A stretch of 58,868 bases of DNA, taken from the IMG/VR virus record IMGVR_UViG_3300037010_000704, positions 1-58,868 of that record; one strand, 5' to 3'. This document shows positions 1 to 58,868 of this stretch, piece after piece (the stretch's first letter is position 1; every line of letters starts with the position of its first letter). The notes under the pieces were generated by a model, which saw only the letters and a list, made by a program, of their open reading frames with translations, was not told where the DNA came from and did not search any database. The position numbers and the translations under genes are program-made. This DNA comes from a virus. Taxonomy: Duplodnaviria > Caudoviricetes.

Positions 1-888
1 GGTTTCGTGCCCGTTGGGGATGGCCTTGATCTGGTTCTCGGGGTGGATGATGTCGGTGGTGTTGGGGTCGAAGATGAAGGTTCCGACGCCCCAGATTTCG
101 TGGCCCACGGGGGTGTAGTCGGTGAGGTCGATGCCCCCACCATCACGCCAGTAGTCGCTGCGCTCCCGGAGGATGTAACCATCCTGGTCTTCCAAGCCGG
201 TCAGGCTCAGGACTTCAGGTGGCAGAATGATGTGCTGCTTACCACCCAGGGTGTCCGCCAGCTTGCGCTTGTCCTCTCTCATGACGAACCAGTCCAGGCC
301 AGGGGTCAGGGTGTCATTGGTCTCGATGTCGTAGAAGCGAAGAGGGCCATCCTGGTAGGTCAGGAGGGCTATGCCGTTGGGGATGTGGTAGTAATCGGTG
401 CCGAGGATCAGCCCATCGATTCCGATGTTCTCTGCCTTCCATGGAGGCTTCACATAGAATAGGGTGCCGTGGGCAGGGTCCGGGGCCTTGTACTCGACCC
501 ACCGCATGAACTGGTAGTCCAGGACGATTTCACCCGTGGCCTCGTTCACGCTGGCAATGTTGAGGTAGTTCATCCCAGGGACCATGTTGGTCCCGTCCAT
601 GCTGACTTCCTTGGTCCACTCGATGAACGCACCCTCCTTGCCCTCCAGCTTGGCGGCACAGACCCGTCCGTACTGGGTGCAGAGGTAGTAGTCCATGCTG
701 AGCCGAGTGCCTGAACCGGAGACGTTGGTGACGACCACCCTGACGTCGCCCTGACTGAAGTGGATCGTGTTCCCAAAGGCGTGTTGCACTTCACCGAAGT
801 TCTTGCGGAACCTGGGATTCTTGGCAACGACAGCTTGGATCTCAGCTTTTAGGAAGGACACAAGGTTGCCGTGAGTCATGTCGATCAT
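1..888 (-). CDS. Probable virion structural protein (3'-truncated by window edge)
   Basis: Not in the ORF track because it has no stop in the window. Manual translation from ATG at 888 (MIDMTHGNLVSFLKAEIQAVVAKNPRFRKNFG...) stays open for 296 codons to base 1. Host-like GC3 bias; ATGA overlap with the GIY-YIG stop. Confidence 0.7.
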   Translation of the reverse strand, partial: MIDMTHGNLVSFLKAEIQAVVAKNPRFRKNFGEVQHAFGNTIHFSQGDVRVVVTNVSGSGTRLSMDYYLCTQYGRVCAAKLEGKEGAFIEWTKEVSMDGTNMVPGMNYLNIASVNEATGEIVLDYQFMRWVEYKAPDPAHGTLFYVKPPWKAENIGIDGLILGTDYYHIPNGIALLTYQDGPLRFYDIETNDTLTPGLDWFVMREDKRKLADTLGGKQHIILPPEVLSLTGLEDQDGYILRERSDYWRDGGGIDLTDYTPVGHEIWGVGTFIFDPNTTDIIHPENQIKAIPNGHET

Positions 889-1280
889 GGTGTGTCCCCA
901 TTGCTTAGGGTCTTACCGCCCCAGCGTGAGGCATACCAATTATTGTTAGGCTCTTCGGACTTCACCCTGCCCTTCTCGTCCGAGTGCTGCACGGACTTTA
1001 CCCCACCTTCTTGGAGGTTGTATCCCACGGAAGCCAGGAAGGCGTGTTTCTTGATCGCACTGGCCTCCAGATTGTTGAGTCCCACTTCTGAACTTGCTGT
1101 AGCGAGCATTTCCACCGTAAAAGCACCAGGACCATACTTCCTGATGGCGCGGTGAGGTAAGAGAGGGATCCCCTTCCGGGCCGCAGGCAGGTGCCATCCC
1201 CATCGTGTCTCCACGGAGTAGGAAGTCTTCCCGATGTAAACCTTCCCGTTCAGGGAATTGGTGCAACGGTAGACCAACAC
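885..1280 (-). CDS. GIY-YIG homing endonuclease, short (C-terminal DNA-binding part apparently reduced)
   Basis: LVYRCTNSLNGKVYIGKT...RWGWH...AIRKYG...LE...GYNL matches the GIY-YIG catalytic domain pattern; only about 35 aa follow it. Confidence 0.85.
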   Translation of the reverse strand: MLVYRCTNSLNGKVYIGKTSYSVETRWGWHLPAARKGIPLLPHRAIRKYGPGAFTVEMLATASSEVGLNNLEASAIKKHAFLASVGYNLQEGGVKSVQHSDEKGRVKSEEPNNNWYASRWGGKTLSNGDTP

Positions 1281-1292
1281 CGCTTGGACTCC

Positions 1293-1661
1293 TTACTTCT
1301 TCTTCTCGCTGGGGAAGGGAGTGTCGGGGAGGGGAGCGACGGCCTGCTGAACAGGGGAGATCCAGCAGTCGATGGAGGCCCGGATGGCGGCGGGGGCCAG
1401 CGTGGCTTCCTCACGGGGGTACCAAGTGTTGCGGATGCGGGCGAGACCGTTAGCTTCCATGGCCTCAATCATCCACGTCGAGCCGTCACGGGCCTGGAAG
1501 ACCGCACCGGGCACGAAGTAGGTGTAGAAGCTGTGGTCGCCACCGATGGGGCTGTCCGAAGCGAGTGAAGCGTCACTGGCGGTCGGACCCAGGGTGAGTT
1601 CCTCAGCGTCGATACCGGCTGCGGCTACTAGGGTGGCGACTAGGGATCTCGAAGCCGTCAT
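1293..1661 (-). CDS. Hypothetical protein
   Basis: ORF 1293..1778; likely start ATG 1661 (MTASRSLVAT) after GAGG SD; typical codon bias. Confidence 0.65.
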   Translation of the reverse strand: MTASRSLVATLVAAAGIDAEELTLGPTASDASLASDSPIGGDHSFYTYFVPGAVFQARDGSTWMIEAMEANGLARIRNTWYPREEATLAPAAIRASIDCWISPVQQAVAPLPDTPFPSEKKK

Positions 1662-1717
1662 GGCATACCTCTTCTCTGCATGGGGGGTTGGAAGTTCATA
1701 CTTGGGTACTAAGAAGG

Positions 1718-2953
1718 TCACGTCATTATATTTCCGAAGGTGACCGTCCGCCCCCTGGGGACGGTCGGGTTTTCCCACACCTTGGTCGGGTCCGTACGGG
1801 GGTCCGATAGAGGCTCCTTGTCGTGCTGGGGGGCATCGAAGGCTGGGTGGAAGACTCCACCCGTCTGGTTGGTGAGGGGGATCTTGTAGCGGACGTCGTT
1901 GTGCATCATAACTGCGGCGGAGTAGTCCTGTTGGAGAAGGACTCCCCTTTCGGTCTTGTAGGTCACAGGGCCAATGATCCAGCGTTCCCCATTGCGTCGG
2001 ACAATCATGTCCCCCGATTGAATCAAGGGGGCAGGCACGGTGAATGCCTGGGACTCACGGGTGACCTTCTTGCCACCCTCTTCGGTCTCGATGGTGGCGG
2101 CGGAGTCCGGGTCCACAAAGAGAAAGTCGATGGGGCCGTAGTAGCCACCAACGATTCCTGTCTGGTAGCAGGCGTCACATCCGGTCCTGGGTTCACCACT
2201 GGCCTGTGTGCAGAAGCAGGTCTCGCCTTTGGTCCGCCTGACCATGAGCCACACGGGCTCGGCCCGCTGCTCCAACAGCCACTTCTGGCGGCGGATCATC
2301 TCAGCGTGGATGTAGGTCATCCGGTCCACCTGGAAGGTGTCCTGGATCTCTGTGCCGGGGGCACCTGGGGCGTGGACCTCGACGTTCCCATGAAGGACGG
2401 GAACCACGGTGTAGAAGGTGCGGACCCCTTCGATGGCGATGCTCACCGAGTTCAGGAGCTTGGCATATTCGACCTCAATGACCGTGTCGTCGTCGATCAG
2501 AGTGCTGGGTTGCTCACGACGGTCGCCGGTCGCATGGAGGATCACGGTCTGCTGGAGCCACACAGTGCGGTCCAGGCCATCCACACGACCACAGCGGGTC
2601 AGAACACCATTCACGTAGAGGCGGATGTCCTCAGGCTGACTGGCCACACTAGGCCTGCCCTGAACGATCTCAGCGTAGGGGATGTCGGGGAGCTTGAAGA
2701 TGTAGCGGCCCTGCTCACCCTTTTCCACCCAATCCGTGGGCTGAACCGTGTAGACCACGTTCTCCAGGTGGGACTGATCCCGGAAGGTGTGGCCGGGAAC
2801 GGGGCCGAAGATATTGATCCTCTCCCAGTCTATGGGGGCATCAAAGGCCCGGTAGACGTGGTAGCCGATGACCTTGGGGTTCGGGTCGTCCACCCAGTAG
2901 AGATCCCGGATGCCGGGCTCCATGGAGGACAGAACTGTGAGGTCTTGGATCAT
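1718..2953 (-). CDS. Virion structural protein, neck/head-closure-like, with Cys cluster
   Basis: 411 aa; FN3-like N-terminus (LYW..DPNPKVIGYHVYRA); CFC-x10-CDACYQTGIVGGY motif followed by GDMIVR..GERW, resembling head-closure proteins of large phages. Confidence 0.55.
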   Translation of the reverse strand: MIQDLTVLSSMEPGIRDLYWVDDPNPKVIGYHVYRAFDAPIDWERINIFGPVPGHTFRDQSHLENVVYTVQPTDWVEKGEQGRYIFKLPDIPYAEIVQGRPSVASQPEDIRLYVNGVLTRCGRVDGLDRTVWLQQTVILHATGDRREQPSTLIDDDTVIEVEYAKLLNSVSIAIEGVRTFYTVVPVLHGNVEVHAPGAPGTEIQDTFQVDRMTYIHAEMIRRQKWLLEQRAEPVWLMVRRTKGETCFCTQASGEPRTGCDACYQTGIVGGYYGPIDFLFVDPDSAATIETEEGGKKVTRESQAFTVPAPLIQSGDMIVRRNGERWIIGPVTYKTERGVLLQQDYSAAVMMHNDVRYKIPLTNQTGGVFHPAFDAPQHDKEPLSDPRTDPTKVWENPTVPRGRTVTFGNIMT

Positions 2954-3185
2954 GCGACGGCCCGCCCTTCGCGTAGAGCAAGGATGTCCTCAAAGGAGTA
3001 AGTTGCGATCAGATTCAAATCTCGGTCCCTCAATTCAACTATGGGTATCCACCCCATTCAGTGCCCTACGGCGTTCGGCTAGGGGTTGTGGTAAGGCGTC
3101 GGCGATCTTCAAGTGTGAGCATGGTCTATCCTCGCCTACTTGAAGTTGAAAGTGTCCGTTTTGAGTCAGATTAGGGTAATACATC
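2950..3185 (-). pseudogene. Decayed PD-(D/E)XK homing-endonuclease remnant
   Basis: Frame-broken fragments YYPNL / TLEDRRR / LAERRRAL / MGWIPIVELRDRDLNLIATYSFEDIL parallel the C-terminus of the intact nuclease at 16158..17315; lower GC; TGA overlaps the next ATG. Confidence 0.5.
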
Positions 3186-4041
3186 ATCCGAGAAGCCACC
3201 TGCTCTGCCTCAAACCCACAGATACGGGGCGGTTGGCGGTGAGGTTGGGCAGCCACTCGTTGAGTTCCGCCCGGTATTGCTCGGCGAGGCCCTGGTAGCC
3301 AGCGGCTTTCTGGAGGTCCAGGCTGACCCCGTTGAGGCTGTAGCCGAACTCGTCAGCGGTCCAGCGGGCGGCTTCAGCCGACAGGCAGAAGGCGGCAGCA
3401 CCCAGGGCAGCCGCATTGGCCCAATCATCGTGGATGTTCTCCAGGGTGTAGCCGTGGTCGGCCATGGGGTTCGCGGTGTTGAGCTTGGAGATAGCCAGCT
3501 TGAGCATTCGGATGATCGTGGTGTCCGTCCAAATGAAGCCCACCCTGGTGGAGTAGCCTGCGACGACCTTACCCGGCGTGGGGGGCCGGAAGTGATAGTT
3601 CCTGTCAGGGTTGGTGTCGCTCAGGAGTTCACGGACCATGGTGACCATGTCAGCCGTCTTCTGATTGATGACCGGGGTACTCGCCATGAGGACCGAGGGG
3701 GCCTCCATGGAACTCGTCATGGGGTTGGCCGACACGACCCTGAAGTCGTCGATTACGTTCACAACCTCAGAGTCGGGGTATTGCTGGAGGGACCAGACGA
3801 CCTGATAGTCCCCGGATCCCCAATTGGAGGGTAGGGTCATCCCGACGAAGAAGAGGCCGACCTCGGCCCCCCTGGACGGCTGGGCCTGTGGTCCGGCCAC
3901 CAGGATTTTCCTGCCATCCTCACCAATAAGGTAGATGGTGTAGGAGATGAGGGCCGGTTCAACCGGGCGACCGGACTCATCCCTCACCATCAGGGAAAGG
4001 TCTCCAGGGCCTAGTGTCTTACCAGAAAAGAATGTGGACAC
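3184..4041 (-). CDS. Virion structural protein, head-tail adaptor/neck-like
   Basis: 285 aa, GTG start with GAGG SD; Ig-like N-half plus helical C-half (VRELLSD...FGYSLNGVSLDL) typical of adaptor proteins; structural gene context. Confidence 0.5.
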   Translation of the reverse strand: MSTFFSGKTLGPGDLSLMVRDESGRPVEPALISYTIYLIGEDGRKILVAGPQAQPSRGAEVGLFFVGMTLPSNWGSGDYQVVWSLQQYPDSEVVNVIDDFRVVSANPMTSSMEAPSVLMASTPVINQKTADMVTMVRELLSDTNPDRNYHFRPPTPGKVVAGYSTRVGFIWTDTTIIRMLKLAISKLNTANPMADHGYTLENIHDDWANAAALGAAAFCLSAEAARWTADEFGYSLNGVSLDLQKAAGYQGLAEQYRAELNEWLPNLTANRPVSVGLRQSRWLLG

Positions 4042-4142
4042 GGTTACCTCGCACGTTCATTGAAGGAATTGGAAGCTGATTCGTGGAACTCAGGTATCCT
4101 AGAGGCACGGTGGGAGTTGAAGCCACGCCTACTGGGGTAATA

Positions 4143-6122
4143 ATGACATCCAAAAAATCATCTCTGAATGAAGAGCAAAACAGCGCCGTCATCCACCCAC
4201 AGGGATCTCCTGCTTGTATCATAGCCGGTGCTGGGTCTGGAAAGACCAAGGTTCTCGCCTCTCGAATCGTCTGGCTCATCACTGAGGGTGTCAACCCCCG
4301 CCGCATCCTTGCCATCACATTCACCAACAAGGCTGCCGATGAACTCCGGGAGCGGGTAGCCAGGGAGTTGGGGATCGAGCAGGATGAAAAGACCGGCCCA
4401 CGGATCGGGACCATTCACAGTTTCGCTCTGAACGCTATCCGCAAGGATGCTAAGGGCTTCGGGTTAGACCACCGGGTCTCCCCCCTGGATGACTACGGCC
4501 AAAAGGAGATGATCGACCGCATCATCTTCCGGGGCAAGTTCACGGACACCGGCAAGCCCGACGGATCCCTGCTGAATCCCTGGGGCGTCAAAGACAAGAT
4601 CCAGTATCACCGAGCCAGGGGCCTCGGCTTCTACACCGACTACACCCCAGAGGTCCACAAGGAGGTGCTCAAGCGACACTCCGGCCTCCACGCCCTCTCC
4701 GATGGGGAGCTTGAAATCTGGCGACTCTACCAGGACGAGAAGCGGATGAACTCCGTTGTGGACTTCGACGACATGCTGCACCTTGTGGTGGAGCGGGCCG
4801 GTCGGGACGAGGTCTGGCGGGCACGACTCCAGTCCCAGTTCGACCACATCCTCATGGATGAGACTCAGGACACCAACGTCGTCCAGTGGCAGTTCTTCGA
4901 CTTCCTCTTCCGCCCCGACAACTTCAATGCCTACATCGTCGGGGACATGAGCCAGTCCATCTACGCCTTCAACGGAGCAGCCCCCAGCCTCCTCCTGGAA
5001 TACTCCCAAGGCTGGCGTGGGGTTGTCCCGACCCCCTATACCCTGGCCTGGAACTACCGAAGCTGCCCCGAGATCGTCAAGCTCGCCAACATCATCCAGA
5101 AGAAGATGACCGAAACGATCCCCCTCCACATGAAGTCCTTCCGGGGTGAGCGGGGGGAAACCGGCGTGGTCCGGTCCCTGCGGGCCACGACCCCCAGGGA
5201 GATCGCTTGCACGGCTGCCCACGAGATCAAACAGGGCAACGCCCGCATCAAGAACAAGGTGGCCTTCCGAGACCATGCCTTCCTGGTCCGGTCTGCCAGC
5301 CAAATCCGAGACATTGAATCCGAACTCGTCATTCAACGGATCCCCTACGTGATCCGGGGTGGCAGGGGCCTGCTCCAAACCGAAGAAGCCCGGGACATCC
5401 TTGCCTACCTTCGCTTCGCCGTGAACGTCCGGGACTGTGAATCCTTCGCCCGGGCTATTGCAGCCCCCCGTCGTGGGGTCGGGGACGTCGCCATAGAGAA
5501 GATCCGGGCTGTCGCCAGGAAGGAGTTCGACGGGGACATCCTCCGGGGCAGCGAGAAGGTGAGCCATGCCAAGCTGTCTGCCTTCAACGACGGCATCCGA
5601 GGCATCCAGCGTCAGGGCAGTCCTGTGGACGCCTTCAACTACGCCATCCACATGTCCGGCTACCTCAACTTCATCAAGGACAAATATGGCAAGAAGGAAC
5701 CTGACAAGGTCGAGACGAAGATCGAGAACCTTGGTCGCCTCAAGGACATGATCGCTGGGATCGTCGAGTTCAAGCCTGAGACCACCCTGGAGGATCTCGT
5801 CTTCCAGCTCACCTTGCATGAGAAGGAAGAGCGCAAGAATGAGGGGGAGGATGACGACGGTGCCGTGGTCATCTCCACCATCCACTCGGCCAAGGGCCTG
5901 GAGTGGCGACACGTCTATGTCTGGAATTGCTATGAGGGCACCCTGCCCCACATGTATTGCAAGACGGACGCTGAGATTGAAGAGGAACGCCGTCTGTTCT
6001 ACGTGGCCGTCACCCGTGCGAGGGACAACGTGGCCCTCTGCCTGCCTGGGGTCGTCCAGCGTGGTCCCAACTTCCAGTCCGTCATGCCTTCTCGCTTCCT
6101 CACTGAACTTGGCCTCGTATGA
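4143..6122 (+). CDS. uvrD: UvrD/PcrA/Rep superfamily 1 DNA helicase
   Basis: LNEEQ Q-motif, AGAGSGKT, ITFTNKAA, DETQD, VGDMSQSIY, NYRS, STIHSAKGLEW, EERRLFYVAVTRA. Confidence 0.95.
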   Translation: MTSKKSSLNEEQNSAVIHPQGSPACIIAGAGSGKTKVLASRIVWLITEGVNPRRILAITFTNKAADELRERVARELGIEQDEKTGPRIGTIHSFALNAIRKDAKGFGLDHRVSPLDDYGQKEMIDRIIFRGKFTDTGKPDGSLLNPWGVKDKIQYHRARGLGFYTDYTPEVHKEVLKRHSGLHALSDGELEIWRLYQDEKRMNSVVDFDDMLHLVVERAGRDEVWRARLQSQFDHILMDETQDTNVVQWQFFDFLFRPDNFNAYIVGDMSQSIYAFNGAAPSLLLEYSQGWRGVVPTPYTLAWNYRSCPEIVKLANIIQKKMTETIPLHMKSFRGERGETGVVRSLRATTPREIACTAAHEIKQGNARIKNKVAFRDHAFLVRSASQIRDIESELVIQRIPYVIRGGRGLLQTEEARDILAYLRFAVNVRDCESFARAIAAPRRGVGDVAIEKIRAVARKEFDGDILRGSEKVSHAKLSAFNDGIRGIQRQGSPVDAFNYAIHMSGYLNFIKDKYGKKEPDKVETKIENLGRLKDMIAGIVEFKPETTLEDLVFQLTLHEKEERKNEGEDDDGAVVISTIHSAKGLEWRHVYVWNCYEGTLPHMYCKTDAEIEEERRLFYVAVTRARDNVALCLPGVVQRGPNFQSVMPSRFLTELGLV

Positions 6123-6529
6123 TCCGGGTCAAGACCAACTTCGACCCCGAGAGTCTCTGGCATCCCACGGAGATCCGGCAGGTTTCAGCCCTACGCCCTC
6201 TCAGGGGTAGCGAGGATGCCTTCCTCCTGACGTTTCCCCTCAGGAGAACCCGGAGCGGGGTTGTCTACTATGCCGCAGCCCAGGGCGTCCGCATGGAGGA
6301 TGGGGAGATCCTGATCGACATCCGCTCCTGTGTCATCCACAAGAAGCCCCATGAGTTTCTGTGGCTGGCTACCAACCCTGCCGAGTTTGGGACAGCCGTG
6401 CTCTTTCTCCGTAAGGGGTTGAACCACAATCGTTTGGGCTTCCCATATGTCCGGGGCACTCGTGGAGACGTCGTGCTACCCAATGGGGAGTTCACCACAT
6501 ATTTCTTACATTCAGGGGAGATATACTAG
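6119..6529 (+). CDS. Hypothetical protein
   Basis: 136-aa ORF with ATGA overlap to the helicase. Confidence 0.7.
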   Translation: MIRVKTNFDPESLWHPTEIRQVSALRPLRGSEDAFLLTFPLRRTRSGVVYYAAAQGVRMEDGEILIDIRSCVIHKKPHEFLWLATNPAEFGTAVLFLRKGLNHNRLGFPYVRGTRGDVVLPNGEFTTYFLHSGEIY

Positions 6530-6572
6530 GGGCTATTCAGGCACCAGTAATTTTATCTGATAACAAATATCG

Positions 6573-6602
6573 TTAGACTCTACGCTAATCCTAGTGTATG
6601 TA
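6573..6602 (+). promoter_or_regulatory. Candidate phage promoter, motif A (TCTA-N11-GTGTA)
   Basis: TTAGACTCTACGCTAATCCTAGTGTATGTA aligns without gaps to copies at 12361-12390 and 15331-15360; 20 nt upstream of a gene start. Confidence 0.6.
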
Positions 6603-6622
6603 GATGGGAATGGAGACATACT

Positions 6623-6883
6623 GTGAACACCTTGGCAGGAATCCAGGGGGACGCGCTGCTCGATGCCTACGCAGGCGGCAAATGGGACAACTACATGGCG
6701 GATGAGGACGAGTTCTACGCCACCCGCCTCTACACGGAGGGAGCCAAATCCGTCCTGAAGATCGGCGTCCCTATGACCCCGAACTTCCTCACGGGCTATG
6801 GCCCTGACGCCGACGACATCCATCCGGCCCACACGGGCCTCCCCAACGCCTTCTTCAAGAACCCCTACGAGGTGGCGAAATGA
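6623..6883 (+). CDS. Small acidic hypothetical protein
   Basis: 86 aa, GTG start with GGAG SD, downstream of motif A. Confidence 0.7.
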   Translation: MNTLAGIQGDALLDAYAGGKWDNYMADEDEFYATRLYTEGAKSVLKIGVPMTPNFLTGYGPDADDIHPAHTGLPNAFFKNPYEVAK

Positions 6884-7131
6884 TGACCACGGTGGGAGAA
6901 CTCATCGAACTCCTGAAGAATGAGGATCCCAAGCGGGTCGTAGTCCTGCGTTACGGGGATGAATACACCCCCCTCTTCTTCATGTGGACGGGTGCCTACC
7001 GGGCTGAGTCCACCTGGGCCGGGAAAATGGGCCTGGAGACCCTCACCGACAAAGATCGCAAGATCGGCTACACCGAGAAGGACGTATTCAAAGACGGCGT
7101 CCCAGCCCTGGCCCTCAACGGAGTCCACTGA
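6880..7131 (+). CDS. Small hypothetical phage protein
   Basis: 83 aa starting MTTVGELIELLKNEDP, an MTVxELIxxL start common in small phage proteins; GAGG SD; ATGA overlap. Confidence 0.75.
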   Translation: MMTTVGELIELLKNEDPKRVVVLRYGDEYTPLFFMWTGAYRAESTWAGKMGLETLTDKDRKIGYTEKDVFKDGVPALALNGVH

Positions 7132-7283
7132 TACTGGCCCACAACGCTCCGCAGTTCATGGCACCCTACGACCGGCCCCGCCGCTGGGCTTCTGTTGTCC
7201 GCTCTGACAGGATGCACTCCTGGTATTGGCACAACCACAAGGCCCATGTTCACGATTCATGAACCATGGATAGGGGTGTAATG

Positions 7284-7311
7284 AAAAGGACCGGATGGCT
7301 CCGGTCCTTTT
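7284..7311. terminator. Bidirectional intrinsic terminator
   Basis: AAAAGGACCGGA-TGGC-TCCGGTCCTTTT perfect hairpin with A/T tracts on both sides, between convergent genes. Confidence 0.85.
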
Positions 7312-7331
7312 CATATCTGCGCTCTGCTGGC

Positions 7332-8102
7332 TTACATAGTGGCGCGAATCGTCCAGAAATCGTCAGACAGGTCGGGGCTGGTGACGTATTCGTAGGGCAT
7401 CCAAAAGTAGCCGTTCTGGCCCCAGTCCGATCCCCAGGAGTTGCGGACGAGGAACTGTTCGGTCGCGTCGTTGTAGCCGCAGAGGACCACACAGTGGCCA
7501 CCCAGGAGCTTCTCACTCTTGGCAGGCATGTGCAGGACACCCGTGCGGGCCACGTCTGGGCCTTCGAATGCCTCGTAGACGGAGAAGCCGAAGACGATGG
7601 GGAAGCCAGCGGCAAGGCAGGTCTTCACTTCGTCGAGCTTGGACCAGTCCACCCGGTAGTAGGTCATGGCCTTGTGCTTGATGGCCTCGTTGTAGGCTGC
7701 CTTGGTGGGCTTGGTGGCGAACTTGGCGACGTTGTAGGCCCACTTGGACTCGGGAGGGGCTCCCAGGGTGGCGACTACCTTGATGCCGTCGCGGATCTCG
7801 GCCCCGGCGTCGGAGTTGACGGTGTTCTCGATCACCCGCTCTCCGTAGTAGATGAAGAGGCGGCTGGGATTCCAGTCAGGCAGAGCACTGTCCTGGATGC
7901 GAAGATAGGCGAGGCAGGCGGCGATGCCGTTGCCTGTGCAAGCGCCTAGCTGGCCCTGGTCGTAAACAGCGGGCATGTAATTGCGGATATCCACTGCGGT
8001 TGGCAGGGATCCCTGGAGCACGTCCGGCTTGTAGACGCCATACTTGAAGTCACGGTGATCTGGCATATCGGGACGCCAGCCATAGATACGGGGCCTTGAC
8101 AT
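7332..8102 (-). CDS. Papain-family (C1A, xylellain-like) cysteine peptidase
   Basis: YGWRPDMPDHRD N-terminus; catalytic motifs DQGQLGAC (Gln/Cys), GGHCVV (His), VRNSWG (Asn); start ATG 8102 after AAGGAGG. Confidence 0.93.
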   Translation of the reverse strand: MSRPRIYGWRPDMPDHRDFKYGVYKPDVLQGSLPTAVDIRNYMPAVYDQGQLGACTGNGIAACLAYLRIQDSALPDWNPSRLFIYYGERVIENTVNSDAGAEIRDGIKVVATLGAPPESKWAYNVAKFATKPTKAAYNEAIKHKAMTYYRVDWSKLDEVKTCLAAGFPIVFGFSVYEAFEGPDVARTGVLHMPAKSEKLLGGHCVVLCGYNDATEQFLVRNSWGSDWGQNGYFWMPYEYVTSPDLSDDFWTIRATM

Positions 8103-8149
8103 GGTGATGCCCTCCTTTGAGATGGCATTGAAAAGTTGGTTTCTGGGTG

Positions 8150-8295
8150 TTAAGACTTCTTCGGTAACTTCACCAGGGCTCCACACCCCATGCAGGTGAC
8201 AGTAGAGTCGTTGAGTTCCTCCCGATCCCAGTAGACGGAGCCACTGGGGGCATGGAGATCCCTTGCAGGAGGGACAGGGATGCAGTCAGCCTTCA
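8150..8295 (-). CDS. Tiny Cys-containing ORF or gene fragment
   Basis: MKADC...TVTCMGCGALVKLPKKS, with a CxxC knuckle; abuts the AT-rich island; start approximate. Confidence 0.3.
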
Positions 8296-8463
8296 TGGGG
8301 CTTGCTCGTATGCCAGTGTTTTTCCTAGTTCGCCGACCCAAACATTTCCATGCTTTGTCGAAATACTATTGTGCGATTGAACAGTAATTTCTATATCACC
8401 AATTTTATCGGAATATCATATCAATAGATGAGTCCCGCCAAAAATATCCAACCATAACCTCCC

Positions 8464-9537
8464 CTATTCTGCGATTAGCAAGATTTCTTTTGATTTAGCA
8501 TTTTTAGATAAAACGTATTTATACTCTCCATAGTGTAAAACAGTAACTTTCTTTTTGACATCCTTTAGCAATTTAACCAAGTCGTCTTCACTCGGGATTC
8601 CATCGCTTCTATATGAAATTACAATCATTGAATCTCTATGATTATGAATCAACTCCTTGAAGGCATATAAAATAGTCTTCTTATCGTTCCATAGGGATGA
8701 TGGGCCTACGTATGGTTTGTGTTTTTTCTTGTGGTTTATTTTTTTATCCCAAGTTTCATAATTGGATATGCCCTCTAAAAAACAATAAAAATCAGCGTAA
8801 TCAACCCCGGTGCCCTTTGAGTTTAGATATGGGGGATCCAGATATACAAGATCATAACCACCGACTAACTCCAGAGCTTCCTTATTTGTGGCTTTGCAAT
8901 TGATGCCTATATCGAAAATAGAAGTATTGATTTCTTCTATAAAATTAAGAAAATGCTCTGAAAATGGTCTGTCCCAGGTCGTCTTGTTGCCGAAGCCTCT
9001 TTCTACTTCGGCTGTCCGCATGTATAAATTAGCACGATGAAATAGGTTATAGGGTCGTTTGATAATGCAGGCTTGAAATAACGCATCATAGGCGATGCAC
9101 TTTTCAAACTCATCTTCCATTGATTGGATATTCTGTGCAATCACATCTAACAATATGTTCTCTTCGTCTAAGAAAAATATACCACTATAATTATCACGAA
9201 TCGTGTTGAGGTAAGTTCTGTTAGCATTGCGGACCAAGGCCATTTTGGCTTTCGACTGATCTAGCGTGACTTTATTGTTTTCAATAATCGCTTTTGCACA
9301 TAAGTAATTACATTTTAAGTAATCGTTGTAAGTAACTTCTTTATGTTTTGATTTTAGCATGTGTGATACGACACCAGTTCCACCGAAAACATCTAGGCAC
9401 GTCCGAAACGAACGGTCCTTAATTTGACTCCAAATCCAAGCCAATAACTTGTACTTGCTCCCTTGATACCTTGTAGATGGGGGTATTGGTGAAGTGTATT
9501 CTGCTGTAAGTAGAGGCTGTGAGACGATTTTATCCAT
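8464..9537 (-). CDS. N6-adenine DNA methyltransferase, D12 (Dam/FokI-like) class, orphan
   Basis: RYQGSKYKL, DVFGGTGVVS (motif I), YND, YLDPPY (motif IV); strongly AT-rich compared with the flanks. Confidence 0.92.
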   Translation of the reverse strand: MDKIVSQPLLTAEYTSPIPPSTRYQGSKYKLLAWIWSQIKDRSFRTCLDVFGGTGVVSHMLKSKHKEVTYNDYLKCNYLCAKAIIENNKVTLDQSKAKMALVRNANRTYLNTIRDNYSGIFFLDEENILLDVIAQNIQSMEDEFEKCIAYDALFQACIIKRPYNLFHRANLYMRTAEVERGFGNKTTWDRPFSEHFLNFIEEINTSIFDIGINCKATNKEALELVGGYDLVYLDPPYLNSKGTGVDYADFYCFLEGISNYETWDKKINHKKKHKPYVGPSSLWNDKKTILYAFKELIHNHRDSMIVISYRSDGIPSEDDLVKLLKDVKKKVTVLHYGEYKYVLSKNAKSKEILLIAE

Positions 9538-9784
9538 TTAATTCTCTATGACTAAGTGGATCAATAGCTGGATGGACCACTCTTGATGTCGTCTTTCGAT
9601 ATCCATGAACCAACTATGCCACTAATCCAGGAGCGATACCACTCCAGTCTGGCTGTCTCGATAACCCGTTAGAGGGCGGCCACCCTGACAACCCTGGTGG
9701 ACAACCAGCAGATACCATCGGTGAGTTCGGCTATTCCGACAGGTCTGACTTGGAGGGGCGGCCCTGGGGACCGGAGAAGCCAGC

Positions 9785-12343
9785 CTAGGCTGACTTCTTC
9801 CGATTAGAGATGTAGGTGAAGAGGGCAGCCTTGATATTGGCGGGTTCGGCCTGGGCCTGCTCGGAACCGTCAATGGCAGCCTGCTCCCAGCCGGAGATCA
9901 GGGTGGACTTACCGGACAGGGCGGAGACGAGTTCCTCGTCGAAGGTGCCCTCAGCGGTCATGTGGTAGATGTTGACCATCTCGGTCTGGCCGATGCGATA
10001 TGCACGGTCCTCAGCCTGGAAGATCATGGCGGGGGTCCAGTCACGGTCGTTGAAGATCACATGGGAGGCAGCGGTCAGGGTGATGGCCACACCGGCAGCC
10101 TTCACGTTGCCGACGAAGACCCGGATCTCAGGGTTGTTCTGGAAGGCATCGACAGCGGCCATGCGCTTGGGGCCGGTGACGGAACCGTCAACCACGACAG
10201 CCTTGGAACCGAAGTGAGCAGCGATCTGCTCCAGGGTGTCGGTGTAGCAGGTGAAGATGATGACCTTCTCACCGGCCTGGACGATGCACTCGGCCTGCTC
10301 GATGGTGGCGGCGACCTTCACACGAGCAGTCTCGTGCTTCAGGATGCCGATGAGGCGCAGGATCTCGCCAGTGGGCTCGTCGTTGTCGTCGGTGGCGGAG
10401 GCATTCTCCAAGTCGGTGAACAGCCTGTCAAACATCTTGCGGTCGGCCTTGCTGATCTCAACGGGGATACTTGTGCGGACCTTGGGGGGCAGGTTCAGGA
10501 CATCGGCCTTGAACACCTTGCGGAAGAAGGGGGCCACTTTGGAGGCCAGTTCGCTGCTGTTAGATGAGCCGGTGTTGCTCCAGACCTGACGGCCAGTGCG
10601 GTCCACGGTGATGAACTTGCCGTCGCAGTAACGCTCTTCAAACTTCGACTTCGACTTGCCCATCGGGGATCCCAGGGCGCGGAGGATGCTGAAGAGTTCG
10701 TTGGGGCGGTTCAGCATGGGGGTGCCGGACATGGGGAGCACGTTGGGGATGCTGTCCACGATGCCAGGGACCATGACGCGAGCCTTGGCATCCCAGTAGG
10801 ACACGAGGGCCTGAGTGCGCTGGGCCTTGAGGTTTTTGAGTGTGTGTGCCTCGTCCATGATGACGAAGGCGAAACCGGCGTCGATGAGGGCCTGCTTGTA
10901 GTAGCTGATGATGTCGTAGTTGATGATGACCCAGGTGGCATCGCTGATGGTGTCAGTGCGACCGGAGACGATCTGGACGGTCTGGTCGGCACCGATGAAC
11001 TTGTGGATTTCGCGCTTCCAGTTCTCCTTGGCGACGGAGGGGGCGACCACCAACTTGCGGCCATTGGGGGACTTCAAGTAAGCAGCATACATGCTGGACA
11101 GGGTTTTCCCCAGGCCCATGTCGTTGGCCAGCAGGCCACCCTTGGTGCCCAACAGGGAGAAGTCCTGGAGCAGGAAGGCGATGTCGTCTATCTGGTGGGG
11201 GAACAGGGGCAGGCCGGTGGGGGTGTGAGTCAGACCTTCGCGCTTCACGGGGGCAGGAGCAGCGATGGTGTCCAGGATGAAGGGGTCCAACAGGCTGACG
11301 TCGAAGCGGGGAAAGGCAAGCAGGGTGGCGACGATGCGGGGCAGGCTGGTGAGGTTGACGGTCCAGGACTTCGTGGGCTCACCGTTGTAACGACCCTGGG
11401 CAGCCTTGCAGGCTTCCACGAACACGGAGTCATACTTGCGGATCGCGAGGGTGATGGTCTTGTCGTCGGACTTGATGATCTTGACCTTGATGGAGCCGCT
11501 GCGGATCTCATCGCGAAGGTCGAGGAGCTTGGGGTCGGTGCAGACGGCGTGGGCAACGACGGCGGATACGTCCACGCCTTCGATGTCGGCTTCCACTAGG
11601 GAGATCGAAGCCATCACCAATTGGTCGGGGGTCAGGAGCCAGCCTAGGCCGGTCTTGAAGCCGCTGGACAGGGGCTTGACGATTTCCTTGATGGCTTCGA
11701 AGGTCGCGTTGTTGCTGGCATATTCCCAGTTCATGTAGAAGGTGGGGGCAGCACCGGAAACCTTCACAGTGAAGGGGAACTTCTTGGGGGCGACGGGGTC
11801 CACGAAGGTGGACTGCTCGACACCGGCAGCGATCTTGTCCAGGCTGGCGACGTTCAGGATGTTCTCGGCACCGACCAGACCCTTTAGGGCATTGATCTTG
11901 TTGGTCTTCAGGACGTAGCCGGTAGTCGTATGGACGGCACCGAGCTTCTTCATGAACTTCGTGGTATCGCTGGAGAGGCGGACACCGTTGAAGAGCACTT
12001 CGTTGTCGCTGATCTTGGAGAAGGCGAGCTTGCCAGCCACGTTGTTGCGGGCGTCTGAGAGGATCAGACGGGCCTCAGAGCGGCCCTTCTCGCTGATGGT
12101 CTCGGGGAGGAAGGCAGCCAGGGCCTCGCGGGTGATGCCGAACTCGGCAGCCTGACGGGGGTAGCAGAACAGCAGGGCAGCGGAGCCCAGGACGTCGCCG
12201 GAGGCGGCGAGGGTCAACCCAGCGGGGAAGTCAGCGTTGCTGAAGCCACAGCCATCCTCGGAGGTTGGGTCAGCAGCCTGGGTCGCGGCCAGTATGGCGG
12301 TCGCATTCAGGATGTCGGAGGCGGTGATTTGGGTGGTCGTCAT
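9785..12343 (-). CDS. SNF2-family (SMARCAL1/HARP-like) helicase/annealing ATPase
   Basis: LLANDMGLGKT, DEAH, SGTPMLNRP, KVIIF, AGVAITLT, QAEDRAYRIGQ; HARP-like segment (YDSVFVEACKAAQGRYNGEPTKSWTV) upstream of the ATPase. Confidence 0.92.
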   Translation of the reverse strand: MTTTQITASDILNATAILAATQAADPTSEDGCGFSNADFPAGLTLAASGDVLGSAALLFCYPRQAAEFGITREALAAFLPETISEKGRSEARLILSDARNNVAGKLAFSKISDNEVLFNGVRLSSDTTKFMKKLGAVHTTTGYVLKTNKINALKGLVGAENILNVASLDKIAAGVEQSTFVDPVAPKKFPFTVKVSGAAPTFYMNWEYASNNATFEAIKEIVKPLSSGFKTGLGWLLTPDQLVMASISLVEADIEGVDVSAVVAHAVCTDPKLLDLRDEIRSGSIKVKIIKSDDKTITLAIRKYDSVFVEACKAAQGRYNGEPTKSWTVNLTSLPRIVATLLAFPRFDVSLLDPFILDTIAAPAPVKREGLTHTPTGLPLFPHQIDDIAFLLQDFSLLGTKGGLLANDMGLGKTLSSMYAAYLKSPNGRKLVVAPSVAKENWKREIHKFIGADQTVQIVSGRTDTISDATWVIINYDIISYYKQALIDAGFAFVIMDEAHTLKNLKAQRTQALVSYWDAKARVMVPGIVDSIPNVLPMSGTPMLNRPNELFSILRALGSPMGKSKSKFEERYCDGKFITVDRTGRQVWSNTGSSNSSELASKVAPFFRKVFKADVLNLPPKVRTSIPVEISKADRKMFDRLFTDLENASATDDNDEPTGEILRLIGILKHETARVKVAATIEQAECIVQAGEKVIIFTCYTDTLEQIAAHFGSKAVVVDGSVTGPKRMAAVDAFQNNPEIRVFVGNVKAAGVAITLTAASHVIFNDRDWTPAMIFQAEDRAYRIGQTEMVNIYHMTAEGTFDEELVSALSGKSTLISGWEQAAIDGSEQAQAEPANIKAALFTYISNRKKSA

Positions 12344-12360
12344 GATGGGATCCCCACCAC

Positions 12361-12390
12361 TACATACACCCTAGTTGGCCTAGAACTTAA
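12361..12390 (-). promoter_or_regulatory. Candidate phage promoter, motif A
   Basis: TTAAGTTCTAGGCCAACTAGGGTGTATGTA directly upstream of the SNF2 start. Confidence 0.6.
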
Positions 12391-12465
12391 CCAATTCCTG
12401 AAGAAAATTGGGGGCCTGTCATTCTCGTCCCCGTTTAAGGTTTCGCTGGCCCTTGGGCGGGCTAG

Positions 12466-13299
12466 TCAGCCCTCACGAATGGCTTCGAGATCCTCGGGAC
12501 TGATCCTATCACGGCTGATAGAGACGAAACTGGCGTCGAACTGGACGTCCGGGATCTTCTGCCAGTTGTAACCACCGCCAGTTTCGTAGAGGTAGGGGTT
12601 GATGTCCACATGGTAGATGTCAATCCACCGGGGTTCATCCGGGTCATCGTCCTCCTGGGTCTCCTCGGTTGCTTCATCCCAGGCGACCACGCTGACGTGG
12701 ACCATGGAGTCGTGGGACAGGGTCGTTGTAGCAGCCCCGGGGATGCTCTCCTCGATGACCTCGGCCATGGCGTCTGCAATCAGGTGGCAGATGCCGCCGA
12801 AGCCCACGTTGAAGTCGCCATCCACCTCGTCGCTGGCGTCCCATTTGTCATAGACCTGCTGGGCCGCCTGGGCCAGCTTGGGCTTCAGGGCGTTCAACTG
12901 GGCTTTGAAGTCCGGGGCAGCCGTGATGCGGGTGCCGTTGGGGTCGTAGGCCCAGGAGTTGTCCATGGCGGACTTGATAGCGGAGTGCAGGTCACCCTTC
13001 TTGCTCCGGGAGTCCAGGAGTTCATCAACCACGAGGACGAGCTTCTTGTCGGGGACGTTGCCCTTCTGGGCCAGGACCAGGAAGTCCCCGCCCTTCTGGT
13101 TGCGACCCACCTTGACATCGAGCTTGCCGTTGGCCGAGCGGGTGATGACGATCTGGCCGCCGCCGAAGAGGGTCATGCGGAGGCCAATTTTCAGGTCAGT
13201 CTCGTACTTCACGCCCCAGGCGCTCTTGGCGAATGCGTCGAGGTCGTCGATCAGGTCACTGATCTGCTGGCAGACTGCTGATGTCGCTTCCTTCTCCAT
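12466..13299 (-). CDS. Hypothetical protein, acidic C-terminal half
   Basis: ORF 12466..13311; likely start ATG 13299 (MEKEATS) after GAGG. Confidence 0.75.
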   Translation of the reverse strand: MEKEATSAVCQQISDLIDDLDAFAKSAWGVKYETDLKIGLRMTLFGGGQIVITRSANGKLDVKVGRNQKGGDFLVLAQKGNVPDKKLVLVVDELLDSRSKKGDLHSAIKSAMDNSWAYDPNGTRITAAPDFKAQLNALKPKLAQAAQQVYDKWDASDEVDGDFNVGFGGICHLIADAMAEVIEESIPGAATTTLSHDSMVHVSVVAWDEATEETQEDDDPDEPRWIDIYHVDINPYLYETGGGYNWQKIPDVQFDASFVSISRDRISPEDLEAIREG

Positions 13300-13527
13300 G
13301 GATGCCCTCACCTGGGGTTGAAAAGTTGCCGGGACGGAGGGCGTAGCACTTCAGGTAGAGTTTTTCCACGTCCTGGGCGATTCCGTTTCAGGCATCCATC
13401 CACCCATGTTCATAGGGGACGTAGGCCAGGGCAGCCCCCTGGGCGATCACAGTGCGACCGGGTGCCCCCGTCCATGAGGGTGCCCTTCTTGATCAGGTGC
13501 CGGGTGACCATGATGACGGGGTTGCAT

Positions 13528-13938
13528 CTAATGGGCGGCTGTCCCGCAGATTGGGCAGAAGTGCTCGTTCACTTCCAGCCGGTGGCCACACTTGCAGGGA
13601 GCCTTCCGGCGGTCCTGGTTGGGGCGGGAGACCCCGGCGACATAGACGTCACATGGGTCGTCCTCAATAGGGCCGGGTTCGACGGTGATGGGGGTCTTGG
13701 GTTCGTCAGGGTTGAACTTCCCCGGACAGCCCCGGCTCATCGAAGGTGGGAGGTCATTCATCTGCCAAAGGTCCAACCAAAGGGTCTTTCCGCAGACGGA
13801 GCAGCGGAACCCCTCGAAGGTAGCCTTGCCCATCGTCACCTTCAGGGGGTTCTCCAGATCAAACTTGTGGCTTCGGAACTTGCGTCGAAGGTTCTCAAAC
13901 TTGTGGCTTCGGAACTTGCGTCGAAGGTTCTCAAACAT
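13528..13938 (-). CDS. Cys-rich (zinc-ribbon) hypothetical protein with N-terminal tandem duplication
   Basis: CSVC, CKCG, CPICG motifs; the peptide FENLRRKFRSHK occurs twice. Confidence 0.65.
   Translation of the reverse strand: MFENLRRKFRSHKFENLRRKFRSHKFDLENPLKVTMGKATFEGFRCSVCGKTLWLDLWQMNDLPPSMSRGCPGKFNPDEPKTPITVEPGPIEDDPCDVYVAGVSRPNQDRRKAPCKCGHRLEVNEHFCPICGTAAH
13859..13936. repeat. Perfect 36-bp tandem direct repeat (2 copies + 6 bp)
   Basis: TCAAACTTGTGGCTTCGGAACTTGCGTCGAAGGTTC at 13859-13894 and 13895-13930, followed by TCAAAC. Confidence 0.95.
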
Positions 13939-13947
13939 GGTGTCCCC

Positions 13948-15291
13948 TCAGTAATGGGTGGCAGAAGCTAATTCCTGAGCATCCATGAACTCCTTGCGGG
14001 CACGACCGAGTGCAGATGCCTGCTCCTGCTCGATCTTGGAGATGCTCCATCCGGGGGTGATCTCAACCTTGCTCAGTGCCTCACCGAGATGCAGGAGGAT
14101 CTGAGCCTGGGGGTAGGCGGCGTCCATGAAGGTGGGGCCACGTCCCTGGGCATCCGCCATGCAGGCGATCCCGGCTCCAGACAGACCGATGGTGTTTCGC
14201 CGGAGGATCTTGACAACCTTCAGGAGGGTCGAGGGGCGGAGCTTGGTGATGTTGTGGACGTTGGTGTGCTGGAAGGCCACAGACTTCATGGTCTTCTCCA
14301 GCTTCTCACCCAGATCGAACCGGGCGGAGAAGGTCTCAATGGGGACACCACCGGCCATCTCGTGTCCGTGGTGCTTGGGCTGAAGTTCCTTGGGGGTCAA
14401 GGTCTTCCCGAAATCGTGGGCCAGGGCAGCGAACATGGTGTGCAGGTTGGCCCCATGGAATCGGGCACGGTCGAGCACCTGCATGGTATGGTTGAAGACG
14501 TCCCCCTCGGGGTGCCACTGCTCGGGCTGAGTCACCCCAATCATGGCCTCGATCTCAGGGAACCAGAAGGTCAGGGCGTCGGCGTCACGGAGCACCCTGA
14601 AGAACCGGGAGGGCTCGGGGGACATCAGGGCCTTCTCCATCTCGACACGGACCCGCTCCTTGGTGAGGTGCGGGAGTTCGGCCTTGAGGGACTTCATGAG
14701 GTCGATGGTCTCGGGGGCGACATCCCAGCCGAAGCGGGCACTGAATTGGGCTACTCGGAATACCCGCAGGGGATCCTCAGCAAAGGCGGGGCCAACAGCC
14801 CGGAGGGTGTTGGTCCTGATGTCCGTGAGGGGTGTAGGGGCCAGCCGTTGGGCCACCCACTCAGGGAGCAGGAGGTCGGCGACCTTGCCCCAGAAGGACC
14901 GGACAAAGATCAGGCCCTCATCGGGGCTCCAGGCCAGGGCATTGATGGTTAAATCCCGGCGCTTCAGGTCTTCCTTGAGGTCGGAGGTGACCTCGACGGT
15001 GAAGCCGTTGTAGCCGGGGGCCACCTTGGTCTCACGACGGGCTGCGGCGATCTCGACGACATGCTCACTGACACGGGTCTGCCAGACAGGGAAGGCCGCT
15101 CCAACCTTGGGAAAGCCCATGGCCTCCACGAGATCAGGCGTGGTCGTCACCATGTCGTAGTCCTTGGGCTTGCGACCCAGGCAGAGGTCACGGACACAGC
15201 CGCCAACGAGGAACGTCCGGCACCCACCATGGTTCAGGGACTTCAGGAGATCCAGGACGTCTTCGGGGACTTCAGTGGGGCGGATAACCAC
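13948..15291 (-). CDS. cca: tRNA nucleotidyltransferase (CCA-adding) with HD phosphohydrolase domain
   Basis: VGGCVRD..LG..PKDYD, RRDLTINA, EDPLR templating motif, ERVRVE; HD domain HPEGDVFNHT...HDFGK...HHGHE. Confidence 0.93.
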   Translation of the reverse strand: MVIRPTEVPEDVLDLLKSLNHGGCRTFLVGGCVRDLCLGRKPKDYDMVTTTPDLVEAMGFPKVGAAFPVWQTRVSEHVVEIAAARRETKVAPGYNGFTVEVTSDLKEDLKRRDLTINALAWSPDEGLIFVRSFWGKVADLLLPEWVAQRLAPTPLTDIRTNTLRAVGPAFAEDPLRVFRVAQFSARFGWDVAPETIDLMKSLKAELPHLTKERVRVEMEKALMSPEPSRFFRVLRDADALTFWFPEIEAMIGVTQPEQWHPEGDVFNHTMQVLDRARFHGANLHTMFAALAHDFGKTLTPKELQPKHHGHEMAGGVPIETFSARFDLGEKLEKTMKSVAFQHTNVHNITKLRPSTLLKVVKILRRNTIGLSGAGIACMADAQGRGPTFMDAAYPQAQILLHLGEALSKVEITPGWSISKIEQEQASALGRARKEFMDAQELASATHY

Positions 15292-15330
15292 GATGGAACC
15301 TTTCTACGGGGGCAGAGTGCCCCCACACCA

Positions 15331-15360
15331 AGATTACACCGTCTAGGCCGTAGAACTTAG
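15331..15360 (-). promoter_or_regulatory. Candidate phage promoter, motif A
   Basis: CTAAGTTCTACGGCCTAGACGGTGTAATCT upstream of cca, followed by the hairpin GGGGGCA-CTC-TGCCCCC. Confidence 0.6.
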
Positions 15361-15362
15361 AG

Positions 15363-15557
15363 CTAAAACCCAACCCTGATAGCAGTGCAGTCGTAGACGA
15401 CTTTCCCATTGAAGGCCCGTTCCACGAGCACTAGAACTACTTCCTCTTCCCCGGCCTTCCTGACAGCCTTCCTGAGGGCGGCCTGGGGATTCCTGGCACC
15501 CACGGTGATCACCCTGGGTTGATTTCGTCGAGAGTTGAGCCGTGCGTCGTAGAGCAT
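15363..15557 (-). CDS. Small hypothetical protein
   Basis: 64 aa with GGAG SD. Confidence 0.6.
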   Translation of the reverse strand: MLYDARLNSRRNQPRVITVGARNPQAALRKAVRKAGEEEVVLVLVERAFNGKVVYDCTAIRVGF

Positions 15558-15592
15558 GTTGTCTCCGTTTCGTGGGGCACCGTTGTCGAGGG

Positions 15593-15967
15593 TCAGACGA
15601 CCCGAGTTAGTCTGTTTCGGCGGGCTGAAGGGCCGATGTGGTCCCTGGTGTAACGAGCGACCTCTTTGGGGTCACACCAGTCCACATCTATCCCCGGCTC
15701 GAAGAAGTCATCGGCATCAGGGGGTGGGGTCCGCTGCTTCACCTTGAGTTTGGGAGCCCGCATCTCGGCGACGACGGCGTCCACAAGGTGGCGGATGCTG
15801 AGACCCATCTTCTCGTGTGGGTTGCGTCCTTCCCAGGAAGCCATCGTCCTCAGCCTCGTCGCGACTTCAACCACAATGTAAGGTGTCGGGGAGAGGAGGC
15901 CATCCCGCTTTGCGATGGCTTCAACCTCACGCCGGACCATTTTCATGGCGTCTTCCAGCTTATTCAT
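15593..15967 (-). CDS. Hypothetical protein
   Basis: 124 aa with GAGG SD. Confidence 0.6.
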   Translation of the reverse strand: MNKLEDAMKMVRREVEAIAKRDGLLSPTPYIVVEVATRLRTMASWEGRNPHEKMGLSIRHLVDAVVAEMRAPKLKVKQRTPPPDADDFFEPGIDVDWCDPKEVARYTRDHIGPSARRNRLTRVV

Positions 15968-16157
15968 TCACAGCCTCGTTGAAGTCCTAGATCAGATTTC
16001 CTCGGTGCTTCCGGGGTGGGTCTGAGGCTTCAAACGGGTAGACGAATACTGAGCCAATACTAGGCGTCCCATGCGTTACGCTCCTTCGTGGAGAGGCCCT
16101 CTGTGGTTTCGTCGGGGCCGTCATCTAGGGTTTGGGAAAGCTAGATCAGCGAGTTCA

Positions 16158-17315
16158 CTACACCTGGGCAGTGAGGTCAGGGAGGAGTTCATCCACGATG
16201 CGTGTCATCTTCAGATCCCGTGAGTCTTTGATGTGAAACTGGTAACGATAGCCTGCGGCGAGACAGGCGAGTTGCTTCCTCCGGTTGAGGTCGTAGTTCT
16301 CCATCAGGGTCCACTCGGACTTCACCTCGATAATGAGGTTCTCCCCTGGAATGAAGATGTCGGGGTGGTAGGTGCGCTCTCGGCCTTGAGCATCCACATA
16401 CTCCACGGTAGGGATGTTGGTGAACTCGAAGTCCTCTTCCTTGTAGTGCCTCAGAAGTTCAGAGAGCACCAAGCCCTCGTAACCCTGGAGGTGGAGGATG
16501 CGGCCCGAAGGGAGTGTGTAGGGCTTGAAACCGAACATGCCCTTACGTATCTTGCGGAAGAATGCGCCGTTCTTCCTGGCGTGGGCAGCCCCGAACCGCG
16601 CACGGCATGTTGTGGCGTAAGCCTCCCGTCCGTGTGCCCCTTGCATAGCGAACTCCACTCCGTAGCGTTCCTTCATGGTGGCCTTGCGGCGGGGTGCCAC
16701 CTCGTCTGCCACCGCCGACATCCGCTCCCGGTAGTCGGCCCGCTGCATATGGTGACTGACGCCATAGGTAGCCTGCATGGTCTCCTTGATTCTCTCCTTT
16801 ACGGGGGGAGCTTGAGCGACGTTGGTGACCCCATAACGATCCTGGACAGTCTGTTCACGTCGCTTCAAGATGTCCGGGGACATGGCCCCTGCGTTCCCGT
16901 AGAGTGCCAAGTTGGTGGCTGCCCGCTTGGCCCGCACAGAGGCACTTGCCATGGGACTTGCCCCTCCAAACTTCTTGGTGTTTGTAATGCTTCGCTTCTC
17001 CTTCACCGCATCGGACTGGATGGGGACTTCCACCCCATACCTATCCAAGTTGGTCTTTCTGAACTTCTGATCCGCCGCTTTCGCTTGGTTAGGGCACTTC
17101 TTGTAGTGCTCCGAACAGCACCACACCCAGACTTTCTTCTCACCCGTCTCAGTTTTCACATGGCGCTGAAGACGGTATCGAGCGGGCTGGCCACACTCAT
17201 TCTCGCATAGCTGACCGAGAGGGACGGGGATGTTCCGTTCCCTCTCGGCACGTTCACGATTCTTACGAACCTTGGCTTGGTTCGGGGTTTCTACACGGTC
17301 GTCACTTGGGCACAT
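16158..17315 (-). CDS. Free-standing homing-type endonuclease: N-terminal Cys motif, (K/R)YGV helical repeats, C-terminal PD-(D/E)XK nuclease
   Basis: CENECG...CCSEHYKKC; repeated T.L.RYGV-like units; QGYE...YHPDIFI...IIEVKS catalytic motif. Confidence 0.8.
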   Translation of the reverse strand: MCPSDDRVETPNQAKVRKNRERAERERNIPVPLGQLCENECGQPARYRLQRHVKTETGEKKVWVWCCSEHYKKCPNQAKAADQKFRKTNLDRYGVEVPIQSDAVKEKRSITNTKKFGGASPMASASVRAKRAATNLALYGNAGAMSPDILKRREQTVQDRYGVTNVAQAPPVKERIKETMQATYGVSHHMQRADYRERMSAVADEVAPRRKATMKERYGVEFAMQGAHGREAYATTCRARFGAAHARKNGAFFRKIRKGMFGFKPYTLPSGRILHLQGYEGLVLSELLRHYKEEDFEFTNIPTVEYVDAQGRERTYHPDIFIPGENLIIEVKSEWTLMENYDLNRRKQLACLAAGYRYQFHIKDSRDLKMTRIVDELLPDLTAQV

Positions 17316-18040
17316 GAGGGGCCTCCGCCCTCAGTGTGGCCCTTGACATTCCCATTGTCAATGCCTGCATTCCCAATGTTGACCGCCATAAGGAAAACGA
17401 ATGATAAAATCCAACTGAAAATGAAAGGAATCCCATCGGGCAGGATTAGTGACGGCAGGGTCTTGTAGTTGATGAGGGTGACGGTGTCAGAGTGGTTCCG
17501 GCCTGTGGAGATGAAGCCCGGGGATGTTGCGAGGTCACTATCGGGGTTCCAGGGGTTGGCCGTCTCCATCTGGGTGTTGTCCACCGTGGAGCCACCGCCA
17601 AGTAGGCCCATCTCCCGGATGGGGAGAGTCTCACCGTTGGTTCCAGAGATCAGGCCGTCCTCGTTGGACTTCACGATGGTCTGGAAGTCCACCTTCTCGC
17701 TGAAGCCCTTGACGGGGTTCAAGTCATCATCGACGAACTTGACAAAGCTGATCTTCTTGCGGAGGACGGGGCGGTAGAGGGCCGTGGGCTGGGGCTGGAT
17801 CGTATCTTCCTTGGGGGGAATCGTGGAGGTCCAGGCGTCGCTGCCGGAACCGAGGCCGAGACCCCAGACACCGTAGGCGGGTTCCTTGCTGTTGGCCATC
17901 AGGCGGGCGAACAACGACCTCACACAATCTACGATCAGGTTGGACTCTTCATAGATGATGTTACTAGGGTTCCCAAACTCGAAGATGCGAACGTGCCCCT
18001 TGAGGGACATGGTTGGAACGACGTCGTGAAGGTGGCTCAT
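17291..18040 (-). CDS. Baseplate/tail-fibre-attachment structural protein
   Basis: KGHVRIFE..NLIVD..GLGLGSG..IREMGLLGG..LINYKT..FSWILSF pattern typical of fibre-anchor domains; likely start 18040 (AGGAG SD); an alternative in-frame start lies at 18151. Confidence 0.6.
   Translation of the reverse strand: MSHLHDVVPTMSLKGHVRIFEFGNPSNIIYEESNLIVDCVRSLFARLMANSKEPAYGVWGLGLGSGSDAWTSTIPPKEDTIQPQPTALYRPVLRKKISFVKFVDDDLNPVKGFSEKVDFQTIVKSNEDGLISGTNGETLPIREMGLLGGGSTVDNTQMETANPWNPDSDLATSPGFISTGRNHSDTVTLINYKTLPSLILPDGIPFIFSWILSFVFLMAVNIGNAGIDNGNVKGHTEGGGPSCAQVTTV
17333..17361 (-). promoter_or_regulatory. Sigma70-like promoter for the endonuclease, overlapping a palindrome and an RBS-sequestering hairpin
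   Basis: TTGACA-17 nt-CACACT; TTGACA...TGTCAA inverted repeat; stem covering GGAGG and ATG. Confidence 0.55.
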
Positions 18041-18160
18041 TCGGGGCTCTCCTGCGTAGGTGTGCGAAGTGCAGCGGTTTTCAAAATCATTGGTGACTAG
18101 GTGGGCGCGACCCCCTGGGGTAGATGTTCTGAGTTCATCGGCGTCTGACATCCATCTCTC

Positions 18161-18832
18161 CTATTTCACTTTCCAGATTTTACCCTGGTTCACCTTGGGA
18201 GCCTGCTGAACTCCAACAGGCTTGCCATTCGAATTGTAGACCATCACAAATAGGGGTCCGCTCTGACGCTGGAGGGTTTGGTTCCTGTATTTCCTGATGG
18301 CATCGAGTGCCTGGGTGTAGTCGGACTTCAACTTCACTTCGCGGACCCTGCCACCCGGCTGGTGGATGGGGATGAGGTTCTTCGGGGCATACTTGCTGTC
18401 GTCCAGGGTGAGCCTCCAATGCACGGCAGCCGTGACGACCTTGCTCTGCATCTCCCTGGCGAACTCAATGGGTAGGTCGAACTCGCTCTCCCACAGCTTG
18501 ACGGGCTCCTCGGTGAGGAACTCGGTGACGAAGGTCTCCGGGCTGAGGTTCTGGAAGGCTCCCAGGGCGGAGGCGTAGAGGGCCACGATGACCTCACGGG
18601 TGACCTTACGCTCCAGCATGAAGGCTGTGAGTTCGTCCAGGAGGGCCAAGACCCCCTTGTAGGCAATCTCTCGGGCTTCCTCGTCCACGTTCCCCTGGTA
18701 GGGGATCGTGAGGGTGAAGATGGGCACCTTGGTGCTGCCCAGGTCGAGGCTGATCTGAACGCACTGGGGCACGGCTGTGGAGACCATGACGGTCGCCGTT
18801 GCGGTAGTGGGTGTGACTGCGCTGGTCTTCAT
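18161..18832 (-). CDS. Hypothetical protein
   Basis: 223-aa ORF in the structural operon with GAGG SD. Confidence 0.75.
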   Translation of the reverse strand: MKTSAVTPTTATATVMVSTAVPQCVQISLDLGSTKVPIFTLTIPYQGNVDEEAREIAYKGVLALLDELTAFMLERKVTREVIVALYASALGAFQNLSPETFVTEFLTEEPVKLWESEFDLPIEFAREMQSKVVTAAVHWRLTLDDSKYAPKNLIPIHQPGGRVREVKLKSDYTQALDAIRKYRNQTLQRQSGPLFVMVYNSNGKPVGVQQAPKVNQGKIWKVK

Positions 18833-18841
18833 GCGGCCCTC

Positions 18842-20176
18842 TTATTCGAGATCGGAACCCACGAACTCGTCGCTCTTGATCTCCCAGACGCGATTGAGAC
18901 GGGGTGAGAGGATACCAGGACTGGGGAGTTTGTGTTCTGCGATCACCTGGAGGGTGACGCCGTAGGTGGTTACGCCATTGGGGTCTGGCTGCTGAGCGAG
19001 CACACTGGAGGGTGGGTATTGAATCCAGAGGTAGGGGCTCACCTTGTTGGCCGGGGCAGGGGTGGCTGGATCAGGCACCACATTGTCAAGGGAGCCGTAG
19101 GGCCTCACGCGAAGCTGGGCGGCTGCGGTCTGGGTGCTGATTGGAACGCCATCGTGGGTCATGGTGGTTCCTGTGGCGTCCTTCAAGGTGGCCACGCAGT
19201 AGTAGCGAGCACCGTCCAGGGACAGGTTGAAGTCCTGGGGGGTCACCAGAGTCTCCGTGTAGTTCAGGTGGAGGGTGGGGTCCACGCTGCCGAAAAGCTC
19301 CGTCACCACTCCAGCAAAACTCCTGAACCACTGGTAGTAGATCTTGAAGGGGGTCTTGTAGATGGATTGTAGGCCGGTATCAGGTGTCAGGGGGTTACGC
19401 CTGAGGAGGTTGAGCATGGGATCCCCTGGCTCAACCTCCTCCATGAGAACAAAGATGCGAAGCTCATCGAGGATCCCCCTGCCTGCGGAGTCCTTCGGGC
19501 CGACGAAGGCCCCAATGTTCTCGTCCAGGCCGAAGATGGTCGTCAGGTTGATGCCGACGTGGGCAGGCTTGGCCAAGTCGATGGCGTGGTAGAGGTCGTC
19601 GGTGAGGGCCTTGAGCCGGTAGGTCTCGGTGATGAGTTGGCCCTTGTTCTGCTCGGTGTAGGCCAGGGATTCACCACCAGCGTGAACGCTGATCTTCAGG
19701 GAGTTCCTGTCGGTCTCGTCGATACTCGGGGTGCCAATGAGCTTGAAGAGTTCCTCGATGTAGAAGGTCTCGCCCGTGTAGGCACTGATGACATCCGCGA
19801 TGGACTTGACCGTCGAGCCCTGGCGATAGGCATCCCGGAGGGCCAGGATCATCTTCTTGTAGTCGGTGTCCCACTGGGAGGTGCCGGGGTAGTTCTTGTT
19901 GATGTAGAGCAGATCAGCCATGCGCCGATGGGCATCCGCAGGTGTCAGGGCGGCAGGGTTCCGGGAGAGTAGGTCGTAGTGGAACCAGAACTCCAGGCGG
20001 GCCTGCTCACCTGCGACACCGCGAAGGGCTGTGCCGTAGAACGTGGAGTCCCACCCACCCCCATAGTAGTAGTTGGGCACGTTGGAGGTGAGGTTGGCGT
20101 AGACGGCGTCGCTATAGCGGAGCATCTCTAGGGGATGCCGCTCATAGTGAATGTCGGGGTGGATGTGGTTCGCCAT
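18842..20176 (-). CDS. Baseplate wedge protein (P2 gpI/Mu gp48-like N-terminus)
   Basis: Follows the J-like gene; YKKMILAL...GST..I.DVI...DLAKPAHV motif typical of gpI-like wedge proteins. Confidence 0.65.
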   Translation of the reverse strand: MANHIHPDIHYERHPLEMLRYSDAVYANLTSNVPNYYYGGGWDSTFYGTALRGVAGEQARLEFWFHYDLLSRNPAALTPADAHRRMADLLYINKNYPGTSQWDTDYKKMILALRDAYRQGSTVKSIADVISAYTGETFYIEELFKLIGTPSIDETDRNSLKISVHAGGESLAYTEQNKGQLITETYRLKALTDDLYHAIDLAKPAHVGINLTTIFGLDENIGAFVGPKDSAGRGILDELRIFVLMEEVEPGDPMLNLLRRNPLTPDTGLQSIYKTPFKIYYQWFRSFAGVVTELFGSVDPTLHLNYTETLVTPQDFNLSLDGARYYCVATLKDATGTTMTHDGVPISTQTAAAQLRVRPYGSLDNVVPDPATPAPANKVSPYLWIQYPPSSVLAQQPDPNGVTTYGVTLQVIAEHKLPSPGILSPRLNRVWEIKSDEFVGSDLE

Positions 20177-20177
20177 C

Positions 20178-23100
20178 TTACCTGACCGTATTTCCGTATA
20201 CGTATTCAATCAGGATCTTTCCGGGCTTCACATACTCAGTCGGGCTCAGAGTGAGATCCTGTGCTCCGCCCTCGCCGAAAATCTGGTAGGTGACCCGGAA
20301 GGGGTAGCCGGTGGGGTTGGTGATCGTGGCCTTGGGGGCGATAATCACTTTCCTGTAGTGCTTGTATTCAATGGGGTTGCTCGGGGATCCGAAGTAGTCG
20401 TTGGTCCCGATGATGTAGAAGGTCGGGGAGTCGTAGGCGGCCATGTCTCGCATACTCCTGGCCCGCTTGAGCATCTCCCCTTCGTAGGTCAGCGAGATAC
20501 TGGCGTCGGGCAGGCCCCCTGATGGTAGCGTCGGGAACTGCAAGACCGGGTTGGTCGTGACGAAGACGTGGTCACTGAACCCAAAGGTGCTCCAGTTCGG
20601 GACCGTGCTGGCAAGCTGCCATGGCGTCCCCGCAGGGATCAGGGAGCCGACTTCATAAGCCCCATCCGCCTTGGCGAAGCGGGTCAGGGGAACCACGATG
20701 GAGCGGACGCCCCGGATAGCCTTGATCTGCCGGATCACCTCAGCTTGAGATAGCCTGCCGCTGGCCTGATCCAGGACCATCCCGATGACGGTGCGAACCT
20801 TGGGGTCCACGATCTCCGGGGAGGCCGCAGCATCGAGCTCGATGGTCATCGTGATGTCCACGGCGTTGCCCATCATGGTCTTCACCAGAATATCGGCTGC
20901 GGCGTGACGCACGTCCTGGATTCGCTGGCTGACCGTGGCGACGTAGCTGGGGTATTGAGTGGTGAAAGTGAAGCTCTCCAGGCGGTAATAGGAGACCAAG
21001 ACGGTGTCCCCATCCCCGATGATCGAGCCGGTGGTGGAGGTGCTACCGGACCCCGAGGAGGTGACGGAGGCCCTAGCGAGGGAGACCCGACCGGAGGCGG
21101 CGTCATTGGTGAGGATGTAATCGCGGCCCTCGACGGCGAGGCGCTTGGTCACACCATCGGAGACAAGAACCCGGATGTAGCGGCCACCCCATGGCACAAT
21201 CGGACGTGCCCCAGGGATGGGCTCAAAATACTGATCGGAACCGTCAGAGAGCAGGGTGTGGCCGTGGGACCAGGGAGTCCACACGTCGAGCAGGATGCCA
21301 CTGTCGGGGAGGACGGTGGGAGCCGTGCCAACCAGGGTCACCTCGGCGTCGATGACGGGGACGATCCGCTCGTAGAGCTTGTAGCGATTGTAGGTGACGA
21401 CGACCTCACGGTCCAGGGGGATTGTGCTGGTGGCTGTCCGCTTGATGGAGAAGACACCGTAGCGGCCCGTCTTGATAACCACGTAGTCCACCCCGGCCAC
21501 GTAGAGGGTCAGGCCGATGACATCAGAGGTTCCAGTCTGGGGCTGACCGACAACCGTCAGGAGGCCCACGGGCTTCCCGTCGCTGCCGATGCTGACATCC
21601 ATGCCCTCGTCGAGCACGATGGTGTCCGGGCCATCTGTGATGAATGTGATGGTCTTCTGGATGAGTTCCAGCGAGTTGTCGAGCACGACGGTGTCACCAG
21701 CCCGTTGGGAGAACCCCTCCAACAGGGGGCTGCTGGACTGCACGATGCGGTAGGATGCTGAGGGGAGCAGGCCCGTGAAGGCAACCGGAGAGGGATCTGT
21801 AGCGGTCCCATTTTCGTAGGTGCCGGATTCCCCTGTGATAGAGAACACACGGGTGACAGGCTGGGCGGAGGGCACCAGGGAGATTCCCGATGCGAGGCGG
21901 AGGAAGCCGAGGGCCGGGGTGGGGTTTGTCGACAGGGCACCGAAGGCCACGGAGTTCGGGATGCTCTGGCCATTCGCACCCACGTTATCAATGGGGCGAC
22001 CATCGAGGGTCCGCAGCTTGTAGGAAGGCTCTGAGGGGTCCAGGGTGATGATGTAGTTCCCGTTGGCAGCCTGGAATGCCGTGGCGTTCTTGGTGCCTAG
22101 GTAGAACTGACGACCGCTACCCTGATCCACGTAGATTTCACCCACACCAATGATGGGGGCGGTGATCCGGGCTAGGTCGGCTGTGTCAACCGTGAGTTGC
22201 AGGGCGGATGCGTTATAGACCCGGAGCTTGACGTAGGTAGCCGAGAAGCCCTGTGTGCCTGTTCCCTCGTAGGTGTAGGGTTTGACTTCACTGTTCTGGG
22301 AGAACGACCGGCCACGGACATAGACATCGGCACATCCGTAGACATGCTTACCGGGATAGGGGATCCAATCGCGGAGCATCTCGTCATCACCGCTGGCGAC
22401 CACACGAGCCTCGACGACGCCAGGGGTGCTCCGGGCAATACCCAGCAGGCCCTTGCGGGTTCCCGTGTCCACACCGACGATGGTGCGGTCCTGGATGCGG
22501 GCGGCGTAGCGAATGTTGGTCTCAATGTCCTGGCCGTAGTCGGCACTGAAGTTGTTGACCACCTGCCAAGGGGTGGGGATACCCGAGATGGCCCTGCGAA
22601 TCGACCCCGCACCCGCAGAGTTTCCGATGGAGCCAGCGATGTCGCACTCGGCAGGGAGGGTGACTTCCCAGCGGTTCAACTGGGGGTTGTAGTAGGCGTC
22701 GATGTTGGCGGGGTCCACAACGGCGGATCCCAGCAGGGTGAAGGTTAGGGCGGGGGTCGCGTCATCCGTGGCAGTCCCGACCTGGGCACCTTTCAGGAAC
22801 TCCTGACGGGTTGTGGGTCGGATGGTGGTGTAGATGGTCTCTTCCACGATGGCGGCCTCAGCTCCACCACGGGGAATACCTGCCTGCTCACCCAGGACAT
22901 CGAACTGCCGGTCAATCAATGTCTGAAGCGCGGATTCATCCAGGCCAAAGGCCCGCTGGAGGATCTGCTTGGTGACGGAGTCGGCCACGGGATCGCTTAT
23001 GCCATCCCCGTCTGCATCATCGAGTTGGGACAGGGCGGAAATGGATGAGGACACACGGGCGAACCACTCACGCACACTGGAATTGGCGAGTTCGATGGCC

Positions 23101-24089
23101 ACGGGGTCCACGAAGAGGTCGCGGAGTTCCGTCCGTGGGGAAAGGTCCAGGTCAGGGTAGAGATTCGTTATGTTCGAGATCAGGCGACCCGCGATGTCAC
23201 TCTGCTGCTGCATCGCCAGGAAGTCTGAAGGGTTCACCTTGCGGAGATCGACGTAGCCGCACTGGATAGGGCCAATCTGCTCAGACTCATAGACATGGTT
23301 GGTGGCTGCGTCAAGTATGACCGTGGAGAGGGCGACATAGAAGACATCACTTCCCACGTAGCTCCGGGGAATGTCGATTGACGAGATGTTGATCTTGTCC
23401 TGGGTCTCCGTAATCGTCGTTGTTTTCGTGTAGGCGGAAAGGGTAGTCTCCGTGGCGGTCTCGATGACCTCCGTAGCCACCCGGTTGACGACCTTCACTA
23501 GGCCCCCGTATTGCACGTATGGGTCGTTGACTCCCGAGGGATCCGTTGAGATGACGACACGAACGCCCATGAGGCCCTCGTCGTCCGGGGTATTCCATTC
23601 CACACGACACACATCCCGCTGTCGGAGCACATTGATGCCCGCAGGGGGGATGGCCCGGTAACCCTGGATGGGGTCTGCGGCGATCAGGGTTACCGTGGTG
23701 GCCGGGGAGGTCAGAATGACGTCCGGCACGGGGCCGACGAAGACCCCACCGGGGCGGGTCAGGGAGTCCTGGCCGGAGAAGGACACGCGATGAGCACCAC
23801 GTAGAGCCGGGATAGGCACGAAGCCTGTAACGGTGCAGTAGCCGGGATTACCGGGGGTGGGAGCCACCGTCGTGGCATTCACACCCTCCTCGACAGCAAA
23901 GGTGTATTGCTCCCCGGTATCAGGGAAGTCCACGTTAAATGACTTCATCGTCTTGATGGACCCATCCACGGCAACGAAGGGCATCAGGTTCAACGTGAAC
24001 GAGAACGTCTCGGCATCAGTTGAGAAGGTGTCTGCCGTGATGGCGGGGTCAACCAGGATCGGGCGGGGGAATGAGATGATGGTAGTCAT
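20178..24089 (-). CDS. Large baseplate wedge protein, gpJ/T4 gp6-like
   Basis: DLSPRTELRDLFVDP, C..AGSIGN, GQDIETNIRYAARI, PGVVEARVV...G.ADVYV are hallmarks of the baseplate-J domain; 1303 aa. Confidence 0.8.
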   Translation of the reverse strand: MTTIISFPRPILVDPAITADTFSTDAETFSFTLNLMPFVAVDGSIKTMKSFNVDFPDTGEQYTFAVEEGVNATTVAPTPGNPGYCTVTGFVPIPALRGAHRVSFSGQDSLTRPGGVFVGPVPDVILTSPATTVTLIAADPIQGYRAIPPAGINVLRQRDVCRVEWNTPDDEGLMGVRVVISTDPSGVNDPYVQYGGLVKVVNRVATEVIETATETTLSAYTKTTTITETQDKINISSIDIPRSYVGSDVFYVALSTVILDAATNHVYESEQIGPIQCGYVDLRKVNPSDFLAMQQQSDIAGRLISNITNLYPDLDLSPRTELRDLFVDPVAIELANSSVREWFARVSSSISALSQLDDADGDGISDPVADSVTKQILQRAFGLDESALQTLIDRQFDVLGEQAGIPRGGAEAAIVEETIYTTIRPTTRQEFLKGAQVGTATDDATPALTFTLLGSAVVDPANIDAYYNPQLNRWEVTLPAECDIAGSIGNSAGAGSIRRAISGIPTPWQVVNNFSADYGQDIETNIRYAARIQDRTIVGVDTGTRKGLLGIARSTPGVVEARVVASGDDEMLRDWIPYPGKHVYGCADVYVRGRSFSQNSEVKPYTYEGTGTQGFSATYVKLRVYNASALQLTVDTADLARITAPIIGVGEIYVDQGSGRQFYLGTKNATAFQAANGNYIITLDPSEPSYKLRTLDGRPIDNVGANGQSIPNSVAFGALSTNPTPALGFLRLASGISLVPSAQPVTRVFSITGESGTYENGTATDPSPVAFTGLLPSASYRIVQSSSPLLEGFSQRAGDTVVLDNSLELIQKTITFITDGPDTIVLDEGMDVSIGSDGKPVGLLTVVGQPQTGTSDVIGLTLYVAGVDYVVIKTGRYGVFSIKRTATSTIPLDREVVVTYNRYKLYERIVPVIDAEVTLVGTAPTVLPDSGILLDVWTPWSHGHTLLSDGSDQYFEPIPGARPIVPWGGRYIRVLVSDGVTKRLAVEGRDYILTNDAASGRVSLARASVTSSGSGSTSTTGSIIGDGDTVLVSYYRLESFTFTTQYPSYVATVSQRIQDVRHAAADILVKTMMGNAVDITMTIELDAAASPEIVDPKVRTVIGMVLDQASGRLSQAEVIRQIKAIRGVRSIVVPLTRFAKADGAYEVGSLIPAGTPWQLASTVPNWSTFGFSDHVFVTTNPVLQFPTLPSGGLPDASISLTYEGEMLKRARSMRDMAAYDSPTFYIIGTNDYFGSPSNPIEYKHYRKVIIAPKATITNPTGYPFRVTYQIFGEGGAQDLTLSPTEYVKPGKILIEYVYGNTVR

Positions 24090-24844
24090 TAGGTTCGAAT
24101 CCTCATGCCAAATGCAAGCTCAGTGCTGGTTCCCTTGTAGCCCGAGATATTCAATGCGACGTAAACCATGGTGGGGTCATTCTGGTCCAGGTTCACTTCC
24201 ACACCATCAATGGAGCGAAGGGTTTCCTCGGGGTCCAATTTCTGGACCTGGGCCTGATACTGCTGAACGGCCCGCAGGCGGTCTAGGGCACTCCCGGCTT
24301 CCACGGCGATGTCATCCTCAGTGAGGCTCAGGCCGAACTTGGCCCCAACGAAATCCCGTAGACGGCAGGTGAGGTTGGGGTAGAAGTTGCACTGGGATGT
24401 TAGGAGGAACTTGAGGCCCCGCTGGGCCAGTTTCTTCTTGCGAATCACCCGACGTAGGGTGTTCAGTGGGGTGATCTGGAAGTCGTTCAGAACACCCTTC
24501 CCACCACACTTGAAGCAGTAAGAGGGGGTCGACTGGTATTCGACTTCAATGAGGTGGGACAGACGGCGGACTGGACGGGTGAAAACCACCTTCATCTTCT
24601 TCTCCGGTGGGACGGAGAGTTCATCGTCCATGAGTTCCCAGCCGTAGATAGGGTGGTCCTTGGGGACGAGGATACCGTCAACCCTCAGCCGGGTGAGGCT
24701 CTTGGCATTGATGGGGCCACGGAGGCGCATGGAGGGGTCGGCGACGGAGTGGAGGGTGCGACCATCTTGGGCGTGGACAAAGAGCCTCTCCCGAACCAAG
24801 TAGTGGTCACAGGCGAATCCGAGGGTGTCGAAGTCGTAGCTCAT
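24089..24844 (-). CDS. gp25/gpW-like baseplate protein with N-terminal extension and CxxC
   Basis: KKLAQ..LKFLLT...FYPN...ETLRSIDGVEV..DPT.VYV is gp25-like; directly upstream of the J-like gene. Confidence 0.65.
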   Translation of the reverse strand: MSYDFDTLGFACDHYLVRERLFVHAQDGRTLHSVADPSMRLRGPINAKSLTRLRVDGILVPKDHPIYGWELMDDELSVPPEKKMKVVFTRPVRRLSHLIEVEYQSTPSYCFKCGGKGVLNDFQITPLNTLRRVIRKKKLAQRGLKFLLTSQCNFYPNLTCRLRDFVGAKFGLSLTEDDIAVEAGSALDRLRAVQQYQAQVQKLDPEETLRSIDGVEVNLDQNDPTMVYVALNISGYKGTSTELAFGMRIRT

Positions 24845-25437
24845 GTGTAGGTATCGTGGCTAAAGAGTTTGAGTTCCCAGTCGGTCGGGTCTTCCAGGGG
24901 GTTTACCCGGACTTCATGCTCTGGGTCAGAGATGTCCCTGACTAGGGTGTTGGCGTATTTGTCCTCGGTGAACATGCGGTCGAGGTCTGACTTACGCTTG
25001 CCGACCCGATCAGTGGCTTCCCTAGCGTATTGGGCATTGTCTTCGCTGGTCTCCACAATGGTCCGTAGGAGATCCATGAAGAACACACCCTCATCGTCCA
25101 ACTGGAGTTGATGCAGGAAGACACCCTTGATGTCCTCGACGGCCTCACTGGGCTCCAGGTCAGGGTGGTTCAGGGGGGTGAAATGACCATCAGGTCCAGG
25201 CTTCCAGACATCCTTCTGGAAGAAGGGCTTTAGGCCTTCACGCTTCTCCTTGTAGAACTCCTCCAGGATGCCCCCAGTCTTGCGGAGCACCTGAGCGCGA
25301 ATCCTCCAGAACTCCTCGATCTTGGGGAAGCGATCCGTGCGGGCGTCGATCCACTTGTAGAAAGTCTCCTTCTGCTTCTCCCCGAAATTACCCAGGAAGT
25401 TGAAGGGACGACGTTCCTTGAAATCGAGCTTTGGCAC
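24841..25437 (-). CDS. Hypothetical (baseplate operon) protein
   Basis: 198 aa, GTG start with GAGGAG SD; ATGA overlap. Confidence 0.75.
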   Translation of the reverse strand: MPKLDFKERRPFNFLGNFGEKQKETFYKWIDARTDRFPKIEEFWRIRAQVLRKTGGILEEFYKEKREGLKPFFQKDVWKPGPDGHFTPLNHPDLEPSEAVEDIKGVFLHQLQLDDEGVFFMDLLRTIVETSEDNAQYAREATDRVGKRKSDLDRMFTEDKYANTLVRDISDPEHEVRVNPLEDPTDWELKLFSHDTYT

Positions 25438-25487
25438 CTAATGACTCCTCACAGAAGGAGTTCAGAACCACTCCCCGTCTTTCTACT

Positions 25488-26213
25488 CTACCGCAGATGA
25501 GGGCTGTACAGCATCCACAGATCAAGCACATGCTGAGGTGGATCTAACAACTGGATCATCCGGTTGAGGGTTGGGCGGTCGGGAATGTGGTAGCCGTAGT
25601 TCAGAATATAGCGGGTCACTCGATTGATCTTCTCTCGGCGGAAGCACTGCATATCAGTCATCCACGTCAGAGTGCGGGCAGCGACATCCTCCTCGAAGCC
25701 TGGGGGGATGTGGGTGTTCAGCACTTCCGTGCGGCCATCCCTGGTGACCCGAAAATCCATGGCGGCACGGCATACCCGGAAGTCGATGTAATTCACGACC
25801 GTGGGGACGAAGCGAGGGTAGAACACGTTGCCCCGGTAGTCTGTGGAGAAGAATCCAACCAGACTTACGGGGATGCCGTTGGCCCGCCCGATAGGGCCGG
25901 GTTTACGGAACAGGAAGACGTCCTTCCCATAGACGCTCCCCAAGTAGCTCCAACATGCGTCCATGGCATCTTGGATGCAGGTCAGCTTGCGGATCTCGGC
26001 GGATGATGGAGCCCCGAAGTGGATGGCATTGGGGGAGGGATCTGGGGTGTCGGTCCCCTGTATAGCGACGTCATAGTCAGCGGGGATTCTACCCTCTAAG
26101 AAGGCCCTGAAGGCCCCCCCGTAGATGACATATTCCCCCTCTGGGAGCATTGGGGTGATTGCGGAGACCCCCGCAATCACCTTCTCAATGCTGTGGTCCA
26201 GTTGAATCGACAT
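25488..26213 (-). CDS. Minimal class-II (poly(A) polymerase/tRNA-NTase head-like) nucleotidyltransferase
   Basis: IYGGAFRAFLEG..PADYDV (GG..R...DxD), IDFRVCRAA (DF motif), FEEDVAARTL, RVTRY...GY. Confidence 0.65.
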   Translation of the reverse strand: MSIQLDHSIEKVIAGVSAITPMLPEGEYVIYGGAFRAFLEGRIPADYDVAIQGTDTPDPSPNAIHFGAPSSAEIRKLTCIQDAMDACWSYLGSVYGKDVFLFRKPGPIGRANGIPVSLVGFFSTDYRGNVFYPRFVPTVVNYIDFRVCRAAMDFRVTRDGRTEVLNTHIPPGFEEDVAARTLTWMTDMQCFRREKINRVTRYILNYGYHIPDRPTLNRMIQLLDPPQHVLDLWMLYSPHLR

Positions 26214-26221
26214 CTGGCCTA

Positions 26222-27859
26222 CTATCCGTTACTGGCGCATCTATCGTAACCACAACTACCGTCATAACCACATCCCACAGCCGGTTCGGTCCAGGTAAGC
26301 TGGTGAAGCATGAAACCTGCTTTTGTGTTGTCGTCGAGAGAATGTCCCTGTGGCACCATACCCAGAACAAGCGTGTGGGCTCCGGGATCGATGGGTGGCA
26401 GAACCCAACTGAAGTTGCTTGACCGTGCCAAGGCTACCCCGTCCAGGGCCAGCATGAGTTCCATGTTGGCTACGGGCTCGTAGAGTCCGTAGCCCGCGGT
26501 CTCGATGGTCAGGGTGGCCCCGAATAGGACGGTCCCTACGGCCATAGAGAGTTTTGAGCTACTCATGAACCAGGTGTTAATGACGGGCGTGGCTCCAGCG
26601 GCTCCGAAGTTCCAACGCACCAGTGTGGGCATCCAAAGTTCATTCGTGATCGAGCCGGAGGTGGAGTTGCCAGCGGCGTCCGTGACAGTGCCAGCAATGG
26701 TGATGCTGCCCTTGGCTCCAGCCGCTAGGCTGAACACGCCGGAGGGGAAACCCACCAAGTCCAGAAGGAGGGGCCAGGACGAGGAGGTTCCCCCGACCCA
26801 CCCACTCTGATCGGTGTTGGGGACAGGGGTTAGGTTGACCGTAAAGTTTGAAACGTTGGTTTTGCCAGCGAGGTTACAGGTGACGGTGAAGTAGCCCTTG
26901 GCTACCCCGGACTGCACATCCAGGGCGCTGAAGCCGATGGGTACTTTCGTACCCATCCAGTACGATACACTTCCACTCCATGTAAGACCCATCCAGATCT
27001 TTAGGTTGACGGGGCCAGTGGTGTCCGCCGCAGGACTGACTTTGATGGGAACTACCCCATCGGTGGAGAACCGATCACTGTGCAAGACTTCGCCATCCAT
27101 GTAGGAAGCCGTCGCTGACAGCGTGGTGCTCAGCGTGTAGGAGCCTGCCGCAGCGGGTGAAGTCCCTGACACCTGCCAGCCAATGAGGTTTCCGTTCTGG
27201 ATGATCTGGGTCACCGTGGGAAGCTGGGACATACCAGATACGTCGAAGCTGAAGCTGATGCTATCACCAATGAGATCTGAGGAAAACACGGGGTTGATGT
27301 AGACGGAGAAGGTGTAGGGTGTCGAGGGGGGCAACGACGCAGGCGTGATAGCCGAGATGTTGATGGTGGGCATCTTGAAGGGCCGCACGGCGAACAGGAG
27401 CGGCGTGGTGTCCTGGCAGGTGTCCATCTCCGAGCCGAACATGACCCCACCGTTGGTGTTGACCACAGGGAGGCAGGATAGGGACATCCCGAACTCAGAG
27501 AAAATGGAGTTCCCGTTGGTATCAGTGCCACTGCTGAGTGACCCACCATTGTAGTTGACGGCAATGCGCCATTCAGAGTTGGCGACCTTGGCGGCAGAGG
27601 CGCTCAGACTTGCGGCTGCTGAGGGGCTCTCCTTGATGTAGGCAGATCCGGTGAGCACAAGATGGGCAGAAGTCAGGGAGACCTGCGGACCTTGGGTTGG
27701 CCCAAACGTCCCCGGCCACTGGGTTGAGTTGTCACCCATGGGCATGGCGGCTGCCCGCCATGTCGCCCCCGCGAAGGGGGTAGGCAGGGTCATGTATGCT
27801 ACTCCGGGCTTACCCTCCATAAGGGGGAGGATGAAGGGATGATTGGCACCAGTTGGCAT
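26222..27859 (-). CDS. Ser/Thr/Gly-rich beta-sandwich virion protein (fibre/appendage)
   Basis: 545 aa, Ig-like strands (TVTDAAGNSTS); next to the giant Ig protein. Confidence 0.55.
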   Translation of the reverse strand: MPTGANHPFILPLMEGKPGVAYMTLPTPFAGATWRAAAMPMGDNSTQWPGTFGPTQGPQVSLTSAHLVLTGSAYIKESPSAAASLSASAAKVANSEWRIAVNYNGGSLSSGTDTNGNSIFSEFGMSLSCLPVVNTNGGVMFGSEMDTCQDTTPLLFAVRPFKMPTINISAITPASLPPSTPYTFSVYINPVFSSDLIGDSISFSFDVSGMSQLPTVTQIIQNGNLIGWQVSGTSPAAAGSYTLSTTLSATASYMDGEVLHSDRFSTDGVVPIKVSPAADTTGPVNLKIWMGLTWSGSVSYWMGTKVPIGFSALDVQSGVAKGYFTVTCNLAGKTNVSNFTVNLTPVPNTDQSGWVGGTSSSWPLLLDLVGFPSGVFSLAAGAKGSITIAGTVTDAAGNSTSGSITNELWMPTLVRWNFGAAGATPVINTWFMSSSKLSMAVGTVLFGATLTIETAGYGLYEPVANMELMLALDGVALARSSNFSWVLPPIDPGAHTLVLGMVPQGHSLDDNTKAGFMLHQLTWTEPAVGCGYDGSCGYDRCASNG

Positions 27860-27876
27860 ATCTAGTCCTTACACGA

Positions 27877-30800
27877 TTAGATCAGCGGGAGGGCAATGGC
27901 GGTTCCAGACTCATTCAGGACTGTCAACTGGAAGGGGGCCCAGTAGATGTTGTTGTCGTTGACTGCCATGAAGGAGAGACTCTTGGTCTTGGAACCGCCA
28001 GTCCCGGAGAGGGTTAGACCGATCTGGTTGGTAGATGGCGAGCCAGTCTGGGGCATACTAGAGGGGGTTGACCGAACTTCAAAGGTGGGGTTGACACCTG
28101 ATGTCAGCTTTACCACAGAGAATGTACCCATGTAGGCGGGGGGTGCGGACGAGACTGACATCACAGCGTCCGCAGGGGTGTTCGTCGTGGTGATCTTCCA
28201 GGCATTACCCTGGTTGACGTAGTAGCCGGGTCCGAGGCCCGTCGTGTTGGATACGGAGCCGTAGAGCACTCCCAGGTAATTGGAGTCGGGCTGCAAGGCA
28301 GAGAAGAAGTCCAGGAGGGGGGCGGCGACCGTGATGACGCAGTCCTCGGAGTGGCCCACGTTCCCTGATGCGTCGGTTGCCTGCACCTTGCAGTAGTAGG
28401 TTCCAGGGGTGCTTGGGGCCTTGCAGGACAGGTCGATGCTCTTCACCCCTGATGCCACAGGGCTCGGCACGAAGGCAGGCCAAGTGTGATCGGCCTGGGA
28501 GGAGATGGCCCAGGTGAAGTTGCCACCGTCGCCACCCGAAGCGTCGGCATGGATGGTGAAGTTATCCCCTGTAGTCACGGTGATGGCTGTGGACGTCCAT
28601 GATACGTTGACAGGTTTAGCGGTGATGACGAGGGTGGTGGTGCCGCTGAATCCGGGGCAAGTGCCGGTGACCGTGAAAGTGACGGCTTGGTTCAGAGATC
28701 CCAGATTTGCCGTGAGGATACCCGCTGTCGTCAAGGTCACCCCTGTAATCGCAGGAGACATACCCCACACGATGGAGCCGTTCTTGTTACTGAGGTATCG
28801 GTTCAGATCGAAGGCCACGCCATTCGTCAGGTTGATCGTGCCAGGGAGAGACAGGGAGGTCTGGCAGGTGGTGGCAAGGGTATAGGTCTTCTGTGGGTCC
28901 GTGTTGGTCGCGCTGTTATCCGTGAGCTTGACCGTGATGGCTAGGCTGGTGGGGCATGTCGCGTTGGGGGTTCCCGAGAGAGTGCCGTTGACATCGAAAG
29001 ATAGGCCATAGCCCGTGAGCACACTGGCGCTCGGGGAGACAAGCTGCCAGGAGAGGGGGGCCACACCTGAACTGCCGGAAAGGGTGGTGCTGTAGAACAC
29101 CCCGTATTGGGCGGCGGGGATGCTCAGGGTGTTGATGATGGGGTCGGGATCGGGAGGGACATTCACGGTGACCGAGACGTCGGAGTGATTCAGGGCCTCA
29201 TTCCCGGCATCGTAGACCTCCAGGCGATAGGAGGTCGTCGGGGTGTGCAGGGGGGTGTCAGTCTTGGTGCCGGAGGCGGCAAGACCTGTGGCGAGATCCA
29301 CCCATGTGCCCCCGTCGAGCCGGAGAATCTTGGCGGAGGATCCACCTGACCACGAGAAGGTCAGAGTGGTGGTAGAGGGAGAGCCACCCTTGATGACCGT
29401 GGTGGGGTTGGCGGTGAGGCTCACGGAGGCGGCGGACACCGTGGCGGTAGCAGTGGCGGTCTGGGGAGTAGTTCCAGGGCCGTTGCTCGTGACGGTGAGG
29501 GTTAGGTTGATGACCCCAGCCTGGGGCACACCCGAGGAAGGAATGGAAACGCCAGTCCCACTCGTGACTGCGGCATCGTAGAGGGTGGTCCCGCCATAGA
29601 CAGCCTTTAGCCTGCCGAGACCACCAGAGAAGCTGGGGGTTGCGGTGAAGGAGGATCCTGCGGTGATGGCCTGGGAAGTTGGGCTGATCGACCCCGTCGT
29701 GGGGGCATAGGCCACCGTTACGGTACAGGACGCCGTGGCCACCTTGACGTTGTTGGCGTCGTAGATGTAGATGGCGTAGTTGGTCGTGGAGTGGGGTGTC
29801 TGGGTGATCGGGGTGTTGCGGACGAGGTTGGTCGCAAGGGGAACGGTGTCGTTGGCGAGATCAACCAGGGTGGCCGTGAAGTTGCCAGCGTCCCAGTTGG
29901 GGGTGAGGGTGGTGGAACTGAAGGTCACACCGTTGTTGTTGATCGTCGCGGGGCTCGCCGAAAGCGAAGCGGATAGGGAACTAATGGTGGCCTCAGCCGT
30001 CTTGGTGACCGTCATGCCCGAGGCATTGGTGAGGGTCAGGGTAGCAACCACGACCGTCCCGGGAGGGATAATAGCGGTGTTGAGATCGGTACGACTGAAG
30101 GGGAGTGGGGTCGAAGAGGACGTGGGTGGCAGAGAAGTCTCAGCGTAGACGATAGCGCCGGTATCCTTGCGGACCACCTTGAACTTGGCCGTCACGGTAT
30201 CCGTCCCACCCCCGATGGCGTAGGAACCAGAGATGGTCAGAACGGCACCCTGCTTGACCGCAGATGGGAAGCAGGCGATGTCGCCCTGAGGGGCATAGCG
30301 GTCCACGTAGAGGCTGTAGATCGCAGAGGCGGCTTGGTAGGGCCGAGTGGCCGGGGGTTCCACGGAGTGAACATCGTCCACCACGATGAACATGGAGCCG
30401 CTGTAGGCCACGCTGGGGGTAGTGCCAGCCTTGCTGCGGATGAGGTAGCGGTCAACCGTTCCGGGCTTGGGGACGATCTCCAGATTCACTGAGGTGGGGA
30501 ACGGTGTCTCAGTGCCCGACGTGGTGTAGGCACTGAGGATGCGGGGGTTGGTGTAGGGCTGAGTTCCACCCTTGACGTAGACCTCGATGGGGCCGTAAGC
30601 CACACCCACGAAGGCATCGGGGAGAGCGTTGGCCACACCGGGCTTCAGAGGGGCAACGCTTTCAATGTGGAAGGCGTCGATAGGGACGATGTTGAGGGGG
30701 ATGACCTTGAAGGACTGGTTCTTCGGGTTGGCGCTATCCTTCACGGAGAAGCGAAGGCTCCCGTTGAAGGGGGCACCAGGGGTGCCCGAGAGCAGGCCCG

Positions 30801-33800
30801 TGGTGGCGTCCAGGGTCATGCCGGTAGGCAGAGCACCGGGAGTCGTGCCGTCAGGGATGACAGCCCACTCAGTGGCCGGGGGGAGACCACCCGTAGCCGC
30901 AAGGTAGACGTTGTCGGCGTAGGGAGAGAGGGCCACACCCGAAGGGAGAGAGGTGGTGGTGATGACCAGGGGAGGTAGTGGAGTGATGGCCATCGGCATA
31001 GTCGCCGTCTTGGTGGAGTCAGAGGCGTCTGTGACCTGCACTTGGATGACCCCGGACCAGTTGGAGGGGGTGCTGGGCGTAGAGGTGCCCGTGATGAGGC
31101 CATCTTCGCTGAGGGTATAGGGGGTGGGTAGCTGGGTAGTGCCGATGACGGCCCACTTGTAGGCAGAACCCGTGGTGAAGGGGATTCCGCCCGTGGCCTG
31201 AAGCTGGTAGCTGTAGGCTTGGCCTAGGGTAATGCTGGGAGGGGTCGTAGTGAGAATCTGAAGGGGCTCATTGAATCGCACTTCGAGACGCCGGTAGGCG
31301 AGTCCGACGCGATTGGCGTTGGACCCATCCGTGAGGCGGATCCAGATGTCGAAGTAACCACCCTCAGTGGGCCGACCAGATAAAGTCAGGACGTCCCCGG
31401 TCACGGACATGCCGAGGCCATCAGGGAAGGCACCCTTGACTACGAAGGCGGCGGGGTTCGGGGAACCACCGATGGTCATGGGGACGAGATACTTGCCCTG
31501 CATGACCAATGGGGCCAGAGTGTCGGACAGCGAGAGGTCCGTGGTGTAGAAGTCAAAGGTGACTTCTGAAGTGGCCACGAGATTGACCTGGGCGTCATAG
31601 AACTCGATGGCGGTGGAGGTGACGTCCTTGGCCCGCAGGGTGCCGTAGAGCAGGCCGTTCCTGGCGTCGAGGCTGACCCCCAAGGGGAGGCTGAAGCCCT
31701 GCTTGACCTTCGCTGTGAGATTCCCACGAGTCGTGGCCGTCGCATTGAAGTAGGACCGCATGGGGTCCATGTAGAATGGGGAGCCAACTACAGAGGGTAG
31801 GGAGGTGACCTGGAAGTCTGCGGGGTCCGCAGGAGTCATGGCCCCCTTCTGAGCGATGATGGAGTAGGTCCGGGAATACATCCCCATGTCGGCCCCCGCC
31901 TTTAGCAGGGTCGCCGAGGCGGAGACTTCAAGGGTCTGGGGGGACGTGGCCAGCCCGGAGACGGTGAATCCGCCCTGAGAACCGGCGACGGGGTGCATGT
32001 AACCCGTGAGACCATTGATGTAGGTTGGGAGAGGCCCGTTATCCTTGATCGTGTAGGTGCCCGCTTCAAGGTTGAAGGGGATCGTCTGAGACTGGACGGT
32101 CTGGCCAACGGGAAGCGCGGACTGGAAGTTCGAGGGGAACCCAGCAAGGGAGAGGCCCGTGAATGGGGCCAGAGCGGGGCGAACCGTGAAGACGTAGTCC
32201 TTCGCGACCGTGGTCTTCCCATCAGTGACGGTGATGTGGCACACGGCATTAGGGGTGGGAGCGGTAGAAGGATTGAAGCTCAGTTCGATGAAGCCGTTGA
32301 TGACGGGGCTGCCAGAGTCAAACAGGGAGCCTGCTGCCACCACGACGACGTGGCTGGACACCCCATCGGGGCCTACCGTGAAGTCCCCACCGCTGACGGG
32401 GATTCGGACGATGAAGCGTTCGCCCGCGAACAGCACGGTCTGGTCAGGGTCACCGACCGTCAGAGCTTGGGGGGTGAGGCGGACGGTGTAGGACTTGGAA
32501 CTCTTGGCCCCGAGGGAATCCGTAACCTGGACGACCACGACGAAATCTGTGGAGAAGTCGGTCGTGGAGTTCATCGTGGTGGGGTAGCCTGAGACCTTGC
32601 CCAGGGCGTCGATGGTGAGGCCATTTGGCAGGTTGCCGCTGACCTGCTTCCAGGAGTAGGTCTTAACACCACCCGTGGCTTCCAACTGGCCTTCGTAGTA
32701 GACGCCCACCTGGAGCAAGGGGATATCGGTTCCGGGGGCCGTGGGGCCAGGAAGACGTGGGGTCGTGATCTCCAGGTCAGACCGGGCGACAAGCGACAGC
32801 GTCTTCATGTCGATGTAAGGGGGCGTGGAAGCATCCGCCACCGAGATGTCGATAGGGTAGGTGCCAGGGGCCAACACGGTTCCCGAGAGGGTGCCATCTG
32901 CGGTGAAGCGGACACCAGGGGGTAGGTTCTCAGCGGCCCAGGTGTAGGGGGGTTTCCCACCGACAGCCTGGATCTTGATCTCACCTGTTCCTGGATTGCC
33001 TTGCTCGCCCGGGTTGAGGGGCTTGGTCCAGGTGAGGCTGTGGCCCACGGTGACAGGGGGTAGGCCATCCGTGGTGATCTTGATTGCGGAGGCGTTCTGA
33101 CCGTCGTCTACGAGGTAGCCGAGGGTGGGCTTGATGAGATCCTTGGCGTAGGGGCGACCCGGCAGGGGGAAGACGTCGATGGCCATCGTGCCGAGGACGG
33201 AGCTACCGTCACGACCACGGGCCACGCCTAGCATCAGCTTGAGTTCCTGGGTGGCCTCATCCTTGACGACAGCCTTGGTGAAGGCGGCGTAGTTCGCAGG
33301 GGCATAGGCGACATTGGTGCCGTCCGTGACTTCGAAGCCTGCGTCACCACCCACACCAATGTCGCCCAGGATGGGATCGGTACTCTCAACCGGGATGAAG
33401 TCCTCGTCCACGATGAAGATGGAGGTCGTCAGGGAGCGCCGGAGCTTGACGGGGGGCAGGGCGGTGCTGTAATCCTTCTCGACCTCGATGGTGATGACCT
33501 GGGTGTCGCCACCAACCATGAAGGACTTCAGGATGGATGAGGAGGAGAGGGGCAGCCAGTCCGTGGTGGACTGGTCGCCGAACACGGCCCGCCACCGATC
33601 CGCCACAATGGTCGGCTTGATGGAGATCGTGACGGTCTCACCCTTCAGGGCCGGGGCGGCCTGGACCTCATTGTTGATGAGGACGGAACCAGCCGGAAGG
33701 GTCGGGAACGCTTTGTTGGTGTCCCAGGGGTCGGAATCCTGGATGGTAGTGGTGTCCGTGGAGAATGCCTGCATGGACATCTTGAGGTCACCCGTCGGAA

Positions 33801-36120
33801 CCCCAGCGAGCCGGAAGCGACGAAGGTCGGGGACAGTGGGATCACCGTTCTCAAAGCCGGTGATGGGGGTGCCATCCGCCTTGACGACGGGAATGGCGTT
33901 GTTCATCGCATCAAACAAGGTTATGTCCCAGGACTTGTAGGCTGTGTAGACTCCACCGATGGCCGGGGGCGTCCATGTGACTTCCAGGTTGTTCTGGGCG
34001 TCGATGATGGCGACGGTGGGGCTGCTGGGGAGCTTGGAGACCACGCCTGTCCCACTGAAGCGGACTAGCACGGGGGTAGCCCATGAGGTGCCCATGGCGT
34101 TCACCCCGGACAGGGTGAAGATGGCGTTGGCAGACAGTCCCGTGAAGGTGGCCGAGAGTTCCCCCGGATTTACCTTGCGTCGGGCTTCGTTGTCCTTCTG
34201 GATGTAGATGTCACCAGATCCCGAGTAGCCCCAGGACAGGGGAAACACCGTGGAGCTTGTGACGACGGTGTAGTTCGATGAGAACGAGGAGAACACCATG
34301 GGGGCAACCCCAGGGAGAACTCGTATGGGGATGGGGATGGACCGCTGGGGGGACATCCCACCACACTTGGCCAGAAGGTGGAGGTAGAAGTCCCCCGCTA
34401 TGTGGAAGGGGCCTTCAAGCTGGCCCTGCACATTGGGGTAGATGCCCACGGGGTATCCAGTGGTATCAGTCCCCTGGACATCCACAAAGAGCATGAAGTC
34501 CCCATTTTCGATGGGAACCAGGGTGGAGTTCGCCTGATTGACCTCGGAGAGGAAAAATTCAGCCGTAGGGTTGGGGGGCAGATCTACCTGGACGGCGGCG
34601 TAGACCCCGATGGTGACGGGGCTTACAGCAGAGCCGACGCTGCCACTCAAACGGTTGACGTCGGAGTAGGACTGGGAAGCCGTATCTACCCGGAAGATAC
34701 TGGGAAGACCCGTGCTCGTCACCACGCAGGAGGAGGCCCCCGTGCGTGAGTTCGTACTGGAGGAGGCCGAGATGGTCACGATCCAGGAAGAGAAGATCGG
34801 GGCATCCACGGGGATCTGGAAGTAGAGGTAGCGGACCCTAGACTGGGAACCCGTGACCGTCACGACATCCGTGATGGGGACAGTGACGGACCCATCGGAC
34901 ACGCGAGCATCGGTGATGGCCGGTGCGGCTCCAATGGGTTTGATGTTCACCGTGATGGTGGCGGTCTCGGTGGAGAGAATGTCGGGGAGCTCGAAACGAA
35001 TGTAGGACTTGTTCCCGATGGGCTGCCGGGATTGAAGATTCTGAGGCAGGATGTTAATGGGAATGGCAGCAGAGGTGGACCAGTTCTGTGCAGCCGGGGC
35101 GGTGGGGTTCTTGGCGGAGACATGGATGGGGTCCACGGTGACCGTCTTGAGGACGGTCGAGCCAGCCTTGATATCCACGGAGAAACCCACGGTGCCGTCG
35201 CCCTGGACCTCCCAGGTGGCCTCGGAGGTCGTCGAGGTGCCACCCGTAAGGAACCTACCAGTGGCCGTCCCCTGGGTCTGCCACTCGTAAGTGACAGCCT
35301 GAGCCTTGCCGCCGACAAAGAAGGTTGGGCATTCAACTACGACTGCCCCATAACCCGTGGTGGGGTTGAGATCGGGGGAGGTGTTGAAGGCACAGACCAG
35401 ATTAGCAGAGAGTTCACCCTGCTTTTCCCCAGTGAAGTTCAGAGTGAAGTCCAGGACGGCGGCGTTGTCGATGGAGTCGTAGATCGACTCGGCCCTGTAG
35501 GCGCGAATCTGAATCACCTCGGTCCCCACACCCCGCTTCACACCACCACAGGGGTCATCCATGGTGCGAGGCAAGACTTCCAGGTAGGCGGCGTCATCCC
35601 CATCGATAAGGAAGCGGAGCCCAGGGAGAGTGGTTAGGGTGGGAGGAAGGTAGCGGACGTTGGTGGCCGGGGTATCCCCGGTGTAGCACTTGAACTTGAT
35701 GGGAGGGACGGTGTCGTCGTAGCCGAGGAGATTGACGGACGTCGCAGAGGTCAGGACTTCCCTGATGACCAAGGGCTCCTTGACTATCATGGACACGACC
35801 CGCATGTCGTCGCTGGTGCCGTCTGCGGCTGTCACAGAAAGTATGAAGTTGAAGGGATCCGACTGGGAGAGAGTCACATCCGTCAGGTCGTAGGACACCG
35901 TCGCTGTGGCGACTTTGGTGGCGGCATCGTAGCCATTACTTATGGACACCCATGAGGGGGCCTGGACAATACTCCAGTTGGGGGCCGAGTCCGCAGATGC
36001 CTGGGCAACCACCAACGTCCCAGATGACCCGAGGGCTAGCTTGACGGTGTTGGTGTTTACCACCACGACCTTGTTGACCTGGGCAGAGATTACGAATGAG
36101 GTGATTGCGATCTTAGCCAT
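27877..36120 (-). CDS. Giant Ig-repeat (putative Ig/He_PIG-like) virion protein
   Basis: 2747 aa; repeated L.I.T..LP...G..Y...L.A.GG..PY.W....LP.G..L...G.LSG.P units; T/S/P/V-rich. Confidence 0.8.
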   Translation of the reverse strand: MAKIAITSFVISAQVNKVVVVNTNTVKLALGSSGTLVVAQASADSAPNWSIVQAPSWVSISNGYDAATKVATATVSYDLTDVTLSQSDPFNFILSVTAADGTSDDMRVVSMIVKEPLVIREVLTSATSVNLLGYDDTVPPIKFKCYTGDTPATNVRYLPPTLTTLPGLRFLIDGDDAAYLEVLPRTMDDPCGGVKRGVGTEVIQIRAYRAESIYDSIDNAAVLDFTLNFTGEKQGELSANLVCAFNTSPDLNPTTGYGAVVVECPTFFVGGKAQAVTYEWQTQGTATGRFLTGGTSTTSEATWEVQGDGTVGFSVDIKAGSTVLKTVTVDPIHVSAKNPTAPAAQNWSTSAAIPINILPQNLQSRQPIGNKSYIRFELPDILSTETATITVNIKPIGAAPAITDARVSDGSVTVPITDVVTVTGSQSRVRYLYFQIPVDAPIFSSWIVTISASSSTNSRTGASSCVVTSTGLPSIFRVDTASQSYSDVNRLSGSVGSAVSPVTIGVYAAVQVDLPPNPTAEFFLSEVNQANSTLVPIENGDFMLFVDVQGTDTTGYPVGIYPNVQGQLEGPFHIAGDFYLHLLAKCGGMSPQRSIPIPIRVLPGVAPMVFSSFSSNYTVVTSSTVFPLSWGYSGSGDIYIQKDNEARRKVNPGELSATFTGLSANAIFTLSGVNAMGTSWATPVLVRFSGTGVVSKLPSSPTVAIIDAQNNLEVTWTPPAIGGVYTAYKSWDITLFDAMNNAIPVVKADGTPITGFENGDPTVPDLRRFRLAGVPTGDLKMSMQAFSTDTTTIQDSDPWDTNKAFPTLPAGSVLINNEVQAAPALKGETVTISIKPTIVADRWRAVFGDQSTTDWLPLSSSSILKSFMVGGDTQVITIEVEKDYSTALPPVKLRRSLTTSIFIVDEDFIPVESTDPILGDIGVGGDAGFEVTDGTNVAYAPANYAAFTKAVVKDEATQELKLMLGVARGRDGSSVLGTMAIDVFPLPGRPYAKDLIKPTLGYLVDDGQNASAIKITTDGLPPVTVGHSLTWTKPLNPGEQGNPGTGEIKIQAVGGKPPYTWAAENLPPGVRFTADGTLSGTVLAPGTYPIDISVADASTPPYIDMKTLSLVARSDLEITTPRLPGPTAPGTDIPLLQVGVYYEGQLEATGGVKTYSWKQVSGNLPNGLTIDALGKVSGYPTTMNSTTDFSTDFVVVVQVTDSLGAKSSKSYTVRLTPQALTVGDPDQTVLFAGERFIVRIPVSGGDFTVGPDGVSSHVVVVAAGSLFDSGSPVINGFIELSFNPSTAPTPNAVCHITVTDGKTTVAKDYVFTVRPALAPFTGLSLAGFPSNFQSALPVGQTVQSQTIPFNLEAGTYTIKDNGPLPTYINGLTGYMHPVAGSQGGFTVSGLATSPQTLEVSASATLLKAGADMGMYSRTYSIIAQKGAMTPADPADFQVTSLPSVVGSPFYMDPMRSYFNATATTRGNLTAKVKQGFSLPLGVSLDARNGLLYGTLRAKDVTSTAIEFYDAQVNLVATSEVTFDFYTTDLSLSDTLAPLVMQGKYLVPMTIGGSPNPAAFVVKGAFPDGLGMSVTGDVLTLSGRPTEGGYFDIWIRLTDGSNANRVGLAYRRLEVRFNEPLQILTTTPPSITLGQAYSYQLQATGGIPFTTGSAYKWAVIGTTQLPTPYTLSEDGLITGTSTPSTPSNWSGVIQVQVTDASDSTKTATMPMAITPLPPLVITTTSLPSGVALSPYADNVYLAATGGLPPATEWAVIPDGTTPGALPTGMTLDATTGLLSGTPGAPFNGSLRFSVKDSANPKNQSFKVIPLNIVPIDAFHIESVAPLKPGVANALPDAFVGVAYGPIEVYVKGGTQPYTNPRILSAYTTSGTETPFPTSVNLEIVPKPGTVDRYLIRSKAGTTPSVAYSGSMFIVVDDVHSVEPPATRPYQAASAIYSLYVDRYAPQGDIACFPSAVKQGAVLTISGSYAIGGGTDTVTAKFKVVRKDTGAIVYAETSLPPTSSSTPLPFSRTDLNTAIIPPGTVVVATLTLTNASGMTVTKTAEATISSLSASLSASPATINNNGVTFSSTTLTPNWDAGNFTATLVDLANDTVPLATNLVRNTPITQTPHSTTNYAIYIYDANNVKVATASCTVTVAYAPTTGSISPTSQAITAGSSFTATPSFSGGLGRLKAVYGGTTLYDAAVTSGTGVSIPSSGVPQAGVINLTLTVTSNGPGTTPQTATATATVSAASVSLTANPTTVIKGGSPSTTTLTFSWSGGSSAKILRLDGGTWVDLATGLAASGTKTDTPLHTPTTSYRLEVYDAGNEALNHSDVSVTVNVPPDPDPIINTLSIPAAQYGVFYSTTLSGSSGVAPLSWQLVSPSASVLTGYGLSFDVNGTLSGTPNATCPTSLAITVKLTDNSATNTDPQKTYTLATTCQTSLSLPGTINLTNGVAFDLNRYLSNKNGSIVWGMSPAITGVTLTTAGILTANLGSLNQAVTFTVTGTCPGFSGTTTLVITAKPVNVSWTSTAITVTTGDNFTIHADASGGDGGNFTWAISSQADHTWPAFVPSPVASGVKSIDLSCKAPSTPGTYYCKVQATDASGNVGHSEDCVITVAAPLLDFFSALQPDSNYLGVLYGSVSNTTGLGPGYYVNQGNAWKITTTNTPADAVMSVSSAPPAYMGTFSVVKLTSGVNPTFEVRSTPSSMPQTGSPSTNQIGLTLSGTGGSKTKSLSFMAVNDNNIYWAPFQLTVLNESGTAIALPLI

Positions 36121-36181
36121 ACCTGACGGTTCCTCTACCTTGGGGGCGAAAGCACCTTACCTGTGTTTTAGCGTAGCAGTA

Positions 36182-39100
36182 TCAGAGGGTCGAAACCACG
36201 CTGGATGAACTATCGGCGTCGATGTTACCTGCGAAGGCAGCCTTGGCGGCTCCCACGGAGCGGAACATCACGGAGTTGGCGGTGAGCTTGGCCTTACCTG
36301 TGGAGTTCCAGGAGGGTTCACAGACAATGGAGGAACCAGCGGACGCCTTCACGATCAAGGACGTAGTCAGGATATTGTACTCCTGGGTGTAGCTGTCGTG
36401 CTTGGTCAGGGTCACGCTGGATGACATCTCTGCGAGAATGAAGCAATCGGCGGGCTTGCCTGGGGTGGCGACCAAGGTGGTGTTGGTGAAGCGGGCCGAA
36501 CTGGAATCCAGGGCCACACCGACCGCAAGGTCTTGGACATCCAGGATCCCTTTGTTGAAGGTGATCATAGATCCCTGGTCAGCCGCGACGGCCTGCCGGT
36601 TGTTGATAAACTCACAGTCCATGAACTCCACATCAGAGTCGGTGACCTTGACGGCAAAGTCCCGGAAGCCGTTGAACCGGATACCGTTGAAGATCACTCG
36701 GGACTCGGCGACGTAGAAGGCCGTGGCGGCACCGTCCCCGAAGCCCAGGAAGTCCGAGGGGCAGAGGATCTCGACGCGGTTCTGGGAAGAGGTCTCCCGA
36801 CCGATGGTGAGACGGGCGCTGTCCTGCATGGTGAAAGCGATATTGCCCAGGCAGTAGTAGCGGACGCTCCGGGGCTCCCCGTCGCCCACAAGGGCCTGGG
36901 AGAGGGACGACTTCGGCAGAGTCTTGATGTTGTAGGGATCACCCGTGTCCACCAAAATGATCGACACGGGGTGACGAAGCACAGGAGGCAGCAGACTCAG
37001 GCAGCCCTGGATGGTCATGCGGGCCGTTGCCTTCGAAAAACCATCGTTGAGGTCGCTACCACTACGGTTGTTGACGTAGAGGACGACCGGGGCGATGGTG
37101 GTCTGGAGGTTGTCGCCGAGGATTTGCTTGGGCTTGAGATTCTTGATGGCGAACCCGACATGGGGAAGGGCACGGGAGAATCCGCGACCACCTGACTTCG
37201 TCGTGAACTTCACCTTCTTCCGCTTGTAGCCGTGGAGGGGCTCGATGAAGTCGTTGGTGTGAAGCCTGACCTCGAAGGTGTGCTCGGTGTTGGTGTATCG
37301 CTTGGCATAGTAATTCCCGTCGAACTCACCGGCCATGGGGGTGTTAGTGAGGGTGCCATCCGACCACATTTCCAGGCTGGGCAGGATGGTGGCCAGGGGG
37401 AGGCAGCGATTGAATGGGTAGGTGTCCTTAATGCCGACGACGGGGGCCTGCCCGGTGCCGTTGGTGGTCACCGTGGCAGTCGGAGCGGAGTAGAGGACGG
37501 AGTATTCCCGACCCTCAACACCCTCACCCTGGTAGGGGATGTAGGTGAAGCCTAGCTTCAGGGAGGATGTGCTGTCCAAAGCGGGGAGGAGGGAGGCCAT
37601 CAGGAAGAACTTTTGGGCGAGCAGGTTCACCTGGACCCCAGCGATCTTAACCGTGGTGATGCCCCCGAAGATGTCCACCGTGCAGTCGTAGGCCACGAAC
37701 TGAGCTTGGGGCACATCGTAGATCCAGATCTTGCGGATACCGTCGTCAGTGCTGATGACCCCTTTCAGGGTAGCGTCCACGGCAGCCATATAGATGTAGG
37801 TGTTGGAGAGGTCCGTATTGATCCCTAGGATCTTGACACGGGGGTCCAGGGGGAACTCAACGGTGGGGTTGTTGCCCACCAGGACGACCTCCTCGATCTG
37901 GGTCAGGCCCTTCACGGCGGGGACGAAAGAGGTCTGGACTGTATCCATGCAGGTGATCGTGAAGTTGAGGACGGCATCCTTGGCGATCTGACTGGCCAGG
38001 ACCACCACGATGGCGTCAACGGTGGTGTCCTTCTTCACCATCTGGCTGCGAATGGTTACGGGGGCGTTGGCCTTGGTGTCGAACACTGAGTTCACTATGA
38101 GGCCCGTGAACTTACCTGCGAGGTTGCAGCGGTTGATGACGAAGGTGGTCGTCACTCCGTTGGCTTGGTCAGAGAGTTCCTTACCCACGGCGGCGAGCAC
38201 TGGGATGGTCACCCGTGTGCCGAAGGTCGAGGTTGAGTAGTTAGGGTTCAGGGCCTCCAGGGTCACGCCAGGGGTGACCGAGGGCAGTGGGGTGCTGATT
38301 TCGTATTCGCTAACCCCAAACACAGGGAGGGCTTTGGTGGTGGCGGTATCGAACAACTCGCCGCCGTCCACGGACTCCGGGACTTTCTTGAGGTCAAAGC
38401 GGCTGCCTGCGGCGTAACAGACGCCCACGGTGACGTAGATGTCTTCGCTCTTGAGGTCCACACCAGCCGATAGGGGATCCACAACGGTGTGTAGGAGGAT
38501 CTCATTCGTGTTCAGGCCCTCGACACGCATCACGGACCCGTAGAGCACCACGGGCTCTCGGACAGGAGGGTTGACGGTTAGGTTAGTGGCGACAGCCTGG
38601 ATCAGGCAAAAGGTGAACTGGGCATTGGCGGGGGAACTCGACCCCAGGCGGATGCGGACGATGTCATCCTTAGCCCAAGGGGCTCCCTTGGTGCCAACAA
38701 CCTTGTCGGCCACGGTGAGTTTCTTCGTGCAGTAGAAGGTCCGGGTGTCCGAGGAGAACCCATTGGAGAATCCATCGAACTCACCGTCCAGCGTGTCAGC
38801 GTTGGGGATGAGGTGGTCGGCGACGGCCACGAAGTAACTGAGTTTGGACCCCAGGGCTTTCCTCAGCATGGGGCTGGAAGGTGATTCACCCCGAGCCACC
38901 TTGCTATTGGTGGTGCCCATGTAGAGGTCTACCAAGCCCTGCTCCAACATGGGAGCAAGGTCGTAGCCTGTCAGGCTGACGGACATGCGGGTATCCACTA
39001 TGTCTTCAGGGTAGACGACATCAGCAAACTTGTTGTCCCAGCGACCACTGAGGCGTGAGGCGCGGGTGCCGGAGGCGGAGGATCCCGACTTGGAGCATCC

Positions 39101-39979
39101 GAAGGGGTTTTCTTCGATGCTGAAGTTTCCGGTGTTCCGCTGGAAGATGAGGGCGATGGGGGCGGCGTAGGTGTAGCCGTCCATGCTTCCCAGGCCGTTG
39201 TAGGGGTTACCGTCCCCGGCCCGCCAGAGACCGAAGTCTCCATTGATCTTGCCCATAGATTCAAAGCGATACTGGATGTTCATGTCCTCAATGGACCCCT
39301 TCCAGGCCCCCGCACCATAGACCACCTCATCGGAGGTGATGCCCGGGTCCAGGCCCGCCCGGAACTGGGTGAAGTCGTAGCTGAGGGGGATGGAGGCAAC
39401 CCGGATGGCCCACTGAAGCTGGGCTCGACCCGTGGTGTAGATGTTCTGGAAGGGGTCGATGAGGTCGGATTCGATGGTGGCGTAGGGCAGGCAGTTCACG
39501 CACCCATTCAGATAGAACTTGCGGGTGGAGTCGGGATCCGTGGGATCGATGTAGAAGCCCTCTCCCGTCTCGGGGTTCAAGTTGCAATACCAGAGTTCCA
39601 GATAGACCACGTAGATAGATGCCTCGGGCGTGGTGCTGACCTTTGACCAAGCCTTGGGGGCCGGAATGGTTACGAGGTTGGTGTTGACGTTGTCCGTTCC
39701 GTTACCCCCGACCTTCAGGACTTCCCCGGCGAAAAGGAAGTTGTAGGCCGGAACCTCGAACATCAAGGGGAGGGTCGGGGTGGGGAGGATGGGCGTCCGG
39801 GTCAGGCAGCCCGAGAACGTCGTGTTCTCTGAGATACGCTGCCGCTTGAGATCCTGGAGATCTTGGACGAGGTTGAGGTCGGCGTCACTGAGGCGATAGT
39901 CGTGTCGACCGACAACAGTCACGAGACCTCGGCCATCTGCGGGAAGGGTTCGACTGACGGCTGAGGGGTAGGTCTTCAT
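36182..39979 (-). CDS. Tail/baseplate structural protein with C-terminal beta-helix-like region
   Basis: 1265 aa; N-terminal LSDADLNLVQDLQ..VYLELW anchor motif; LYVN..GSDLNDG...TIQ followed by beta-helix-like repeats. Confidence 0.6.
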   Translation of the reverse strand: MKTYPSAVSRTLPADGRGLVTVVGRHDYRLSDADLNLVQDLQDLKRQRISENTTFSGCLTRTPILPTPTLPLMFEVPAYNFLFAGEVLKVGGNGTDNVNTNLVTIPAPKAWSKVSTTPEASIYVVYLELWYCNLNPETGEGFYIDPTDPDSTRKFYLNGCVNCLPYATIESDLIDPFQNIYTTGRAQLQWAIRVASIPLSYDFTQFRAGLDPGITSDEVVYGAGAWKGSIEDMNIQYRFESMGKINGDFGLWRAGDGNPYNGLGSMDGYTYAAPIALIFQRNTGNFSIEENPFGCSKSGSSASGTRASRLSGRWDNKFADVVYPEDIVDTRMSVSLTGYDLAPMLEQGLVDLYMGTTNSKVARGESPSSPMLRKALGSKLSYFVAVADHLIPNADTLDGEFDGFSNGFSSDTRTFYCTKKLTVADKVVGTKGAPWAKDDIVRIRLGSSSPANAQFTFCLIQAVATNLTVNPPVREPVVLYGSVMRVEGLNTNEILLHTVVDPLSAGVDLKSEDIYVTVGVCYAAGSRFDLKKVPESVDGGELFDTATTKALPVFGVSEYEISTPLPSVTPGVTLEALNPNYSTSTFGTRVTIPVLAAVGKELSDQANGVTTTFVINRCNLAGKFTGLIVNSVFDTKANAPVTIRSQMVKKDTTVDAIVVVLASQIAKDAVLNFTITCMDTVQTSFVPAVKGLTQIEEVVLVGNNPTVEFPLDPRVKILGINTDLSNTYIYMAAVDATLKGVISTDDGIRKIWIYDVPQAQFVAYDCTVDIFGGITTVKIAGVQVNLLAQKFFLMASLLPALDSTSSLKLGFTYIPYQGEGVEGREYSVLYSAPTATVTTNGTGQAPVVGIKDTYPFNRCLPLATILPSLEMWSDGTLTNTPMAGEFDGNYYAKRYTNTEHTFEVRLHTNDFIEPLHGYKRKKVKFTTKSGGRGFSRALPHVGFAIKNLKPKQILGDNLQTTIAPVVLYVNNRSGSDLNDGFSKATARMTIQGCLSLLPPVLRHPVSIILVDTGDPYNIKTLPKSSLSQALVGDGEPRSVRYYCLGNIAFTMQDSARLTIGRETSSQNRVEILCPSDFLGFGDGAATAFYVAESRVIFNGIRFNGFRDFAVKVTDSDVEFMDCEFINNRQAVAADQGSMITFNKGILDVQDLAVGVALDSSSARFTNTTLVATPGKPADCFILAEMSSSVTLTKHDSYTQEYNILTTSLIVKASAGSSIVCEPSWNSTGKAKLTANSVMFRSVGAAKAAFAGNIDADSSSSVVSTL

Positions 39980-40033
39980 ATCCTGGGTCCACCTTAGAGG
40001 GAATCCTGAGCTTCAAGTTCCTCTAGTGAGGAA

Positions 40034-41971
40034 GTGAAAATCACGATGGCTGCTACCAACAACACCTTCCCGCCCCTTATCAGTGGGGCGTCCTCTGACC
40101 TCATCGGCCATAAGCAACTCTATGGTCAAGCGGTCCTAGCGTCCTGCCTGATTCAAACTTCACAGTCCGATCAGTTCTTCAACCCTGAGGCTGGTCAACT
40201 TACTGGGTATGCCTCGAATGGATCTTACTACCAGCAAGGAGTGCTCGTCCCCCTCCGCGCCTCCTGGTTCTCGGAGGCCCCTGGCCCCTGGCGGTCGGGA
40301 TCACCTGAGTTCCCCACCAGGGCTGTCGTCCTCGTCACCGATGCGGGCCTGTCCATCCTCGACCGGGACAACGGGCTGGAGATGTGGATGATGTTCATGC
40401 GGGGTGACATGCTGGCATACACCAACAACTTCCTCGCCGGTCAGCAGACACCCGCTGGGTTCACCCCCAGGGAGGTCACCTACCAGAATGGCATCATCAG
40501 CGTCACCCAGTATCCCGACCCCGGCAGCACCTTCACGGGGATCTTCACCCTTCACCTCGACTTCCTGCATGACAACATCTATGCCGACTGCTCCATCAAT
40601 GAAGGTGGGGGCGTGATCGTGCCTCCTACGCCTATCACCACGGTCACCATCGTCAGCCCGACTGTTGATTACCCCGTGGGTGCCCCAGTCACCTACGTCG
40701 CCGCCCCGGTCACCCAGGGCTATCCGCCTGCCGACCACGTCGTTGAATGGACGTTTGACGACGGCTCCTCGGCATTAGGCATCTCGGTCACAAAGACCTG
40801 GGCAACCGCTGGCCCCCATATGGCCTCCGCCAAGGCGACCAACGTCACCACGGGCGGGGTCGGTGAGGCTTCCAAGACCATCAACATTTCCTCAGTGTCC
40901 ACTTCCCTGAATGCCCGACCCTGGGTGTCAACGGGATCAAAAATGTTCGCCTCTGTGGCCAGCACAGCCAACACGAGCTTCCCCGTCGAGTTTGAGCTAC
41001 TCGTCGCCGGGGACTTCCTGGTGAACCTCTACGACGTCAACCACCCCCAGACCATCGTCACTTACAACACGGTCACGGGTGAGCGTCGGGAGTATGGAGA
41101 CCAGTTGACCACCATCGGCACCCCCGCAGGTGCCTGGGCACTCCACAGCGGCCCCAACGCAGGAAAGATCCTGATTGTGGGTTGCCAGGGTGGTCATTAC
41201 GGCATCTTCGACCCTCACACGGGCATCGTTACTATGTCCCAAACCCTCATCTCATCCTCGGGTGGAGCACAGGGGTACGACTTTCAAAAGGGCTACAAAT
41301 TTCCCAACACACTCATGCTCGATGGCAGGGTGTTCTTCGCCGGGGGCCTGGGTCTTGCCTTCAGGGGCAAGATCTACGACCCTGTTGCGGATACCTGGGA
41401 GAACGACGACGGTGTGGGCATCAGCGGCGTCATCGCCTCGGTATTCACCATGCCCTCGGGCAACCTGTTAGCCATCACCCTTGGGCCGAACCCCCAGAGC
41501 TACATCAAAGACAGTATGACGGGCCTGTGGAGCCCGGGGCCTACCCCGCCCGTCAGCATGACGGACAACCACAGCTATTGCCAGATGCCTGATGGGGCCA
41601 TTTTCACGACCACGCTGGGCACTACAGCGGTGGCGTCGATCATGCGTGAGGGTGGGGTCTTCAGATCCATGACAGCCCCTTACCCCTACCTTGAGCAGGA
41701 CAGCACTACGGTGGATGGTGTTGTCGCCGAATACGTCATCACTGCCCCGGACGGCATCGTGGTGAACCTCGGGGGCTACGGCGTCAACCACTATGCCATG
41801 AAGAACTACGAGAACCCCAAGGTGGCCTACTACACACCAGCCCAGGGGGATGTGTGGGTCGTCGGGGCTCCCTTCAACGCCCTCAATCGCACCCACCGTG
41901 GCGGCTTCTGCAACGGCAAGTTGTGGCGTGTCGGGGCGACGGGGATCCTGGAGTATCTCGTCTGGGCCTAA
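40034..41971 (+). CDS. Divergent virion-type protein with PKD domain and Kelch/galactose-oxidase-like propeller
   Basis: WTFDDGSS...TKTWATAG (PKD); LDGRVFFAGG...IYDPVADTW, MPSGNLL, MPDGAIF (Kelch-like blades). Confidence 0.65.
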   Translation: MKITMAATNNTFPPLISGASSDLIGHKQLYGQAVLASCLIQTSQSDQFFNPEAGQLTGYASNGSYYQQGVLVPLRASWFSEAPGPWRSGSPEFPTRAVVLVTDAGLSILDRDNGLEMWMMFMRGDMLAYTNNFLAGQQTPAGFTPREVTYQNGIISVTQYPDPGSTFTGIFTLHLDFLHDNIYADCSINEGGGVIVPPTPITTVTIVSPTVDYPVGAPVTYVAAPVTQGYPPADHVVEWTFDDGSSALGISVTKTWATAGPHMASAKATNVTTGGVGEASKTINISSVSTSLNARPWVSTGSKMFASVASTANTSFPVEFELLVAGDFLVNLYDVNHPQTIVTYNTVTGERREYGDQLTTIGTPAGAWALHSGPNAGKILIVGCQGGHYGIFDPHTGIVTMSQTLISSSGGAQGYDFQKGYKFPNTLMLDGRVFFAGGLGLAFRGKIYDPVADTWENDDGVGISGVIASVFTMPSGNLLAITLGPNPQSYIKDSMTGLWSPGPTPPVSMTDNHSYCQMPDGAIFTTTLGTTAVASIMREGGVFRSMTAPYPYLEQDSTTVDGVVAEYVITAPDGIVVNLGGYGVNHYAMKNYENPKVAYYTPAQGDVWVVGAPFNALNRTHRGGFCNGKLWRVGATGILEYLVWA

Positions 41972-42768
41972 GGCATCACCGAAGTGAAGTCCACCCACTG
42001 GCCGTTCACGTAACCCACGCGGGTGGCGATAGTGCCCCGGCGGGCACAGGCGTTCCACACCCACCGGGGCAGGGACAGGGCTGCCCGGGAATAGGCATAC
42101 CACAGGAGGGCCTGGGTGGTGACTCCCTCTGCTTGGGCGATCTTGGTCCAGGCGTTGGATACCTTGGCGGCCTTGGAGGCCATCGCAAGGTCAGCGGCCT
42201 TCTTCCAGGCTATGGGTTGAGAGGGGTCGATGGGGGCGACGCTGCCCCTCTTGTTCGACATGCCCCCACTCTGGTTCAGGAGGTCAAAGAAGAAGACGAT
42301 CACCCTGGGGTTGTCAGCATCCCACTGGACATACTCGTCCGCCAGATCAAGAGCACGGTCAAGGGTATGCTCGGCAAGCTCCTTCTGGGCCTCCTTAGAT
42401 GCGTCGGTCTCCAGGAAGGCTTCCCACTCGGCCTTCGCCTCAGGGATGACCGGGTTGTTCCTCCCGTTGACCTGGATGAAGTTCGCCGTGATGAACTGGT
42501 AGGCTTGCGGGCCTTTCAGGGAGGCCAGGGTGGAGACCGTGGCGGGCACCGTGAAGAACGCATCAGCGTCAGCCGGTTCCATGCGTTCCAAAATCTCCCG
42601 CATGAGGAGGCTGAGGCTTCCGGCCTTGCCTGCCCACTGAAGGCAGCCCACGCTCATGCCCTGACCGTCGAAGTCTCCTGCGACGTTGGAGTAGCGGGGA
42701 GTGAACTCACCACCCTCGAAGAAACCAGTGACACTCAAGCAGGTGTCGAGAATCTCGGCCCTTTCCAT
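41968..42768 (-). CDS. Lysozyme-fold peptidoglycan hydrolase (endolysin candidate)
   Basis: TGFFEGG...GDFDGQGMSVGCLQW...GSL resembles the Glu...D.G.S.G.LQ motif of lysozyme-superfamily hydrolases. Confidence 0.55.
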   Translation of the reverse strand: MERAEILDTCLSVTGFFEGGEFTPRYSNVAGDFDGQGMSVGCLQWAGKAGSLSLLMREILERMEPADADAFFTVPATVSTLASLKGPQAYQFITANFIQVNGRNNPVIPEAKAEWEAFLETDASKEAQKELAEHTLDRALDLADEYVQWDADNPRVIVFFFDLLNQSGGMSNKRGSVAPIDPSQPIAWKKAADLAMASKAAKVSNAWTKIAQAEGVTTQALLWYAYSRAALSLPRWVWNACARRGTIATRVGYVNGQWVDFTSVMP

Positions 42769-42784
42769 GGCAGGCCCCTCATGA

Positions 42785-43000
42785 TTAGGTTGCGGTTGCG
42801 TCCTCTGCGGGTTTGGCCTGAACCTCTGCCCGCTGCTTCATGGCCTCTGGGTCCACCTCGGTTACCTTCGTGTTTAGAAGTTCCCAGGTGTGGGCCGCGA
42901 GCCCGAGTTCTTGCATACCAATGAGCCCCTGACTTTGGCACCGCTCAAACAAAGATAGGGTGAAGTCGTAGGCGTCGTTGGAAAGAAGTAGTGCTTTCAT
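42785..43000 (-). CDS. Small hypothetical protein
   Basis: 71-aa ORF filling the gap in the operon. Confidence 0.65.
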   Translation of the reverse strand: MKALLLSNDAYDFTLSLFERCQSQGLIGMQELGLAAHTWELLNTKVTEVDPEAMKQRAEVQAKPAEDATAT

Positions 43001-43013
43001 ACGAAAAGCCCCC

Positions 43014-43607
43014 TTAGATAGTAGGCATGTGGTGAGGCTGGTTCTTCTTCCCTGCGGCCTTCTTGGGTGGAGGCTGTGGGGGGTCCGGCAGGGTTACCGG
43101 GGGGTTGGCCTGGACCTGGGCTTGAAGAGGCACTTGGGGAGGCGGCATGGGAGCGGGGGTGACCACGGAGGGCGGTGGGCTGCTGGGAGGGGCCGGGTCG
43201 GCGTAGTCCTCCTCGGGGTGGGTGTCCTCCCAGGCGGCTTCATCCCCATCGGCGATGATGTCGGAATCAAGGGGGACGACCTCAACCGGATGGGCGGGGG
43301 GGTCAATGAGGGTGGAACCCTCGGCCTCCATGCGGGCGCGAGCCTGGGCTTCGATGGCCCACCCGATGTCCGTGTAGTGGATGTTGCCATCAGCGTCGAT
43401 ACCATCATTGGGCTTGAGGTTGTAGATGGTCGTCAGGTGGTCAATCCACCCCTGAAGGGCCTGATTGGCAGCTTGGCCAGCCTGGATAGCAGTGAAGGCG
43501 GCTGCCCGAGCCCGGACCTCCGCCTCCTGTGCATTCTTCAGATCATCAACCAGCTTCTTGTGGTAGCTCAGATGTTCGGGGTTAAGAACAGTTGGCATAT
43601 TTTCCAT
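43014..43607 (-). CDS. Hypothetical protein, coiled-coil N-terminus and Pro-rich disordered tail
   Basis: Start at ATG 43607 or 43598 just outside the TnpB right end; PPPQ/PPPK-rich C-terminus. Confidence 0.7.
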   Translation of the reverse strand: MENMPTVLNPEHLSYHKKLVDDLKNAQEAEVRARAAAFTAIQAGQAANQALQGWIDHLTTIYNLKPNDGIDADGNIHYTDIGWAIEAQARARMEAEGSTLIDPPAHPVEVVPLDSDIIADGDEAAWEDTHPEEDYADPAPPSSPPPSVVTPAPMPPPQVPLQAQVQANPPVTLPDPPQPPPKKAAGKKNQPHHMPTI

Positions 43608-43614
43608 AAAAGGT

Positions 43615-43750
43615 CTGCTACTTTCTAAGTGAACACAAGTGTTCACTCTCAAATTCCTGCTTCAACGACCGCAGTTTCGACAGGGCTTCCGCCCCGCCCA
43701 GAGCCGCAATCTCCACAGGCGTAACTTCGGGACTAGCCGTCCCTAGTTTG
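43615..43750 (-). ncRNA. Predicted TnpB omegaRNA (reRNA) scaffold overlapping the tnpB 3' end
   Basis: Hairpins GGGAC/GTCCC and GGCGGGGC-GGAA-GCCCTGTC, ACGCCTGTGGAG...GAAGCAGGAA pseudoknot-type motif, terminal palindrome AGTGAACAC-TT-GTGTTCACT (43628-43647), ending ...TAGCAG. Confidence 0.7.
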
Positions 43751-44850
43751 TTGGTTACGAACAAGCCATAATCACGAAGATTTAGGCTTGCATTAAAGTC
43801 CCTATCCTCAACAACACCACAGCTTTCGCAGATGTATTCCCGCTCATCCAAACCCATTTGGGCCTTTACTGATCCACAAGCGTTGCAACGCTTTGTGGAA
43901 GGGAAAAAACGATCTGCAATAATCAGGTTTCTACGATAAAGTGGTGCCTTGTATTCAAGCTGCCTTCGGGTTTCGGCGAAGCCGACATCCGATACTGCAC
44001 GACCCCAGAGGGCCAACATACCACTTACACTTAAGTCCTCTATTACCACCGTTTGGTTTTCACGGAGTATAGTAGACGTAAATTTATGAATGAAATCTTT
44101 CCTGATGTTAGTAATGTGTTGATGAAGCCTTGCAAGGCGTCCTGCGGACTTCTTGCGATTGTTGGACCCTTTTACTTTCCGGGAGTGCTGCTTAGAAAGA
44201 CGCCGTAGGCGTTTTAACTTAGCTTTTAACGGCTTTGGCGCTGAAAGCGCCAAACCGTCAGAGGTAACTGCGAAGGTTTTCAAACCTAGGTCAACGCCAA
44301 TAATGGTGGTTGAGGGTGCCGCCTCGCGGCGGTAGTCATCAGGAAGCCGGACTTGAACTGAAATAAACCAGTCATTGGCAGTCCTGGACACCGTTCCTGA
44401 CATGATCTTGCCAGTAAAACGGAGTTCCTCCGTCATTTTTATTTTACCTATGACGGGGAGACAGGCTACCAGCCCGTCAAGGTCAAACTTATCGTTAGAC
44501 AAATAAAAGCTATCGTGTTCCCCCTTTTTCTTAAACTTAGGAAAGCCCACCCGGCGCTTCGCGCCCTTGGACTCATAACAGCGTTTCAGGGCTTTTTTAA
44601 GATTAGCAAAGGGCTGCTGGTTTGCATCCTTCGGACTTTCATATATCCACGGAAAGGACTCGCCCTTGAGGGCATTGAACTGTTTCTTAAGATCATTCAT
44701 TGAGACTTTAGCCACACCCTGACTCTTTAGCTCGGTGTATTGGGCCAAGGCCCAATTCCAAGCAAAGCGTGAACATCCTGCTGCCTTCGCCAACGCCTGA
44801 CGCTGTTCCAGCGTCGGCGTCAGGCGGATTTTGTGGGCTAGGGTGAACAT
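43618..44850 (-). CDS. tnpB: RNA-guided endonuclease TnpB, IS607-associated type, catalytic triad intact
   Basis: AHKIRL.P...AG.SRFAWNWAL HTH start; RuvC-I GVDLG, RuvC-II IEDL, Zn finger CNACG/CESCG, RuvC-III DRDFNASLN; lower GC than the flanks. Confidence 0.95.
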   Translation of the reverse strand: MFTLAHKIRLTPTLEQRQALAKAAGCSRFAWNWALAQYTELKSQGVAKVSMNDLKKQFNALKGESFPWIYESPKDANQQPFANLKKALKRCYESKGAKRRVGFPKFKKKGEHDSFYLSNDKFDLDGLVACLPVIGKIKMTEELRFTGKIMSGTVSRTANDWFISVQVRLPDDYRREAAPSTTIIGVDLGLKTFAVTSDGLALSAPKPLKAKLKRLRRLSKQHSRKVKGSNNRKKSAGRLARLHQHITNIRKDFIHKFTSTILRENQTVVIEDLSVSGMLALWGRAVSDVGFAETRRQLEYKAPLYRRNLIIADRFFPSTKRCNACGSVKAQMGLDEREYICESCGVVEDRDFNASLNLRDYGLFVTNKLGTASPEVTPVEIAALGGAEALSKLRSLKQEFESEHLCSLRK

Positions 44851-44947
44851 GCTTTCCTCTAATCAACACTTCTGAGTAGACTACTGGTTGCTGAGTCGGA
44901 CTCCTGGCGATCAGGATACCACACCCCTTGTGGGCTAGGCATCAACT

Positions 44948-45256
44948 TCAATTTTTACTCTGGGCAAGCTCGGCCAGACGCTCGGCCTCGATGTCCTCGG
45001 TCTCCCAGTCATCCATGAGGCCCGCGAACTTTAGGATGGTCTGGCGAGGGCCGTCATTGAGTTCCGCCAGGGAGCGTGTCGTCACCCGGTCCTTCTTCAC
45101 AGAGAGCACCTCACCCGTGTCGGCGTCGTATTCCACGAGTTCCCTATGAGCCTTGATGAGAGGGTCGTCGCCGAACTCGGAGAACACCTCGATACGCCAG
45201 GAGTGCCGGACAACCACGGACCCACGCTTCTCATTTTTGCTAACGAATACAGACAT
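44948..45256 (-). CDS. Hypothetical protein (fibre cluster)
   Basis: 102 aa with AGGAG SD overlapping the previous stop. Confidence 0.75.
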   Translation of the reverse strand: MSVFVSKNEKRGSVVVRHSWRIEVFSEFGDDPLIKAHRELVEYDADTGEVLSVKKDRVTTRSLAELNDGPRQTILKFAGLMDDWETEDIEAERLAELAQSKN

Positions 45257-45264
45257 AGGGGCTC

Positions 45265-46023
45265 CTAAAAGGTCAAAAACATCCTGGTAGCATCATACGC
45301 CACCTGGAAGGCATTGTTCTGAAATGCGTTGGCCTGGAAGGCTCCAGGGCCACCTGTCGTCATGCCGCGAAAGGCCGCGATGACGTGGGCGTAGTAACTG
45401 GCGGGGGAGCACGTCATCCTATCGAAATAGGTGCCCGTCTCCGAGACAACCTTGTCGAGAGAGGCTGAAGGCCCGCCCGTGTAATAGTCGGTGTTGGACT
45501 GACGTTTGGTAAAGCCGGTGTCCCCCTCGGTGACCACCACGCTGTTGGTCACATCCTCTGTCCAGAAGCAGAATAGATAGGCGTTGGGGAAGTTTGTGAC
45601 GATGGCGTTGGAGGTGTGATTGAGGGCTGCGGCCCCCTCGGCGGACCCAAAGGAGTAGGAGTCCAATACTGTATTGATGTTCTGGTCCATGTTTGCCACC
45701 ACATGCACGGTGACAACCGTGTAGCCCGACTCACCTGTGGTGATGGTGATGAGGCCGATAGTCTCCGTGGCTTTGGCGATGGCGTAGAACAGGTGAATGG
45801 TGCTCGTGGCGTTGGAGATGTAGACGCCTGACCCTACCTCCCTATAGGTGTTGCTCCCCCCTGCTGCGTTGTCCGAACACGTCGTCGTCTGCAAGGAGGT
45901 TCCATCCGAGCGGAAGGCGACAATGATGAGATCCCCGGCAGTCACATCTACGTTCGCCTGAGTCGTGGTAGAGTCACTCGGCGTGGTGTATGAGTTCCTG
46001 AGGAATGGGGGCGAAACTGCCAT
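45265..46023 (-). CDS. Beta-rich virion/fibre-associated protein
   Basis: V.AGDLIIVA...SDN.GG.NTY pattern; C-terminal AFQANAFQNNAFQ repeat. Confidence 0.55.
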   Translation of the reverse strand: MAVSPPFLRNSYTTPSDSTTTQANVDVTAGDLIIVAFRSDGTSLQTTTCSDNAAGGSNTYREVGSGVYISNATSTIHLFYAIAKATETIGLITITTGESGYTVVTVHVVANMDQNINTVLDSYSFGSAEGAAALNHTSNAIVTNFPNAYLFCFWTEDVTNSVVVTEGDTGFTKRQSNTDYYTGGPSASLDKVVSETGTYFDRMTCSPASYYAHVIAAFRGMTTGGPGAFQANAFQNNAFQVAYDATRMFLTF

Positions 46024-46026
46024 GGG

Positions 46027-46452
46027 CTACACCCAGGTCATCGGTGGGAGCAGATCTACCATTTCTTCCACAGTGATGATGGGCTTCTCACCAGCCTGAA
46101 CACCATTCAGGTAGGCTGTCGCAGTGTCCCACACGGCGTCCCTCCACTTCACCCCGGCCTTGCCCTCAGTGGCAAACCGAGGGTTCTCCGAGGTTGCGTA
46201 GGAACACAGGGACAAGATGCCGTCGTAGTTGCGACTCGCGGCCACGGAGTCCATGTGATCCTGGATCGCCTGGATGTAGCCAGCGATGAGGGCCTCCAGG
46301 TTGAAGGGGGTGACCTGTTCAGGCTGATTTCCGGCTTCCACCCAGGCGATGTAGGCCAGGAAATCTGGATCTTGGTCGGATTGACACGGGGCTACCACAA
46401 CCCCATCGGAGTTGCGAGTCACGGTGCCGGAGCTAGGATCAAGTGAATACAT
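46027..46452 (-). CDS. Tail-fibre assembly chaperone-like protein
   Basis: D.DFLAYIAWVEAGNQP and IQDHMDSVA..RNYD.I.S.CSYA.S....F..EG...WRD.VW...LP...W motifs typical of fibre-assembly proteins. Confidence 0.7.
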   Translation of the reverse strand: MYSLDPSSGTVTRNSDGVVVAPCQSDQDPDFLAYIAWVEAGNQPEQVTPFNLEALIAGYIQAIQDHMDSVAASRNYDGILSLCSYATSENPRFATEGKAGVKWRDAVWDTATAYLNGVQAGEKPIITVEEMVDLLPPMTWV

Positions 46453-46454
46453 GG

Positions 46455-47435
46455 TTACTGGTCCGTAGAGATCCAAGCCGAGATGAAGTCGAGGCCAACT
46501 GCACTAGCCGTGGCATTGTTGGTCCGCCAGAGCAGTGGGGCCGTTAGTAGGGTGGTGTTCGAGGGTAGCTGGGTGCCTGGAGTGGCAGCAGTCAGGGTTC
46601 CCTCAGCTACATGCCCGGTGTTCAACCTGGTCACCTTGTAGCCAACAGCGTTATTCGCCTTCGGGGAAGCGAACAGGATGAGTTCGTAAACATCCACGCT
46701 CAGAGTGTTCGCGGGAAAGTTAGCCCCAAGGTCGATAGGTGTCTGGGCCGCACTTCCACCATAGAAGATTTTGAGGTTGGTGTCGGAGGCACCATGCCCG
46801 ACTCCGATAGAGTTGGTGAGGGTTGAGGGCTCAACATTGGTGGGAGCGCCTGTGGCTGACGAGATTCCCACAAACTGACGGGCACCTGATACCGTCGCCG
46901 CATCAGAAGTCATGAAGCGAATGCAGAGGAAGAATCCCCCCATGTCTGGCACACCTGATCCAGGAACCCCGAGGGTGTATTGAGCCACGGGGACACGCAG
47001 TGATACCAGTGACCCTGCGGTAGTGGATGATACATAGCCGAGGCGCTTGATTCGGGTTGCGAAGTTCGTGGTTGCCACGTTCCTGGCGGTGGCAGTGCCC
47101 ACCGTAGTGAACGCGGTGGCACCCCCCGTGAGGGTCGAAACTGTGGTGGCGTTGCCAGGAGGGCTCCACATGGAGACTTTATCCTGGCCAAGGAAGTTCT
47201 GGAGGATGGTACTGGTTCCTGATGGGCCGATCACCTTAGGAACAGCACGGCCCGCGACGAGCCTGGAGTAGAAGGTGAGCTTACCAGCGGCGGGTGGTAA
47301 TGGGTCCGTTGAACCCGCCGTCATGAGGATGCCCCCGGAGTCCACCACATGGTCGGAGTTCCAGTCGGAGGGAAGGACTACGGAGGTGTCCCCTCCGTCA
47401 GCCTGGGTTAGAGCCTTTGCATGTTTGAGGGCCAT
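46455..47435 (-). CDS. Tail fibre/receptor-binding-like protein
   Basis: MALKHA..V.PSDWN.DH N-terminal anchor plus a beta-sandwich (lectin-like) C-terminus. Confidence 0.55.
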   Translation of the reverse strand: MALKHAKALTQADGGDTSVVLPSDWNSDHVVDSGGILMTAGSTDPLPPAAGKLTFYSRLVAGRAVPKVIGPSGTSTILQNFLGQDKVSMWSPPGNATTVSTLTGGATAFTTVGTATARNVATTNFATRIKRLGYVSSTTAGSLVSLRVPVAQYTLGVPGSGVPDMGGFFLCIRFMTSDAATVSGARQFVGISSATGAPTNVEPSTLTNSIGVGHGASDTNLKIFYGGSAAQTPIDLGANFPANTLSVDVYELILFASPKANNAVGYKVTRLNTGHVAEGTLTAATPGTQLPSNTTLLTAPLLWRTNNATASAVGLDFISAWISTDQ

Positions 47436-47437
47436 CG

Positions 47438-48385
47438 TTAATACCCCTTGGCGACAGCGACGAGCCTTGCCTTTGAAGTTCCTGAGAAATACTGGAAGCC
47501 AAGGATATCAGTCTTGGAGGCCCCGGTGTTGCCCGAGTAGCTTGCGATGTCGGAACCGTAGGCCACTCCGGTCCCCAGTGTCACCACACGGCCCCCAGTG
47601 GCGTCCTGGGCGAGTTCCAGCGTGAGCTTCTGGCCATCCGTGCCCCCGGTGAAGTTGATCGTCGCAGGCCCCGTCAGGGCGATGCGGGCGACAGGGGTGG
47701 TAATGGTGGTCATGTCGATATTGATGGTGGCTGCGTAGGCAATGGTGGTCACGCCAGCCGTGGACATGGCGGCGAGCACGTCGGCGTTCAGATTGGACCA
47801 GAGGGGTGCGGCTGCGGCGGAGCCGTTGCCCGTAGAGGTCAGATGTTGCTTGACCGTGCTTGTGTTACCCGCTAGGCGAGTAGGGGCACCACCAGAGGCA
47901 CCGTAGATCATGTCTCCCAAGGTGGTCATGGGGTTGGTCATACCGGAGCCACCGGGGGGGACGGCCCAGGTTGCGTCCTCCCGAAGGAACTTCGTGGTGC
48001 CAGCGGTGGCTCCAGGATCAGGGACAGCCCCGGCTGCATGGGAGGCCCCGGAGGCTACGAAGACGGGAACATCAGAACCCTGGATGGCCCGGAATGTCGG
48101 TGACCCTGCTGAACCGTTAGGCGCAGCGAAGAAGGTCTTGGCGGTCTGAGAAGGGAGGTTGGGGACGGCCCCAACAGACAGGGTTCCACAGCCGACACCA
48201 CCCGGAGTGACGATAGCGCCATTCAGGGCGGTGGTCGAAGCCGTGGAATTGGTGACGTTGAGGATTCCCCCAATAAGCGACTGCTTGGCAACATAGAGCC
48301 CGCCCTTGGTTTGGATGGACCCTGTGTTGGTTGCCGTGCAGTCCGTTGTGTCCTGGACTAGGACTGGGGTGATGAACCTCGCCAT
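47438..48385 (-). CDS. Tail fibre protein
   Basis: Fibre motifs GGLYVAK, FFAAPNGSAG.PTFRAI, TKFLREDATW, NPMTTLGDMIY; C-terminal LELAQDATGGR. Confidence 0.7.
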   Translation of the reverse strand: MARFITPVLVQDTTDCTATNTGSIQTKGGLYVAKQSLIGGILNVTNSTASTTALNGAIVTPGGVGCGTLSVGAVPNLPSQTAKTFFAAPNGSAGSPTFRAIQGSDVPVFVASGASHAAGAVPDPGATAGTTKFLREDATWAVPPGGSGMTNPMTTLGDMIYGASGGAPTRLAGNTSTVKQHLTSTGNGSAAAAPLWSNLNADVLAAMSTAGVTTIAYAATINIDMTTITTPVARIALTGPATINFTGGTDGQKLTLELAQDATGGRVVTLGTGVAYGSDIASYSGNTGASKTDILGFQYFSGTSKARLVAVAKGY

Positions 48386-48394
48386 TTATCCATC

Positions 48395-50470
48395 TTATCC
48401 GATTACATTCACGGTGTAGTTAGTTCCACTCGGCGGAGCCACCGAAAACACGATGGTCGTCTGGTTCACCGTGTTGTAGAGAATGTTCGGATAGACCTCT
48501 TCGTTGCTCGCCGTGGGGTCAGTGACAACTGCCTTGCAGGTGGCGCTGTTGAGGTTGTGGTTGATGGCGAAGCTCGTGGTCGTTCCGTCACCAGTGATGG
48601 TTCCAGTCGCCCTACCAGCGGCGTTTAGGTTGGTGCGAGCGCCCGCCGCCGTGGAAGACCCGGTGCCGCCGTTGAGGACGGGAAGCTGACCGGCGATGCC
48701 CGTGCCCACGTTCAGGTTGATCTGGGTGAAGGTCACGCTGGTGGTGTCGATGGTGATCGCACCGACCGTGGAGATATACCAGGAAGTCCCGTAGCCAGTG
48801 GTGCCCTGAGCGACCTTTACGATCATACCGTTGTAGGCCAGGGTGGTGCTGCCAGAGGCATAGTCGGAGGGACGGGTCAAGGCAGATCCCGCAGCGTTCC
48901 AGATCCACAGGCCGTTCTGGCTGGCGGTGGTCTGGCCGGTAAGGAGCACACGCTGACCAGCGGACATGGTGAGGCCGTCGAGGGTCGCGCCGGGAGAGGA
49001 GATGTTCACGTTGGTCGTCACGACCACAGCAGCGGTGCGCTGCTGACTGGGGAGGTGGGCATAGCCGGTGGCGTTGACGCCGGAACCACCCTGAGACAGA
49101 GGCACGATGCCCGTAGTGATCTTGGCGAAGTCGAGATTCGGGATGTCGCTAGCGGCGAGGTTGGAACCCGAGGTGACGATACCGCGATCGTTGACAGTAA
49201 CCTTGGTCCAAGTCTGGGCGACCACACCGGATACCGGCAAGTCGGCATTCACCAGGGCACGGAGGCTGAGGCCACCCGTGGAGCCGTTGGGAGATCCCCA
49301 GAACTGGTTCTGCGCCTGCCCGGTGGAGATGTCAACACCGAAGCCGCCGTTAGCCTTGCTGAGAACGCCCGTGACAGCCGAGGCGTTGCCGAGGGGCAGG
49401 GCACCGTAGGTGGGCTCCACGCCGGTTCCACCGGAGAGGAGCACCTGATTGGCAGTGGCAGAGGACTTGACACGAAGGGCAGTGCCGTTGAACTCCAGGG
49501 TATTTGTGCCCGTGAGGTTCACGGAGAACACATTGCCTGCGAGGTTCAGGCCGTTGCCGTTGGTGTAGCTGTTGGATGCACCGAACTGTGTGAAGGTCAG
49601 GGCAGAGGTGCCTATGGTGATTGTGCCCGTGGTCGTCATGATCCACTGGGTGACGGCGTTGGCACCGGATTCCACGAACATGAAGGCACCGGGGGTAACA
49701 GCGCCGGGGCCAGCGGTGGTGGTGTTGAAGTCGGTGGCGCGGGTTAGAACCCACTTGGAGTTAGCGGAACCCAGGTCGGTCACGACGTAGATACCGTTGT
49801 TGGCCGGGGTGGCTTCGTTCTTGACGAGCACTCGGGCACCCACCACGAGGGTGTAGGCGGAGGTTCCGTCGATGAGGGTGGTCGTCAGGGCACCGTTGGA
49901 GGAAGCCGTGAGGGTTGCACCCACACCAGCCGCGCCGTTGGAATAGACGTTGGAGGGTAGAGCACCCGTGGTGGCCAGGGCGACGGATCCCTTGGGGTCG
50001 AACCCTGCGGCGAGGGCGTCGGCGTAGTTCTTGTTTACGGCGTCCGTGCCAGCCGAGGGGGTGTTGGTGATGGACACGGAGGTGAAGGCGGCTCCACCCG
50101 AGCCATCGCGCTGCACCAGGGTATTGTTTGTGGCCAGGGCGGTTGAACTGGACAGCTTGGTGTAGTCTGCGGCAGACATCGTGCCGGGAACGGAATCCGA
50201 GGCAGCCTGCACGTTGAGGATGGGAGCCAGGGCGGTGCCAGAGTTGGTGAGGGCGGTGCCGACACCCACACTGACCACATACTGGTCATCCAGGGTGATT
50301 GTGCGGGTGGCCAGCTTAACCTTCAGACGGCCCTGACCATCGCTGCCAGCCCCGGTGTTGAACCAGACCTGACCAACTAGGGGTGAACTGGGATCGGAAC
50401 CCAGGGGATCAATGACAGCGTTCTGGAGCTTGTTTCCCAGAAGATTGACATTATTAAGAAAACGCGGCAT
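48395..50470 (-). CDS. Tail fibre/structural protein with duplicated domain
   Basis: Two copies of the G.RVL....T...NG.(Y/W)....LTR..D domain; DAVNKNYAD; GGTG repeats; C-terminal I.HNLNS module. Confidence 0.75.
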   Translation of the reverse strand: MPRFLNNVNLLGNKLQNAVIDPLGSDPSSPLVGQVWFNTGAGSDGQGRLKVKLATRTITLDDQYVVSVGVGTALTNSGTALAPILNVQAASDSVPGTMSAADYTKLSSSTALATNNTLVQRDGSGGAAFTSVSITNTPSAGTDAVNKNYADALAAGFDPKGSVALATTGALPSNVYSNGAAGVGATLTASSNGALTTTLIDGTSAYTLVVGARVLVKNEATPANNGIYVVTDLGSANSKWVLTRATDFNTTTAGPGAVTPGAFMFVESGANAVTQWIMTTTGTITIGTSALTFTQFGASNSYTNGNGLNLAGNVFSVNLTGTNTLEFNGTALRVKSSATANQVLLSGGTGVEPTYGALPLGNASAVTGVLSKANGGFGVDISTGQAQNQFWGSPNGSTGGLSLRALVNADLPVSGVVAQTWTKVTVNDRGIVTSGSNLAASDIPNLDFAKITTGIVPLSQGGSGVNATGYAHLPSQQRTAAVVVTTNVNISSPGATLDGLTMSAGQRVLLTGQTTASQNGLWIWNAAGSALTRPSDYASGSTTLAYNGMIVKVAQGTTGYGTSWYISTVGAITIDTTSVTFTQINLNVGTGIAGQLPVLNGGTGSSTAAGARTNLNAAGRATGTITGDGTTTSFAINHNLNSATCKAVVTDPTASNEEVYPNILYNTVNQTTIVFSVAPPSGTNYTVNVIG

Positions 50471-50502
50471 TGGTCTCCTCCGTCATGGGTCAGGTTGCAG
50501 GG

Positions 50503-50883
50503 TTAGCTCAGGATGGCTATACCTGCCATGGGGTTTGAAAGTCGAACTGTGAGGGTTAAGGAGGCCAGGGCGGCGTCGTCGAGGTGGTAATCAACATCAG
50601 GGACACCCTCGGCCCCGTCACTGCCAATCACGGTTACTGAGGGGAACCGCTTCATGTTGTGTGTGATAACCCAGGTGTCAGAGGGCGTGGTTTGGGTGTA
50701 GACGAAGTAACCCATGGAGGAATTTGTTCCCCCACCACCCACAATGGAGGCCCAATCCACGGGGTTCCCCTGAGTGTCCACTACCACCACCGCCATGACC
50801 CGATCAGACTTATCCGGGTTGGGGGCAGCGGGGAGGCTCAGTAGGGATCGTCCCTGGGAATCGAATAGATTTGCACCAGCCAT
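50503..50883 (-). CDS. Small fibre-associated protein
   Basis: YTQTTPSDTWVITHNMKRFPSVTV...G.A.LS module commonly paired with the adjacent gene type. Confidence 0.65.
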   Translation of the reverse strand: MAGANLFDSQGRSLLSLPAAPNPDKSDRVMAVVVVDTQGNPVDWASIVGGGGTNSSMGYFVYTQTTPSDTWVITHNMKRFPSVTVIGSDGAEGVPDVDYHLDDAALASLTLTVRLSNPMAGIAILS

Positions 50884-50911
50884 CTGGCTCAGTCACTCCT
50901 TCTCATAGGGA

Positions 50912-53900
50912 TCACAAAGTTGATGTAGGGGTGGCTACATCCCTCTTGGCGATCGCCTTGGGGAGAACCTGGAGCGGGATGACCTTGGTGGACACCTTGC
51001 CGCACGTATCCTTGACCCGGAAGAGGATGGGTCGGAGTTCGGCTTCCGTGGGGGTACCGCTGATCTCGCCGGTCTGGGAGTTCAGCGTCAGGCCAGCGTG
51101 GAGGAGGGGCTTGGGGATGTAGTCCCATGTGTAGGGCGGCAAGCCGCCCGTGGCCGAGAGGACATCGGAATACTCCTCCCCGATCTTCCCCTTGGCGAGC
51201 ACCTTCGTCGTCAGGAAGAGGGGTGGGGTGTCCCGGATCTCGATGGTGAGTTCCTTGGTGCCCTTGGTCCCATTGGCCTCGGTGACCTCGGCGGTGACCG
51301 TGAAGAGGCCAGGGGCCGTTGGGATCCCCTTGAGTTGGGCCGTGGATCCGAAGGGGGTGACGGAGATGCCAGGAGGCACCCCGTCGACTGTCCAGACGTA
51401 GGGAGCGGAGCCACCCTGGCAGGTGATGGAGTCGTCGTAGGGCTCGCAGACCGCCCCCCTACTGAGTTTATGGGTCATGATTCGCACGGGCATGTTCCAG
51501 GCGTCCTGGGCTGAGGATGGAATCTGAGCGGCGGCAGGTGGGCTGCTCACTGTCCGCGAGGTGGGGCTGACCGTGGGTGGAATCGTGACGGATATCGTCG
51601 GATCCGAAGTCACGAAGGTGCCACCGGGAATCACGATGGGCACCTCGGCCACCGGGTAGGAGGCGATGAGGGCGTTGGCAGCGGCCATCTGGGCATCGAC
51701 GATGCCCTTGAAGGCTTCCAAGGTGGCCAAGCCAGCGACGATCTCACCTTCGATTCCGGCTATGGTGGCTTCCATCTCGGCCTGCTGCTCCGCCTGGATA
51801 TCCATGACGCTCTGGGCAGCCTCATGGCACTCCATCATCCTCATCTGGACGTTGGGGGAGAGGCTCTGGACGTCGGGGCGACTCAGGAACTCGTAGGGCA
51901 CGAAGCGGCCCGTGGACCAGCCGTTGCCGTAGACCTCATCCGAAGGGTTGCCCTTGGCGTCCACTCGGCGAAGGAAGTAGTCCACAGGGTTCCCGTCCTG
52001 ATCAGTAAAGGGGCTGCCGTCCGGCTTGGTTGCGACCTCGACGACGGCTGGCTCCACATGGATAATCTGGAGGACAGGGGCGGGGAGGCTGGGCTGACCC
52101 GGCTTCCACATGAACACGTTCCTCCGGTGATCCCAGGCGCGAAGCATGGTGTCCCGCTTGATGCGTAGGAAGAACTCACCCTTGTCGTTGCTGTCGGTCT
52201 TGTCGGAGGCCAGGGGGTTGCAGTAGGAGTTGATGACGGCGGTGTAGCCGAAGACCATCGAGCGGAGGGGCTCGTCGAGCCTAATCATGTCCTCAAAGTT
52301 GGAGGCCCACTCCCGCCAGAACTGGGAGTAGCGGTCAATGGTGCGGGTCTCACCGTAGGCCGTGTAGCCATGGGAGAACTGGGTCAGGTTGGTCCGCCAG
52401 TCTTTGTTGGCTGCGATGTTCCGCTGGCCGGTGAGGATGGCGTCCCGGACCTTACCTTCCAGAGCTACGGGCACGTCGATGGAGGACGGATACTCGGCGA
52501 GGCCGTTCTGGTCCAGGACAATCCTGATGGTTGGGGTCAGGTCGACACTGAAGGGGGTGTAGTCGAGGTCCAGCTTGGAGAAGCCCGTATTGAGTAGGTC
52601 CACCAGGGCATCGACGGTGGCGTCGATCCCCTTCTTGCTGGCGCAGGCATCCCAACGAGTCGTCCTGGTGTTCCCCAGCAGGGAGGCTTCTAGGTAAGAG
52701 AGTAGCCACATGCACTGACAATAGACGTCAGGTTGGTTCACCCGGAGGTCCATCATCTTGATGGCAAACTTGGAGTCCGAGCCCTGGTAAACTTCCCCCG
52801 TGCGGAGATCCTTGTTCCACCTCACCGGCTTGGCTAGGTCGGGGATGCTCGGGGCGATCAGGGTGTCCCACACTGCTTGGTGAGCTTCGACCCAGATGCC
52901 CTGCCGCCCGATCCTGGCCCGGTTCATGTAGCGGAGCCAAGCAGAGGTGGTGTGGGGGAGGAAGTTGATGTCGTCGAGGACGGCGAGGTTCACGTTGGTG
53001 CGTGTGTAATCCTTGGCCACCCGGTAGAGGGTGATGAGGGCGTCCAGGGTGAAGCCCAGGCCCCCGAGCCCCAAAGGAGCGGTCGTGCCGTCACCCCAAC
53101 CGGAGCCTGCCCCCGTGCCCGTCCCAGAACCCGTAGAGGGCTGAGTCCAACCACCAATGGCGTCCAGGTTGCCCAGGTCGTCCATGATGGCGTCCTGCTC
53201 GGCCTGCGGCAAGGTGTTGAAGGGTGGCAGGGTCTCCCCTGCGGGTAGGAACATCGAGGCGTCGTTGGTGACGTTCAGATTGGTGAACAGCGGGGCCGTG
53301 CCGATCTCGCCGCCCACCAGGGAGAGCACGTTGTTCTCATACTTGGTGGCGGGCATGTAGAAGTCGTTGAGGATAAATTCCGGGTTGGGCAGGCTGCCGG
53401 AGAGATCCGAGAGGGGGTCGTAATCCGGGGCGAATACCGGGATGTCTTCAGGGTATTTGTTAGTGTCCCGGAGAGCATCGAGCCCCCCCATGTTGCCGGG
53501 GGTCGAAGGGTCTGTGGGGGCCAGGAGAGAGGGGTCGGTGATGAGACCCGTAGGCCCCACTCCGGGGAGGGGACTATCCGCCACACCCATGGGGCCAGCG
53601 GCGTCGGATACACGGGAGATGATGAGGCCGTTGCCGACCTCGATCTGCTGTGGGAGGCCCAGGGTATTCGTGGACCCCGGCTTCCTGATCTTGCAGGCCC
53701 CAAAGGCGAAGTTGGCGTCGAACTTCAGGCTGAAGGAGAAGCCAGCACCCAACTTCGAGAAGGTGAAGCCCCCGAACTTGAACTTCCCGAACAGGTTGGG
53801 GAAGCTCGGGAGATCCGGCAGCCTGAGATTGCAGATCATGTTCATCAGGGAGGCGATCTGGTTCAGGATGTTCTGGAGGAAGGCCCTCAACTGGGCCGTG

Positions 53901-54295
53901 AGAGTCATCAACAGGCCGATGCACCCCAGCAAGGCGTTGATGATGTCCATGATCTCGTTGATGTAGTCCTGGATCTTCTTGATGTACTTGATGATGGTGA
54001 TGGCGATCTTAATCGCACGGGGGGTGGTGGGGAGGTAGCAGTCAGTCCCGAGCCAGTTCAGGCCGATGAAGTGGGAGATCTTCTCTTCCAAGTCCTTCTT
54101 GGCCTGCATGAGGTTGAAGATGGCATCGCCTATGGCAGCCTCGGCCTTGCGGCCTTGCTCCATGGCCTTGTGCATCTTCCCTTCAATCTTCGGCGTTCCA
54201 GGCGTCTTCTCTTGGGGTCGTCCCGGCAGCTTATCCGTCACCCACGTAGGGATGATTGATTCTGGGGGTTCCCTGTCATACCATGCTTCAGCCAT
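50912..54295 (-). CDS. Large structural protein: helical N-terminus plus two C-terminal Ig (He_PIG-like) repeats
   Basis: 1127 aa; amphipathic/coiled-coil start; C-terminal GG.APY.W...PPG and LSATGGLPPYTW...GEISGTP repeats. Confidence 0.6.
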   Translation of the reverse strand: MAEAWYDREPPESIIPTWVTDKLPGRPQEKTPGTPKIEGKMHKAMEQGRKAEAAIGDAIFNLMQAKKDLEEKISHFIGLNWLGTDCYLPTTPRAIKIAITIIKYIKKIQDYINEIMDIINALLGCIGLLMTLTAQLRAFLQNILNQIASLMNMICNLRLPDLPSFPNLFGKFKFGGFTFSKLGAGFSFSLKFDANFAFGACKIRKPGSTNTLGLPQQIEVGNGLIISRVSDAAGPMGVADSPLPGVGPTGLITDPSLLAPTDPSTPGNMGGLDALRDTNKYPEDIPVFAPDYDPLSDLSGSLPNPEFILNDFYMPATKYENNVLSLVGGEIGTAPLFTNLNVTNDASMFLPAGETLPPFNTLPQAEQDAIMDDLGNLDAIGGWTQPSTGSGTGTGAGSGWGDGTTAPLGLGGLGFTLDALITLYRVAKDYTRTNVNLAVLDDINFLPHTTSAWLRYMNRARIGRQGIWVEAHQAVWDTLIAPSIPDLAKPVRWNKDLRTGEVYQGSDSKFAIKMMDLRVNQPDVYCQCMWLLSYLEASLLGNTRTTRWDACASKKGIDATVDALVDLLNTGFSKLDLDYTPFSVDLTPTIRIVLDQNGLAEYPSSIDVPVALEGKVRDAILTGQRNIAANKDWRTNLTQFSHGYTAYGETRTIDRYSQFWREWASNFEDMIRLDEPLRSMVFGYTAVINSYCNPLASDKTDSNDKGEFFLRIKRDTMLRAWDHRRNVFMWKPGQPSLPAPVLQIIHVEPAVVEVATKPDGSPFTDQDGNPVDYFLRRVDAKGNPSDEVYGNGWSTGRFVPYEFLSRPDVQSLSPNVQMRMMECHEAAQSVMDIQAEQQAEMEATIAGIEGEIVAGLATLEAFKGIVDAQMAAANALIASYPVAEVPIVIPGGTFVTSDPTISVTIPPTVSPTSRTVSSPPAAAQIPSSAQDAWNMPVRIMTHKLSRGAVCEPYDDSITCQGGSAPYVWTVDGVPPGISVTPFGSTAQLKGIPTAPGLFTVTAEVTEANGTKGTKELTIEIRDTPPLFLTTKVLAKGKIGEEYSDVLSATGGLPPYTWDYIPKPLLHAGLTLNSQTGEISGTPTEAELRPILFRVKDTCGKVSTKVIPLQVLPKAIAKRDVATPTSTL

Positions 54296-54303
54296 CGGAT
54301 TCC

Positions 54304-56595
54304 CTAACGCTGCTTGGAGTAGGCACCTTCGTTGTTGACGCGATCCGCACCCTCAACGACATTGGCGGTCAGGGCAGTGGAGAGAACCTTCATGCCCTTG
54401 ATGATGTGGTCGAACTTGGCGTGGGTGATGATGTCCCCGTTGGCGTCCAGGACAATGTCGCCGGTTGCGTGAACGGTGTAATTGCCGACCACACTGATGT
54501 CTACATCGCCCATGATCTCCAACTGGAGGCCACGCTTTTGATCGTTGGAGCCGATGGTGATTTCAGCCCCTCCATCAAGGGATGCAGTAATCGAACGGCC
54601 CTGTTTGTCTTTACCAATCCAGGCGACGAGGCCACCCCCGAGGTCCAGCATGAGGCTCTGGCCGGTGTCCGTGTTCTGTCCGATACGTAGCAGGATGTCG
54701 GAGACGGCGTGGAGGTCCAGGCTGAGGCCCGTGCAGTCCATGTTAGGGATGGGGGAACCGGAATAGTAGTAGGGGGCTTCCCTTGTCTGTGGCGTACCGG
54801 CCTTGGTGAGGTCGTGGATCTTGTAGGGGCCGTCACCGGAACCATAGGTGGGCCGACCCTTGGTGCGGCTGTAGTCCGTACCGCCCTGGGTCTTACCGGG
54901 GCCGTCCTGGTAGCCATTCTTGAGGTGCCGACGCTTGGATTTGTTGCTACGAGCGCCTAAACGGAGAATGGTCCCACCGTCGAAGGCACCCCGGAAGCTA
55001 ACCCGCTCGGCGGCTGCCTTGTCGGTGAGATCCCCGGCGTCCCCGATGGCGTTGAGCTTCTTCTTCTTCCAGTACTGAAGTTCCCGCTTCACGACGGCGT
55101 CGGACTTCTCCCTGTTCTGGGACATGACATTGCGGTCGTCGTCGGGCAGGGTGGTGTCATCACAACCAAGGCGCATGACGACCTGCCCCAAGGTGGTTAG
55201 GTCCAGGGACTCCTCCTCATCCCGGTTCTTGCCCAAGACGATGCGGGCGGACCCAACGAAGTGGGCCTCCATGGACCGGCCAGCGCCATAGGGGTGCTCG
55301 TATTCGGAATTGTCCCAAGGGATGTTCTCCTTGGGGATCGTGCATCCCACTTCAAGCAGGATGAGGCCTTCTTTGGTGATGTCCCAGCGGGTTGTGTTGT
55401 AGTCGTGAGGGAACCGGACGGCGTAGGCTGAGGCAGCCATGCGGGCTTCCACATGATCGTCGCTCTTCTTGCACTCGGTGTGGCCCGTGGCTGTATCGGT
55501 GCCGAAGCGGCCTTCCTTCTTCATGGGGAAGATATTGGTCTTCAGGATCTTCCCGTAGGTGGACTTGTCGAAGCGGTTGTAGCCCACGAGGGTGCCCTGG
55601 GTCTTCTCGATGATCCAGCCGCGACGGCGGGGCGTCGGGCCTTCACCCTTGGTCGGACCCACGGGAGTCTTCTTGACGTCATCAGGGTGGTCGATCTCCT
55701 GCCCGATGATGAAGTCCTGATCGTCATGGTTGACGCCCTGGCCACCGGCCACCGGGGAGGTCCGCTCCCAGATGTTCCGCTTGAGGCCGAGCATATTGTC
55801 GAGGTAGTCAGTCTCCAGGACTTCCTGAGGAACGGGGAAGTCCAAGGCGAACTCCTGAATACGCTCCAGCACCTCGGAGACAGGGAGCATATCCTTCTGG
55901 CCATCAAAGTAACGGGTCTTGGTGTCCTTGTCGTGCTGGAGGAACACAGGCCACTGCTCGGTGCCGTCAGGCAGCATGAACTTCTTGAGGGGCTCGGCAT
56001 CAGGGCGATAGACCCGGCCCCGGAAGGTCAGACCGGAGTCGGTGTATTCCACACGACGGCTGGTGATCTGGGTCCACTCACGGCGGAGGGGGTCCAGGTT
56101 GTCTCGGCTGAAGTCAGAGGCCAGTTGGTCCCACCCACCGTCGATCTTGGCAGTGTAGCCCATGGTATTCGTGACCGTCCGCTGACCTGGGTAGGCTTTG
56201 CGGTAGGTGCTGCGGATACGCTTCCGCTTCCGTTCCACGTCCTCGTTGATGCGGCGGGCGACCGCATACTTCCCTGCCAGGGCATCGGACCCCACCCAGG
56301 AGACAACGGCGATGGTACGGTTGCCGTCACTCTCAGGTGAGATGTTGCAGCACAGGCACTTTGCGCCCCGCTCGGGCATGGTGATGTCTGTAGCGGTGAA
56401 GCTGGAGTAGTTTGCGGGGATCACCATCACTGACTCGTGGACGATGCCAGTGCCGGGATCCTTGATGTCTACGATGCCTTTTTCCCAGTCCACACGAACG
56501 ACCTCCCCGATGAACAGGGCATAGCGAAGGTCGTCACGGCGGTGACCCATCATGGATTGGTGCTGTGAGGGGGTTTTATAGGTCATGTAGGTCAT
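54304..56595 (-). CDS. Baseplate central spike (gp5/gpV/VgrG-like)
   Basis: N-terminal OB-fold-like FIGEVVRVD...MPE.GA.C; C-terminal beta-helix repeats (IMGDVDISVVGNYTVHATGDIVL); follows the hub gene. Confidence 0.65.
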   Translation of the reverse strand: MTYMTYKTPSQHQSMMGHRRDDLRYALFIGEVVRVDWEKGIVDIKDPGTGIVHESVMVIPANYSSFTATDITMPERGAKCLCCNISPESDGNRTIAVVSWVGSDALAGKYAVARRINEDVERKRKRIRSTYRKAYPGQRTVTNTMGYTAKIDGGWDQLASDFSRDNLDPLRREWTQITSRRVEYTDSGLTFRGRVYRPDAEPLKKFMLPDGTEQWPVFLQHDKDTKTRYFDGQKDMLPVSEVLERIQEFALDFPVPQEVLETDYLDNMLGLKRNIWERTSPVAGGQGVNHDDQDFIIGQEIDHPDDVKKTPVGPTKGEGPTPRRRGWIIEKTQGTLVGYNRFDKSTYGKILKTNIFPMKKEGRFGTDTATGHTECKKSDDHVEARMAASAYAVRFPHDYNTTRWDITKEGLILLEVGCTIPKENIPWDNSEYEHPYGAGRSMEAHFVGSARIVLGKNRDEEESLDLTTLGQVVMRLGCDDTTLPDDDRNVMSQNREKSDAVVKRELQYWKKKKLNAIGDAGDLTDKAAAERVSFRGAFDGGTILRLGARSNKSKRRHLKNGYQDGPGKTQGGTDYSRTKGRPTYGSGDGPYKIHDLTKAGTPQTREAPYYYSGSPIPNMDCTGLSLDLHAVSDILLRIGQNTDTGQSLMLDLGGGLVAWIGKDKQGRSITASLDGGAEITIGSNDQKRGLQLEIMGDVDISVVGNYTVHATGDIVLDANGDIITHAKFDHIIKGMKVLSTALTANVVEGADRVNNEGAYSKQR

Positions 56596-58868
56596 GGCTT
56601 ACCCCCTGCGATACCCTTCGGGGCGTCCACCAGGGCAAACTGATTAGCCTTGGCTTTCTCATCTTGAGTGGAGCTACCCGCCGCAGCCCCATCCCTGGTT
56701 CGCTGGTCAGCGGCTTCTTTGGCGGCGGGGGAGGCCATGTTGGCGACGGTGAGATCCTTACCCTGGGCGTCGAACTCCATAACAAACCACGTCTGGTCAT
56801 CGTCGGCCTTACTGTTGTCCTGGTCATCCCCGAGAACAGCGATCTGCACTCCGGCGAGACCATTGTAGATGGCTTCCCACGCCTTCCCGCCCTGCTTGTC
56901 GAAGCTGGGGGTGCCGAGGGCGGTGAAGAGGAAGGCGTTGAGCTTCTCCTGCTTCTTTCCCTCGTTGGAGTCGGTGTCGGTGGTCTTTGCGTCGGCCTGC
57001 TTCTTCCGTAGTGCCCTCTGGGCTTCACGCTCCGTGCTGCTCATGGAGAAGAGTTCGAGGGCTTCGCGGAGACCCATGTAACGGCCCCAGGGGAAGGGGG
57101 CCATGACGACGTAGCCCTTACCGTCCGTGTAGGGAATCGTGGTCCGTAGGGTGTAGTAGTAGTCACCATCCACGGGGTTTTGTTTGGAGAAGTCCACGTA
57201 GGAGCGACTCTTACTGGAACCCCCCTTGGTAGTGGCCTGCTTGTCGGAGATCCCACCATTCTGGATACGCCATGCCTTGTTGAGTGTCGTCGGGTTGGGG
57301 AGCATGGACTTCTTGAAGCCCGCAGCGCCCAGGCGCTCGATCTCAGACTTGACCTCAGCCGGGAGCTTCTCAGAGGGCCTGATGTTATGGGCCACAGCCG
57401 AGTCATTCTCCCCCGTTGAGGTCGAGGTGTCCTTCTTGGGCTCGGAGGTTCCGGTCTTGGCGGTGGTGAACTCAAATACCAGATTGGGGACAGACTTGTA
57501 GACCAGGGCGTTCTTGGTGGTCTCCTTACCGTCCTCACCCATGACCTTGATGGCTTCAACGTCCTGCTTCAACACCCGCTCACGGATGCAGTCCAGATGG
57601 AGACGCATGGTGGCCGTGCCGCCCACGTTGTAGCTCCACGAGATGTTACGCAGGTAGCCATACATGTCCATGTGGGGGAGAAAGATGGGGTAGCCCAGCT
57701 TCAACTCAGGCCGCATGGGGATGGTGCATTGGTAGGAGCGGTAGCCACGGTTCGACTTGGTCATCTCATTGACGGCCCAGGCGAAATTGGTCTCAGGATC
57801 CTCACCCAGGAAGGAGTAGGACTTGGGCTCTTCGGCCCGTAGGCCAAACTTACGCAGCAGGTTGAGATCGATCCATGAACTCGTGGCCAGTAACTCCTCC
57901 CCGACCCCCTGCATTAAGGGGTTCTGGCCCATGGTGCCCTTCACGGACGTGCGGGTGAAGCGTATGGCGCTCTCGTCCTCCTGCTCGCTCTCCTGTTCAA
58001 TCTCAGCGAGGTTCACGATGAAGGGGTTGACGGGGGCCTCAGCCTTGTCGTCGCCGCTCACCCACTGGGTGACGTCCAGATTGTAGAGGGGCGGCTTAAT
58101 TATGATCCGGCCATCGAGATCCTGGAAGCCTTCGTAGCCAATGAGGTCCACCATCTGGCGGAGGCGCTCCAGCCGAGAGATGATCTCGCTGTTGAAGAGA
58201 GTGATGTTCCCAATGGCGTAATCAGGAGCCCAGTTCACGAGTTCCTTGAACTCCGCGAAGGTGTCCTCCAAGAACTTTGAGTCCTTGACACTAACGTGGA
58301 CACTCGTAGTGTAGTTGTCCGCCCTCATGTTTTCGTGGTTCTTGGCCAACTCCGTCCACTTCTGGAAGACGTCCTTCTTGTGCTCATCCCGGAAAGGGTA
58401 GAAGCGTAGGCCCTTCAACAGGCGGCGGAGGTAGATGGACCACTTTGGGGCGTAGCCTAGGTAGAAGGCGTTCCGCTCGTCTGTGGTGTCCCCACCGAAG
58501 CCGGATGAGCCACCAATCTCCTTCACGGATGTCGTCTTCAGAGCAGACATCTGAATGGGCTCAACGAACATGTAGAAGGCCGACATGAACGCATTTGAAC
58601 TGATGAACTTGGTCCGCATCGGTGACACGTCTTCAGGGTCACCATATTGGATGAGGCCGGGGGCCGTGTTGATCTGCATCAACTCCATAAGGCGCATGAC
58701 CCCTTTGCAGGAGATGGAGATTTCCAGGGTGGTACCCATGTCGTCGTAGGTGATCGCGGAGACCACGCCCCAGAAGATCCGGTGGTAGACCGTCTTGCCC
58801 TCGGGGTTGGGGTAGTAGCCCTTGGCAAAGATGCGGACGTCCATCATTGTCGAGATGATGCGATTGCC
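56592..58868 (-). CDS. Baseplate hub protein (gp27/gpD-like), 5'-truncated
   Basis: VRIFAKG...IFWGVVS..ISISC; EGFQDLDGRIIIKPP.YN; KFGLR; IPMRPELKLGYPI; frame open to the window end. Confidence 0.7.
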   Translation of the reverse strand, partial: GNRIISTMMDVRIFAKGYYPNPEGKTVYHRIFWGVVSAITYDDMGTTLEISISCKGVMRLMELMQINTAPGLIQYGDPEDVSPMRTKFISSNAFMSAFYMFVEPIQMSALKTTSVKEIGGSSGFGGDTTDERNAFYLGYAPKWSIYLRRLLKGLRFYPFRDEHKKDVFQKWTELAKNHENMRADNYTTSVHVSVKDSKFLEDTFAEFKELVNWAPDYAIGNITLFNSEIISRLERLRQMVDLIGYEGFQDLDGRIIIKPPLYNLDVTQWVSGDDKAEAPVNPFIVNLAEIEQESEQEDESAIRFTRTSVKGTMGQNPLMQGVGEELLATSSWIDLNLLRKFGLRAEEPKSYSFLGEDPETNFAWAVNEMTKSNRGYRSYQCTIPMRPELKLGYPIFLPHMDMYGYLRNISWSYNVGGTATMRLHLDCIRERVLKQDVEAIKVMGEDGKETTKNALVYKSVPNLVFEFTTAKTGTSEPKKDTSTSTGENDSAVAHNIRPSEKLPAEVKSEIERLGAAGFKKSMLPNPTTLNKAWRIQNGGISDKQATTKGGSSKSRSYVDFSKQNPVDGDYYYTLRTTIPYTDGKGYVVMAPFPWGRYMGLREALELFSMSSTEREAQRALRKKQADAKTTDTDSNEGKKQEKLNAFLFTALGTPSFDKQGGKAWEAIYNGLAGVQIAVLGDDQDNSKADDDQTWFVMEFDAQGKDLTVANMASPAAKEAADQRTRDGAAAGSSTQDEKAKANQFALVDAPKGIAGGKP

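Follow-up and report, generated by a model that had tools for sequence, protein, structure and literature searches.

An insertion sequence on the minus strand of this phage genome is, judged from its sequence, a non-autonomous member of the IS607 family that keeps only tnpB and a RAGATH-18-like omegaRNA, and it belongs to an already known kind of element. Natural populations of this phage are polymorphic for the element, and RNA-guided homing among co-infecting phages is plausible. The full explanation preferred here, in which a non-autonomous IS607 element is expressed by read-through and homes by means of its guide, is considered probable on balance; that guided cutting actually contributes to the spread of the element in this phage is put forward more tentatively, as a possibility.

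Borders, anatomy and family membership

The features of the locus within the window (the whole 58.9-kb stretch of DNA that was analysed) are as follows.

44900-43615, minus strand: whole element, 1286 bp, consisting of left end, tnpB and omegaRNA/right end; no tnpA
44851..44900, minus strand: left end, 50 nt, starting TCCGACTC, with two ACTCAG direct repeats and the tnpB Shine-Dalgarno sequence TAGAGG
44901..44905, minus strand: predicted TAM AGGAG, adjoining the left end; where the element is absent, this is the downstream gene's Shine-Dalgarno sequence
43618..44850, minus strand: tnpB open reading frame, 410 aa, RuvC triad and zinc finger intact
43615..43743, minus strand: omegaRNA scaffold, overlapping the tnpB 3' end and stopping at the right end
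43743-43729, 43719-43654 and 43647-43628, minus strand: omegaRNA stem 1, RAGATH-18-like core and terminal hairpin, respectively; 3' end ...AGUAGCAG
43596..43614, minus strand: predicted guide template ACCTTTTATGGAAAATATG, the flank of the right end
43014..43607, minus strand: downstream phage gene, 197 aa, no family match, ATG at 43607-43605
44948..45256, minus strand: upstream phage gene, 102 aa, no family match

The borders of the element were set by the ends of multi-copy IS607 relatives with a serine-recombinase TnpA, which read nGGAG/NCNGACTC ... TAGCAG/ (slashes mark the borders), and the right end stops at 43615 (...TAGCAG). The element sits directly 3' of AGGAG in the tail-gene block, and the gene order read from the window agrees with the first-pass annotation that tnpB is co-oriented with its phage neighbours. 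As AGGAG at 44905-44901 is the Shine-Dalgarno sequence of the downstream gene, the element lies between that sequence and the ATG, which falls 7 nt past the right end and 10 nt past the tnpB stop codon. The earlier statement that the insertion disrupts no gene therefore stands only in part: no coding sequence is broken, but the downstream Shine-Dalgarno sequence is split from its start codon. An AG dinucleotide occurs both in the target (44902-44901) and in the right end (43616-43615), with flank and right end having this AG in common and differing at position -3 (GGAG versus GCAG). Comparison of the filled and element-free alleles revealed no target-site duplication, and no terminal inverted repeats were found, the longest end-to-end match being 10 nt at 90%. 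A perfect 12-nt direct repeat, CCTAGCCCACAA, is present at 44939-44928 and 44842-44831; it was treated as chance, its score being reached in 5 of 2000 shuffles but exceeded in 1 of 85 control phage pieces. GC content is 0.45-0.53 inside the element versus 0.56-0.67 in the flanks, and GC3 is 0.52 in tnpB versus 0.65-0.83 in the neighbouring genes, low values that count as compositional evidence for a probable foreign origin.

A profile search of the 58.9-kb window found neither a Resolvase (PF00239) nor a Y1 transposase, in keeping with the earlier observation that a transposase is lacking, and since no serine-recombinase tnpA occurs in the window the element is interpreted as a non-autonomous derivative and not a complete IS607. 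As the record is only a fragment (CheckV completeness 19%), the phage may carry a tnpA outside it. Assignment to the IS607 type, made in the first-pass annotation, was borne out by the relatives, among which at least 28 of 54 loci have an open reading frame with MerR-HTH and Resolvase domains immediately ahead of tnpB, while none of the 55 upstream open reading frames scanned from the relatives' loci matched a Y1 transposase. In these associations the gene differs from that of ISDra2, with which its product has domain order and catalytic residues in common: ISDra2 is a member of IS200/IS605, with a Y1 TnpA, a TTGAT TAM and single-stranded DNA transposition. The termini GGAG/NCNGACTC and TAGCAG/ are common to the related loci L017-L019 and L009, L013, L014 and L022. 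Carriers of these termini include three copies in a betaproteobacterial MAG (99.5-99.9% mutual identity) and three in Chloroflexus sp. MS-G, all at different sites. The anatomy of the element and its identity as an IS607-family TnpB/omegaRNA element are held with high confidence. Most IS607 members are described as ending in GG in a review (PMC13565253), whereas the right ends of this clade finish in AG.

GGAG precedes the left end in all seven independent insertions of relatives (L009, L013, L014, L017, L018, L019 and L022), with position -5 of the TAM varying among the relatives' flanks. From these flanks, AGGAG is predicted to be the TAM of this TnpB, and AGGAG is given as the experimental TAM in 18 of 22 IS607 TnpB strains (PMC11061315). 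Insertion 5-8 nt upstream of an ATG is likewise seen in 10 of 29 insertions of relatives. A search for tnpA and other copies, as proposed in the first-pass annotation, gave a divided outcome, with none in the window but related copies in other contexts present in the same metagenomes. Since its two ends are like those of IS607 elements that are autonomous and multi-copy, a host TnpA might mobilise it in trans, and the suggestion that the element has traded transposition for phage-driven expression and homing is unsupported. A blastn search of 42500-46500 against the phage GenBank collection gave no match, and IMG/VR searches with TnpB and both flanking proteins returned no relative, near-identical records possibly lying outside their scope. 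A tRNA-like T-arm string upstream of the element in relative L084 was not called as a tRNA.

TnpB, omegaRNA and the predicted guide

The TnpB protein matched the Pfam families OrfB_IS605 (98.6 bits versus a cut-off of 30.5, E 3.5e-28), Cas12f1-like TNB, i.e. the zinc finger (63.6 bits versus 26.3, E 1.9e-17), and HTH_OrfB_IS605 (55.9 bits versus 21, E 2.9e-15). The description of tnpB as catalytically intact was upheld, with D187/E271/D351 and the four zinc-finger cysteines C322/C325/C341/C344 invariant in an alignment of 25 sequences and aligning with the catalytic region of ISDra2 TnpB. Among solved TnpB structures of natural origin, that of ISDra2 was the closest by sequence (PDB 8h1j, 8bf8; E 9e-51, residues 5-366), the top structure match overall being 9yyg, an AI-designed nuclease. 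The match to chain 8iaz (E 1e-39), which has the entry title 'Transposase' and which we take to be the ISFba1 (IS607) TnpB structure, was weaker than that to ISDra2, a point against the preferred explanation. By a hand count with an assumed numbering offset of three residues, the positions aligned to the ISFba1 TAM contacts K80/K83 appear to be D75/Q78 here. An identical TnpB protein is on record on five contigs.

The omegaRNA 3' region folds into a multi-helix structure (MFE -56.8 kcal/mol, z -3.78), through which the last ~45 codons of tnpB run. RNAalifold gave 14 consensus pairs across 22 sequences, 8 of them with compensatory changes, and in comparison with L084 all 27 pairs in helices P1-P4 were kept, 6 having changed on both sides and none being broken; these pair counts were made by script, and MAFFT misaligned the terminal hairpin. 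The match to Rfam family RAGATH-18 (RF03064) was full-length and sub-threshold (25.1 bits versus a gathering threshold of 44.9, E 0.059), and the resemblance resides in the conserved closing helix and junction. At the gathering threshold no Rfam family matched, RAGATH-18 included, either within the window or in any of 20 relatives, which likewise counts against the preferred explanation. Fold, covariation and Rfam resemblance together bear out the omegaRNA-like 3' end that had been noticed from the sequence.

The predicted guide begins at 43614 (ACCTTTTATGG...), and placement of the right end at 43615 confirmed that the start assigned in the first-pass annotation was exact, as was its remark that the guide covers the translation-start region of the downstream gene, since the predicted template runs from the spacer through the start codon into the first codons. 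This 19-mer is unique in the window even at three mismatches. Elsewhere, the TAM plus guide 19-mer had 2 viral and 10 bacterial matches, all at unrelated low-GC gene starts and about chance level, with similarity to this phage absent around all 12. The right-end 19-mer had no viral match and one bacterial match, the latter, in a Chloroflexaceae MAG, being an omegaRNA-like remnant that has decayed and lacks tnpB.

This arrangement resembles that described for ISFba1 TnpB (Ren et al. 2024, PMC11061315) in the CCUGUGGAG...GAUGAAGCAGGAA closing helix in the tnpB 3' end/downstream RNA, in a guide taken from the right-end flank with AGGAG adjoining the left end, and in a RuvC D-E-D triad and zinc finger within a protein of about 390-410 aa. 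It differs from that system in the sub-threshold RAGATH-18 score and in having no adjacent tnpA.

The position of the guide over the Shine-Dalgarno-to-start region would also suit a domesticated regulator, in which TnpB and omegaRNA would control the downstream gene by binding where its translation starts, on the model of TldR proteins, which are nuclease-dead TnpB regulators. This seems highly improbable, given a catalytic D-E-D triad that is intact, unlike that of exapted TnpB regulators, an occupied-allele target preceded by GCAG and not by a GGAG TAM, and the absence of the element from part of the population, i.e. it is not a fixed host function.

Occupied and element-free alleles

The locus was followed in four metagenome runs from four studies, one of which (X1) may be the source of this record. 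Both element junctions were bridged by contigs in all four runs. The search for an empty allele across the locus, suggested in the first-pass annotation, recovered one at the exact predicted borders in a single metagenome (X3), in which a contig joins 43610 to 44901, skipping 1290 bp; the evidence for this allele is a single 65-nt unitig (30-nt sides) from that one run, at a depth of 16.9 versus 60.4 for the element, which is thus the majority allele in X3 (~78% by depth). Occupied and vacant alleles in one population, a precondition for homing, are therefore both observed here.

The element-free allele reads AGGAG-ACCCC-TTTATGG versus ACCT-TTTATGG in the guide, i.e. the TAM AGGAG is present and the target differs by one mismatch and one extra base at guide positions 4-5. 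No vacant allele perfectly matching the guide was found in viral contigs. In ISFba1 TnpB, single mismatches at positions 1-13 are reported to abolish or strongly impair cutting (PMC11061315), and given the seed mismatch here, homing into the recovered element-free allele is unlikely.

No variant position fell within the 1290 bp, versus 27 in the 911-nt flank below 43611, and the downstream 197-aa gene was rich in variant positions across the four runs. With approximately one variant per 30 nt in the flank, the ACCCC difference would be expected even without selection. The filled-allele depth of 50-60 exceeds that of either variant at 43581 (36.8 and 35.9), so that the element is carried on at least two flanking haplotypes. 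One recent insertion, with ordinary phage recombination after it, would explain the two haplotypes and the zero internal diversity equally well.

A possible, though somewhat unlikely, explanation for these patterns is that the element is a passive passenger, a single recent IS607-type insertion that is tolerated and has no effect on its own inheritance, with TnpB either not made or making no useful cut and the polymorphism reflecting ancestry, drift or hitch-hiking together with ordinary recombination. The mismatch between guide and element-free allele, which such polymorphic flanks would be expected to produce by chance, and the lack of a promoter-like site in the element point in this direction, as do phage tnpB insertions on record as plain insertion sequence acquisitions, e.g. 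in cyanophage A-1(L) (10.64898/2026.02.14.705889). Weighing against it are the intact catalytic triad, zinc finger and full set of omegaRNA pairs retained relative to L084, the majority frequency in X3 and presence in every run, and the co-orientation of the element in a gene-dense operon, which makes transcription hard to avoid. The A-1(L) tnpB is similarly phage-borne, absent from the phage's close relatives, of host insertion sequence origin and transcribed during infection; it is identical to five host copies and is discussed regarding genome inversion, and the available text of that account (10.64898/2026.02.14.705889) differs from the present analysis in being without an element-free allele, TAM or guide analysis.

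Expression and proposed homing

No sigma-70-like promoter was found on the minus strand, promoter and terminator scans being at or below shuffle expectation, and read-through transcription from the phage operon is therefore inferred as the means by which the element would be expressed. The Shine-Dalgarno sequence assigned to tnpB was confirmed as TAGAGG at 44861-44856, 5 nt upstream of the ATG. In the first-pass annotation the longer string ACT-N13-TAGAGG (44877-44856) had been likened to a motif B of the structural genes and read as a link to the late operon; the string is present, but its frequency is at chance, with 7 matches at no more than one mismatch versus 8.5 expected and 79 of 100 shuffles reaching 7. 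TAGAGG alone occurs 32 times versus 21.3 expected, and several gene-strand copies lie just upstream of gene starts (e.g. 36137-36132 and 40025-40020), a placement consistent with Shine-Dalgarno use. Because TAGAGG lies inside the left end and an SD-like TAGAGGA is also present upstream of tnpB in L084, the sequence is the element's own Shine-Dalgarno sequence and not phage wiring.

In the preferred explanation, a serine-recombinase TnpA, provided in trans by a host-resident or other copy, would have inserted the element by recombination at the AG core dinucleotide. TnpB would bind the 3' part of its own transcript and process it into an omegaRNA with the first ~16-20 nt of flank (ACCTTTTATGGAAAAT...) as guide, and the complex would cut DNA in which AGGAG is followed by a guide match, i.e. 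the same phage locus in a genome without the element. At the occupied locus the target follows GCAG and not GGAG, which would spare it from cutting. During co-infection, repair of the break would use the genome with the element as template, copying the element by non-restorative homing. Homing into co-infecting phages has already been proposed as a theoretical class, 'transposon non-restorative homing' (PMC13565253).

Several of these steps have counterparts in the IS607 IStron of Clostridium botulinum (Zedaveinyte et al., PMC10690162), as described there: it is of the serine-recombinase type, a core dinucleotide is common to flank and right end, the TAM is the transposase target, TnpB cuts the rejoined donor site (as proposed here), and the final scaffold bases resemble the TAM and differ at position -3, protecting the occupied site (TGGG versus TCGG there, GGAG versus GCAG here). 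It differs in its core and TAM (GG with TGGG, versus AG with (A)GGAG here), and here there is no group I intron and no tnpA in the window, and the host replicon is a phage. The free-standing homing endonuclease genes of phages (T4 Seg/Mob type, PMC13565253) are likewise nuclease genes flanked on both sides by conserved phage genes; they vary in presence from one close relative to another and are expected to act on co-infecting genomes. Unlike these, recognition here would be by RNA guide and TAM and not by protein, and self and non-self are predicted to be told apart by an insertion that parts the TAM from its target.

The same anatomy would serve an inter-phage weapon without copying, in which TnpB and omegaRNA would destroy co-infecting relatives with a matching vacant site, excluding and not converting them; one phage-borne nuclease, an intron endonuclease, is known to act in interference competition (ref 42 cited in PMC13565253). 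However, a break beside long identical flanks is normally repaired from the element-bearing genome, so that killing without conversion would need diverged flanks. With no second guide target in the window and only unrelated gene starts among the 2 viral and 10 bacterial TAM plus guide matches, this alternative is judged improbable.

By cutting the site that its transposon has vacated, TnpB is known to bias the inheritance of that transposon. An extension of the homing explanation, speculative and judged unlikely, is that the element acts as a natural RNA-guided gene drive in the phage population, via cutting of vacant AGGAG plus target sites during co-infection, with the remaining vacant alleles drive-resistant on account of a seed-disrupting ACCCC for ACCT right after the TAM. 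This reading would account for the ~78% frequency, the two or more flanking haplotypes and the zero internal diversity. If the nuclease is inactive, or the vacant allele merely ancestral, the element becomes an ordinary insertion sequence in a phage.

Between co-infecting phages, TnpB-biased inheritance is a theoretical class only in the literature as summarised in PMC13565253. The present locus offers a concrete natural test case, with exact borders, a predicted TAM and guide, and both alleles in the same samples, and the seed difference of the vacant allele is what a resistance allele would look like. More broadly, for the entire clade the Shine-Dalgarno sequence itself appears to serve as both TAM and target, in which case its members would land between the Shine-Dalgarno sequence and start codon of co-oriented genes, borrowing the transcription of the gene and taking its translation-start region as guide. 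Such a rule for this IS607 clade, if true, could explain both where these elements land and how they are expressed.

The tnpB insertion and its IS607-family affiliation

The record is linear (58,868 bp; CheckV completeness of 19%) and carries a single copy of tnpB, located within a minus-strand run of tail genes.

Features of the window
~42 to 59 kb, minus strand: long gene run with tail-fibre, tail-assembly and baseplate matches
43618-44850, minus strand: tnpB ORF, 410-aa product
44900 to 43615, minus strand: element, 1286 bp, with termini common to multi-copy relatives
Also encoded in the window: helicases, a DNA methyltransferase, a tRNA nucleotidyltransferase and a homing-endonuclease-like protein

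The 410-aa product exceeds the Pfam cut-offs for OrfB_IS605, the Cas12f1-like zinc-finger domain and HTH_OrfB_IS605, and matches PHROG 506 at 2.5e-103. D187, E271 and D351 were invariant when the protein was aligned with 24 homologues (47-78% identity), as were C322/C325/C341/C344; these residues match up with the ISDra2 TnpB catalytic motifs. Among solved structures the top match overall was 9yyg, an AI-designed nuclease; the nearest TnpB of natural origin by sequence was ISDra2 (E 9e-51), ahead of chain 8iaz (E 1e-39), which we take to be the IS607 enzyme. The tnpB gene is foreign to its surroundings on the basis of both GC (0.45-0.53 in the tnpB region versus 0.56-0.67 in the flanks) and GC3 (0.52 versus 0.65-0.83 in neighbouring genes).

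The DNA methyltransferase gene (8464-9537, minus strand; phrog_27806 at 5.7e-40) has a GC3 of 0.38 versus 0.7-0.8 in its neighbours and is probably another recent acquisition, and a 385-aa ORF (16158-17315, minus strand) matches phage homing-endonuclease families (phrog_3339, 1.4e-20), making it a candidate second selfish nuclease in the same phage.

Among the loci of relatives, at least 28 of 54 (a lower bound, because the choice of ORF missed some) contained a co-oriented ORF of ~200 aa with MerR-type HTH and Resolvase domains directly upstream of tnpB, and no Y1 transposase was found in the 55 upstream ORFs scanned. This MerR-HTH/Resolvase TnpA was present in L009, L017, L018 and L019, relatives whose termini match those in the window. 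Neither a Resolvase nor a Y1 domain was found within the window and only 50 nt of left end precede tnpB, so the element is a tnpA-less derivative with family-typical termini. The flank and right end have an AG dinucleotide in common, the insertion made no target duplication, and the target is preceded by GGAG when the site is vacant and by GCAG when it is occupied. The same logic is described for a Clostridium IS607 element, in which the TAM is TGGG, the scaffold end is TCGG and discrimination occurs at position -3 (PMC10690162). The TAM of the present clade is predicted from flanks only; a TAM of 5'-AGGAG was measured for IS607 TnpBs in 18 of 22 strains (Ren et al., PMC11061315). The transposase-free tnpB/omegaRNA element reported by the first-pass annotation is real, and it is a non-autonomous IS607-family element of an already known kind. 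Phage tnpB genes are on record, for example in cyanophage A-1(L) (preprint 10.64898/2026.02.14.705889).

Element borders and the predicted target at a translation start

Borders were examined over 42700-45700 in contigs of four public runs, each from a separate study; run X1 may be the source of the record. Contigs bridged both junctions in all four. Multi-copy relatives give independent support for the borders: three copies occur at different sites in a betaproteobacterial MAG (L017-L019, 99.5-99.9% mutual identity) and three in Chloroflexus sp. MS-G (L009, L013, L014). These six and L022, seven in all, start nGGAG/NCNGACTCTAG... and end ...GATAGCAG/ (slashes mark element borders), and the window's element shares these termini, hence its extent from 44900 to 43615. 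In X3, a contig at depth 16.9 joins 43610 to 44901, skipping 1290 bp with five other letters between, against a depth of 60.4 for the element. This vacant allele, a single 65-nt unitig in one run, reads ...GATCGCCAGGAG-ACCCC-TTTATGGAAAA on the minus strand, while the occupied allele reads ...CCAGGAG/TCCGACTCAGC... at the left junction and ...TTAGAAAGTAGCAG/ACCT-TTTATGGAAAA at the right. AGGAG (44905-44901) adjoins the left end, and the guide template is the flank from 43614, in exact agreement with the guide predicted earlier (ACCTTTTATGGAAAATATG).

Where the element is absent, the ATG (43607-43605) of a 197-aa gene without a family match has AGGAG 8 nt ahead of it, an ordinary Shine-Dalgarno (SD) arrangement. 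The insertion separates this SD from the ATG, which then stands 7 nt after the right end and 10 nt after the tnpB stop codon with no good SD; translation of the 197-aa gene would then proceed by coupling to tnpB or from a weak AGAAAG. The guide template takes in the spacer and start codon together with the first four codons. Scans around the element gave no sigma-70-like promoter on the minus strand, and terminator-like sites showed no excess over shuffles, making read-through from the phage operon the likely source of its transcripts. The proposed wiring into the late operon through an upstream segment resembling motif B, ACT-N13-TAGAGG, did not hold: the pattern has 7 matches at ≤1 mismatch versus 8.5 expected, and its TAGAGG is part of the element's left end and is also present ahead of tnpB in L084. 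A direct repeat of 12 nt without mismatches, CCTAGCCCACAA, in the upstream phage spacer (44939-44928) and tnpB codons 3-7 (44842-44831, both minus strand), is probably due to chance, because one control phage piece scores higher.

The same placement recurs among relatives, in a set (L008-L121) that is not unbiased, its right ends having been chosen by an author-written motif and curated by eye. After 5 of 34 curated ends with <320 nt of flank were dropped, 10 of the 29 placeable ends had the ATG of a co-oriented ORF (≥100 codons) within 5-8 nt, versus 80/1392 (5.75%) control GGAG sites in the same loci (binomial P 2.9e-6) and 464/14,500 (3.2%) random positions; a looser test gave 16 of 32 versus 19.5%. 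The window's element is an additional case (43615/43607). A TAM that is itself the SD core would explain this placement, and no literature tying IS607 insertion to the Shine-Dalgarno or ribosome binding site was found. Right ends of one subgroup (L093, L095, L096, L100, L107) have an SD-like AAAGGTGG of their own, immediately preceding the flank.

L084, the closest relative compared at the DNA level (68% protein, 66% DNA identity), is also tnpA-less (L084:1306-2538), and its GC is lower than that of the flanks; a co-oriented ORF has its ATG 8 nt past the right end, an NAD-ligase-like BRCT fragment lies upstream, and GGAG is absent at the end of its left flank. The one reference-genome match to the right-end 19-mer of the window is in a Chloroflexaceae MAG (L145:1357-1375), in a decayed omegaRNA-like remnant without tnpB, and a Roseiflexus MAG element has an identical end, CTAGAAAGTAGCAG (L030:4252-4267). 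These matches hint at microbial-mat Chloroflexota as the group to which the element family, and perhaps the host of the phage, belongs. The solo tnpB of the Roseiflexus MAG has GTGAACGAA(C)ATG on both sides (L030:2942-2954, 4268-4279), which is unexpected in a family that makes no target duplication.

The predicted omegaRNA

The element's last ~130 nt fold into a stem, two nested helices enclosed by a long-range closing helix (GCCUG...CAGGA), and a terminal hairpin, with an MFE of -56.8 kcal/mol (z -3.78) that 1 of 200 shuffles equals. Across 22 related 3' regions, RNAalifold gave 14 consensus pairs, 8 with compensatory changes. Compared with L084, every one of the 27 pairs in helices P1-P4 is preserved, with both partners changed in 6; compared with L086, both partners differ in 9 pairs and 2 pairs are lost. 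All three form the terminal hairpin, each from a different sequence. The Rfam RAGATH-18 model matches at full length (43719-43654) but below threshold (25.1 versus 44.9 bits, E 0.059), and none of 20 relatives matched at threshold; the predicted RNA is therefore RAGATH-18-like rather than a RAGATH-18 member. The simplest account of the conserved C-terminal tail of the TnpB ORF (...KLRSLKQEFESEHLCSLRK) is that it is translated omegaRNA sequence.

Population signals and proposed homing

Population signals rest on contigs only. Across the four runs there were 27 variant positions in 42700-43610 (911 nt), none in 43611-44900 (1290 bp) and one in 44901-45700; the 197-aa gene appears hypervariable, and the element appears to be more recent than its downstream flank. 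In X3, position 43581, located 30 nt away from the junction, is variable, with depths of 36.8 and 35.9; the occupied allele, at 50-60, exceeds either, so the element must be present on both variants. Runs X2 and X3 have loose ends at 43691, 44033, 44065 and 44842, which are partly similar tnpB/omegaRNA sequences running into other DNA, so related copies exist elsewhere in the same communities. The vacant-allele target has CC in place of the guide's T at positions 4-5, which fits a resistance allele; however, with ~1 variant per 30 nt in the flank, some change within a 19-nt stretch would be no surprise either. For ISFba1 TnpB, one mismatch anywhere in guide positions 1-13 was enough to abolish cutting or strongly impair it (PMC11061315).

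The element's identity and anatomy are shown. By the published mechanism of the family (PMC10055086, PMC10690162, PMC11061315), the element would have entered by TnpA supplied in trans, it would be expressed by read-through, its omegaRNA would be processed, TnpB would cut AGGAG-plus-guide sites, and the element would be copied through recombination in co-infected cells. A 2026 review (PMC13565253) lists the idea that a transposon nuclease could home into a co-infecting phage under the name ‘transposon non-restorative homing’. The literature consulted held no case of vacant and occupied tnpB-element alleles in a phage population. The homing role put forward in the first-pass annotation is a plausible and testable proposal.
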